From: Octopus vulgaris
Taxonomy: Eukaryota
Assembly: GCA_951406725.2 (NCBI GenBank)
Contig: OX597821.1
Location: 28,706,001-28,770,000 of the forward strand
Length of the DNA stretch: 64,000 bases
Direction: 5' to 3'
Shown here one piece after another: positions 1 to 64,000 of this stretch (position 1 is the first letter of the stretch; every line of letters begins with the position of its first letter). Made by a program: the position numbers and the translations under genes. The notes under the pieces are model-generated. The model was given only the letters and a program-made list of their open reading frames with translations, was not told the DNA's origin and searched no databases.

Positions 1-199
1 GCATTTAGATATATACATAGATATATTTATATATATATACATATACATATATATACATATATATATGCATATGTATGTAGATATATGTTTTTACTTTCAG
101 CTCAAAGTTGTGGCCCTGCTACACTGTTGTTATTAAGAACCTCCTCTAATACGTGCCATTTTATAAGGCAGTTTGATTTTGATAAACACTTTTGAGCCC

Positions 200-1104
200 C
201 TTACGCAGGTAGGATCAGGTAGGACTCTCGCCAGGTAGAGTTTCAATTTTTATTTGAAGACACATCCACTTTGTGTAAGTCCCTCAGGTTCTTGAGGACA
301 ATATAAAAAATGTGTGGGCCCCTGAAACACAAGCTGTTGCAGTTATCCGTCTTGAAGCGCGATCGCATTCCTGGGATCTTTGGCACTTTGCACTCTCGTT
401 GTTTTCTGGCATTTGAGTAGCTTTGAATGCCAAAATTTGGCACAATTTCTTCCAAGATCTTCCAGATGTATATTACTGCATACCCCTTCAGCCTTCGCTC
501 CAGGGAGTAGAGTCTTAGCTGTTTCAAACTTTCCCACTAGCTGAGCTGTTGCAATGAGACGATCTTCTATGTGATGCTTTGCCTGATTGCTTCATGATTC
601 ACTTGGTAATTTTACGCTGTTGCGTGACCATTGCTCTGAGCAGTAATCCAGGCGGTTGAAGACGAATGTCCTCCAGAGAGCCATTATTGTTTCCTTCTCC
701 CTGGTTCTGAACATTCTCAGGATCCAGCCAGCCAATCGTCTGCACTTTGTCACTATCCTGCTATAGTCCACTTGGTATTGAGGTATCATCACTCATGTCG
801 ATACCCAGGTCCCTCACTGATTTAGGGAACCCTTTTAATCCCTTGAGAAACAGTGTACCCTAAAATTTTTATATTCTGTTTTGGAAGTTTGTAGCACAGG
901 TCTTGGAAATTTTCAGCATGAAACTGCATACTAGTGTCTTTAGACGATCTCTAAATTGAGTGTAACTCATGCTGCAGGTGTGCAACATCGGTGATGTTCT
1001 GCATTTTCTGCGAGACATTCGCATCATCTGCATAGGTAGCAACTGTGGCAATCCGGTCAGCTGAGGGCATATCTGAGAGGGCCATTATGAAAAGTAGTGG
1101 CCCA
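200..1104 (-). mobile_element. CR1-like LINE, 5'-truncated and frameshifted RT/C-terminal remnant
   Basis: Minus-strand fragments GPLLFIMALSDMP..YADD, RLAGWILRMFRTREK..RLDYCS..WS and LRLYSLERR..IYIWKIL; homologous to the + copy at 22470-23505. Confidence 0.85.
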
Positions 1105-1112
1105 ACACATAC

Positions 1113-1180
<68 letters not shown>

Positions 1181-1478
1181 GTATGTATGTAATTTATAAG
1201 TAAGGGCAAAAGAAAAAATTCTATATATATATATGTTCATATATATATGTACTTATATATATATATATATATATGTATATATGCACATATATATACACAT
1301 ATATATATACATATATACACACTAATAATAATTACAATATTAATAGTTTTGGTAATGTAATGAACTTTGTACTTTGTATATGTACCCATTCATGTGGATG
1401 TATATGTATACTCCAGTATATATATTTGATTATCTGTAACCATATATATACATATATATATATATATATTCTTATAGA

Positions 1479-1559
<81 letters not shown>

Positions 1560-1755
1560 TCTTGTGTATTTTGTTTCAGATTTATATTTCCATATTTATA
1601 TTTTTGATTATATTTATATATATATATATATATTTATTATATAGGAGCTTTATAATCTCTGACAGTACTATCTTAAAGCTCCTTCTATATAATAAATTAA
1701 TTTTACTCTGCTATGTATTGAGTACCTTACTTACTGTGGTTAACCGAATCAACCC

Positions 1756-1806
<51 letters not shown>

Positions 1807-2087
1807 GTAACTCATTTTAACTGCATATTACCTCAATACATCTGACTAATATAGGCAGAATGAGATACCTTTATCTAAAGGCTGAAACAGCTGTAGGATC
1901 CATTTTATGTGTATTATTTTATGGTATCATCTTACTCATTGATGTAAATTGTTTTGTTTTGTTGGATTTGGATGTTCCTATTTATGTAGGTAATAAATAA
2001 TATGAATTGGTAATATCTGTAAGTCGATGATTGAAATGAATCTCTTCCTCCATTTCTTATTTGTATATACATAAATATATACACATG

Positions 2088-2165
<78 letters not shown>

Positions 2166-2193
2166 CACACATAAATATATACACACACACATT

Positions 2194-2230
<37 letters not shown>

Positions 2231-2233
<3 letters not shown>

Positions 2234-2824
2234 TCAATTTAGGGTAGTAAAAAATTCGATAGAAATTTATCACTACCAGCGGTTACTTTGCGGTTGGAGT
2301 TATGGCTGCTCTGTCTAGTGGACGAATGGCCTGTTTAGGCCATTCCTAAATTGTTATATATTTACATTTTTGTCTCATGACTATTTTTTTTTCCACTGGG
2401 CCGCTGGTAGTGATAAATTTCTATCGAATTTTTTACTACCCTAAATTGATTAATTGATTATTTTCTGACTAATTCTGAGATTGAATCGGCAGTTTATATT
2501 TGCTGCTGATAAGATTGGCGCTATTGCGCTGGTCTTCGAAAATTTTAAGACAGATATTCCAGAGGCTTCGATGCAGTAGCCTCGTGTATATTTGCCTCTA
2601 CCAAAGGTTTCTTTACTGACGAAGCGTGACCTATGGTGGATTAGCTTAATTTAATTTAATTAAGCTGGTCTATCATTAAAAACGCAGAAACGATGCATCG
2701 TCTAAAAGATGAATTAGGGTAAACGTTTTTTAATTTTTCACCTATTTCCGAATTATATTACTTTGCGGTTGGAGTTATGGCTGCTCTGTCTAGTGGACGA
2801 ATGGCCTGTTTAGGCCATTCCTAA

Positions 2825-2830
<6 letters not shown>
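2231..2830 (+). mobile_element. Hammerhead-bearing non-autonomous Penelope-type/retrozyme-like element (475-nt unit)
   Basis: Direct repeat 2283-2354 = 2758-2829; 2231-2282 is the reverse complement of 2401-2453; flanked by (TA)n on both sides; internal hammerhead. Confidence 0.75.
2611..2708 (+). ncRNA. Type I hammerhead ribozyme with extended stem II
   Basis: UUUA-CUGACGA(2616-2622)-A-GCGU..long hairpin..ACGC-A-GAAA(2687-2690)-CGAUGCAUCG-UC|UAAA; palindromic stem III; predicted cleavage after 2702. Confidence 0.75.
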
Positions 2831-2873
<43 letters not shown>

Positions 2874-3393
2874 GCATATATGAGCACAGGACGTTACTAA
2901 CGTTTCGAATATTAAAATTTGCAAACAAAGAGAACAAAGTGGAAAACAAGACAAGTAAATACAGTGGAAGGACGCGTCATCAGTTGTTTGCTGTGTAATG
3001 CTCGAAATGAGGAGTAAACAGACAGCCTTCAAAGGATGAAGGGTCCGTTCTCTGTGTTTACTTGTCCAGGAAAAGAGACTTCCAGATATTATCTAGGTAT
3101 CACCTATACGAGAAAACGAAAGTGAACCCTGCTTTCTTTCTTAACCAATACTAAATATGCAGGAACAATAACCTTACTGCAGCCACATTTGGCCCAAAAT
3201 AAGGCGGCACCAGCATGAATGTTACAACTCATATACATATTAACAAAATAGCATGGTGGTAGCGATAGAAATAATTCTGATATAAATCTAACTGCAGTGT
3301 GTAAATTTGTAAAGAAATACATAGCTACACTAGCATTATAATAACATATATAGGTGCCTGTGTGTGTGGGTTTGTATGTATGCCTCTATGCAC

Positions 3394-3645
<252 letters not shown>

Positions 3646-5227
3646 AATTATATATACATACCTATATATATATATATATGTAAGTATGCATGTTTTTGGG
3701 ACTGTGTGTGTGTATGAAAATATTTACATGAAGTTACGTCTATGTGTGTGTATGTATCCATCTGTGCGCATACACACACAGCCACACACACACACAGCCA
3801 CACACACATATATATATATATATACATGCATGCCTGTATCTATGAATACAAGCATACGCAAATCACATATATATGTATGTAACTATTTATGTGTATATGC
3901 ACAATATACATGTCTATAGATACGTGAATGATGTCTGTCTCTGTAGACACACACACACACACACACACACAATCACCTCATTCTCCTTGAACACCCATAT
4001 ATGTATAGATGCTGGCATACTTATATGTATATGTACGTGTATTTGCTTACATATGCGTGTATATGCGTATGTATAAATGGATACATTCATGTGTCTATAT
4101 ATAAAAACATATATAATTTGAATTTGAATATTTACTCGTTCCAGACAATGTATATACATAGTCCGACACCAAAATATTTATTAAATATTTTCAGCCAAAC
4201 TAACAATAAGAAAAATAACAAAATCCAACTCAAACGAGGTAATCAGCTTTACATTTGAAATGAGTCATATATCTAATATGTTATCTTTGGGTTTCACTAT
4301 ATTTTTGAATTTTTCCTCCGTTGGTTCCATGTTTTATCTGAAGTCTACTAGTCTGGGTAAATTTAAATATAATACATTCAAACAGTGTTATTAGTGTTTT
4401 TAATTTTGATTCCTATACCAGCCTTGTAACAGTTTAATGGAAATTACCGCAGACAGCTTATATTAACAATTTTGATAAGCGATATCAAGTTCTTACTTAT
4501 AATACCTATGCATGCGAAATATGTTATCCGTCAAATACCCAAGTGCATATATTTACCTACAGCGTCATTGAGACATGCTCGAGAAATTCATACCTCTAAA
4601 TGTACATACAAAGCCGTGGATACATACGTATGTAAGCGTGTATGTGTGAGTGTTTTCTGTGTACGCGCGTTTGCAGAGAGAAAGAGAGAGATAGAGAGAG
4701 AGAAAGATAGTGAGAGAGAAAAAGAGAGTGTATGTGTGTATGTGTGTTGCATGTGGGTGTGTGTGGGCGTGTGTACTTTTGTGTATATGTACATCTGTGA
4801 TAGCAAGTATGTATTGCTTCTGCGTGTATTTCGATGTTACTTCCGCGTTGAATGCAAGATGGATGCTAGCTACCAAGCTTCTTGGCACATCTGCATGCAA
4901 AATATGGCAGTCAATCATGTAAGCATGCACAGAACTATAGATAAATGGATGAGTAATATGCTTCTTCATTTAAATATACATATGCCGACATTTGTAAATA
5001 CGTAAACAGGCGATGCCTGTGTATGTCTGTGTATATATATATGTGTGCTTGTGTGTGTGTGTGCTTGTGTGTATGTGTGCTTGTGTGTGTGTGTGTGTGT
5101 GTACATGTATTTAATCAAATTTCTTACATTTTCATCCCTACTTTTTATCCTTTGTGCGTCTCTTCTATACTCTCTTCCTGTCTCGGCTTCTCAAATATAA
5201 GCTGCATGTGTATAAATATGTAACTGA

Positions 5228-5532
5228 CACTCCGTCGGTTACGACGACGGGGTTTCCACTTGATCCGATTAACGGAACTGCCTGCTCATCGAATTAACAT
5301 GCAAGTGGCTGAGAACTCCGCAGACATAACGTAGTTCTCAGGGATATTCAGCATGACACAGAATGTGATAAGTCTATCTCTTTGAAATGCAAGTACTACC
5401 CATTTTTGCCAACTGAGTGGACTGAAGCAACGTGAAATAAAGTATCTTGTTCAAGGACACAACGCGTCGCCGGGAATTGAACTCACGAACTCACGATCGT
5501 GAGCCGAATACCCTAACCATTACGCCACTCGC
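5228..5532 (-). mobile_element. tRNA-derived SINE
   Basis: Minus strand shows A box TGGCGTAATGG and B box GAGTTCAATTCC followed by the TGTGTCCTTGAACAAG core-like motif. Confidence 0.8.
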
Positions 5533-5660
5533 GTAATTAGATATATAGATAGGGAGAAAAATATACGCAAATCAAAACCGATGTACTCAGGGTTTAAGCA
5601 GAGTGTTTGTCATTTATATTACAAAGATTCCTTAACACTTGTAAGATGCTTCATCTGGAG

Positions 5661-5970
5661 CAGGGATTCTAAACCCTTTATTATCTATGGACCCCTTTCA
5701 TCATTATTTTATTCTTGTGGACCCCCATAGCCATTCGATGCTTAAAAACTAGTTTTATAGAAACTTGTGAAGGTTGAAATATAGAAAATGTTACAATAAA
5801 CGTATCTATTTCTGGTAATACATACCAATACATACATCTAAAGCAATTTTTTTTTTCAGGGGCCCTTAAAATACGGTTGTGAATACCCAATTTGCTATTT
5901 TGTTGCCTGGACCTCCCACAATCTCATACGGGATCTCAAGGGCTTAATGTACCCCGGTTGAGAATCACTG
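5661..5970. mobile_element. hAT (Charlie/MER5-like) MITE
   Basis: Termini CAGGGATTCTAAACC ... GGTTGAGAATCACTG; internal GGACCCC repeats; degenerate 8-bp flanks ATCTGGAG/ACCCAGAA. Confidence 0.65.
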
Positions 5971-6994
5971 ACCCAGAATATAACAAACCTGCTTCTTCTA
6001 GATTCATCAGAGTAAATCTGATATAGGGCTTCATTTGTTACGGGTGTCCGCGCAGATTGAATCATACGAAGTACGTTTCGCGGACCTATCCATTTGACAT
6101 GAAAAATACTGCAACAGTACAAGTAGGCGAACGACCAGATTATTCCAACTCATTCTGCCAATTTTAAAACTTCCATGCTTCGTCGTACAGGAATGTTGCA
6201 TAAAGAGTATCAGTATATTATTGAATACGGCTTTGAAAACATAACTATCGTAACAAAAATCTGTTTTCCAGTGCTTCCAAGAAGCCCAATCTCGACTTTA
6301 TCCTGAATAATACAAAACACGGAAAATACATTTGGATATAAAATTTTATGATAACAAATATTTGTGCTGCAGCTGTTTCATACTCGAAATATTTGATGCC
6401 GTTAAACTGACAACAAACTGTGTAATACAAGAAAGGCAGAGACAATAAAAGCTATTCGTCCCAAATGTTTATCTTTGTCTCGTTAATATGTACATACACG
6501 TGTAAATATTCGTCTACATGTGTGTGTATATATGAATGCATATGTATCCAAACCCACACACACATATCGTATGTGTGTACGTGTGTGTAGATCTTACACC
6601 TATGCACGATTCGATGGCTGTCTGCTGTCTTGAGCTTCTCTGTTCTTTTAACAGGTTTGTGATTTCATCCATCTGTGTAAGACGAAATTCACGCCTAGAA
6701 AGTCACTCCATTACGCCTAGAAAACTTAGTTTTGTCATCGATAGTGCTACTATACGTAATAACTAATGGAAGGACTGTAGCTATTAGATAAAAATATATG
6801 TGCGCTTATGCGTATGTATGCATATTCGTATTCTGTACACATAAACATACATACACGCATACATACATACATTCATACATACATACATGCATGCATACAT
6901 ACACACACGTGCATGCATACAAACATAAGTGTGTATAGATATGTGTGTATGTGTGTGCGCGTGTGTCTGTGTGCGTTAATCTGTGTGAGTATTT

Positions 6995-7208
6995 GTGTCT
7001 ATGTTTGTCCGCCACCGGCGCTTGACAACCGGTGTTGGTGTGTTTACATCCTACTAACTTAACAGCAAAGGAAAACCGATAGAATAAATACCAGGCTTTA
7101 AAAAATGTAAGCCATGGGGTCGATTTGTTCCACTAAAACCCTTGAAGGTTGTGTGCCCCAGCATGGCCACGGTCAAATGACTGAAGCAAGTAAAATGGTA
7201 AAAAGATA
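6995..7208 (+). mobile_element. SINE (family of 33020-33428), 3' half
   Basis: GCTTGACAACCG..GGGGTCGATTTG..CCAGCATGGCCAC..AAATGACTGAA matches the full copies. Confidence 0.75.
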
Positions 7209-9038
7209 AATATCACCTGCCTATGAGGTATATTGCTAGTTGTGAATCCCGTTGTTTAAAACCACTTTGCGAAATCAAAATTCATGTTTTTCCTCGTTTT
7301 GTGGTGCTCCTCAGAATATAGAAACCACTCGTCAAACAACTTAGGTAGAAAACAAAGTGTACCAGAAATTCTTCTGAATAAAACTTTTCGATTTCTTAGG
7401 AAATACATTTTAAATTTCAAAAGGATATTATCAAAAGAATACTATATATTTACGGCTAATCAATGTGCTATGATGGTTAACGGCTAGTAAGCTGACAGTA
7501 AATGTGGAATAAATGGACCATTGAAGTCAGTAAAATTTCTTTGAACTGAAACAAAATACCGGTAGTGTTTAATTGTTTTCTTATTCGTTAAAGTGTTTCA
7601 CATTTGAGGTGCTAGTGATGCTTACAGAAAATTTATGATATGATTAATCCAGCAATTGCTAACGTCCATTCCTTTCCTTTATAGTGGTTTCGGCTTTGAA
7701 GATCTCCTTAGCTTCTTAAATTCAAAACCTCTGATAATAAAAATGTACTGTTCTATAGACAACGGCTATCATCATAGTTTGCGTTTGCAGTAGATAGAAG
7801 GTGGTATTAATGTCATAAAGTGTGAATTTCTCTGTTGGGTTTCGATAACTTGATTTGGCTTATTAGATGTTGTTATCTTGTAACAATCTGAGTAACGACG
7901 TAGCAAACATATGCATTCAAAAGTAACTATTGATATGAGAACTATAGTATTTAAATCTATACCAAATTACACTCTGCTGTCTAGACAAATTGTGACAGTA
8001 TAAAACAGGATGATTCTGACGCAGAGGTATGCTTGATCAGAGGATATAAGTGCTTAGCTACAAAAACAATATCAAATTGTGGTGACTGTGAGTGATGATT
8101 CTCTGAATATAATTGAAAGAATAAAAAAGACAATTTAACGTAGACAACTGTCTTAAAAATCTTGTGAGTGTAACGTATCCGTTAGGCACACGATAAAACA
8201 TTTGCATGTTTAAAGGGTGATGGTAAAGAACAGAGCTTCGTCACTTTCTTAACGACTAGTTTAAATCCTACAAGAGAAAAATATGAACTACAATCTGAAA
8301 TCTGAACGGCTCTGCTTGATCAGCCAATACATAAGGCCAATCGACAATAACTGTAGCAACATTGGTATGCATCTATGGATTTAAAGTTAACGTGAGTTTA
8401 CTGTGTGGTATTTCTTTCTCAGCGATAATAACCTTGTAAAGGTAGACATATATCTATTCCTCAAACAAACGTTGTTTCAACAACTCAACTGAATTGCAAT
8501 TTATGGTAATATTAGTTAAATAATTTTCTCTACAATTTGTTACATACAACACACTGAATATATTTTCGGACACAAGAAAACAGAAATATAGAATATGGGA
8601 ATGAGCTTCAGTGATATTCTAGCTTTGGCAAGTGAATTGGGGACGTAAATAAGATAAACTGACTTCCACACTGTATGAAATCCAATGTAAAATAATCCCA
8701 GATATATACAGAAATCAATGTTTTAACTGAGAGATGGATACAACATGCATAACGTAATACGGTATAATTCACTGCAAGAAGTATGTCAGCGTCAAACATG
8801 AAGGTGCCCAAAAGAGTTGGTATATAGAAAGACGTAGGCATTACTTTTTAATTGATTGCAATTAGTCTCTTAGTTGGAGAAATTAAACAAAGACATCGCA
8901 GCACTAACTGATAGTAGCTATCAAAGAAAGAGGAGACAAGAATATATGATATTTTACAATGCTATTGATATGCTTACGGGAAATTTACATTTTTCTTAAC
9001 AGGAAACGTTAGAGTTTTGGCATATTTCGCCCTACTTT

Positions 9039-10486
9039 TGATGTTGTTGCTTCTCGAGCCACACCTGGCTCATAAAGGCCGGTTTCCCGGTTTCCTTGGC
9101 GTATAGGTTCCCCACATGGACGGGACGCCGGTCCGTCGCAGGTGAGCTACTAGATGCAGGAGGAAAGAGTGAGAGAAAGTTGTGGCGAAAGAGTCAGCAG
9201 AAGGTCGACATTACCTTCTGCCGGAGCCGCGTGGAGCTTAGGTGTTTCGCTCATATACACACATATCGCCCCGTCTGAGATTCGAATCCGCGATCCCTCG
9301 ACCGTGAGTCCGCTCATCATCATCATTGTTCGACCGTGGTCGAGACAATGGAATTTACCATGCTATGCCAGACTTCACGGTCCATCATAGCATTACGGAG
9401 GTCCTGTTGCTGGATGCCTGTATCCCTGGAGATTACATCAGGGTAGGAGAGTGTGTGCCCTCTGGTATCGCGAGTAGATGGTTTCCAGAGGAGAAGAGTA
9501 GAAATTGCCTCGTTTTCAGCTCTACAGCAATGTCCAGCAAACTGGACTCTCCTACCTTTCACAAGAGATGACACAGGTGGTAGTTTCCCATATATTTGAA
9601 TTTTGGTTGGATGACGCTTCCACGAGAGATTTTGAGCTCTCATAAGGAGGCGAGTGTAGGTTCCATCCAACCGCCTCTCAAGCTTCTTTGATAACGTCCA
9701 GGTTTCTGAGCCATATAGTAGAATTGGTTCGATTGTGGCTTTGAAGATTTGAAGTTTGAAGTCTCTACTTAGATTTGATGACCAGATCTTATACATGTCA
9801 TTACAGGCTGACCAGGCCATACCCTTTCTAGTTAGAAAATCTTTTCCAGATTATGATATGTATGACCCAAGATATTTGTAATCAGAAACCATATTTAAGG
9901 GCGCATTGTTGATAGTATGGATGATGCAATCACTGTTGGACAGGCACTTGTTTATATATTCAGTCTTGGCCTCATTGAGGTAAAGACCTACACAATTTGA
10001 GGTTTGTTCGAGAGATTGTAAAAGAGACTGGGCATTGGAAAGTGAATCACTGATAAGAGCGATGTCGTCAGCAAAGTCAGTGTCTGTCAAGTATTCAGCT
10101 AGGTGTCTGGAACTTCTACTTGGTTTTATTTCAAAGCCCTTGCCAGAGATGGTATCAACTGACATACGTAGCACATAGTCAACGATAATGATGAAGAGAA
10201 ATGGGGCGAGTGTGTCTCCCTGCAGTATTCCGGCTTTGATTAAGAAAGATGATGTTTCTCCGTCATGGGTTAAGATGGTTGAAGACGTCTCTGTGTAGGG
10301 GACCTTGATGGCAGAAATGATTTTGTCTGGTATCCCATAGAGCTTATGGATTTCAAACATCTTGTACCTATCTACAGAGTCGAACGCTTTAGAAAAGTCT
10401 ACAAACACCATTGCAAGATTGCGATTAAATGCTTTTGATTCTTCAATAAGTCTGCGTGCTCTAACCACTACGCCATGTGCATCCAC
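9039..10486 (-). mobile_element. tRNA-derived SINE split by an RTE LINE insertion
   Basis: SINE body 9039-9314, head remainder about 10457-10486 (A box TGGCGTAGTGG on minus); 13-bp TSD TTCGCCCTACTTT at 9026-9038 and 10487-10499. Confidence 0.8.
9315..10456 (-). mobile_element. RTE-clade LINE, 5'-truncated, young (RT + C-terminus, one frameshift near 9850)
   Basis: ORFs with FVDFSKAFDSV, GILQGDTLAPFLF, DFADDIAL, YKYLGS and LLYGSETWTL; (TGA)n tail. Confidence 0.92.
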
Positions 10487-10924
10487 TTCGCCCTACTTTG
10501 CATTCAATGGCTATTATATTTGTGTCTATATTGGTCACAAGGCCGCATATCGAGACAGATTTTAGTATACATTAACTAAAATAATCTTTAAAATCATATA
10601 ATGGTCATTGATATCACACCGTTCTTCAAAAGTCTCTTCGAATTATGCGGTTGTTCCTAGTGACGCAGAACTTTCGGTTGAACTAATTCTACTTAGTCTT
10701 AATCAAATCAATTGTAAATATAACAGCATGAAAAGAATAGGAGTGACATAATGCATTTTTTTGCGATACTATATAGCCTATTTGGAAATATAATAGGCTT
10801 AAAGAAGTTTTACGTTCTCGTACTTATACCACTATAAACGATATATGTGTGTGTGTGTATACCCCCACGCACATACACACATACACACGTACATACACAC
10901 ATACACGCATATACATTAATTATA

Positions 10925-11306
10925 TCAGTGATTGGGCTGCGACTAGGCTGGGTAACAGTACGGATTGTATTGGCCATTTTTGACGAACTGTTATATCACG
11001 AGAATGTAAACTAACCAACATCGTTTGCCAGGCAGTGATAACGGACAAGAACAGAAGCATGACAACAAAAAACACCACTTGGTCCAGGATTTGAAACTAT
11101 GAATGCAATACCCACAACCACCAGGCCATGCACCCTCATATCTATATGACAGGCGTTTTTCCAGTTTCCGTCATTCAGACCCACAAGGCTTTACTTGGAC
11201 CCCAGGGATATATATGAAAACGTTCACATAAGGAGTCACGTAGTGGAACTGAAACCTGATCCGCATAGGTGGGAAGCAATCTTATACTACAACCACCACG
11301 CCTACA
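10925..11306 (-). mobile_element. Diverged SINE (family of 33020-33428)
   Basis: Residual CAGTTTCCGTC..CACAAGGCTT..CACGTAGTGGAACTGAA..CCACGCCTA motifs. Confidence 0.55.
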
Positions 11307-11322
11307 CTTATATCACCTGTAC

Positions 11323-11363
<41 letters not shown>

Positions 11364-11370
<7 letters not shown>

Positions 11371-11655
11371 ATCACGTGACCGACCAGACCATCAGATGTT
11401 GTTACACATCGCTGGGCACAATGCGTTCGCATTGCTTTAGCCTTCAAATGACGCCACCCTGCTGGCTAAGCGAGCAGGCCAACAGACGAAAGAGTGAGAG
11501 AAAGAGCGGTGAAAGAATACAGTAGGGATCACCACCCCCTGTCGGAGCCTCGTGGAGCTTTTAGGTGTTTTCGCTCAATAAACACTCACAACGCCCGGTC
11601 TGGGAATCGAAACCGCGATCCTACGACTCCCCTAACCACTGGGCCATTGCGCCTC

Positions 11656-11658
<3 letters not shown>
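11364..11658 (-). mobile_element. tRNA-derived SINE (family of 31915 and 49267)
   Basis: Near-identical to 31915-32222 and to the reverse complement of 49267-49565; lies within (TA)n. Confidence 0.88.
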
Positions 11659-11714
<56 letters not shown>

Positions 11715-12220
11715 CTAGCAGTATCGCCCGGCGTTGCTCGGGTTTGTAAGGGAAATAACTATATAAGCATTTTTAGAGAGTTACTTCCCTTATAAATTCG
11801 GGCTTTGTTAGCCATTTTTGTTTTGGTGTCTTCAAGCCATGAAGTCGTTGTTCTAAAAGAACGCTGGTCTCCTTCACAACGCATTACGACGCTGATTTCT
11901 TTACACTCCCTTCCCCACAGCTTCACGAGGGAGGGAAGGAGGAGAAGCAAACAGGTGCAGCTGTGAGCGTGGACGCCAACTCCACCGCCATCGACACACG
12001 ATGCGTTTTATGCATTAAAATGGAATAAAAAAATTATGTTAAATTATTTTTTAAATCGTAGACTCATCGTTGACGCGCGCTAATAGTCAGATGGGCTCGA
12101 TATGAATCACGACTATAAGATACCCGAATTTGGTTAAACTGCACCGCAAAATGTGGGAGGAGTTAGGAATCTAAATCGAAGGGGACAGACACTCACACAA
12201 CTAGAGTTTTATATATATAG
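11715..12220 (-). mobile_element. Non-autonomous Helitron-type element
   Basis: On the minus strand it ends with hairpin CCCGAGCAACGCCGGG, a short spacer and CTAG; the other end is CTATATATATAAAA. Confidence 0.65.
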
Positions 12221-13544
12221 GTATATTACATGTTGCTATTAAATAAAGGCAGCAATTCGTAGATTGATGGTGCACGTGTACAGTATTAAAAGGTATACCT
12301 TGCAGTCACTGTGTTCAAATCCCACCTTACGTCACCGGCAAAATATTGGTCATAGAATACACGTTTGCGAAGAATTGTATTTTTCTTTGTCTTTTTATAA
12401 ACCATGCCTTGGTTTCACGCTCGTTTCAGAGTTTATATTTGCATCGACTCCAAATGGAAGCCAAGCGGATTTATCAGTCCTACTTTAGCCGTATATGTTT
12501 ATTAATGTGTGAAGATGTCAGTCTCAATACTTTAGCTTTTGATTGATAGACCTACTGTAGTTACTATTTACATACGTATATCCTTATCAGTGTCTCTATG
12601 TCGATCGAATTATTTCACACCAACACGTCAGCTACACATTTACTGACATTTTCATTCACTCACATCTGTATTCATAAATCAATATATTATAGATTTTATA
12701 TCGCCTACAGCTGTTATATGATTCATACATAAGTGTGTCCATATATACGTAAGAACATATTTCAAGTACTAAGCTAATGTATATGTAAGATGCTATTCTG
12801 ACATAGGTATATTGTTATAACTATTTTAGATATGGAAAATCTCATACAAATTAAAACTTGTTAGCAAAAAATATACGAAGACACTTAAATTCTGATATTT
12901 TCACAGCGACGCTAAATATATATTCACCAAACATAATATTAAGACTGTTTAAATATTCAATTTGAGAGACTCTGTTGGGGTGCCTCGATGATTTAAATCA
13001 TACAGCCACATTGCACCGCTTTCTAAATGTCGTTATGTCTGCCTTGATCTATTTTATAACTTTTCATCCTGCATTCTTTCAAGAGCAAGATATAGTCACA
13101 GAATATAACATCAAACTGATGAAAGTTAAACTTAATCTAAGTAATCAGAAATGTTATGTGCAAGGAACCTTGTCAATTAACCAAAAGAAACTAAAAGAAG
13201 AACGTCACATATGTATATAAGTTTATATGTGTGTGTTTGTGTCTGTGTTTGACACCCCACCAACGCTTGTCAACCAATGCTGTTGTTTTTACGTCTCCTT
13301 AACTTACGATAATGATAACAATATCATCAATAATAACAGTGTCTCACAAAAAAGTATAAAACCTTTTACGACATACGAATCCAAAAGAGAATCGGAAGGG
13401 AAGCCTAAGGAAATAGAAGGAATATTAGAAGAAATTAAGAAAAGACTGATACAAAAGTAATTAATATTTCAGAAAGTAACCTCATGAAAAATTAAATTAA
13501 CCTCCTAAAATATAGACTCAAATTTACTCCAACCCCGAAATGCG

Positions 13545-13604
<60 letters not shown>

Positions 13605-15216
13605 AGCGTTGAACAGAAAGAATACAATGAGAAAAGTTAGACGAAAGCAGAGTAGACGAAAACTAATCGGACAGGAAATTGGACGACACGATATATGGCA
13701 TGTTCGCAGCTGAGTTTTCCTCTTCAATCGAAGACGCAAAATATAACAGTCTCATGCCAATTACATTTAAACCTGCTCACTTTTGCGGGTGCCAGCACCT
13801 TTATTAAGCTACTGGGAAAAAGCTAGCGAATGTGTGCTAAGACAGGAACAAACAAGACATACAAATACCACGTACAACGAATTATGAATGTATAACAACA
13901 TGAAGCTTTACGGCTATATAGAAACGACGGAAAAATTATTATTATTATACATATACCACAAATACAGCAGAAAGAGCCTTGCAGCTGTCGAACAAACCAA
14001 GTGGGATTGCACAAAAAGGAAATAAGGTTCTAAAGGATAGAACGGGCGTAACAGGAGCCGAAGCCAGTGTGACCAGTGTCGTCAAAGGTAGGGTGGAAAA
14101 GAACGACACCATTTTTACCGAGCGCTGGTCACATGGTATGGAAAAGGAAGTATTGAGAGAAAGAAAAAGGGGATAACAGAGAGAGAGAGAGAGAGAGAGA
14201 ATGAAGGATCAGAGGTAGAAAGCAATGGAAAACGATAGAGGGAGAGAAAACGAAAGAGCAGAATGAGAGAGAGGAAATGTGTAATGGTGGCAATCGGGGG
14301 CGCAAGAGAGGGTAAGAATGGAGAAAGAGAGAGTAAGATACGGGTTGGAAAAGGATATATATATGTCTGTGTGTGTGTGCGCGCGCTTGTGTGTGTGTGC
14401 GCGCTTGTGTGTGTGTGTGTGTATACGTATATATGTATCGGCGATCTTTCAGTTTTCGTATAACAAATCTACTCAAAAAGCTTTGGTCTGCTCAAGGCTA
14501 TAGAACACAGTCACCGAAGGTGACACGCAGTAGGAGCGAACCCGGAGTCATGTGGTTGGGAAGTATGATTCTCATTTCTAATTCTCTTTGCTTACCTCAA
14601 TGTTCTGCTCGAAGTTTGCAGACGTGTTCCTTTCTCTGCTCAAAACCTTAACGCTTTGTTATTAAAGTTTTCTCTTTTTCATATATACATGTATATGTAT
14701 ATATACATATATACATATAAAAGAATCCAATTTATAATTGAGTATAATGCACGTTGTATTGTAATTCAGGGTGTTTCGATAACACATGCGCTTTTCTACG
14801 GTGTAGTTGAAACATGCAGTTAACATCACACGAGATTTGTTTATTATCAGAAGGCGTGGCGCCTGTTGTATTAATTATATCTCCTTTGTAGATATCTGCA
14901 ACTTTTTTGCAGCATCAGCAACTAAACTACTAATATATCAGATTTTGACAAATGTTTTTTTTTTTTTTGTATTTTATACAATTTTTGCTGCGTATTCCTT
15001 GATTTGCGGAGGATATAATCTAAAGGTACTTGTGAGTAGAGGAGAATTTTAATACTGACAAGTTATATCCATGTTTGGATTCCCTATCTCCTTGTAAGTA
15101 AAGGCTTACATATACATACATATATTTACGTGTGTCTATACCAGTGTGTGTGTGCGTTTTTGAGTGTGGGTCTTTTCTAAACGTATATGAGTATGCATGC
15201 ATGTGTGAATATATGT

Positions 15217-16114
15217 ATGTAGTATGCGAATATAAACAAGAAGGGTAGTAATATTATTTACTACCAGGTGCCCAGCACAAAAGACGAATTAGTCATAAGA
15301 CAAAAATATTATTCATATAGAAAAATATTATTCATGTAGTTATACAATTAGGGGCTCCTAAATTAGGATGCCGAGTGCTGGGAACACAGAAAGGGGATGA
15401 ATTTATCGAGAGTGAAAATCAAAAACGTTTACCGATAATTTTAACAACTCGAACCGCGGTTTCTGCTTCTTTCTAGCAAAACACAGAATATGTTTGCTAA
15501 GGCTAGAAAGAAGCAGAAACCGCGGTTCGAGTTGTTAAAATTTGTTTTGCTAGAAAGAAGCAGAAACCGCGGTTCGAGTTGTTAAAATTATCGGTAGACG
15601 TTTTTGATTTTCACTTTCGATAAATTCATCCCCTTTTTGTGTTTCCAGCACTCGGCATCCTAATTTAGGAGCCCCTAATTGTATAACTACATGAATAATA
15701 TTTTTCTATATGAATAATATTTTTGTCTTATGACTAATTCGTCTTTTGTGCTGGGCTACCCTTCTTGTTTATATTCGCATATTACATGATGGATTTATTC
15801 GTAAAATTCTTCCCGGCTTGCCCTATACTGCCGTGTAAGTTTTGCGTCTGTGCAGAGATTTGAAAAGTTAAGATCTGCTAGTAGTCGTGTTCAACACATG
15901 GTCCCACATCGCTGCAGACCTCGATTAAATTTAGGCGACTCGCTGATGAAGCTAGCCTTAGCAAACATATTCTGTGTTTTGCTAGAAAGAAGCAGAAACC
16001 GCGGTTCGAGTTGTTAAAATTATCGGTAAACGTTTTTGATTTTCACTCTCGATAAATTCATCCCCTTTTTGTGTTCCCAGCACTCGACATCCTAATTTAG
16101 GAGCCCCTAATTGT
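15217..16114 (+). mobile_element. Hammerhead-bearing Penelope-type/retrozyme-like element (432-nt period) with inverted 5' copy
   Basis: Direct repeat 15544-15684 matches 15976-16114; 15217-15505 is an inverted copy; 15502-15541 is a short extra direct copy. Confidence 0.8.
15934..16015 (+). ncRNA. Type I hammerhead ribozyme with extended stem II
   Basis: Stem I GGCGACUCG/CGAGUUGUU; CUGAUGA 15943-15949; A-GCU..hairpin..AGC-A; GAAA 15995-15998; stem III palindrome AACCGCGGUU; GUU cleavage after 16006. Confidence 0.85.
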
Positions 16115-16178
16115 ATGTATATACAAAGATACATGTATATAGATGCATGTATGAATAAGTACATATATACATATATAT

Positions 16179-16226
<48 letters not shown>

Positions 16227-16899
16227 CAACAGCTTAGGAAACTGAATATCATTAGAAGAGAGAGAAAATTGGCTAGTATGCTTGTACTGAGAATCGAACC
16301 CTGTACTGCTCAAATACGTGCTTTTAGTTTGAGTCAAGATGACATTTTTATATTAAATTGAAGGATTACTCAAAACATTTTATAGAGTATATATTTGCTA
16401 TCCTATTACACTATTGATAATGACTTTGAAGATACGTTCTTCTCGGTCTTTCATCTGATTGTCCGATGAAGGGCAAACCGATGACACTTTGGAGTTACTG
16501 TTAGCGGTAATTTTTGAAAGAAAAATAATCATATATATATATGTTAATATATTCACATATATATCCAGATATATACATATATATCCGTATATACACACAC
16601 ACACACCTACAACCCCCCCCACACACACACACACATACATATGTATATGGTGGTTTTCTACTCCCTATGCAGAGGCTGACCAACTCCTGTACCTACACTT
16701 TAGATCCGCCATGGGATATGATATGGGTTTTTAAAGTAGACAATGTATTGAAAAAACACCCACATAGATTGCATGTCCGATTTGGACCACCAGGACTGCA
16801 GTTAAGTTCTGATCTTCGGGGTCTTAAAATGTTACTTGAGGCCTCCGTTAGATTTGCATACCTCATAGTATACATGGCGTTGAAAGGTGTACACAAATC

Positions 16900-19170
16900 T
16901 ATAGGCAGAAAAGTTGGTGGAGGTTCGTTCTTCATGGCTCCGCAAATGAGAGTTGAGCCCAGGAATTGAGGGGCTTGTTTTGTCACAAACTGTACACACA
17001 AAAAGGTCACTGCGATTCACCTTCTCAATCGCAACATTCTTCTTTAAATCCTATCGTGAGTCTTGCATGTGTCAATCTGGTCTCCTCAAAGTTTTTCACT
17101 CTACTCTACACCTTTGTTCGCCATCCAGCTCGATTCGAAGCAAAGGATTCTATGGCATTTGGATCCATTCCAAATGACTTCATGGTGGTCCTTATCCTGT
17201 CCTTAAACCTCTTTTAAAATTTACACCGATTGCGTTTCTCGCCTGCAAGATCGCCATAAAACATCTGTTTGGGTATGCGTTCATCCACCATTCGAAAAAG
17301 ATGGCGTCATCTTCTCATTTGGTTTTTCAGCATCATTGATTTAATTAAAGTGATGCCTGCAAACGCAAAGACATCTGAGGCTGGAGTAAAAAAAAAAAGC
17401 TTTATTCAATGTTTAAAATGTGGCGAAGACATTTTTGTTGGAATCGTTCTAAAAAATTGAAATGTCAGGAGAATACAAGGATAGTAAAAAAATGATTTGT
17501 AAAGAGCTAATATTGTGTTGTTATTTATGTCGTTGGCACCAAACGCGTGGCTCCAGGCCACCAAATGCTTCTGCTACTCTTTGAATTCGCCAAAGTATTT
17601 CTGCGTCCAGTTTTCCATTATTTTGTACAAAGCTTCCAAGGTAGATGAAAGAGTCAACAACGTCACGTAATCAACCCTTAAAGAAAATTTTACAGGGGTT
17701 TCAACCAGCACCACGTGAAGGCGGATGCGTTAGAACTGGGGTTTTTTCAAGTTGGTCAACTGAGTAAAATGCAGATACAAGTGATTGCAGGCCCGTTTTA
17801 GGGTGACTGACGAGATCGCAATCGTCAGCGTATGATTGTTCCCTAATCAGTGAAGTGAAAACATTTGTTTTGAATTTCATTCTGGCCAGATTAGAAACAT
17901 TCCTGTTTGTTAGATATTTTATGTAAATACCCTCCTCTGAGTTTTGAAAAGCGTGTACCAGTACAACAGCAAAGTATATTGCAAAGGGAGTAGGTGCATC
18001 AAGGTTTCCCTGCTTTACTCCATTTTCCACGGCAAAAGATTTAGAGAGCCTACAACCAAACTTAAGTCTAGCCTTCATATCTTGATACTAAGCCCTGAGC
18101 ATGTTTACAAATTTTTCTGGACAACCTATTTTCTTTAGAATTAACCACAGGGAATTTCGGTTAACAGTATCTAATGCTTTGCTTAAATTAACAAAGTAAT
18201 GACATAGGGAAAGATTCTGTTCAACGCACTTTTCCTGACATTGTACAGTCAGTTGTATCCCTGGAGGATTGAAAACTGCATTGAGACTATTCAGTGGTCA
18301 ATTCAAAAGTGCAGAAAATGTTCTACTCAGCGCTTATGAATAGAGGCGGTGTCGGTCAAAAGCAAATCTCCATTTGCTGTTCTCACTGGAGCTATTGAAA
18401 AAGATTTTGGACTGTATACCTCCTTAACATAAGAGTACTAACATTTGGCATCATTTCTACCAGCTGCTTCTTGCACCCCTTCTGCTGTCATTACACCATT
18501 TCTTTTTTAATTTTCTTTAGAACTGACTGCACTTTCCCTTTCAGCTTTCTGTAAGCTTCGTTTGAATTGAGGTTCAAGGACTGAGAAAGAAGTGTATTAC
18601 CTAAATTATATTTTTCTAAAAGTAGATTATGAACTATTGGTGATTTGTCTCAAAACCAGTCACTGGACCTACGCAATTAAAATCCCACTGAGTCATTTCC
18701 AACACTCGCGTTGAAATCACCCAATATGACCAGCTTGTCAGAAATTGGTACTTAACTCAATAATTGTACTAGATCTTCATAAAACTGTCCTACAGTTTTA
18801 TCAGAGCGAGACACTGTCGGTGCATAAATACTGACAACGTTAAGAAACCTACCTTTTGTCTGTTTTATATGGCATGACATGGTTCGTTCAGAAATACCAC
18901 TTAGAAATTCTGCGATGGCGGATACTAATGAAGTCTTGAGAGCAAACCCAACACCAGAGTCTCTACGCTCAGGTAGGCCTCTCCAGAAGATAGTATATCC
19001 ATAAGTAGGTTAATTTATTTTACCCTTCTCAGACAGATGAGTTTCAGAGAGCGCAACTATATCAGAGGAATACTTTTTAAAGTTCACGTGCAATAAGGAC
19101 AGTATGACTTTCTAGTTGAAATTATCATCTAGAAGTGGGCGCACATCCCAACAGCCAAAATTCAATGGTT
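16900..19170 (-). mobile_element. RTE (BovB-type) LINE, near full span but heavily decayed
   Basis: APE endonuclease start (DIVALSETHL..GYTIFWRG..GVGFA), RT (GVKQG..YADDCDL) and terminal C2H2 finger (CTVCDK..GLNSHLRSH); many stops and frameshifts. Confidence 0.85.
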
Positions 19171-19690
19171 TTTTTTTTCTTTTTTTCTTGAGGATTGTTT
19201 TACCACACTTTCAGAGTAAGTTGAAAGTGTATTTTTAGGTTTCTGCCAACCAATTCAAGGATTTTATTTAGATTCAATGTACAAGAAGTACCTGTGCAGA
19301 TGAATAATTTTCGATGGGTGCACTATCTAAATCTATTGGCTCAAGAACACATTCGCTGGTGTGACATGAGAATTGCTAAAACCAGGAAATTCGAAAGCCC
19401 TGGGTTTTATTTTGGAGATTTCCTTCTCCTAGTTATATTACCAACCGAGGTAAAAGAGGATCTACCTGCCCCCTATGAGATAAGCTATCCCGTGTCAGAC
19501 ATGGAGCAGCACAAACACTCATACATAAAAAAGGTAAAAGATATGTATCTAAAAATATACATAATATATGCATATACGTATATAAAACAAAACTATACAT
19601 ACATATAAATATGCGTTTGTAGCGTCAAACTAATACACCTGCTTGTTGTTTATACACTTCTCTTCGTCTTTTGTTTTTCTGTAAATTTCA

Positions 19691-19731
<41 letters not shown>

Positions 19732-20013
19732 AAGAGAGAGAGAGAGAGAGAAATGTCTTCTCAATACATATACTTGCACACCTGGGCAGCTTAATGATGG
19801 ATATATGTCGAATTGTTGATATGATGATGGAATAGTATCATAACATCCTTTTGATATACTTGAGTGATAATCTAGAACGTTTTACAGATTTTTACAGTTC
19901 CAGTGATGGCTTGGAACTTTAGTCTTCGCATCAGCTTTCTACTTTCTGGTTTTGAGAAACCTGTCTTTCGACTGACATTTAGATAATGCGTTACACATCC
20001 CAGAGCATCAATG

Positions 20014-20044
<31 letters not shown>

Positions 20045-22139
20045 TGTATGTATGTATGTATGTATGTATGTATGCATGCATGTATGTATGCATGTATGTA
20101 TGTATCAAATGTTATATCGTCAGTCGCAAACGTATATACTTTTGTAGCATGCATTATATTTTCTTCCTTATCGTTTTTAAGTGCTTATGTAGTCGCAAAA
20201 AAACATATATACACACACCGCGGATCTATCACTTTGATTCTTAAAATTTTTTAAATGTATGATAGAGAGGACGGCATACCTGCACTGAGCTAGCTCATTT
20301 TCAGCTGAGCAAACTGGAGCACCATTAAGTAAACTACTTTCCTCATAGAGACGACGCGTCGCCTAGATCTTGAACCGAGCTTCCAAACATATGACCGTGT
20401 GACTAGAACCCTAAACACGTGGCTAAGCACATTTATTTACAGCATGTTATATCTTTAGCACTTGGATATTCATTTTACAACTGTTACTTATTCGTTACAT
20501 ATTTTCATACTTAACACAATATGTATAGTTAGGTTCATATTATTAACACTGCTCAAAGTAATATACTGGCATTGAAATTGATTGCATTTATCAGTTACGT
20601 CTCTAATATTCTCCGGGGTGTTTCTTCCGGTCGTCAAAAACAGATGGTATATTACTTGCTCTGCCATTTTTTTAATAAATCCCTTTTGCTAAGATAAGAC
20701 GAGAATTCTAATTCCTGTGGCCACGTAAACCAATTTCCCTACAAAAACATGTCCTCACTTGCACTTGTATTACGCATATCAATAACGAACTAAAGCGATA
20801 ATTCTCTTTTTCTATATCCTTTTTTGTTTCGGTCTTTTCGGACATTTCCGCTTATCGCTTTACCTTAGCGAATAGACGCATACATACACACACACACATA
20901 CACACACATATGCATGTATATATATATATATATATATATATACATGAGTGTGCGTGTGTATGTGTACAGAGTGCAGAAGTGAGAGAGAGAGCGAGTGAGA
21001 GAGAGAGAGCAGTTTGTGTGAACAACTACCGTATCTGTGAACACGGACGTAGGTGTGTTAACTCTGCAAACGTGCTAAATCTGGTTATACTGAGGCTCGT
21101 ACAGCTCTGAGAAATGAATATTATTTCTGAGATATTTTCTGAAGATCATGCTTCCAATCTTTTTCCTCCTTCAATCTTACTTTCGCTTTATATTATTTGA
21201 TTTTATTATTTCAAAATTTTCTCCGTGATTATATTTGTTCTTGTGCTTTCATGCAACTTGTGAACAAGTTGTAATGGATTCAGTCATTCTGCATCATACC
21301 ACCGTAAAGAATTAATAAGATGCCCTTTCAAAGAGAATCTAGACTTACTGGAGCATACTCAGCAAAAGGAGAGATGCATTAAATCTTAAAGCTTCTTGTT
21401 CATCATTTCAATTCTTGTAGCATGTACGTAACATCGATAAAATCTCGTCTTCATTATATAAAAATAAAATAAACAATTACTTTGGTAACCATAAAATTCC
21501 TAAGTCCTGTACTATGTAGTCTACTGTTACTTGGAAAGTATCGTTGCTCAAAAAACAAAGTACACACCTTGGCAATTCATGACACTTTCAGAAATAATCT
21601 TATGTACAGAACAGAATTAACACCTGTAAATATTGCAGAATAGAGCACTATAATGATTTCGAAGAACACATTTAGACCTAGACCTGGACTGCACTCTCAC
21701 ACTTATGTATAAAGAGCTAGTACTAAAATATTCTTTCATCACATTGGTTTTTACATATTCTTGTATTCAACAATATTACCATAAATTTGAGGAATTGCAT
21801 TCTGGTACCTGGGTTAATGCACTTCCAGTAATATATTTGCGACATGAAGGGCAACAAAAATGTAACTATTTTTATAATATAGATAAACGTTGTAACTCTA
21901 ACCCATATTTCAACAAACGATGCAGAGGCACCTCACAGCTGATTGGGAATTATACAATTTTTATGCATCATTTGAAGATCTTAACGAAGGGCAGCAAGAT
22001 TACAAGATGGTATCCAAAACAAACCTGAATTTTGAAGTATTATTTTATTCCCTTAGTTTTGCATGTTTACACTTTAATCGCCTTCTTTCAATCAGGAAAA
22101 TTATCACAGGCACTACGTGAAATGAACAAATATCACCTG

Positions 22140-22470
22140 GATAAAAACTATCCATTAAAAAAATGACAAATCATCAGGATTAGATAGAGTTTGTGCTGAA
22201 ATGCTTAAAGAAGTAGTCAAAATATTACCGTTTATTTTCAAAAAAGAAATTACCAACTATCTGGATCAATGAGGAAATACCGAACAGCTCGAAAAACGAC
22301 TCATTGTGAAATTATCAAGGAGAGGCGATGCATCAAACTAATAATTGGAGAGAATTCACTCTGTTATCAATCACCAGTAAAATATTTACCCATATCATAT
22401 TACTGCGCATCAGAGCAGTAGTAGACCAATTACTTCGCCATGAACAAGTTGGATACAGGAAAGGAAAATT
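22140..22470 (+). mobile_element. RTE-like LINE RT N-terminal fragment
   Basis: NWREFTLLSITSKIFTHIILLRI..LLRHEQVGYRKGK. Confidence 0.7.
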
Positions 22471-23505
22471 ATGTATGACACAGCTCCCCCAGCACTATGA
22501 TTGGGTGTTGAAGCAGTTACTCAATAACTCAAACGTAATATAACCTGACTTAGCAAAAGCTTCTGATAAAGTTGATCATGGTATGATGTGTCACAAACTG
22601 CGCGATTTTGGCATAGCCGGAAAACTTGGAGAGTGGTTACATGACTTTCTGAAAGATAGAAGTCAGGTAGTATTGGCAAATGCAGTTACCTCAAAGGAAA
22701 CAGAAATAGTGAGTGGTGTTTCACAGGGCACTGTCTAGAGATCACTGCTTTTCATAGTAGCCCTCTCAGATATGCCGTCAGCTGCCCAGATATCCACCCT
22801 TGCTAGCTACGCAGACGATACGATAGTCTCGCAGAAAATATAAAACCCTAACGATGTTGCATGCCTGCAGCAGGAGATGGACGCAATGTACAGACGCACT
22901 GAGGACAATAATATGCAATGCATATATATATGCACTGGGGTCAATAATATGCAGTGGAAAATTCAAAGGCCTGCGCTACCAGCATCCAAAACTGAGCGAA
23001 AAACTTACAGAGCACACTGGCCCAGAGGGTGGGGGGGATTACAATCCCGGAACCTATATCAGTGACCTGGGTATTGACATGAGTGATAATACCTCTTTCC
23101 AAGTGCACATTTCCAAGATGGCGACACACTTGCAGACGGCTGCCTGGATGAATCCTGAGAACCTTCAAAACCAGGGAGAAAGAAACAATGATAGTCCTCT
23201 GAAGGACATTTGTCCTCAGACACCTGGACTACTGTTCACAATTGTAGTCACCCCACAGTGTAAAATTCCCTTGAAGCAATCCAGCGAAGCTTCAGTAAGA
23301 AGATCGCCTCATTGCAACAGCTCAGCTATTGGGAAAGGCTGAAGCAGCTAAGATACTAATCCTTGGAGCGAAGGCGGGAGAGATGTGCCGTAATATACAT
23401 CTGGAAGATCCTTGAAGTGATTGTGTGTAAAATTTTGACCTTGAAAGCTACACGAATGCCAGAATGCGTCACCACTAAATAGTGCCAAAGATCTTAACAA
23501 TGCCG
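22470..23505 (+). mobile_element. CR1-like LINE RT remnant
   Basis: DLAKASDKVDH..GKLGEWLHDFLKDRSQ..SGVSQGTV..YADDT; same family as 200-1104. Confidence 0.85.
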
Positions 23506-24018
23506 GAAAAGAATCGCTTTTGTTAAACTTTACAATGAAAATGATAATATCTTTCAAAATTTTACTATCTGGGAGAACTTAATATTTCCCCAGCTTAATG
23601 TTCTCTCCTACAGTTTCAAGAAAGATATGGAGAATATGTTGAACTGATTCCAGCTACTTTGGTAAATCATTGTCTTTGACAGCCTGTGAAAGGTATTCTA
23701 TATCACAAGGAATTTGTTTTCAACAAAAGCATCTTCCGTCTTTTAAGCAACAGTTTGAACATTCCTGTCAATACAATCTTTCTAATGAAATTCTGCCTGA
23801 CATTTCAATGTGTATTCTCGGGTTTTATTCTTATAAAATGCTAAATATGTTTCCACCTGAAATTTGTTGAAAGCTTGCCGCCAATCCTTAAGACATACTT
23901 CATTTTAAAAGAAGCTACATTAAGTCTGAGCTCTTTAAGATGAATAGTATAGATACTGCTTACTGAAAGTATAATTGAATAGATATAAAGAATTTGACTA
24001 TCAATTCACATAAATATA

Positions 24019-24430
24019 TTTACTCTTTTACTCTTTTACTTGTTTCAGTCATTTGACTGCGGCCGTGCTGGAGCACCGCCTTTAGTCGAGCAAATCGACC
24101 CCAGGACTTATTCTTTGTAAGCCCAGTACTTATTCTATCGGTCTCTTTTGCCGAACCGCTATGTGACGGGGACATAAACACACGAGGCATCGGTTGTCAA
24201 GCAATGCTAGGGGGACAAACACAGACACACAAATATACACACCCATACATATATATATATACATATATCCGACAGGCTTCTTTCAGTTTCCGTCTACCAA
24301 ATCCACTGACGAGGCATTGGTCGGCCCGAGGCTATAGCAGAAGACACTTGCCCAAGATGCACGCAGTGGGACTGAACCCGGAACCATGTGGTTGGTAAGC
24401 AAGCTACTTACCACACAGCCACTCCTGCGC
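24019..24430 (-). mobile_element. tRNA-derived SINE, full length
   Basis: Reverse complement of 33020-33428; TSD ATAAATATATTT at 24010-24021 and 24437-24448. Confidence 0.92.
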
Positions 24431-25952
24431 GTACAATAAATATATTTTTTAAATGCTGAGAAATTTAGGGGTATATATCTTCACAAAAGATCCACTGAAT
24501 AACGATACACCTGAAAGGTTACATATGTGATATCCCTACATTATAAATGTTAAAGAGATTGTCATCATTTACATATTGCTTCTCCTGAAAACTGGACCAG
24601 CAAGGAACAATTATATTGGATAATAATGCAGTGCTTGGCAATGGAAAAGTAGGAATTATAAATTGTTCAGCAATCAATGTAACATTGTATCGATCAACAA
24701 GCTGCAACGATCATCTTATTTCACTTTTTTTTTTCAATACTGATATTTAGTTTCATTTCTCGATGGTGGAGTGACATCTTAGTTATAATTATTGTTTTGT
24801 AACTGTAACGATATCTATTTGATTCGTTTGGCATAAGAAATATCTTGTCTAGATATAGTATGATTACATATCTATGATGAATTTATCTCCATCAATTTTG
24901 GCGCTACATGTCATCTTGGAAAATATATAAAGTTATAGTTAACAGAACTCTATACAATATCTACAGAAGTAAATGTACGCAAGTTTTCATAAAACGGATA
25001 ATCATCCCTCTATCGACATTTTCGTTTATGATAATGACGTTTCTTTTTTTCCTTTTCATAACAATTTTCTTCTCCCCTTATAGATTATTCGTTATATATC
25101 TACATATTTACTATATGTATATTTATTATTATTTATATTCACATCTATACTTGTTTTATTTGCATGTACTAGTGTGTCATCTCAGCGATAAAACACGTGA
25201 TCAAAAGCTGTCTGGGTTTATGTTATAATACCTGTCCTCCTTTGTTCTAGCTTAACATCCAGATTGGTCAATACTGCTTGTCATGAAAGTTGACAGCCAA
25301 TATTTTCCTGTTTTATTTTATGGCAGCAAATGTTGGCAAGGTATTATCTTTCATTGAAGCGGGGTGTCAGACACAAACTACGAATACAACAAACGATATG
25401 TAATGCCATACTTTATGTAGGAAACGAAAACAAAAACAGAAAAGCATCAAAACACTTGAAAGACATGGTAACATACATATAGGAATATTCATTTACAAAT
25501 ATATATATATATATGTGTGTGTGTGGATGTGTGTGTGTATGTGTGTGTATGTGTGTATACACAGGCATGCATGTACACAAATCTACAGACACACAAGCAC
25601 ATATAAATACATAGATACCTGAATTGTTTATTTTTGTATATGTATATGCATACGTTTCTCTTCATAGACAAGTTATTGTGTTGTCAAAACTATGAATGAT
25701 AAGCATTAGAAAACTAAAATAGATTCAACTTAGTAACATGAAATGAATATCAGAAAATATTGAAAGATACTTCATCAACATTGAAATTTTGTCAGTAAGT
25801 TTACCTACAATATGTCTAGTGTTTAGGCCTAAAATAATTGGATCTTATACACTCATGTATGTAGTTTAAACACAGATACACCGCATACACCGATACAGCG
25901 CATACACAGACACACACATGCACACGCACACATGCATACACATACATATAAA

Positions 25953-25994
<42 letters not shown>

Positions 25995-26036
25995 AGGATA
26001 AGTGTATTATGTAAATTTCCTTACCACTCTTCCCAA

Positions 26037-26068
<32 letters not shown>

Positions 26069-26108
26069 ACTATATATATATACATCCATACATACATATA
26101 TATTTATA

Positions 26109-26155
<47 letters not shown>

Positions 26156-26160
26156 CTAAA

Positions 26161-26560
26161 TTAATAATAGAAGGGTAAAATTTATTAATTAAATCAATTA
26201 ATTAATTAATCAATTAATTAGCAATTTTACCAAGTAGATCGGTACGTTAAAATTACCTTTATAGGCAACATAATCCACATAATTATAATTAGGGTTCAGC
26301 TAACATCTTCACCACACACCGAAATTAGAAATAGCAGTTATAAATGCCTTTACTACTACTATAAGAATCTCTATGACGGTAAACATACTTTTTTGGGAAG
26401 GCAAATAGGAAAACAGTGAATCAACACGACTAGGATTAATTATATACGTGTTTCGAGATTAAAGAACATGGAGAAACGTATAGTAGCAGAAAAGGAATTT
26501 TTAATTCCTATTTCTAATTTTGGTATATAGTGAATCAGTTAGCTGAACCCTAATTATAAT

Positions 26561-26565
<5 letters not shown>
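26161..26565 (-). mobile_element. Truncated Penelope-type element with inverted segment (family of 28971-29679)
   Basis: Homologous to 28971-29280; 26508-26565 is an inverted copy of 26277-26334; carries the hammerhead 3' half (GAAACACGUA on minus, 26445-26454); flanked by (TA)n. Confidence 0.65.
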
Positions 26566-26610
<45 letters not shown>

Positions 26611-26929
26611 AACATCGCGGCAAGAAATTAAAACTAGTGCAGCAATATCAAACACCCTCCTACACCAAAGATCCATTCACATAGGAATGGTAATTGAAAA
26701 TGTGATTATACAAGCGATATCCCCCAGCATGGCTGTTATACTGAAACATGTAGAATAATATTATAAAAATAAAAATAACATGCATGCACAGAATGAAACG
26801 GAGAGAGCCGTAGCTAGATAGCCAGACAAACTGGCAAGAAGGAAAACTTACAGCTCCTCGTGGTCATTCTGACAAGTTTCATCGGGTTCAAACTTCTCTC
26901 TAATTCATGTGTATACATTTTCGGAGACA

Positions 26930-27044
<115 letters not shown>

Positions 27045-27600
27045 TTTGCACAGACACATACAAGAACACCCGCAGATATTCAGTAAATACATATGTACAG
27101 GTATAAATCTTTCTCTGTGAACATCAATGTCTGGTTGAGTATGCATGTATCTATGTAAGTTTATATTTATATTCGTTTATGTACTCAGTAATTAATAAAG
27201 CGTGCAAGTGCAGAGACTGCCAAAAACCATTTAACTCGATGCATCTGCATTTCTACACCCATAATTATACATATATGTCTAATTGACCGTGAAATCTTTT
27301 ATCTCTTTCAGAGATTTAGACTGCTGGCGATCATATTTTTATTTCGGTTGGGAAACAAGGGAAAATGAATGAAGAGGAAACAGATTGTCATAAATCACTT
27401 ACGTTTCCCTCGGTTTCCTGTCAGAATTCCATGAAATAGCACTTTATCAACAGCTTTACTTAGTTGTCGATGGTGATCAGCGTTGCCAAGAGCAGACATG
27501 CGCTGTGAGCAAATGCGTTATATGACTGAACACCGCTTCATATACGTACACACACTCATACATACAGGCATACATATATACACATATATATATACATGCA

Positions 27601-27692
<92 letters not shown>

Positions 27693-27860
27693 ATTTTGTT
27701 ACATATTTATATAATATAAATTAATCATATGTATTGGCTTAAGTCTTTCATTGTTTGATTTGCCTAATAGTGGTTTTGTCTCTAATTTAATATAATATAT
27801 ATATATATATAGGTATATATACATGCATACATATATGCATATATATACATGTATATATAC

Positions 27861-27922
<62 letters not shown>

Positions 27923-27991
27923 ATAGAGAAAGAGAGAGCGCGAGACAGAGACAGAGATAGATATCGATACACACACATATATGCGTCTGTC

Positions 27992-28045
<54 letters not shown>

Positions 28046-28338
28046 GGGTATGTGTGTGTATGTATGCATAAATATACAGATCTGAGGGTACGTTGCTTAG
28101 TGGTTATACAATCATAATCGTAAGATTGTGGTTTCAATATGAGGACTGGCCAATACTTTGCGTTCCTGAGCAAGCATTTCATTTCACATTGCTGCATCCC
28201 AAACTCGGTTGGCAAAAATGTGTAATTCTGCGACGTACCGGCAATCTTTCCGATGGCGTATATTCATGTTAAAACAGGATCCGTGAAACCGACCTTATGA
28301 ACCTATTGATCAACAATATACTAATGTATCTATTTCTT

Positions 28339-28383
<45 letters not shown>

Positions 28384-28388
28384 GTATG

Positions 28389-28420
<32 letters not shown>

Positions 28421-28515
28421 CCATCATGAAAACACAAGGAGATAACACGATAACGCGAGGACGTGGAACAAGTATAGTGTTATTGGAGGCTCAGGAAACG
28501 AAAGAAGGAAGGTGG

Positions 28516-28550
28516 ATTTAACGTTTCGAGCGGAGCTCTTCGTCAGAAAC
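28516..28550 (-). ncRNA. Minimal type I hammerhead ribozyme
   Basis: Reverse complement reads GUUU-CUGACGA-A-GAGC-UCC-GCUC-GAAAC-GUU-AAAU. Confidence 0.85.
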
Positions 28551-28691
28551 ATAGTAAGAGGAAAGATCCAAGGAAGAGAAGACGGACGGTAAAAATCGCC
28601 AACGATACACACGCGGTAACATATTGAATATATATATATATATATATATATTCAATATGTGACCGCGTGTGTATCGTTGGCGATATAAATA

Positions 28692-28734
<43 letters not shown>

Positions 28735-28820
28735 TACATATATTCAATATGTGACCGCGTGTGTATCGTTGGCGATTTTTGCCCTTCGTCTTCTCTTCCT
28801 TGGATCTTTCCTCTTACTAT

Positions 28821-28855
28821 GTTTCTGACGAAGAGCTCCGCTCGAAACGTTAAAT
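28821..28855 (+). ncRNA. Minimal type I hammerhead ribozyme
   Basis: GUUU-CUGACGA-A-GAGC-UCC-GCUC-GAAAC-GUU-AAAU; stem III reduced to the palindrome AACGUU. Confidence 0.85.
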
Positions 28856-28970
28856 CCACCTTCCTTCTTTCGTTTCCTGAGCCTCCAATAATACTATACT
28901 TGTTCCACGTCCTCGCGTTATCGTGTTTTCTCCTTGTGTTTCTATCGTGTTTTCTCCTTGATATATATAT

Positions 28971-29679
28971 ATCAATAATAACAAAGGGCAAAATTAATTA
29001 ATTAACTAGTAATCAATAATTTCACCAAGTAAAATTCGGCATGAAAAAGGATCATTTCACGGTAAACTAAAGTAATACTTTATAATAGGGTTCAGCAAAG
29101 ATTTGCTTTACCACATACCGAAGTTTAGAAATAGCAGCCAGAGAACCTTAGTTATTTCCTCTACTTTAAAAACAGACTCCCAGAAAAAACAAATTACTCG
29201 AAAACAATCCATGAAGGCAGAGATGAAAAATAACGATAATCAATCGATATTAGATTACCCAGGTACGCGTTTTGGAATTAGATCGGTATAAAATATGTGT
29301 AATTAATACTTTACCCGAACATTTTCTTCATCAGCATGGGATTTCACAATATTAAATATTGAAAATTATTAAATTCGAAGGCACTGGAAGAATTGAATAT
29401 ATCTCTCCATCGGACAGATCATATTCCGAATTTAAAATAAACTAAGGAGGTTCATCTTCTTCCCCTGTCCATCCAGGTGTGTCTTCAAGTAAAATACTAC
29501 AGAAAAAATCTGTAGTTTATTACCAGGGAGAAAGTCATATTATCAATAATAACAAAAGGTAAAAGTAATTTATTAACTAGTAATCAATAATTTCAACAAG
29601 TAGAATTCGGCATGAAAAAGGAACATTTCACGGTAAACTAAAGTAATACTTTATAATAGGGTTCAGCAAAGTTTGCTTT
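28971..29679 (-). mobile_element. Hammerhead-bearing Penelope-type element (571-nt period)
   Basis: Direct repeat 28971-29109 matches 29542-29679; internal degenerate hammerhead. Confidence 0.7.
29258..29340 (-). ncRNA. Degenerate type I hammerhead (GAAA mutated to AAAA)
   Basis: Minus strand: CCCAUG-CUGAUGA-A-GAA..UUC-C-AAAAC-GC-GUA-CCUGGG; the sister copy at 26445-26454 retains GAAA. Confidence 0.6.
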
Positions 29680-30034
29680 TAAGTGATATATATATTAATT
29701 TAGATTTTCCCAACAAAAAGATAGAATAGTATGAAGACATAATATAATACTTTAGTAAATCACAAAATTAAATTATCTGTCTAAAAATATACTGACGTCT
29801 AAAATCCTGATAGGATTCATTACCTCTAGACATACATGTGCATATCTATTTACATAAAAAATTATTCATAATAATTCGCCATAAATTAAGTCATATAAAG
29901 ACAAGAAATCATCGTCCTGAATATTCGGTACTCGGACAAAGCCGGACGTGCGTGTTTGTATATATATGTGGGGGGTGCGTGTGTGTGTGAGTAAACGTGA
30001 GTATATATATATATATATATATATATAGATAGAT

Positions 30035-30080
<46 letters not shown>

Positions 30081-30355
30081 TGATAGATAGACAGATAGAT
30101 AGATAGATATGTATATATATATATGAGAAAAGGTTGAATTTTATTTCATCATTTACTTTGTTGGGTTCCAAAAAGGCGATTTCTAACAGAGATTCTTCAT
30201 TATTTTACTGGCGTAAGTTTTTGCGAATATGATAATATTACTTCTATATGGTGTGTTATGGGAATTTATGGAAAGGTATCTCATACAACGCAATACATTT
30301 GTTAAAAATGGGGAAGAGATGTTAAAATTTGAAAGAATTCTAATGCATCCGACCG

Positions 30356-30715
30356 TTTCAAACAGCGTTATTAATATGTAAATTCATGCTAGAATAATTA
30401 AATTAATTTGGTTAAATTAAATTAATTACATATCACTGTTCTCCTCAGTGCAAGAAGTATAAACAAACTATTAATTATTATTATTACAGTTTTAGTTTAT
30501 ACACAACTAGACACATTCTATAGTATCCTCTCAATATTCATGAGGATAAATATGTATAACCGAAAGTCAACTGAAAATAATAATAATTATTAATAATCAA
30601 TTGTATGTTTATACTTTTTGCACTGAGGAGAACAGTGATATGTAATTAATTAGATTTGTCCAAATAAATTTAATTATTCTACTATGAATTTACATGTTAA
30701 TATCGCTGTTAGAAA
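30356..30715. repeat. Foldback/MITE-like long imperfect palindrome
   Basis: 30361-30465 is the reverse complement of about 30607-30710; pairing continues inward to TATCCTC/GAGGATA. Confidence 0.8.
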
Positions 30716-30837
30716 TTATCGTATGCATGTATTAAAGTTCTTTCAAATCTTAACATCTCCAGTTTTAACAAATACATATATGTCTCTGTATATCTATGTG
30801 CGTGCGTGTGTGTACGATTATATGTGAATATATGTTC

Positions 30838-31032
30838 TTTTATTCTTTTACTTCTTACAGTCATTTGACCGTGGCCATGCTGGAGCACCAAGGTCTTCTT
30901 AGTGTTAGAATCGACCCTAAAACTTACTTCTTAAGGCTAATACTTAATCTATCGGTGTATTTTGCCGAACTGCTAGTTTACAGGGATGTAAACGCACAAA
31001 CACCAATCATCAAGCGGTGCTGGTGGGGACAA
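30838..31032 (-). mobile_element. SINE 3' half (family of 33020-33428)
   Basis: CAGTCATTTGAC..GGCCATGCTGGAGCACC..ATCGACCC..TTTGCCGAAC. Confidence 0.75.
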
Positions 31033-31082
31033 ACACACACACCACCCACACACACATACACACAGACATATATATATATATG

Positions 31083-31117
<35 letters not shown>

Positions 31118-31123
<6 letters not shown>

Positions 31124-31771
31124 GAGCTAGCGAATGGAATAGGAAAAATTCGGACTACATATATTGTATAACGTGTGGAACCTCAGAAGTGGTAAAATCC
31201 AAGCAAGGTGTATAACGCTGGTTTATTCTTCAGGCCAGAGTACCAGGATTAAATTGAACCCACTTTGCGTCAACATGTACCTCCTTGCACATGTACCTCC
31301 CGCGCAGTTTGTGACATATCATACCATGATCAACTTTATCAGAAGCTTTTGCTAAGTCAGGTTATATTACGTTTGAGTTGTTGAGTAACTGCTTCAACAC
31401 CCGAACATAGTGATGGAGGAGCTGTGTCTAATCAAGATATTCTTGGCCTGAAGAGTAGCCGGCAGTATACAATACATTTCGCTTGGATTTTACCACTGTT
31501 GATCTTCCACGCGCTATGAAACATGTGTAGCCCGGTTTTTTCTTACTTCTTTCTGTAACTCTTGTGTTGTTTTCCGAATTCTCGACGGCCATGGTATCCT
31601 TGGAATGTAAAAATAACTTCTCTTTTCTCTGTCCATCGTTCTCCAATAAAGAAATATGATCCACAACCGTCCCTCTCAATAAACCAATATTGTTCCTGAA
31701 ACTTGCATTTTTATATTTACCACGGATTGCTCGAAGCTAGGGTTTTTCCAACACCTCGATCCCTAGATTTC
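31118..31771 (+). mobile_element. Hammerhead-bearing structured element between (TA)n tracts
   Basis: Long imperfect inverted repeat 31118-31254 against 31426-31567 that encloses the hammerhead in its 3' arm. Confidence 0.7.
31445..31532 (+). ncRNA. Type I hammerhead ribozyme with extended stem II
   Basis: GGC-CUGAAGA(31448-31454)-GUAGC..GCUAU-GAAA(31518-31521)-C-AUGU-GUA|GCC. Confidence 0.75.
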
Positions 31772-31776
31772 ATATA

Positions 31777-31867
<91 letters not shown>

Positions 31868-31875
31868 ATTTATAA

Positions 31876-31914
<39 letters not shown>

Positions 31915-31918
<4 letters not shown>

Positions 31919-32222
31919 CGGGATCACCGTGACCGACCAGGCTATCAGATGTTGCTACACATCGCTGGTCACAATGCCCTTCGCATTGTTTTAGCCTTCA
32001 AATGACGCCACCCCGCTGGCTAAGTGAGCAGGCCAACAGAAGAAAGAGTGAGAGAAAGTTGTGGCGAAAGAGTACAGCAGGGACCGCCACCACCCCTTGC
32101 CGGAGCCTCGTGGGGCTTTAGGTGTTTTCGCTCAATAAACACGCACAACGCCCGGTCTGGGAATCGAACCTCGATCCTACGATCTCGAGTCCGTTGCCCT
32201 AACCACTGGGCATTGCGCCTCC
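31915..32222 (-). mobile_element. tRNA-derived SINE, full length
   Basis: Same family as 11364 and 49267; B box GGTTCGATTCC on minus. Confidence 0.9.
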
Positions 32223-32419
32223 ATATATATATATATATGTTTATTTATTGTACTGTATTGGATGAATAATCTAGTACATATTAATTGTACAGATTAGCGA
32301 GTGGAAGAAGCTGGTAACTGCATAAGCAAGGGTGTGAACACGTATAAGCGTATAGAAACAAATGAGCAAATGAGAAAATTGGCAAATAACTAAATGGGTG
32401 TGCAGGTACTAGTTCCTTA

Positions 32420-32715
32420 CGGCCGTTTCTGCCAAGAGACAACAAAATCTTTCAGGTTATCTCGATCTCTTCGGTGTTATGCAAGGATGAGCAGACAAGG
32501 CTTGGATCATAGTCTCAAATATCCCAACATCTCCATCAAAATACAGGACCTGATACTGCTTGGGCTTCAACAGCCAATAACTCTTCAATGTCCTTCCAAT
32601 ATTGTGTGAGAGACATACAATGTGTGTATGTAGGTACATTCAAAACGAAGCTGGATCTCCTGACAAGGATTCCAGATGAACATACCGCACAGCTTGAAGC
32701 ACAATGTTTGATAAT
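32420..32715 (+). mobile_element. CR1-like LINE 3' remnant
   Basis: LFNVLP..VGTFKTKLDL..RIPDE C-terminal pattern across frameshifts. Confidence 0.5.
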
Positions 32716-32754
32716 ACAGACATAGACTTGCCTAAATTCATCTAACGGAATTGT

Positions 32755-33002
32755 AAAAGCGCGATATTCGAGCAATTTTCCTATTCAAGTTCAAAACAAG
32801 GACGTAACACGGCTGAAACTGCTCGCGATATGAACGAAACGTTTGGTGGGGAATGACCAGTGAGTGATCAGTTCGAAAATGGTTTAAACGATTTCCCAGT
32901 AGAGAGCTGGTTCAGACCTCCAGCTTTTTACATTACCAGAATAAATAAACTTGTAACTCATTGGCAAAAATGTGTTCTTTGTAACGGTATTTACTTTGAT
33001 AG
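32755..33002 (+). mobile_element. Internally deleted mariner transposase remnant
   Basis: N-terminal AIFLF..GRNTAETARDMNETFG..VRKWFKRF joined to C-terminal INKLVTHWQKCVLCNGIYFD. Confidence 0.75.
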
Positions 33003-33019
33003 AAAAAAAATATTCTATG

Positions 33020-33428
33020 TAGGTGCAGGAGTGGCTGTGTAGTAAGTAGCTTGCTTACCAACCACATGGTTCCGGGTTCAGTCCCACTGCGTGGCACCTT
33101 GCGCAAGTGTCTTCTACTATAGCCTCGGGCCGACCAAAGCCTTGTGAGTGGATTTGGTAGACGGAAACTGAAAGAAGCCCGTCATATATATGTATATATA
33201 TGTATGTGTGTGTGCTTGTGTGTCTGTGTTTGTCCCCCTAGCATTGCTTGACAACCGATATTGGTGTGTTTATGTCCCCGTTACTTAGCGGTTCGGCAAA
33301 ACAGACCGATATAATAAGTACTGGGCTTACAAAAGAATAAGTCCTGGGGTCGAGTTGCTCGATTAAAAGCGGTGCTCCAGCATGGCCCCAGTCAAAATGA
33401 CTGAAACAAGTAAAAGAGTAAAAGAGTA
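33020..33428 (+). mobile_element. tRNA-derived SINE, full length, most abundant family here
   Basis: A box TGGCTGTGTAG, B box GGTTCAGTCC, internal TA/TG tract and GTAAAAGA tail; many copies in the window. Confidence 0.92.
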
Positions 33429-33561
33429 ATTGCTGAAATATATTGTGATGAATTACATATTTCAAAACGTTGCTTAATTTCTACTCAGCCTGGTGTGTGT
33501 GTGTGTATCTACGTATGTGTGTATCACACACACACACATATATGTATCTAAATTTAATATT

Positions 33562-33624
<63 letters not shown>

Positions 33625-34043
33625 ATGTGTGTGTATACAGATACACACACACATACACCCATACACGTACGCATACGTGTGGGTATGTGTCTTTATATAG
33701 ATGCGAAGAATTCCATTCAGGTGTATTTATCTTAATCAGATTCTTAGTCATCCCGATAAAGAATTTTGCCTTCTATTTCATTCAATAAGTTTAAAATTAC
33801 AGTCGAGAGATAAATCGAAAATAAAATTATTGTAGATTTAGTATTGTTACAATTTACGTATTCAGCAGTTATATACTAGCTTCTCCTGTATTATCTTCTC
33901 CTTCCCCATACTCGTACGTTTTGTGTAGCATTGTCATTTTGCAGAGTTATAGTTGGGTCTGTACAGTACATTAGTTTTGCTTTGATGTGATTACGTATTT
34001 TTGTTGGTTTTTCTGTCATTTTACTGTTTCATCTTTTTTGCTG

Positions 34044-34084
<41 letters not shown>

Positions 34085-34087
34085 CTT

Positions 34088-34162
<75 letters not shown>

Positions 34163-34639
34163 ACGATTTCTGCTATTTTGTTGGTGTTTGTGTTTCAAAT
34201 ATGTCGTATGAGTTTAGTGTTATGTGTTTAAGTGACGGGCGGTGGAGGTAAACAACAAATTGATGAGCAGCTGCGACATACTAATGAATGACAACCGTTT
34301 TACACGCAGTTATGTGAGTTTGATAATGCTCTAGCCTTCGGTATATATTTAATCATAATATATATTATATTACTTCAGTGGGTTGCGAATATGAGGAATA
34401 TGTGCTGTATACAGAGAATCATACGAATCGTCCTTATTGAATTGTAAATGCCTTGCGTAGGATGAATGAACTTCCAAACGTTGTCATAGTGCACATTATG
34501 TGTAAATTGTTGAGCTCTGGTGTTGTTTAAAAGTTTTATACACATTTTCTATCATACCTAGTGCTCCAATTTTTATTAGTAAATTTTGTCGCTTTCACTT
34601 TCATAACCGACAGTCTGATTGTTTAAGTTTTCGAGGTCT

Positions 34640-34950
34640 TTGAACTTTGACTGATTCTCCACCTAACTCCGAGCAATGTTCTGACTAGAAAATTTCGAGT
34701 TATCTCTTAGACTACAAACAGTGCTTATTATATTATATCTGTTTATTGTATTATCGCATATTTTCCTTGATCTCTTTGTTCGTCTGACCGGTCAAGTTTT
34801 CTATGGCTGTGTCCAGACCATTATCACATATTCAGTAGGTGTTTATAAGACACTTTATAAACACATATTCACACGAACAATCACTTGTCTATGTAAATAT
34901 TTCCTGACATGGACTCGGAAGCCGCATGTGACGTACTCTGCCCTTCATTT
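34640..34950 (-). mobile_element. Possible decayed Penelope GIY-YIG endonuclease remnant
   Basis: Across frames on minus: TCGF..DCSCEYV..ICD..TGQTNKEIKE, which resembles the CxxC..VIY..CxxC..YIGQT pattern; very degraded. Confidence 0.3.
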
Positions 34951-35525
34951 TTATCTTCATTTTAAATTTATAATAGGTTTATTTTTTTAAACATTACAAC
35001 AATGAAACTACAATCATACATTCCGTACTTGCTTTTAGCTCAGGAATTTTAATCCATTGTTGACTTTTACAGTGGTTCTTTGTCGAGTAATAGACAACGG
35101 GTGCTCTTTATTTCCATTTTCTCTCATTATATTTTGGAATTGTATATTGATATTATCTTCTGTTTTTAAAAATGTTTTGTTGTTTTGTCCTTATCTAAAT
35201 CATTTTTTCAGTGCAGTTCGTTTCCAGTTTGTACTTTATTGTTTCCTTATACTGAGAAATGTTTTTCATCTTGTCTGATTAATGGTTTGCTTTTAAGTAT
35301 TATTCTAGTTTCATTCCTCTTATCTTGTTATATTTATAATTTTTTTTATCAGATCCTGTCCTCTTTTTGTGCCGTATAGAGTATCAACCTTCTAGTGATG
35401 GCTTCGGAAGTCTGCTACAAATTTATTGTTTCGTTATCTTTAAGAATGTTGATAACTTTTTTTTCTTATTGAAGCTCTTCTATTCTGTTAAATTTCAATA
35501 CGTCATATACTGAAGATTCAATATA

Positions 35526-35778
35526 TCATCATCATCATTGTTCGACCGTGGTCGAGACAATGGAATTTACCATGCTACGCCAGACTTCTTCGCGGTCCAT
35601 CATAGCATTACGGAGGTCCTGTTGCTGGATGCCTGTATCCCTGAAGATTACATCAGGGTAGGAGAGTGTGCGCCTTCTGGTATCGCGAGTAGATGGCTTC
35701 CATCCAACCGCCTCTCAAGCTTCTTTGATAACGTCCAGGTTTCTGAGCCATATAGTAGAATTGGTTTGACTGTGGCTA
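35526..35778 (-). mobile_element. RTE LINE 3' fragment with internal deletion
   Basis: Near-identical to 9315-9481 joined to 9661-9740. Confidence 0.9.
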
Positions 35779-35814
35779 ACTAGAATAACTAATGCATTTA
35801 TACTTCCTGCATCA

Positions 35815-36165
35815 GGTTGCATAGCTCAGTGGCTAGAGCGTTGGGCTCACAATCATGAAGTAGTGAGTTCGATTCCCAGATCGGGCTGTGTTGTGCTGTG
35901 TCTTGAGCAAGACACTTTGTTTCACGTTGCTCCAGTTCACTCAGCTGTAGAAATGAATTGCAACATCACTGGTACCAATCTGTATCGGTCCCTTTGCCTT
36001 TCCCTTGGATAACATCGGTGGTGTGGCAGGGGAGGTTGGTATGCGTGGGCGACTGTTGGTCTTCCATAAGCAACCTTTCCTGGACTTGTTTCTCGGAGAG
36101 TTACTTTCTAGGTGCAATCCTATGGCCATTCATGACCGAAGAGGGCTCCTTACCCTTTTTACCCT
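35815..36165 (+). mobile_element. tRNA-derived SINE
   Basis: A box TAGCTCAGTGG, B box GAGTTCGATTCC, TCTTGAGCAAGACACTT; paralog at 36302-36645. Confidence 0.85.
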
Positions 36166-36301
36166 GTGTTTACTACTACTGTGCCTTTGTTATAATATTA
36201 TACTTATTCTTCTATGGTATACTTTTCTAATTTGGTCCTTTTCTCTGTTTCCTTATTTCATCAATTCCTTAGTATGTGTATAAGGTGTTCTGCTTCTAGT
36301 G

Positions 36302-36645
36302 AAGGCACATGGCTCAATGGTTAGAGCGTCGAGCTTACGATCGTGAGGTTGTGAGCTCGAATCCCGGACCAGGCTGCGTGTTGTGTTCTTGAGCAAGACA
36401 CTTTATTTCAAGTTGCTCCTGTTAACTCAGCTGTAGAAATGCGTTGCAACATCACGGGTACCAAGCTGTATCTGACCCTTTGCCTTTCCTTTGGATAACA
36501 CTGGTGGCGTGGAGATGGGAGGCCGGTATGCATGGGCGACTGCTGGTCTTCCATAAACCACCTTGCCCAGACTTGTGACTAGGAGGGTAACTTTCTAGGT
36601 GCAATCCCATGGTCAGTGTCGTGACCGAAGTGGGTCCCGTCTTCT
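36302..36645 (+). mobile_element. tRNA-derived SINE
   Basis: A box TGGCTCAATGG, B box GAGCTCGAATCC; paralog of 35815-36165. Confidence 0.85.
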
Positions 36646-37129
36646 ATGCACTAATTCAGTTTTAAATTCAGTTTTAAATACCTTCCATTTTATGGTACCT
36701 TTACCAAATTTGTCTTGCGCCCAAACCAATTTTTTGTTTCGATTGGATTTATGAAAGTTTTCGTATGAAAGTTTTCCCCTACAGAGTTTAATCCAAGAAA
36801 AAAAGATGGTTAATAGTTTGTCCGTCGTATCTAAACCTACTGATGATATCATTTCACGGTTTGTTTTAATGGAAGCAGAACAAGGCAAAGAAGTAGGGCA
36901 CATGTGTATTCCCCCAAAATGATCCCTCCTCTCAGGGGCAAAGTGCTGATTTTAGTTATCTTCTTTTAGCTTTGCAATAATATTTTTTCTTCTTTTAATT
37001 TTTATTTGTTTGTCATTTGACTGCGACCATGCAGGAGCACCACCTTGAGGGGGTTTTAGTCTAACAAATCATAACGGCAGAAGAACGTCTCTGCCAGCTC
37101 GCCGCCTTAGAGAGAGAAGAATAAACGAG

Positions 37130-37670
37130 GTATGAAGAAGGAATAAGAATTTAGCTGCTGAATGGTTAGATTACAGGAAGGCTTATGACAATGTCTCACA
37201 CAGTTACCTCTTGGAGTGTCTGAGGACACTCGGGGACAAGGAGAAGATAAATAACTTTTGGGAGAAAGCAATGAGACTGGGAAGTAGAACAGATATATGC
37301 AAATGAATCGCTAGTTAAAAAATTGCAGGGGTATTTTCCAAGAAGTCTCAGGTTCTCCATTACTCTTCGTCATTGTGCCAACCAAGTAAACTAAAAATAT
37401 CCAGGCCTGGTTAGGAGTTTACAAAATCCAAGATGAAAATAGATCATGTACTTTATATGGATGACCTCAAGTTATATACAAAAACTGAGATAGATTTAGA
37501 TCTTATAATCCAAGCAGTGAGAGTATTCAGTAAATGTATTGGAATGCAGTTTGGAGTAAATAAGTGCACAGTGCAAATTATGAACAGAGGCTTGAAGGTA
37601 ACCTGTAATGAGATAAAATTACCAAAACACAACATCGTTTGATCGCTGTAGAATACTAAGAAATACAGAT
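37130..37670 (+). mobile_element. R4/Dong-type non-LTR RT remnant
   Basis: WLDYRKAYDNVSHSYLLECL..GIFQ..SPLLF..HVLYMDDLKLY..IGMQFGVNKC. Confidence 0.8.
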
Positions 37671-38329
37671 AGATATCTATGAATGCTGTGGTGCTTTTCT
37701 TCTCCTATGCTTGTTTTTGCTCAGTTCACAGCTATCGGATGGTTGTGTCTTGCAAACAGTTTTGAGAAGGAATCGGAAAAAAAGAATGAACACGCATGCC
37801 CACGCTGAATTCGTAAAACGGAAGAATAAAAACGCAATGCGTACGTCAAAATGAAAAGGAAGAGAAGAATAAAAACGTAATGTCAAACAAGTTGTATGTT
37901 TGTCTGCATGTCATGGCTGACAACTTATCACGCAGCTTTGCTGCAATTTTCTTGTTACTTCTTTGCACATTTTGTATTTTGTGCGTTCCACTGATGTGCG
38001 TGGGTGTGTACTTTTTCGCTGCTGTTAATAGCATTGTATATATGGTTGTGAGTTTGGCTGTGGATTATGACTGACAGGATGACAGCGCATTTTTATAAGC
38101 TGCTACATTTGGGAGTGAAGCGTCTTTTCCTATTTTCCCCTATTTCCTCATTTCGTCGCGTGGCGAATTCTCCAAGACAGAGAGTTCAAAGGACGGGCAA
38201 GAGAGAGTCCATATATGTTGGCATGTTTCTGAGTCTGTGTTGTATTTTTATGGTTACTGTTGTTCTCATAAGAGCGGCAGTGTTCTGCTGGTGCTGTAGT
38301 TGTAATTTCGTTACTGGAAGTAGTGAAGC

Positions 38330-38600
38330 CCTCCATAATTTCGCCTTCAGTTTTGAGCAGAAGGCTTTCAGGTGGCGAGAATCCCTACATATATCCAGTT
38401 AGTGACAACTGTGCCTTCTGTCCTCTATCGCGACGTTGATATCTGCCCTATCCGGAATTTCAACGAGAACCAGTTGTTCTGGTATCACTTGTAATAGAAA
38501 TTCCACTCTTACTCCCGAACCATTTTCCATTTTTAATAGGCGATGAGAGTCACTGTCTTCCAAGACAACACATACCACGTCATCATTAACGTCCTCATAT
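38330..38600 (-). mobile_element. Probable Tx1/L1 ORF1 zinc-knuckle remnant
   Basis: INVAIEDRRHSCH*LDICRDSRHLKAFC resembles a broken CCHC knuckle. Confidence 0.45.
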
Positions 38601-38607
38601 CTAACGA

Positions 38608-38680
<73 letters not shown>

Positions 38681-38681
<1 letters not shown>

Positions 38682-38843
38682 TAACATACAGAAAATTGCA
38701 CTACTAGGCACTGCACACATCCTACGCAGAACACTTTCTATACAATAACCATCAGAGCATCACAACAAATCACAGCACATACCCAAGGCACACAGAGCTG
38801 CGCTCGGTAGTGAAGTGAAAGCATGCTATAAAAAATAAAATTA

Positions 38844-38851
<8 letters not shown>
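38681..38851 (+). mobile_element. R4/Dong-type LINE extreme 3' end inside (AAT)n
   Basis: NIQKIALLGTAHILRRTLSIQ* plus 3' UTR, flanked on both sides by (AAT)n. Confidence 0.8.
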
Positions 38852-38912
<61 letters not shown>

Positions 38913-39801
38913 TGCCGCCGTCGTCGTCATCATCGTTGCCAAACTCCGTTTATATGGTGACAAACTCATCCAAATTTATCTTTATTTCGAACTGAACATT
39001 GTTATCCGCTATTCTCTCTATTCAGAACAGCAGAAGGAGTTTTCGTTTATTTCACTAGTTATTGTAGCTGTTTTCTTCTAAATGAGGTTTTATTGTTAAA
39101 TACGAATGATATTTGAAACAATTGCTATTGCTGTACTTGTTGTTGTTGTTGTCGTTGTTGCTATTGCTACTGCTACTGCTGCTGCTTTTGTTATTCTTGT
39201 TCTTGTCATTGCTGCTGCTAATTCTTTTTTTTTTTCTTTTGTCAGGTAACAATATTTCGTTCCCTTGTAATAATTTCTGCGATTTTGTTATCACTTTCTC
39301 CTTCATTGGAATTACTGTTTACATCGAACAAATCTTGTGAACATATCTTTGAAAAAAAAATCATCATTTATAGAATTTTGCAAATAAAATAATGTTCACA
39401 TTGTTATAATCTGCGTAAACTCATTAATTCTTGTTTGTCAAAGTCGCATGTGATATTTTCGTAAATCTAATGTAATCTGCCAATTGAAATTCAAAACACA
39501 GAAGTGTTCTTTGAATACAGAAATATTGACAAAAAGGCTGAATAATATTATACAATGTTCAGATAATGGTAGATTCATATTTAAGAAGGATTACTTGAGA
39601 AGGAATATTTATATAATTAAAGCTGTGTGTAGCCGAGTTGGTAATGTTATTTTAACATCGATTGGATTGTGAGTTTAACAGTTCGACTCACCAAGTATGC
39701 GATACTTGTTTCGTTGCTTGATGAATAATCATCTAATAAGATATTGCGGTTCATTTACATAGTGCAGGGGTTCAAAACTGAGGTGCAGATAGCTCTAGGG
39801 C

Positions 39802-40213
39802 GTACTCTTTTACTTGTTTCAGTCATTTGACTGTGGCCGGGCTGGAGCACCGCCTTTAGTCGAGCAAATCGACCCTAAGACGTATTCTTTGTAAGCATAG
39901 TACTAATTATATCGGTCTCTTTTACCGAACCACTAATTTACGGGGACGTAAACACACCAGCATCGGTTGTCAAGCGATGTTGGGTGGACACACACTGACA
40001 CACAAATATATGCACACACATACATATATATATATATATCCATATATACGACAGGCTTCCTTCAGCCTCCGTCCACCAAATCCACTCACAAGGCTTTGGT
40101 CGGCCCGGGGCTATAGCAGAAGACACTTGCCCAAGATGCCACGCAGTGGGACTAAACCCGGAACCATGTGGTTGGTAAGCAAGCTACTTACCACACAGCC
40201 ACTCCTACGCCTA
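39802..40213 (-). mobile_element. tRNA-derived SINE, full length
   Basis: Near-identical to 24019-24430. Confidence 0.92.
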
Positions 40214-40662
40214 TAAAAAAGTTAAGAACGTATAGAGGTTTTATGAAAACGCTGAAATTTTAAATGAACAGCGCTTTACAATGTTGTATTCTAGGATTTA
40301 GAAAAAAAGTACTCAAATATATCTGAAAATTTTGACTACCAAATCATACGTTTATTTGTATTATGTATTTCTCTAATGATATCGATAAAATGGTATCCAC
40401 AGTTATCCATTTTAGGGTATTCAAACATTTGATGATGTACTGCCATATATGAAGAATAAGCAACCAAGAACGAACATTTTCAGAACCGCCGATTTAAATG
40501 ATAAGAAGCTTATCTCTAATGAATATTGCTATTATAATAATCTAATTTTCCGTTGGTTTTCAGTTCTGAATTCGAATCTTCCCATTACGTTTGCTTCTCT
40601 CGCATCTCTTGCTATGTGATTTATTGGAAATTACTACGATCATTACAGGAGAATATATTTCT

Positions 40663-41246
40663 AATTTCTATATTGCTCACAAGGGGTTAAACATAGAGAG
40701 GACAAACAAGGACAGACAAAGGGAATAAGTCGATTACATCGACCCCAGTGCGTAACAGGTATTTAATTTATCGACCCTGAAAGGATGAAAGGCAAAGTTG
40801 ACCTCGGCGGAATTCGAACTCAGTATGTAAAGAGGACGAAATACCTATTTTTTTACTACCCACAAGGGCTAAGCATAGAGAGGACAAACAAGGACAGACA
40901 AAGGGAATAAGTCGATTGCATCGACCCCAGTGCGTAACAGGTACTTAATCTATCGACCCTGAAAGGATGAAAGGCAAAGTCGACCTCGGCGGAATTCGAA
41001 CTCAGAATGTAAAGAGGACGAAATACCTATTTTTTTACTACCCACAAGGGCTAAGCATAGAGAGGACAAACAAGGACAGACAAAGGGAACAAGTCGATTC
41101 ATCGACCCCAGTGCGTAACAGGTACTTAATCTATCGACCCTGAAAGGATGAAAGGCAAAGTCGACCTCGGTGGAATTCGAACTCAGAAAATAAAGACAGA
41201 CGAAATACCGCTAAACATTTCGCTCGACGTGCTAACGTTTCTGCCA
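40663..41246 (-). mobile_element. Head-to-tail SINE trimer (about 182-bp period)
   Basis: CACAAGGG recurs at 40678, 40861 and 41043; monomer at 48528-48760; 17-bp TSD CAGGAGAATATATTTCT at 40646-40662 and 41245-41261. Confidence 0.9.
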
Positions 41247-42112
41247 GGAGAATATATTTCTCTTAAGTCCCGGTCATTGCTGGCGATGCACCGGTTTTGC
41301 GTTTCGCTGTGTTTCCTGTTTCAGTGTTTGATTGGTGAATGTCGGCATTGAACACGCTTCTGTTTTCATTAGACGTGCGTGGATAAATCTAGCGGTCTTG
41401 CAATGTCTTTTTAAGAGATAATCTCGCTTCGGATTCCATAGCCCGAAACCCACCCATGACGTGCTTAACTGACAGATACATGACAACACAAATGCACCCA
41501 CGGATATACATGCAGTGAGTCACCTTCATGTGTTATTTCTAATGAACGATAATTTATATGCCTCAAACACGCACAGCTGGACACAGCTGGGTTACAACAA
41601 ATGTGACGGGCTTCACGGAATTAAAGTAGATAACTAAGGTTCTGTGACGAACGTAACATATACATCGATTGTTTCTTATACTGACTGTCGATCAAACCTA
41701 CTTTGATAACAGAAAATAATAGTGCAAAAACACACACACTCACACTCAACACGAGACAGACACATACAACTATTGTTCTCATATTGACTAGATTAAAACT
41801 ACTTTTGTAACAGAAAATAATAGTGCTAACACGAACGTCCGCACGCAGAGCAACACAACCACAGACAGACACACACAGTCACAGACACCCACACGCACAT
41901 ACACACACATGCTAGAATGGGTCTATGCATTCTTATAAATGTAAGCATACGAATGTCGTTCATATCTTTCGCAGAAGCAATAGTAAACAAAAATATTCAT
42001 ACAAAGCGTATAGAAGTTGTACACCACCTACGCCAAAACATAAATTCGGTGAAGTACTCAAATATGCCATCGGTTTGGTGAGAAATCAAGAAATCAACGA
42101 ATAAGAAAATTA

Positions 42113-42535
42113 CGGATCTTTTCGGTTTGAACGGCAGTTTTTAACATAATTTCTAGGTAACTAAAATATTTCAAAGTTCGTATACTGGTAGAATGTGTTT
42201 ATAGAACATCTTTTTCTCTTGGCTTTATTGAGAAAATTCTATAGTTTGTAAGATATTTGTTGTTTTTTTCTTCAAATTCTGCAATTTCAACTAATCACTG
42301 ACGTCTATTGAGTTAAAAAGCATTCTGTGCCGTATGAATATGTCCCTCGTTTAAGAAACAGATTGGGTTTATTTACATTTGTGAGGGAAAAAAAGATACC
42401 CCTAACCCTAACCCTAACTAACCCTAACCCTAAAAGAGATTGAAATGCAATAGATCGATTCTAGGGTCATACTTATGGATGACAATTTCATATGACACCG
42501 CTAGAAAAAGCTGCCGTTGAAACCGAAAAGATCCG
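42113..42535. mobile_element. MITE with about 28-bp TIRs and internal (CCCTAA)n
   Basis: GGATCTTTTCGGTTTGAACGGCAGTTTT ... AAAAGCTGCCGTTGAAACCGAAAAGATCC; second copy at 47960-48368. Confidence 0.85.
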
Positions 42536-42878
42536 TAAGTTACTGTTACTGTTAATTTCACGAATTTTGTGGATAACTTAATAATGTTGCTTTACACAAA
42601 CTTTAAAAGATTGAAATTTACAGAAAATAGACAACACGCCGTAATGTAGAGAATGTGTCATTTTAAAGATAAAGCATAATAAATGCAACTGGTATTAAAT
42701 GTCTATAATTGGAACCGAAATGTTTATCGCAGATATTATTCAGCTCCATTGACGACTGCGACTAGTGTATACTGCTTGCCACTATCGTGTAAAAGATGAG
42801 CTATCTACATATATACAAGTGCACATGCACTTACATATACCCAAGACATTTGTATATATGTACATATAATAATGCATG

Positions 42879-42944
<66 letters not shown>

Positions 42945-43773
42945 TGCATAAATATATATACACATATATATATATATAAAATATTTGTGTGCATTGTATA
43001 TAGTTTAGAATAGACACACAATATGCGTGTGTGTATGTGCTTGTATGCATTATGTGTGTATATATATATATGTGTGTGTGTGTATATATATGTGTGTTTA
43101 TATATACATACATACAAACATGCATATACATGCGTACAAACAAACATGCACATACATAAAAACATACAAGCATACATACATACATACATACATACGTACA
43201 AACATATATGCATACATACGTACATACATACATACCTATTGTCGTCACCAAATAGAGATATGCTTCTAGCAAGAACAAGAATACAATAATCAATAGACAT
43301 CCGATAATTGAATAATAAATATAAATTGAGTAAAACACAAAGATAGTGATTAGGAGAGTGTTGTAGTTTGCTTGAAGCATTACGTAACAGAAAGAAAATC
43401 ATTGTGTATGCGTGATGCGCCTTGAATTCTCATATCTAATGGTCGAATAATGCTACCTATATAGCATTCGGTGTATGTGATGCACTGGACGTGATTCATA
43501 TATTATAGACACATAGTTGTATTATAAATGGAGATATTGACCAGCAAGCGTAGATTTCTGATGGAGGGGGACTGTATCATAGGTATTATAGGTGAAAGGA
43601 GTCAACATAGTCCATCACCATCTTGTAACCCTGCTAAAAACAGTTATAATTAGCAACGTGCGTATTATATCTAAAGCATATATACTACTGAAAGCCTTCT
43701 GAAGTGTAGTATTCATCTCGTGAAAGCATCTGTGAAAGACGTTTAGTTTTAGATAAGACAGATGTGTATCACA

Positions 43774-43923
43774 GTATTTACATTATTCACATTATTCACA
43801 TTTTGACACAACGTTTCGGCTAATATACCTTCCAGCCTTTATCAGGTGACTTGGGGAAATTTCGAACCTGGGTTCTCATTCCTAAGGTATTTTTCGATGT
43901 TGTTATCATCATTATTATTATTA

Positions 43924-43990
<67 letters not shown>

Positions 43991-44130
43991 GGTCAGTGCC
44001 TGGAATCGAACTCGGAATATTGGTATTAGTAGCCCACACTCTGAACCACTATGCCATATACCCGGATTGGTTATCCGTCAATTGTAAAAAATGTAAATAA
44101 TGTACATAATTCCGCATCTCTTAAATATGG
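43774..44130 (-). mobile_element. tRNA-head + (AAT)n + hammerhead composite element
   Basis: Minus strand: A box TGGCATAGTGG (44046-44056), B box GAGTTCGATTCC (44002-44013), (AAT)n, then a hammerhead; inverted tail-like piece at 44073-44130. Confidence 0.75.
43805..43850 (-). ncRNA. Minimal type I hammerhead, core mutated (CUGAUAA)
   Basis: Minus strand: GUCAC-CUGAUAA-A-GGCU..AGCC-GAAAC-GUU-GUGUC. Confidence 0.7.
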
Positions 44131-45724
44131 AACAGAAATGTACGAGTATCAGATGTAGACGAACAACGTTCGGCAGTAGCATTGGCATTTCTAAAACTGA
44201 GTGTCTGCCTTTGGAGAAGTTGACCAGGAAACGTAGATTTCTGATGTGGGTGAGCTGTGTCATAGGAACAAAGGGTCAATAGGGACCATCTCTTCATGGA
44301 GGCGACACCATCTGATAAGCCTGCTAACACCAATTATTATTAGCAATCTGCAAATCATACTTAATGAATATATACTGTTGAAAGCCTTCTGCAGGGCAGT
44401 ATGCGTATCGCGAAAACATCTGTTATAGACGTTTAATGTTAAGTAAGACAGAAATGTATCAGAAATAGAGGAAAAGCATTTACAGTACTAGTGGCATTAC
44501 TAAAACTGAATATCTGGTTTTGAGCTTCATCAGAGTCACGTACCCACTGGCACTCCATGCTAAGCAAAAATCGACCGCTAGCTGATAGGGTTAAACAGAG
44601 AATGCGCAGTCACTGATACCGCATTTAGCTGGCAGGTTGAACAAAAAGTTATTGTTAGCAATGGAAGCAGTACTAGGTCAATTTAGCAAGCTGTATATCA
44701 TACTTAAAGCAATAATAATGATTTTGTTGGTAATGAGATATTATGCGACTTTCCGGCCAAATAGGACATTTTTGACGTTACAATCACTGTTTATCTATAA
44801 AAGCTAGCATTCGATTTTCGCCTAGATTGCGGTGCCACTGGTTACTTGCTACTGAGGAATCTCAAAGAAGCAACACCCGGACCTAGTAATTTCACCGGCG
44901 CTGTTTGACATTTTCTCTATACTGCAAATATTTTCTATGTTTTTTGGTTTGTTTATTTTCCGAAAGATATTCTTTCTCGATACGTATACCACAGTTTGGA
45001 AGGCTTTCAACAATTTGTACGCTTTACGTATGATATGTAGATCACAAATTTAAAGAAATACTATCACTGCCGCTAATAACGAAGCAGTTATTTCATCCTT
45101 GCTGAAGTGTAGTAGCTTGAGAAAAGTGATGTCGGAAAAGTACTCCCCTTTCATAGAGAGCAACGGAGGCCGCTTATCCAGCATCTTGTGGAGTTGTACG
45201 GTATGGGGAGATCTACCTCATTACATTCATTCCGGGTACATTTCAGATCTATTGTACATACCCGGATGAGCACTGATAACGGGCGGCAATTAAATGTGGA
45301 CGAACCTTCATTAGTGAAGTTTGGTGATTAATTAGTCTTCATGTGATACAACTCATTCATTACATCCTACACACACTAAAACATATATACACAAGCACAT
45401 CACATACATAACCCTGACAAACACACACACACGTAGGCACACACATAGACACACACACACATCTATGCACATACACACACATAGTCATACAACACAGGCC
45501 ATGGAACTCAATTGCACATCTCTTCAAATGAGGATTTTGGTCTCTATAGACTCATAAACTTCATATTAGTTTAACAGGCAAATTTCTTCAAAGGCATAGA
45601 ATTTTTTTCTGAAAAATTAAAAATAATCACTTCTAGAATAAAATTTTATTACTTTTAGCATTGGTATAACTGGCATTTAATTTTGCTATTTTTTTTTAAT
45701 TTTTATTTATTTCAGATATTCGAA

Positions 45725-46101
45725 TGCAGCCTTGTAAGGGCACTGCTTTGAGGATTTCAGTAAAAAAATTCGATCATTGTCCTTAATTTTGAAACCAGGC
45801 ACGTACTCCACCGGTCTCTTTTGCGGAAACTATATGTTACGGGGACGTAGGAAAACCAACACCGGTTGCGAGACGGTGGAACGGGGTCAGGCATGACACA
45901 AAACCAAAGAGACACACACACACAGATGCACACAAACATATATATGATGGGATATTTCAGTTTCAGTATACCAGTTCCAGTCACATGGCTCTAGCCAGCC
46001 CCGATCTATAGTGGAAGATTTTTGTCCAGGGTTCCATACAGTGGCACTGAATCCAACATTGATTGGTTGGGAAGCAGGCTTCTTAGCCACGCCTGCGCCT
46101 A
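45725..46101 (-). mobile_element. Diverged SINE (family of 33020-33428)
   Basis: CGGTCTCTTTTGC..TTACGGGGACGTA..TTTCAGTTTC..CAGTGGCACTGAA..CCTGCGCCTA. Confidence 0.7.
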
Positions 46102-47959
46102 TATAGACTTTTGAAAATACTGTGAATGATTAACGGAATTTTTGTAAGATACGCCAAACCGAAATCAAGATGATGCACAAGGAACAGATGGAAAGTTGAG
46201 AGCAGAAAACAAACTAGTTTACACCACTAACGGGGGATTTCCATAATAATTGATTGTGAAGGTTAGGGCAAGAGAATTTCCAAGAGAAATATAAGAGGAT
46301 TTTTTCCTCTGAGCAAATAGCTATCAAGAGACTAGGTTTTCTGAAACGAGTAAAAATGATGCTCGAATTAAAACGGGATTTGTGTGTACTTGCGTGCGTG
46401 CATTCCACTGTCAACATAAGGGATGGGGAAACGTAGGAAAATGTTTTAAAATGCTTTTTTGAACATTTATTTTTACAATTTTACCGATTCCTCCAGCCTA
46501 AATCAGTCACAGATTTATTTCCCCTGTCACAAGTAAGACAAAGACAGTTTACTTGCGAAGAATCCGTTATTCATCCTGGATGACAGAATACAACATACAC
46601 CAAATGGAATTTCGCTTTTACAATCAAGGCTTATGTTGATTAAAAACAACACCAACACCTAACAACGGCACAGTAACACTGTCTTAAGTAACTTACGCCT
46701 GTTACTTAATATGAAGTAAAAATTATTTTCACCTACAATGGTTTTTACACTTAACTCCAGATATACTTCCGTGTAATCAAATTACCCATTATGACTCTTC
46801 TTTAGGTTATATGTAAGTGGACAGAAACATATTGGGACAAAAACTCACCAAAGTTTAGTGTTTTTACCACAAAACAACTTTAGCAACAAACATATTCCTT
46901 TGCAAAAGTAAACAAAAATGTCTACTAGAAATAGTAATTTTTAATCGAAATCTCGTGATGCTAATCAATCTTCTCAAAATACTGTGAACAAGCCAAAATT
47001 TGGCATAACAGATTGGAAACTATGTAAACAAATCGCTGCCGCCTTCACTAAATTCTCATACATCTCTGCCTGAAACCGATTTGAAAGACACGACTGTAGA
47101 ATATATTTAACTTCATAGCATTTTGAAACAAAAGTTCGAAAAGAAAAACAAATGTTTTATAAGTTTTCTAGTCTACAATTGAACGATGAGTTATTTTTGA
47201 CCAAATTAGAGCAAAAGCCAGCAGCTCTCATTTTAAAAGTCATCAAATCATCGGTGATGTTGGATGACACGTGAACTCGTGTAATATTAATTGCTTTGTA
47301 TATATACTTACAATCGATGGTTGATATAAAGATCTTCACCCGTGAACAAAAAAAATAATAATAATAAACCAGACTGCTGAGTGTTAACAAGTATGTAGAA
47401 AACGAATATGAAAAAAACTTGCGCTAACCGCCCTGGGGTGCGGTGGGGAGAGGACTTTTATAAAATTCATATAACTTCCGGTAAAATGGGTACATGTTGA
47501 ATTTTTTTACGGAATCCCACGTTTTTGGTAATGGAGGATCCGGTACTGAAAAAAAATTTCAAAAGACCATTTTCAAAATTTCAATTCCCCCACATCTACA
47601 CACGCCCACACTCATCCCCACTTCATTTTCCACTTTTTCCGGATTTTTATTTTTTTTTTTTGCGGGTGGGGGGGGATACGTAGAAAAATACGAAGATTAC
47701 AATTCTGAAAAACATTTGTTTGTAAGATTTCAATTTTCAATTTTCAACAAAAAAATAAAATAACATATACCTCAAGACCTTCAGGCAGGGTTAGCCACAT
47801 GCTAGAAATAACAGCCAAATCTCACAAAACTGCGATAACATAATGAAAGCAATCTACTCACCTTTCTGCAAACATTTCTTGTAGTGGATGGAGAATTTTT
47901 GGTCTACAATAGCTGCGAACTGCATGTTTATCAAGAGGCAGAGACATTAGTTCTCAGCG

Positions 47960-48368
47960 TTCGGTTTGAACGGCAGTTTTTAACATGATTTCCAGGTAAC
48001 TAAAAAATTTTAAACTTCGTATACTGGTAGAATGTGTTTATAAAACATCTTTTTGTCTTGGCTTTATTGAGAAAATTCTATAATTTGTAAGAAATTTGTT
48101 GTTTTTTTCTTCAATTTCTGCAATTTCAACCTATCAATGACGTCCATTGAGGTAAAAAAACATTCTGTGCCTTATGAATATGTCCCTCGTTTAAGAAGCA
48201 GATTGGGTTTATTTACATTTGTGAAGAAAAAAAGATACCCTTCCCCCACCCCTAACTCTAACCCTAAAACAGATTGAGATGCAATAGATCGATACTAGGG
48301 TCATAATTATGGGTGACAATTTCATATGACACCGCTAGAAAAAACTGCCGCTCAAAACAAAAAGATCC
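47960..48368. mobile_element. MITE, second copy of 42113-42535 (left TIR clipped)
   Basis: Colinear high identity with 42120-42534. Confidence 0.85.
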
Positions 48369-48527
48369 CGGCTTTCATATGGACGTTTTATGCTGAAATA
48401 AAGGAGCAGTAAACGATACCATCCTTACATTATTTAGTTTAAGTTGTGTAAATGAAGAGTTGGTTAAATAACGACATTCCAAAGGTGGCGATCATATGTA
48501 AACATTAAAGATATTACTAAGGAAAAA

Positions 48528-48760
48528 AGGCGGCGAGCTGGCAGAAACGTTAGCACGCCGGGCGAAATACGTAGCCGTATTTCGTCTGTCGCTACGTTCT
48601 GGGTTCAAATTTCGCCGAGGTCGACTTTGCCTTTTATCCTTTCGGGGTCGATAAATTAAGTACTAGTTACGCACTGGGGTCGATGTAATCGACTTAAACC
48701 GTGTGTCTGTCCTTGTTTGTCCCCACTGTGTTTCGCCCCTTGTGGGTAGTAAAGAAATAG
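48528..48760 (+). mobile_element. tRNA-derived SINE monomer
   Basis: TGGCAGAAACGTTAGCACG..GGGTTCAAATT; TSD AGATAT(T/A)ACTAAGGAA at 48509-48524 and 48759-48774. Confidence 0.88.
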
Positions 48761-49183
48761 ATATAACTAAGGAAGTAGAAATGACTCGAATTCAAGAATG
48801 ATTCACGGAATTCTATTTCATTTTATTCCATACAGCATGTTGATATATTAAATGGAAATTCATGTAAAGACTTACAGAAATAAAATGGTTTAATTCAGAA
48901 AGTTCTTCTAAAGTTCAGTCAGAGAAGAAATTTCAAATAACCAGATATGTTAAGATATTATTTGACAAATAATAGTAAAATGAAAATGTCACCATAGTCC
49001 AAAGTTCGTTATTAAAATATTTTGTTTGAACAGAATGTCAAAGTGCATGTCTGTGCAATTGGCTTTATGGATGTGTTTGCGTATGAGTGTATATGACTTG
49101 GAAAAAAATTTAACGAATGATACCATACTCTACTGCTCATTTATACTGATATATATATATATCCATACACACACACGCGCGCG

Positions 49184-49266
<83 letters not shown>

Positions 49267-49565
49267 GGAGGCGCAGTGACCCAGTGGTTAGTGCAGCGGA
49301 CTAGCGGTCGTAGGATCGCGGTTTCGATTTCCAGACCGAGCATTGTGAGTGTTTATTGAGCAAAAACACCTAAAAGCTCCACAAGGTTCCGGCAGGTGGT
49401 GGCGGCATTCCTTGCTGTACTCTTTCGCCACTTTCTCTCACTCTTTCTTCTGTTGGCCTGCTCGCTTAGCCAGCGTGGTGGCGTCATTTGAAGACTAAAA
49501 CAATGCGAAGCGCATTGTGACCAGCGATATGTAGCAACATCTAATAGCCTGGTCGGTCACGGTGA
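49267..49565 (+). mobile_element. tRNA-derived SINE, full length
   Basis: Same family as 11364 and 31915; lies within (TA)n. Confidence 0.9.
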
Positions 49566-49570
49566 TATAT

Positions 49571-49632
<62 letters not shown>

Positions 49633-51225
49633 TATATATATATACGTATGTATGTATATGTTAAATAGCTGAATTGTAATTCAACTATATTACAGCACTA
49701 TTTTAACTATTTCTATTTTTCAGGTAAATAAGATTAAAGTCCACATACACATGCGGCTTTTTGAGTAATTAAAAGAGAAAGATAGTATTTTTACCGTGGT
49801 GTTTGAATTTTGAAATAGGTGGTTCCATTAACCACATGTCGTGTTATATTCTTGTCTGCGTGTTCGATTCTCTATACAGATGCAAATACAAGCGATGATA
49901 TGCAACTGCATGGAAGTCTCTCTATTTGATTGTATAGCTCGGCATATGGTTTCGTCATTTAACGAATTCATTTGAAAATATTTACTATCTACCTCTACTT
50001 CATTCTCTTCTTATTTCTCTTATTATTTTAAACTGGATGACATCAAAAACATCCCTATACATTTCCACACACTTAGTACATATATATTAAAAATGGGAAT
50101 ATTTAAAAACTAATATAGCAGAATAGGTTATAGTTCATAAATAAAAATTATAAACACACAGAAGCACACATATATTGATAATAAAGTTAACTTGATATTT
50201 CATTTTAGTATTTCCATATTAATAGGTTAATGGCCTGTATCTCTTCTCGTTGGATGCCAGTCAATACAGTCCATGCAATTCCAAATTTTCCACATGCAAA
50301 GGGAAACTTATCCAGTTTTCATTTTCCTTTTATGTTTGTATATTCGTTATTGCGTATAAATTTTTTGCCTCTTCGCGTTTTCACTGTACATATGTTTATC
50401 TGTTAGTATATATGGATAGCTTAAGCCGAATGGTCTAACTTCACGATTCGTAAGTAGATATTTTCGCATCTAGGAGCGTGATGACTTTTGCTGAAAATGT
50501 TGGTTTTTCTATTTCAGAATAAATGGCTTCTACCATCGTTCACAAGCGATAGCAAACATTTTATAATTGCATAGATACTGGCGCTTTGAGGTATGTTTCT
50601 CTGTTTCAAGTAATATACAAGCGCTGTCAATTCTTTGTCCGATGTCCGTTGTCAAGTTCAAAATTAGTAGCTATGGTGATGAAATAAGTTCTTAAATCTA
50701 TTTGTTACCATTTCTCTATAATCATTTGCATTTGAATTAAGCCTAGATGTAATTGTCGCTACATATATCAGAAATTCTTCGAGGCAGTTTCCGTTAACTA
50801 AGCTTACACGAAGGCAATAACGCTTGTATTTTTATTCGTTCACGGTACCCGGCTTTATAAATATTTCATTTTCTACCTATTGATTATGGATATTACAACA
50901 GTTCGTGGAATCTTAACAAATACACCGTAAATATAATAATGGAAGACATTTCCAAGTGAAACAAAAGTTTTATATGAAAGGGACGGCACGTATGTCGAAA
51001 ATTTACCCTATTGTTCTCAGTAGAAATTCTTGTACACAACGACACTCGTTTAAGTGAAGAAACTCCAGTGCTCTTGAAACGTGAGAAGACTTTCAACAAA
51101 TCCTTAACTGTAGCCAGTTCGAAGTAGCACACAATTGTTTTGTGAATTTACTTCTAACAGTAATTTATTTAAAATGGGGACAATATTTTGGGAAGATACC
51201 TCGTTTTCGTTGTTAGTAATATATA

Positions 51226-51782
51226 TTGGGTTGTCCGGAAAGTTCGTGCCGATTTTTAAAAGAAAGAAAAAGGTCAATAAATACTTTCCATTACAATTTT
51301 AATCAACCAAGTATGAACCATTTTGTTCACAATGCATTTCCTTTAACTTGAAAATACCCTCTTCCCAGAATCGGGGTGGTTTCTTGGCAAAGAATTCATC
51401 AAGGTATCTTTTTGCATCATCCAAGGAATTGAAATTTTTACCATTAAGACTATTCTACAGAGACCTGAATAAGTGGAAATCCGAAGGAGCAATATCAGGT
51501 GAATATGGAGGGTGGATTAACACATCACAGCCCAGCTGCAGCAATTTTTGTCAGGTTCCCAAAGCATCAAGAGCCGAGAATTTACTTTCTTATCTTCCAT
51601 TTTAAAGGGTTACAGAATTAACACAGGTTATAGGAACATAAAGTTTCTTCCACGAAAAGATCGCTTAAACTGTGCTCTAAATGGAGGTGTAGTCAAATCC
51701 TATTTTCTGGACTCAACCATGTTCTAAAATAAGTCGAAAGGTAAGCTACTATAAATCGGCAAGAACTTTTCGGACAACCCAA
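51226..51782 (-). mobile_element. Internally deleted mariner transposon
   Basis: TIRs TTGGGTTGTCCGGAAAGTTCGTGCCGATTT / AAATCGGCAAGAACTTTTCGGACAACCCAA with TA on both sides; minus-strand HPPYSPDIAPSDFHLFRSL. Confidence 0.93.
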
Positions 51783-52160
51783 TACATCCCACCAATGTTG
51801 GCGTCATAGACGTGCAGTGATACTTACAAGTGACAGAGCAATGAAAATATGCCAACAAAATGTCATTCTGGAGTACCTCGACAAGTGTGCATTAGGCCTC
51901 AATACCAAACCTCATGAACCCGTTTCCCCCAGGATAGGAAGCGCGTTTCAAAATTCTTTCATGTGCCCAAAATAATTAATTCATTTAAGATGATGTGCCC
52001 CGTTTATGATTCTGATTGTAGCAGATTATTTTACCGTGCAGCCCTGCTTGTTATATCAAGTGTTATTATTACCGCAACATAGGCTGGAGTGTCGGCTCCT
52101 TTTGTGTGCCATAATATTCACTGTGGAATATGCGATCGTGAAAAAATAAATGTTTTAACT

Positions 52161-52334
52161 TTTATCCTTTACATGTTTCAGTCACTAGACTTCGGCCATG
52201 CTGATGAACCGCCTTCCGGAATTTTAGTATTCTATCGGCTTTTGCCGAAACGCTTGTTAACGGAGATGTAAACTCATCGACGCCGGTCTCAAGCGATGGT
52301 GGGAAAATAAACACAGACACATACATACATACAA

Positions 52335-52398
<64 letters not shown>

Positions 52399-52554
52399 GT
52401 ATGTATGTATATATATACGACGGTCTTCTTTCAGTTTCCGACTACCAAATTCGCTCCCAAGGTGTTGGTCGACCCGAGGCTATAGTAGAAATCACTCTGT
52501 CAAGGTGGGACGCACTGGAGCTGAACATGGGACCACACAGCCACGCTTGTACCT
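52161..52554 (-). mobile_element. Diverged SINE (family of 33020-33428)
   Basis: TGTTTCAGTCA..GGCCATGCTG..TTTGCCGAA..GAGGCTATAGTAGAA. Confidence 0.78.
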
Positions 52555-53500
52555 ATAAACTTTACTTTTGGAAGCAGTTTCGAAGAATATTTAGCTTCAC
52601 CCGTAGGGAACATAACTGTGGTGTGGTGCTTAACCTGAATGATATTATCTCGTATTCTGTTTTGCATTACACATTTTTCACGTTTAATGGTACTCTCACA
52701 TAGGCAGCAGAATTGGTCATCTTTACTGTTCTTGTTAAAATCAAAGCCTTTGTCATCATCCATTCCCTGGACGCTAATATTTGTGATGTTAGTCATATAA
52801 CAAGATAAACATTTTGAAATTTAGATGACTGAAAAGTATTTCTTGAAAAACTGAATGCAAATAAAATCAAAATATTATAGTAAATTTGGGAATCTCACAT
52901 TTAAGTCTTTTATGGCGTAATTTGTAGACTAATAAAAATGGTACTATGAAATGTTTCAAAACTTTTTACTGTTTCAGTAACAATTTATTATTATGAGACC
53001 TTAATTTAACATCAAAAGAAAACTTATCATCCGCTACATTATCTTGCCCATAAAATGGTTTCGCTGGGAAATCGATAGTTGTGAGACAGTTCGGGAGCAT
53101 ATACATACATATATAAATACATACATACATACAAATATATATACATACAAACATACATACATACATATATATATATATATGTATGTATGTATGTATGCAC
53201 TAAAAGAAATTACTTGTATATCCATCACGAAGAGGTATGATATGATATATGAACCCTTCCCTTGAGTCACCAAAATTGCCGTCGGAGATGGGAAGTTGGA
53301 ATGTAAAACAATAATGAAAATGTTGATGGCGACGATGATGATAATAATAAAAATAATAATGTTAATAACAACAACAATAATGAAAATTCATAATAATTAT
53401 AGCTAATTTTTTGTTCAACCTTTTAATCAAAAAACTTATCCGAAAGAAACGCATCTAAACAAAGCACTATCAAAGAATCCCTTGTCCCTTTCATTCCCCC

Positions 53501-53562
<62 letters not shown>

Positions 53563-53978
53563 CTCTCTATCTATCTATCTATCTATCTCTATCTTTCTTT
53601 CTTTCTTTCTCTCTCTCGCTCCCTTTCTCTCTCATTCACACGCATTTCTCTCCACATTTTCCTACCTCCACATTTGGTATGTCTATCCATCTCCATCTTT
53701 GTGCCATCTGTTTGTGTTTGTGTATATCTGAGTGTGAGTATATATGTAGGTATACATATATATATATATATATATATATGTATAAGTATATCTGTATATA
53801 TATATATATATATATAAGTATATATATATAAATATATATATATATATACGTGTTTATATATATATATATATATATACGTGTTTATATATGTATATACAAA
53901 TATCTATCTATCTACCTATATATATATGAATATATATATATATATACTTATATATCTATCTATATATCTATCTATATA

Positions 53979-54043
<65 letters not shown>

Positions 54044-54695
54044 TTACATACATACATATATGCATACTTATATGTGTGTGTTGATGTACTAAATACACTC
54101 AGAGAAACAGAGAAAATGACCAACAAAACCAGCAACATTAACTAGAAACCTAAACTTCACTCAATGAAATGATTTTTCACATCATAGCACACAATAGTTC
54201 TGAATGGCTGGCCAAATATTAAACACAGGAATAAAGAACAAAAATATAAGTAGAATACTAGAAATAATTGGAGACAAGGAAACAAAATAATATAGAAAAA
54301 CAATGAATGCAATAACAAGATTAAAAGGATGAAATACCAAAACTAAGTCAAGAGAGAGAGACACTCACACACGCAAGCACGGACGCATACTCACACAGAC
54401 TTACGATTTAAACACACATACTCATATACCCATAGATTTTACAAATGCTTCCGTTGGTCTCGTATTGTTTTAAAACGACATAACATTAATATACGTAAAA
54501 GCGACACGGACAAGGTTTTAGAAAGAGAAATAACACAAACAGCGCCATCATATCTATGTGCACCAAGCACACTCACACACAACACACACACGCGCACTCA
54601 CACACACCACATACATGCATACGTCTTTTTTTTAAACACACACACACATGCATATATATATATATACACACACACACATGCCTACGTATACAGAC

Positions 54696-54751
<56 letters not shown>

Positions 54752-55162
54752 ACAAATTGATATACACAAATATGTGCGTCTATATATATATGTGTGTGTG
54801 TGCGTGTATGTGTCAGTATGTACGTGTGTATGTATGTACGTCAGAACAAAATCACATTCAAGAAAAACGAAAGATGTCATCAAGAAGATGGAAAGCTCAA
54901 TTTCCTTCAAGATGTATAAAGTGATTTGTCAGCATCAACTTCATCCAGCTTCGAATCACGGAAATGTTCACAACATATAAAATAAACTTCAAAGTTTTGA
55001 ATCTTAACTTATCAACAAAAACGACGCTCTATTATTTCAGCAAAGTAAGGACATATTTCCCGAGGCAATTCTGCGTAGGCACACCGTTGATAACAATTTA
55101 TGAAGTTAAAGAAAAGATGCAAGATCTCCAACACAACACATCATATATAAATACATATATAC

Positions 55163-55262
<100 letters not shown>

Positions 55263-55278
55263 ATGTATATAGACAGTC

Positions 55279-55313
<35 letters not shown>

Positions 55314-55315
55314 CA

Positions 55316-56041
55316 AATAACTTTCTTTATTGACCACACAGGGCTGGATACAGAGGGGACAATTACAAATGTAGAGCTTTTCTTTTCGAAGATGGAAAAG
55401 GAAAAAGAAGAAAAAAAGGAGACAAATGTAAAATTTCGATCAAAAGGGATCGGAAAAAAACAAACGATCAAATGGATCGTGTATGACAGAGAGAATTTTT
55501 TTTTCACAGTAACAAACGAGATTAGGTTCAATCGTAGAAAGAAAATCCTACAGAAAAGACCACGGTAACCTCAGGCAAGCAGAAAATAAACATGTGAGAG
55601 CAAAGTGCTCTCTCTCTTTTACGATTTACAGGATCATGCTCAAAGTGGTTTCGTCACTGGCACGCACCATCTTTTTTTGAAAATTTTCACGAGACGAACT
55701 CACCATACTCACCTCACTTTTCAAGCGGTACTTGAAAAAGTTGATGAGCGATTGGCCAGAGAGGTATGTGTTTGTCTCTAATCCTTTCGCTCGAGTCCAC
55801 CACACACATTCTTCCACCATAGCAACCTGTACGATAATGACTGCTTTGCCTTCCTGGTTGAGGGAAGGGGGCGGTGCAATACTGACGATAGACTCGGCCG
55901 ACAGGCAGACTCGTCCCACACGTGACAGCAGCTGTTCGGCATAAGCCCACAGGTCCGAAATGGATGGACACTGTACGAGCGCGTGCAGAACGGTTTCGTC
56001 GCTCTGACCGCATCTCGGGCAAGTCGGTCCAGTGTGTCTCG
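55316..56041 (-). mobile_element. Tx1/L1-clade LINE 3' fragment
   Basis: Zinc finger CPRCGQSDETVLHALVQC, 3' UTR, AATAAA, then (TATC)n; paralogous to 56134-56850. Confidence 0.85.
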
Positions 56042-56062
56042 AAGATAGATAGATTGATAGAC

Positions 56063-56133
<71 letters not shown>

Positions 56134-56135
<2 letters not shown>

Positions 56136-58800
56136 TGTTTCTTTATTAGCCACACAGGGCTGCACACAGATGGGACAGATTACAAAGTAGAGCATTTCTT
56201 TTTGGTGGAGAGAAAAAAATGAGGTGGGTTAGGTTTTCGATCAAAAGGGATCGTAAAAGGGAAAGAAGAAAACAAAGGGGAAAAAAGGAAAGAAAAACGA
56301 TCAATAGGGACCATATATCACAGTGTCATGGTGTAAAGTGTAATGGGGGAAGCAGATGAGATTTATCCGTGGGAAGAAAAGCATACGGAAAAGACCACGG
56401 TAACCTCGGTCGATGATGTTACATGTTACCACATTTGTTTGCAAGTAGGTAACCCTCTGATTTAAATTTTACGGGTTCATAGGATTATGCTCAAGGTGGC
56501 TTCGTTATTCATACGTGCCATCCTTGATATATTCACCCATCATTTTTTTAAACATTCGCCAGACAAAACTTGCCTCTCTACTCTCACTTTCCTTTTCAAG
56601 TGATACTTTAAAAAGTTGATGAGAGATTGACCAGCGAGGAAAGTGTTTGTCTCCAATCCTTTCAAACGTATCCACCAGATACATTCTTTCGCCATAGCCA
56701 CAAGGATAATGAAAATAGCTCTTCCTTCCCGTTTGATAGAAGGAGGCGTGACAATATTGACGATAGACTCGGCTGAGTGCGTGCAGAACGGTTTTGTCGC
56801 TCTGACCGCATCTCTAGCAGGTCGGCCCCGTGTTTCTCGACCTGTGTCTGTAGAGCTTATCCCTAACGGGTAGCGCTTCTCGGTAGCACTGCCAGGCCAG
56901 GGATCTCTGGAAGTTGTCCATGGACTCTGGCCCGAAAGTCGTCCTGAACAGGCGGGTCAGGTATTCCTCGTCGACGTCCAGGTTCGACCCGAGCTCGTCA
57001 TCGTACCTCCCCTCCACTAATTCCCTATAGAATGATTTGGTTGTTTTGAATCACTAAAGGTCGACCCGAGACGGCATAGTTACATGAGAGCAACACGACA
57101 CTCGTGGTGCCATTCGCCCTTCCTCGGCCTCTTTTTGATCCACGACTGCAGTTCGGTCATGGAGACGAGTTGCGGGAAAGCACGCCTCACAAACGGCGAC
57201 CACACCTGTTGACCATCGTCTGCGTAGAGCCTGAGATGTTGCAGTCTCAGCGCGTGTCTGCGCATCATCAACCACGGCATGCCCAGTCCTCCTTTTAACG
57301 GGTGTTGACAGCAAATGAATCACCTAACCATCGGCAATAATGGCTCGAGAGTCAATACGTTGAGAAGCGACGAGACCGAACGTACAATATCGAAAGCTCT
57401 CGATAGATGTCCATTTATGCGAATTAGCGAGCGGATATCTCCGTACAATGCGGCTATCCAACCGCGGAAGACGGGACCGAAACCAGCCGCTCTGAGGACA
57501 GCCTCCAAGCATCGATGGTCTACCCTATCGAATGCTTTCGACTGATCCAAATTGATCAGCGCCCAACCCATGCCAGGTTCCTTAACTACCCTGTCTATGA
57601 TGTAGCGCATCAGGTGAAGGTTGTCATGGATGCTCCAGCTCGGCACGGCGCACGTTTGTTCCTTGTCGACCAGTTTCTAGATGACAAACGCCAACCTCTT
57701 GGCTAACAGCTTGGCCAAAATTTTCAAGTCTGCATTAAGCAGAGTGATGGGCCTAAAGTTATCTATTACATTCCCCTTGGTAAGATCTTTCTTCAGCAGT
57801 GTTACGGCTCCTCGGCTCACAAAACCAGGAATGCTCTTGTTTTGCTGCCAGATGCAGTACACCGCTGCCAAGACGTCTCCAAACAAGTCTGTAAAGCTCG
57901 TAGGGTAGACCATATAAACCCGGCGATTCTGCCATCGCCTCCTGCACTTCCGCCGCCGTGATGGCACCTTCGCAGCGCCCTGCCTCTCTTGTCGAGAGTC
58001 GTGGTAGGCTGTGTAGGTAGACACTGAAGTCCACCCTACATTCTTGCCCGTCACTCGTCCCGAACAGTTGGGCAAAATGCTGTTGAAAAGCCTCACCCAT
58101 TTTGCTTGGCTCGAGCAATTCGCGCCCCTGTTCATCTACCAGAGACTGAATGGTGGCTTTGTTACCCTGTTGCACCTCTGCCACCCGGACCTCTCACGCG
58201 GCTCCAACACCTTCGTTCCTTAGAGCAGTATCCTATCTATATACGATCTCGACGACCCGATGCGGTTGCTCCATGTCCACGTTGGCGCATTCGGGTGGTC
58301 GAGTCGGTTCCTGTCAGACAGTTGAAAGCGTCTGAGCAGGTCTCTGAGGCATTTTCATCCCCGTCTATTCCTATCTCTACCCACGTAGTCTACATGCGTA
58401 AAGGACGAGATGTTCCAAAGAATACTTCTAGATGTTGAAAGAAATCCGCCCGACCTATTAAAGGCGGTGCGTAGACTGATACGAGTCGAAAAGCGCACAC
58501 ATTGCTGCCGTCGACATCCATGACGACCAGTCTACCCTCCGGGTCTACGAATAGTCTTTACTTTGAGATCCAGACTCCTGCGAAAAAGTACCGCGGTTCC
58601 ACTACGCCCATTCTTGGCAGACAAGGGGAAAATAAATGTTGAACTGTCCGCCAAACATGGTCTTTATGGCCCGCGGATTTTGGAGTCTGGTCTCACTCAT
58701 GGCTATGATTTCTAACTTGTGTGACTTTATGTTATTACGAGGTACCCTTGTTTCCAAGGGGTCCCCAAGCCACGCGCATTTACACAACCAATCTTGATCA
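56134..58800 (-). mobile_element. Tx1/L1-clade LINE ORF2 (endonuclease + RT + zinc finger), decayed with internal deletions; ORF1/5' remnant may extend to about 59340
   Basis: EIIAMSETRL (endonuclease), NFRPITLLNADLKILAK and IHDNLHLMRYII..LDQSKAFDRVDH (RT); AATAAA plus (TATC)n at the 3' end. Confidence 0.9.
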
Positions 58801-60936
58801 TAATCCTAGTGAATTAAAATACAAGCGAAAGGAACAGAGGGTTACTTACTGCTCGAAAGTTTTTGCTTTCTCCTCCTTTGTTTTGTCCTCGAGGAGATCC
58901 TAGTAAAGTTTCTTCGTGAGGTATTTTCGGCATTTACCAACCGCACTGGGGAAAATGCCTTTTATTGTGTGGTGCAGACTTCTAGAGATATGTAGTATTT
59001 TGATGTGATCCGGTGGTGTTGTGTATGGGTGATTGTTTGTTTTTATGTCATCTTCTCTTATGTTTGTTTTTGATTTGATGCATTCCATTAAATTTGTGTT
59101 TTTGGTGTCTATAGCTGTGAGCATGTTTGCTGTATATATTTTTGTGGTGTTGGTATGGCTGTTGTTTGTGGTGGGTTTCGAAATGTCTTCGGGAGATGTA
59201 TTTCCCCCTGCTTTGTTTGTTTGCATTTGGTTTGGTTGTGTTTCTGCTCTGTTTTTTCCTTCCTTTTCTAGCTATTTGCCATTCCTCGCTGTCAACACAT
59301 ATGCACGTGTATATAAACATACACTCCTACAAACTTACATAAAACTGAACGAAGTACAAGAACAAAGCATGAAAATATCTCAACTAATTAAGAAAGAACA
59401 AAATCGGACGAATAGTAATTAAATGATCAATTGTGCATCTGACGTTAAGATGAATTCAAGAACTGCATTGCGTCATGGTCAGTGGCAGGTATTAGATTAA
59501 CAAGTTGGAATTCATTTAATTGATGGTTGTTAATGGCTGATTCATGTTGACTTGTTAGGATGTAACTTCGATCACCATTCCTCTTATGTTTTCCTCTTCA
59601 AATATGATCAAAACCATGCTGTCCTTGTCCCGGGTTTTAACTAGATCAATCTTTGGTGGCTGATGTGCTTGTGCGGAGGTATAGTTTATTGGAGACGTGC
59701 GAGTGCTGATTTGTGCAGGAGATGTGACATATATCACAATTCGTGGATTCGATCTGCGACTTAATTTTACAAACTCGTGTTCCTTTTCAAAGACATACCA
59801 GCATTTAATGCCCTCTGAAAGGACGCTGCTACACACACACACACACACACACAGACACACACACACACACATACACACACAATATTTTGTTCGAGTCAGT
59901 CTCTGCCTTCTGTGTGTATCGGCGACGGATGCACAATACCTTCAAGTAACACAATTACGTCATAATTTGAGTGGAGAAATTGAGGGATGTAAAAGGCCAA
60001 AATTTTGGAGACTCGACCAAAATAAAATATATTACTAGCCTATCTACTGTACGGAAAAATCTGGTGTTCTTCACAAAACAAGTACCGTATTATCCGGTGT
60101 ATTAACCGTAGTTTTTTCCGACGGGAACATCCAGGAAAATGTGGGGCGCTTTTATATACGGGTACAAGGAAAAGTCGATCTAAAACTCGAACATTGCTTC
60201 ATGTTGTTATCCAAGAATCATGTGGTACTAGCTCACTTTACAATTCTTGCCGTTAAAACTAGTAAAAAATCCTTTAAATATTCATATTTCAGTGTCATCA
60301 TCCATTTTGTCCATCATTTCAAGCCAACGTGCGCCGATGTCGTCTCAGTCGCAGCATCCGCTTCGATGATACTACAGCCCTGTAGAATAGGAACATGTGC
60401 CAGTAGAAAAGTAACGAGAATTTCTGTAAAGACTTACCTTTCTCCAACAAATGCACTATAATACACAGCTCATCGCAATTTCCACTCACCCTCTGATTTA
60501 CCGCGAATTACCTACGAGCCCGGTAATCCGCAGGTCTACGACGAAAACATCTAGTGTTCGATGAATCGGATGTATGACTTATCTCGCTACGTTAAGAAAC
60601 AAGAGAGAAGGAGAGCAGTGATTTATTCTTGAATGTCATTGATGAAATGTATTTACTAGGAAACAAGTAAATTAAAATGGAGTATGAAAAATAATTTCAT
60701 ATAAAATGAGAGAAGTGCATTTATTCAGAATCATCTTGAGCCGGGAATGGTAAGTTTCATCGCCATCACCAATGCCACAAAGAAATACCATTTTCATCAG
60801 CCCCAGTTATTTCCTGGTTTCTCCCACGTTTCTCCCACGTCGGGGACCGAAAATCGGAGGCGCGGTTTATACGTAGGTGCGACTGATACACCGACAAATA
60901 CGGTATATAAATATATATACACATATATATAATATT

Positions 60937-60986
<50 letters not shown>

Positions 60987-60998
60987 TTATATACCTAC

Positions 60999-61050
<52 letters not shown>

Positions 61051-61217
61051 TTATATACATATATACATATATATATATAATATTTACATATATATATATA
61101 TTATATTTTATATATGTACAAATATATACGTTATATTATATATAAATATTATTATTATTGTATGTATGTATGTATATATAAACATATATATATGTACATA
61201 TATATATATATACATAT

Positions 61218-61286
<69 letters not shown>

Positions 61287-62697
61287 TATGTATATATATA
61301 TGTAACTGCATAAATAGATAGGTAGATATACGTATACACACACACGGACGCACACACGAAGACACACACATACACATTTATACATACATATTTACTGCGA
61401 AAGTTACCATGAGATGACCTCTGAGATGGACTTGTGGTGTATATGAGGACTCATTTTTATACACTAGCGGGACATAATCCTCCACTATGACCGTCAGTAA
61501 CAGCAGATCTCACCACAAAGAAGACTGACTCGGTTCAACGAAATGTCTACGCAGAGTGGCTAAACTAACTCAAATTCTACTCCCCTGGGAGAAGGCGGGA
61601 AAGAAATGCAGTGATATACATATGGAAATTCCTGGAACGTCTAATTTTCAACTTTAGAATTGAAAACTGTATAAAGAGTAGAACTGGACGGCACACCATG
61701 GTACCGAAGATAATATAATTCCCATTTCGAACAAGTACTTCATACTGTAACAGTTTGGGTTTCAAGGTTCACAACTATTTGCGAAGTGCGAATGTGGAGG
61801 TCTACCAGGAAGGTGTGAACAAATTTTTGAACTCACAACGCTGCAAGAGTCACATAGACTCTGTTCAAACTGATACTTCAACAGAAATAATGCAGAAATC
61901 GAACCCAATCACATTGATAGGCGATGCTAAAAAATAATCTTAGCTTCTAACTGAAATCAGATCTTAGATGTGAAAAAGATCTAAGTTTTTTTCAATTACG
62001 CATAGCTACTTGATCATATGGTGTGGATTGTTCGATTATTTTCCACTTCATCGTATATGGTGTTGCGTTCGATTTCAAACTCCATAGGTGGCTAACCAAA
62101 CATATAGCTCTGCTTTTGTCCCTGTGTCGGACACAGATCTAAGAACTCTAACTCCGAAATTTTCAGCAGATGTAGCATGTGCCTATGTCCTTGTTGAAGA
62201 AGTGGGAAACATCTCCTACATCGGATTAAATTACTGTATCATAGGCTCTAAGCGACTCTCATTTCTAAGGGAAATAAATCTTATTCCCCTTTGTTTCTTT
62301 CTAATTATTTATTTTTTTCGTTTTTCCAACAATCTACTTTTTATATATACTTCTTACTCAGCTTTGCTCGCTTATTCTCTCATCGTATTGTTAGTTCATT
62401 ATGTCCGGAGGGCAGTGTCTGATGATTGTGGCGGGACACATTTTATAAAAGCAATGTTTGGCATGTTGTCAGCACATGAATCTAATAGTAACACAAAAAA
62501 TATATATCGTATTTATCAAATTATATATATATATATATATAGATAGATAGATAGATAGATAGATAGACAGATAGATAGATAGATATGCACACATACATAC
62601 ATACACACAAACATATGTATATACATATATATATGGTGGGGGGTCATGTACGTGTACTAGAAAGTATTATACTCGCACACACGCGTATATATATGTA

Positions 62698-62739
<42 letters not shown>

Positions 62740-62842
62740 TATATTTATATTCATATATATATATATACATGTGTATTTATATTCAAATACATACATACAT
62801 CCCCTTTTGTATTTTATATATATGTATATATATATAGATATG

Positions 62843-62899
<57 letters not shown>

Positions 62900-63279
62900 C
62901 TTTGAAAAGCATTGCCAGACGAATTCCTATATATTCTTTGTAGAGACCACGACAGATTTTTCACATAACCATATATTTTCTAAATGCTTTGCACACAGTC
63001 AGTATTGTAGTATTATTTTGATGAAAATGTAAAAGTAGATGTCGTATTAATATGGCTAAAGCTAAAACGGCACATCAATTCATCGCCATTTAGCCGCCAC
63101 TCATCAAAAGAGTTAAAAGACCTCATTTACATATTGCGTTCTGTTCTTGTCCGAACTTTCAATATCTGTTCAATCAAAAATAAGTATATAAATACGGCTG
63201 TATTAATACACACCCCTACGCATGCGCGAAATGCACACACAGAAATATACATACATAGATACATATGCGCCTAAATAAA

Positions 63280-63486
<207 letters not shown>

Positions 63487-64000
63487 TTATAGTTATGTAT
63501 GTATTTATGTATGGATGTATGTATATATATATATATCTTGAACAAAGCAAAATAACAACCAAACGTTAAAAAGAAACACGAAAGCAGTTCCACTAAAGAT
63601 ATAACAAAAAATAACTTGAAGATTATCAAAAAACTGTATTATACATTATAAGACTAGAGACTAAAGGAGAGGAGATGAATGTGAAACAGAGATAGAGAGA
63701 GAGAGAGAGAATAAAGAGAGAGAAACGAGAGAGAGGGAGAGAATATATTCAGAGACACTAATTGGCGAATAACACAAACTGTCATAGACCTATAATGTAG
63801 AAAGCATTTCTGCTATCAAAGTAACCAAAATACACATTCAACCACCATTAAAAGTAACAACAACAACAGCTGCAGCAGCAGAAGCAGCAACAACAGCAAC
63901 AATAACAATAAGAATATTTTATAGCGCTATCACATACGTAACCTTCCGCTTCGTTTTGATTATCATCGTCATCGTCGTCGTCAACTTCATCCTCATCATC

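What the first reader, a model, noticed from the sequence alone, without database searches (positions are those of the whole stretch)
15217..16114. 432-nt hammerhead unit captured as a 1.3-mer plus an inverted copy that reads through the cleavage site
This is the best-formed hammerhead in the window (9-bp stem I, intact core). GAAACCGCGGUU recurs at 15563 and 15995, giving a period of 432. The inverted copy (15217-15505) runs from stem II across the cleavage site, and the strand switch occurs at the stem II hairpin, followed by a 40-nt stutter (15502-15541). This suggests RT template switching on a structured circular or multimeric RNA (inference). Its 3' end CCTAATTGTA resembles that of the 2.2-kb family (CCTAAATTGTA).
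Basis: partly seen in the sequence, partly recalled or inferred. Interest (0 to 1): 0.72.

Follow-up and report, generated by a model that had tools for sequence, protein, structure and literature searches.

The report
Hammerhead retrozyme, two-armed Penelope-type insertion
This is one ordinary copy of a small, protein-less jumping repeat that carries a predicted self-cutting RNA motif, and its back-to-back shape, shared by about half of the copies examined, likely arises because a Penelope-type enzyme copies the RNA from both ends of a cut in the DNA, starting at two different fixed points.

Summary
In detail: a type I hammerhead (15934-16015), a 1.33-unit direct arm, an inverted arm across the cleavage site and a 41-nt duplicate. 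It is one insertion of a 445-454-nt non-coding repeat family (non-LTR retrozyme). The 432 period is a private 22-nt deletion from a 454-nt unit. Of 96 loci, 48 are two-armed. Outer ends fall at two fixed sites, about 111 and 222-230 nt after the cut, in (TA)n. Two-armed loci use one of each in 32 of 33 cases. The strand switch is not tied to stem II (10 of 94 other breakpoints, 9.7 expected), and fold-back of the cDNA cannot make this inverted arm. Best reading: a Penelope-like RT/GIY-YIG protein primes cDNA from both target ends, and the two cDNAs join by microhomology. A circular template is plausible but not shown. RT+GIY-YIG elements with hammerheads and two ends are present in the genome, but the partner was not identified. 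Cleavage and expression are untested. This scan reported the same anatomy for 360- and 490-nt families elsewhere in this genome. New member of a known kind.

The parts
15217..15506 (-). Inverted arm, 290 nt, unit positions u400 to u235 (numbered from the base after the cut, 454-nt frame); crosses the cleavage site and ends at the second fixed site S2; keeps the 22 nt missing from the direct arm
15502..15506 (.). 5-nt microhomology GCTAG at the head-to-head joint of the two arms
   Evidence: overlap 5
15502..15542 (+). 41-nt duplicate piece (u429 to about u15), identical to 15549-15589 and 15981-16021; likely a template jump or local duplication
   Evidence: (D5)
15543..16116 (+). Direct arm, 574 nt (1.33 periods), u423 through one full unit to u110; ends at the first fixed site S1
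15755..15756 (+). Site of a 22-nt deletion (u182-203, a small hairpin) found in 1 of 129 loci; turns the 454-nt unit into 432
15934..16015 (+). Complete predicted type I hammerhead: stem I 15934-15942/16007-16015, core 15943-15949, extended stem II 15950-15994 with A.A at its base, GAAA 15995-15998, palindrome 15998-16005, GUU triplet, predicted cut 16006^16007
16086..16116 (+). S1 end: small predicted hairpin followed by TTGTAT, running into TA-rich flank
15185..15216 (.). Left flank, degenerate TA/TATG repeat (target)
16117..16224 (.). Right flank, degenerate then pure (TA)n (target); no target duplication can be read in it

Best explanation
This is one insertion of a 445-454-nt non-coding repeat family with a predicted type I hammerhead in each unit (a non-LTR retrozyme), likely written into a TA repeat by a Penelope-like RT/GIY-YIG protein acting in trans, which likely primed cDNA from both ends of the cut DNA at two fixed sites of the RNA before the two cDNAs were joined head to head. 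Shown: family size, tandem arrays, two fixed outer ends (S1 about u111, S2 about u222-230), their pairing, (TA)n flanks, microhomology at inner joints, alleles shared by the arms of a locus, and PLEs with the same kind of ends in the genome. Inferred: the enzyme, priming from both strands, joining of the cDNA 3' ends, and an uncleaved template. A monomer circle is favoured (about 0.5) over a linear multimer. Cleavage, probably as a dimer through the stem III palindrome, is predicted and untested.
For: Family: 997 first-look candidates, 40 scored; exact hammerhead patterns match 50 (GUU, period 454), 135 (GUA, period 445) times, control 0. Of 96 loci 48 are two-armed; of 144 outer ends 50 are at S1, 73 at S2, 21 elsewhere; 32 of 33 loci with both ends classed pair S1 with S2, p 4e-9; 18 of 19 in pattern-selected loci only; 8 of 8 in a third subfamily and 4 of 4 in the 475-nt sister family. 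119 of 123 S1/S2 ends run into (TA)n. Each arm reads as antisense cDNA extended from a target 3' end (sequence). Overlaps of 3 nt or more at 11 of 37 flush joints against 5.9% expected. Arms of one locus share 21 rare alleles against 0.6 in cross-locus controls; divergence 0.7% vs 2.0%. The three window copies share C101, found at 4 places genome-wide, 3 of them here. Stem III changes sequence but stays palindromic, stem II covaries (GCU/AGC, GCC/GGC, AAUC/GAUU; GCG/CGC read). RT+GIY-YIG ORFs of 771-781 aa exist; relatives carry hammerhead-like motifs, end in (TA)n at two sites about 35 nt apart, and L241 has a 766-nt inverted arm. Literature: PLE tandem/inverted anatomy, tail at one end, (TA)n bias (PMC8557442); a PLE protein cuts and extends both strands from two internal RT starts (PMC11167929).
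Against: No PLE with a terminal repeat homologous to this unit among 46 stretches fetched around GIY-YIG hits, some overlapping, out of 6136 candidates. The S1-S2 distance is 111-119 nt, not the 30-40 nt reported for PLE tails. 21 of 144 outer ends are at neither site, and one locus (L167) pairs S2 with S2. 79 rare alleles are not shared between arms against 20 shared. L046 and L044 carry alleles in subsets of units, which a single monomer circle does not explain. C86, first taken as private, is common in a third subfamily. No Rfam match; the hammerhead is not the predicted ground-state fold. In vitro, the PAc protein showed no strand difference in RT start site and did not need hammerhead cleavage. 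Loci were chosen by hammerhead pattern or best score, so the share of long arms and of arms crossing the cut is inflated.
Confidence: 0.8

Rival explanations
1. One reading: one RT copies a structured RNA, stalls at hammerhead stem II and switches strand or folds back there, giving the inverted copy and the stutter.
For: In this locus all three inner ends (u400, u423, u429) lie in stem II, and the 5-nt overlap is the largest of 48. Inner ends within 30 nt of each other occur in 10 of 48 loci against 6.4 expected, p 0.10.
Against: Stem II is not enriched in other loci (10 of 94 vs 9.7). The inverted arm is not contained in any one stretch of the direct arm and holds 22 nt that the direct arm lacks. 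Its outer end is the family's fixed S2 site.
Confidence: 0.07
2. Same two-ended PLE priming, but on uncleaved linear multimeric transcripts (or two RNA molecules) from genomic arrays; the hammerhead plays no part in transposition and no circle is involved.
For: Hammerhead cleavage was not needed for PAc insertion in vitro (PMC11167929). Subset alleles in L046 and L044. No breakpoints at the cut site fits any uncleaved template.
Against: 26 rare alleles are fixed in every copy of a locus against 8 in subsets; the fixed ones are 12 of 26 T>C against 21 of 122 among singletons, p 0.003, which fits a one-unit bottleneck. Related retrozymes accumulate as circles (PMC7229834 section 14). Ribozyme structure covaries.
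Confidence: 0.35
3. DNA-level origin: a satellite unit amplified and inverted after insertion by recombination or replication slippage.
For: Subset alleles within arrays could be gene conversion; the 22-nt deletion and the 41-nt duplicate could be later DNA events.
Against: Dispersed loci on many contigs with two fixed outer ends, scattered inner ends and S1+S2 pairing.
Confidence: 0.04
4. Assembly artefact of a repeat between microsatellites.
For: No direct read support for this joint was obtained.
Against: The three copies differ from one another at 2 of 110, 4 of 110 and 5 of 213 sites; 48 loci show the same build with different joints.
Confidence: 0.02

Closest known systems
Metazoan non-LTR retrozymes (PMC7229834: passages and section 14; bioRxiv 10.64898/2026.07.22.740005: part 1 of 5 and passages)
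   Same: Non-coding, low-GC (38%) tandem units with one type I hammerhead each; short palindromic stem III; dispersed monomers to multimers; proposed non-autonomous PLE derivatives.
   Different: Unit of 445-454 nt, at the upper edge of the 150-450 bp range. Long stem II with A.A at its base. Two-armed insertions with two fixed ends were not seen in the passages read ('inverted' occurs 0 times in PMC7229834; once in the preprint). Cleavage and circles are shown there, untested here.
EN+ Penelope-like elements (PMC8557442 passages; PMC11167929 parts 1-2 of 4; PMC4209133 passages)
   Same: Partial tandems, inverted 5'-truncated copy, extension at one end only, (TA)n targets, internal RT starts downstream of a hammerhead with palindromic helix III.
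   Different: No ORF. The extension is 111-119 nt instead of 30-40. No homologous pLTR of an autonomous element was found.
L1 twin priming (recalled; no call read its definition)
   Same: Both target strands prime cDNA; arms join by microhomology.
   Different: No poly(A). Both start sites are internal and fixed. Arms do not stop at the other primer's site (1 of 45 and 1 of 35).

Membership tests
Non-LTR retrozyme | Type I hammerhead motif in each unit | tested here: met
   Core and stems parsed in the window and in relatives; no Rfam hit, so a prediction
Non-LTR retrozyme | [quoted passage not shown] | tested here: met
   Periods 445 and 454, up to about 9.8 units in L044
Non-LTR retrozyme | Non-coding, low GC | tested here: met
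   No ORF of 150 aa or more overlaps the element; GC 0.38
Non-LTR retrozyme | [quoted passage not shown] | tested here: inconclusive
   Met by family arrays (L044, L167); not met by this copy, which has one complete motif
Non-LTR retrozyme | Self-cleavage | not testable with these tools
   Only folding and covariation
Non-LTR retrozyme | Expressed as linear and circular RNA | not testable with these tools
   Needs northern or raw RNA reads
Non-LTR retrozyme | No LTR, PBS or PPT | not tested
   No LTR-like pair seen in the sequence; PBS and PPT were not searched
Autonomous EN+ PLE | ORF with RT and GIY-YIG | tested here: not met
   present only elsewhere in the genome
PLE-type insertion (non-autonomous) | Partial tandem with inverted 5'-truncated copy | tested here: met
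   48 of 96 loci two-armed
PLE-type insertion (non-autonomous) | Tail extension at one end from two RT start sites | tested here: met
   S1+S2 in 32 of 33; length 111-119 nt, longer than the reported 30-40
PLE-type insertion (non-autonomous) | AT-rich or (TA)n target | tested here: met
   119 of 123 ends
PLE-type insertion (non-autonomous) | Homology to the pLTR of an autonomous PLE | tested here: inconclusive
   None in the stretches examined; only a small sample of 6136 candidates
L1-type twin priming | One arm stops where the other primer sits; poly(A) priming | tested here: not met
   no poly(A) ends; definition recalled

The most novel reading that the evidence does not exclude
Each insertion is written by a dimeric Penelope RT that holds one hammerhead-made circular monomer, hands the two cut DNA ends to two mutually exclusive start sites 111-119 nt apart, and rolls round the circle from both. 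Locus-fixed T>C alleles would then record a one-unit bottleneck at every generation, making these repeats a genomic read-out of how PLE tandem/inverted structures form and of what the hammerhead is for.
Probability: 0.35. Interest if true: 0.65.

Novelty: new member of a known kind. Interest (0 to 1): 0.4.

Why it matters
The element itself is ordinary. Its value lies in the statistics. How PLEs make tandem and inverted copies is named as an open question in PMC8557442, and the role of their hammerhead is unclear after PMC11167929. A young non-coding family with two start sites more than 100 nt apart, used one per end in 44 of 45 typed loci over three sets, gives a sharp prediction for the existing in vitro system and a short template to test it with.

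Tried and rejected
Rfam scan: no match. Stem II as inversion hot spot: rejected. Fold-back origin of the inverted arm: rejected. C86 as a private allele: rejected; L313 as parent: rejected, it lacks C86 and has C101 in one arm only. A-to-I editing as source of locus-fixed alleles: not supported, A>G 2 of 26 fixed vs 12 of 122 singletons. L250 hammerhead as the pLTR of the neighbouring PLE ORF: rejected, it is a separate repeat between TA tracts about 1.1 kb from the ORF. L249 S1-like piece as a lead to the partner: the family found stops before that piece. Sequencing runs: no RNA holder listed. Contigs of 7 runs laid in two calls cover the family, but none listed bridges the inner joint; uninformative. 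Constrained parse missed the 475-nt hammerhead in 25 of 26 loci because its stem II exceeds the search span. Earlier-notes look-ups by sequence and near this place were empty. Rows dropped before counts: a distant hit in L037 and nested duplicates in L042 and L054; short inverted arms in L062 and L042 were missed by the parser, so 48 two-armed loci is a lower bound.

Full report
Observation. From left to right: degenerate TA flank; an inverted arm 15217-15506; a 41-nt piece 15502-15542; a direct arm 15543-16116 of 1.33 periods with one complete hammerhead at 15934-16015; TA flank. The hammerhead has a 9-bp stem I, an intact CUGAUGA/GAAA core, a long stem II with A.A at its base, a palindromic ACCGCGGU in stem III and a GUU triplet. 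Rfam does not call it, and alone it prefers another fold. The palindrome forms a -14.1 kcal/mol self-duplex but no hairpin, the arrangement that PMC4209133 (passages) links to dimer cleavage.

Family. The own genome (2.8 Gb) gives 997 first-look candidates, 40 scored. Exact patterns define a GUU subfamily (50 matches, period 454), a GUA subfamily (135 matches, 100 listed, period mostly 445) and a third group with ACUGAUCAGU and GUC (within 53 matches). The window copy belongs to the 454-nt group. Its 432 period comes from a 22-nt deletion seen in 1 of 129 loci and absent from its own inverted arm. The structure covaries: stem III is ACCGCGGU, ACUGAUCAGU or ACCGAUCGGU in the family, ACGAUGCAUCGU and ACCAAUUGGU in two sister families; stem II closes with GCU/AGC, GCC/GGC, GCG/CGC or AAUC/GAUU. 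Against this, 31 GUA loci carry a C.A mismatch in the third pair of stem II.

Insertion anatomy. I parsed 96 loci (28 scored with the GUU set, 68 with the GUA set). 48 have two arms back to back. Of 144 outer ends, 50 lie at u100-118 (39 at u111), 73 at u215-236 (38 at u222, 23 at u230) and 21 elsewhere. Where both ends could be classed, 32 of 33 loci pair S1 with S2; 15 further two-armed loci have an end outside both zones. The rule holds in 18 of 19 pattern-selected loci, 8 of 8 in the third subfamily and 4 of 4 in the 475-nt sister family. 119 of 123 such ends run into (TA)n. The window copy follows the rule: u235 on the left, u110 on the right. Read from each flank's 3' end, each arm is antisense to the RNA, as expected if both DNA ends primed reverse transcription (inference).

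Inner joints. They are scattered (KS against uniform p 0.07). Stem II is not enriched once this locus is left out (10 of 94 vs 9.7), nor are paired bases. None of 96 lies within 10 nt of the cut site, so run-off from cleaved linear monomers is not the usual end. Overlaps of 3 nt or more occur at 11 of 37 flush joints against 5.9% by chance; here the overlap is GCTAG. The inverted arm maps to the direct arm only in two separate pieces, one with a 22-nt gap, so it was not copied from the first cDNA. An unexplained excess of inner ends lies at u45-89 (22 of 96 vs 9.5; the bin was chosen after seeing the data).

Template. The two arms of a locus are closer to each other (0.7%) than to arms of other loci (2.0%) and share 21 rare alleles against 0.6 in shuffled pairs. 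The window's three copies share C101, present at only one other place in the genome, and differ from each other by about 2%, so this insertion is older than average. Rare alleles fixed in all copies of a locus (26) outnumber those in subsets (8) and are rich in T>C (12 of 26 vs 21 of 122, p 0.003) and poor in C>T/G>A (2 of 26 vs 45 of 122). I read this as RT errors in one parent unit amplified through a one-unit bottleneck, which favours a circular monomer (inference). Many of these cases rest on only two copies, rarity was judged on the 96 loci alone (one of the 12, C86, later proved common elsewhere), and L046 and L044 show subset patterns that fit a mixed or multimeric template.

Enzyme. 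The genome has many GIY-YIG elements (6136 candidates, 150 scored). Four ORFs tested carry RT plus C-terminal GIY-YIG (RVT_1 above its cut-off in 1 of 4). Loci of the 781-aa family carry a hammerhead-like motif with palindromic stem III and end in (TA)n at two sites about 35 nt apart; L241 has a perfect 766-nt inverted arm. None shares a terminal repeat with this unit, so the partner is unidentified.

Comparison. The unit fits non-LTR retrozymes (PMC7229834, passages and section 14), which a 2026 preprint ties to PLE pLTRs (part 1 of 5 and passages; supplements not seen). The anatomy is that of PLEs: partial tandems, an inverted 5'-truncated copy, a tail at one end only, (TA)n bias (PMC8557442, passages). 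A purified PLE protein cuts and extends both strands from two internal start sites (PMC11167929, parts 1-2 of 4). What I did not find in print is the quantified one-site-per-end rule in a retrozyme, or a tail above 100 nt. That rests on five searches of an open-access library (listings only for papers not named above). Earlier notes of this scan describe the same anatomy for 360- and 490-nt families in this genome; they are unchecked AI notes, and I tested the idea only on this family and its sisters.

Verdict. Observation confirmed; interpretation partly supported; a new member of a known kind, with a useful mechanistic footprint. Interest 0.4.

Noticed in passing
window 2231-2830: Sister 475-nt hammerhead repeat, two-armed (S2 end left, S1 end right, about 100 nt apart), stem III ACGAUGCAUCGU, GUC triplet; 1739 first-look candidates. 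Both of its start sites follow the same CCTAAATTG motif.
   Followed up: partly
L170, L175, L178, L185, L188 and other third-subfamily loci: Core variant UUGAUGA in 12 loci and UUGAUAA in 5: a U3.G8 wobble with a possibly compensatory U3-A8, perhaps a single event. The C3-G8 pair is described in PMC11167929.
   Followed up: partly
L214-L239, L252: Abundant young PLE family (781-aa ORF copies) whose hammerhead-like motif has a UUGAUAA core, ACAUGU stem III and very short stem I.
   Followed up: partly
L250 4600-5260 (minus); L253-L282: Older sister hammerhead repeat of about 500 nt, 2049 candidates, two fixed ends about 127 nt apart, A.A at the stem II base, shares GGTAAAYGTTTTT after the cut with this family.
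   Followed up: partly
unit positions 45-89, 96 loci: Excess of inner breakpoints (22 of 96 vs 9.5; 14 of 58 in pattern-selected loci), unexplained.
   Followed up: partly
L046, L044: Alleles shared by subsets of units, in L046 across both arms: mixed template or later conversion.
   Followed up: partly
L059, L069: Internal skips of about u25-75 and u10-61 near a predicted stem after the cut site.
   Followed up: no
window 9323-10492 (minus): Two consecutive open frames that look like a LINE reverse transcriptase, RTE-like by recalled motifs.
   Followed up: no
window 55626-58135 (minus): Fragments that look like an L1/Tx1-type LINE by recalled motifs.
   Followed up: no
window 40664-41209: Three copies of a 182-nt unit, 95% alike, with a related piece at 48538-48765.
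   Followed up: no
window 24020-24450, 33003-33429, 39803-40220: Dispersed repeat of about 430 nt, 86-90% alike, SINE-like.
   Followed up: no
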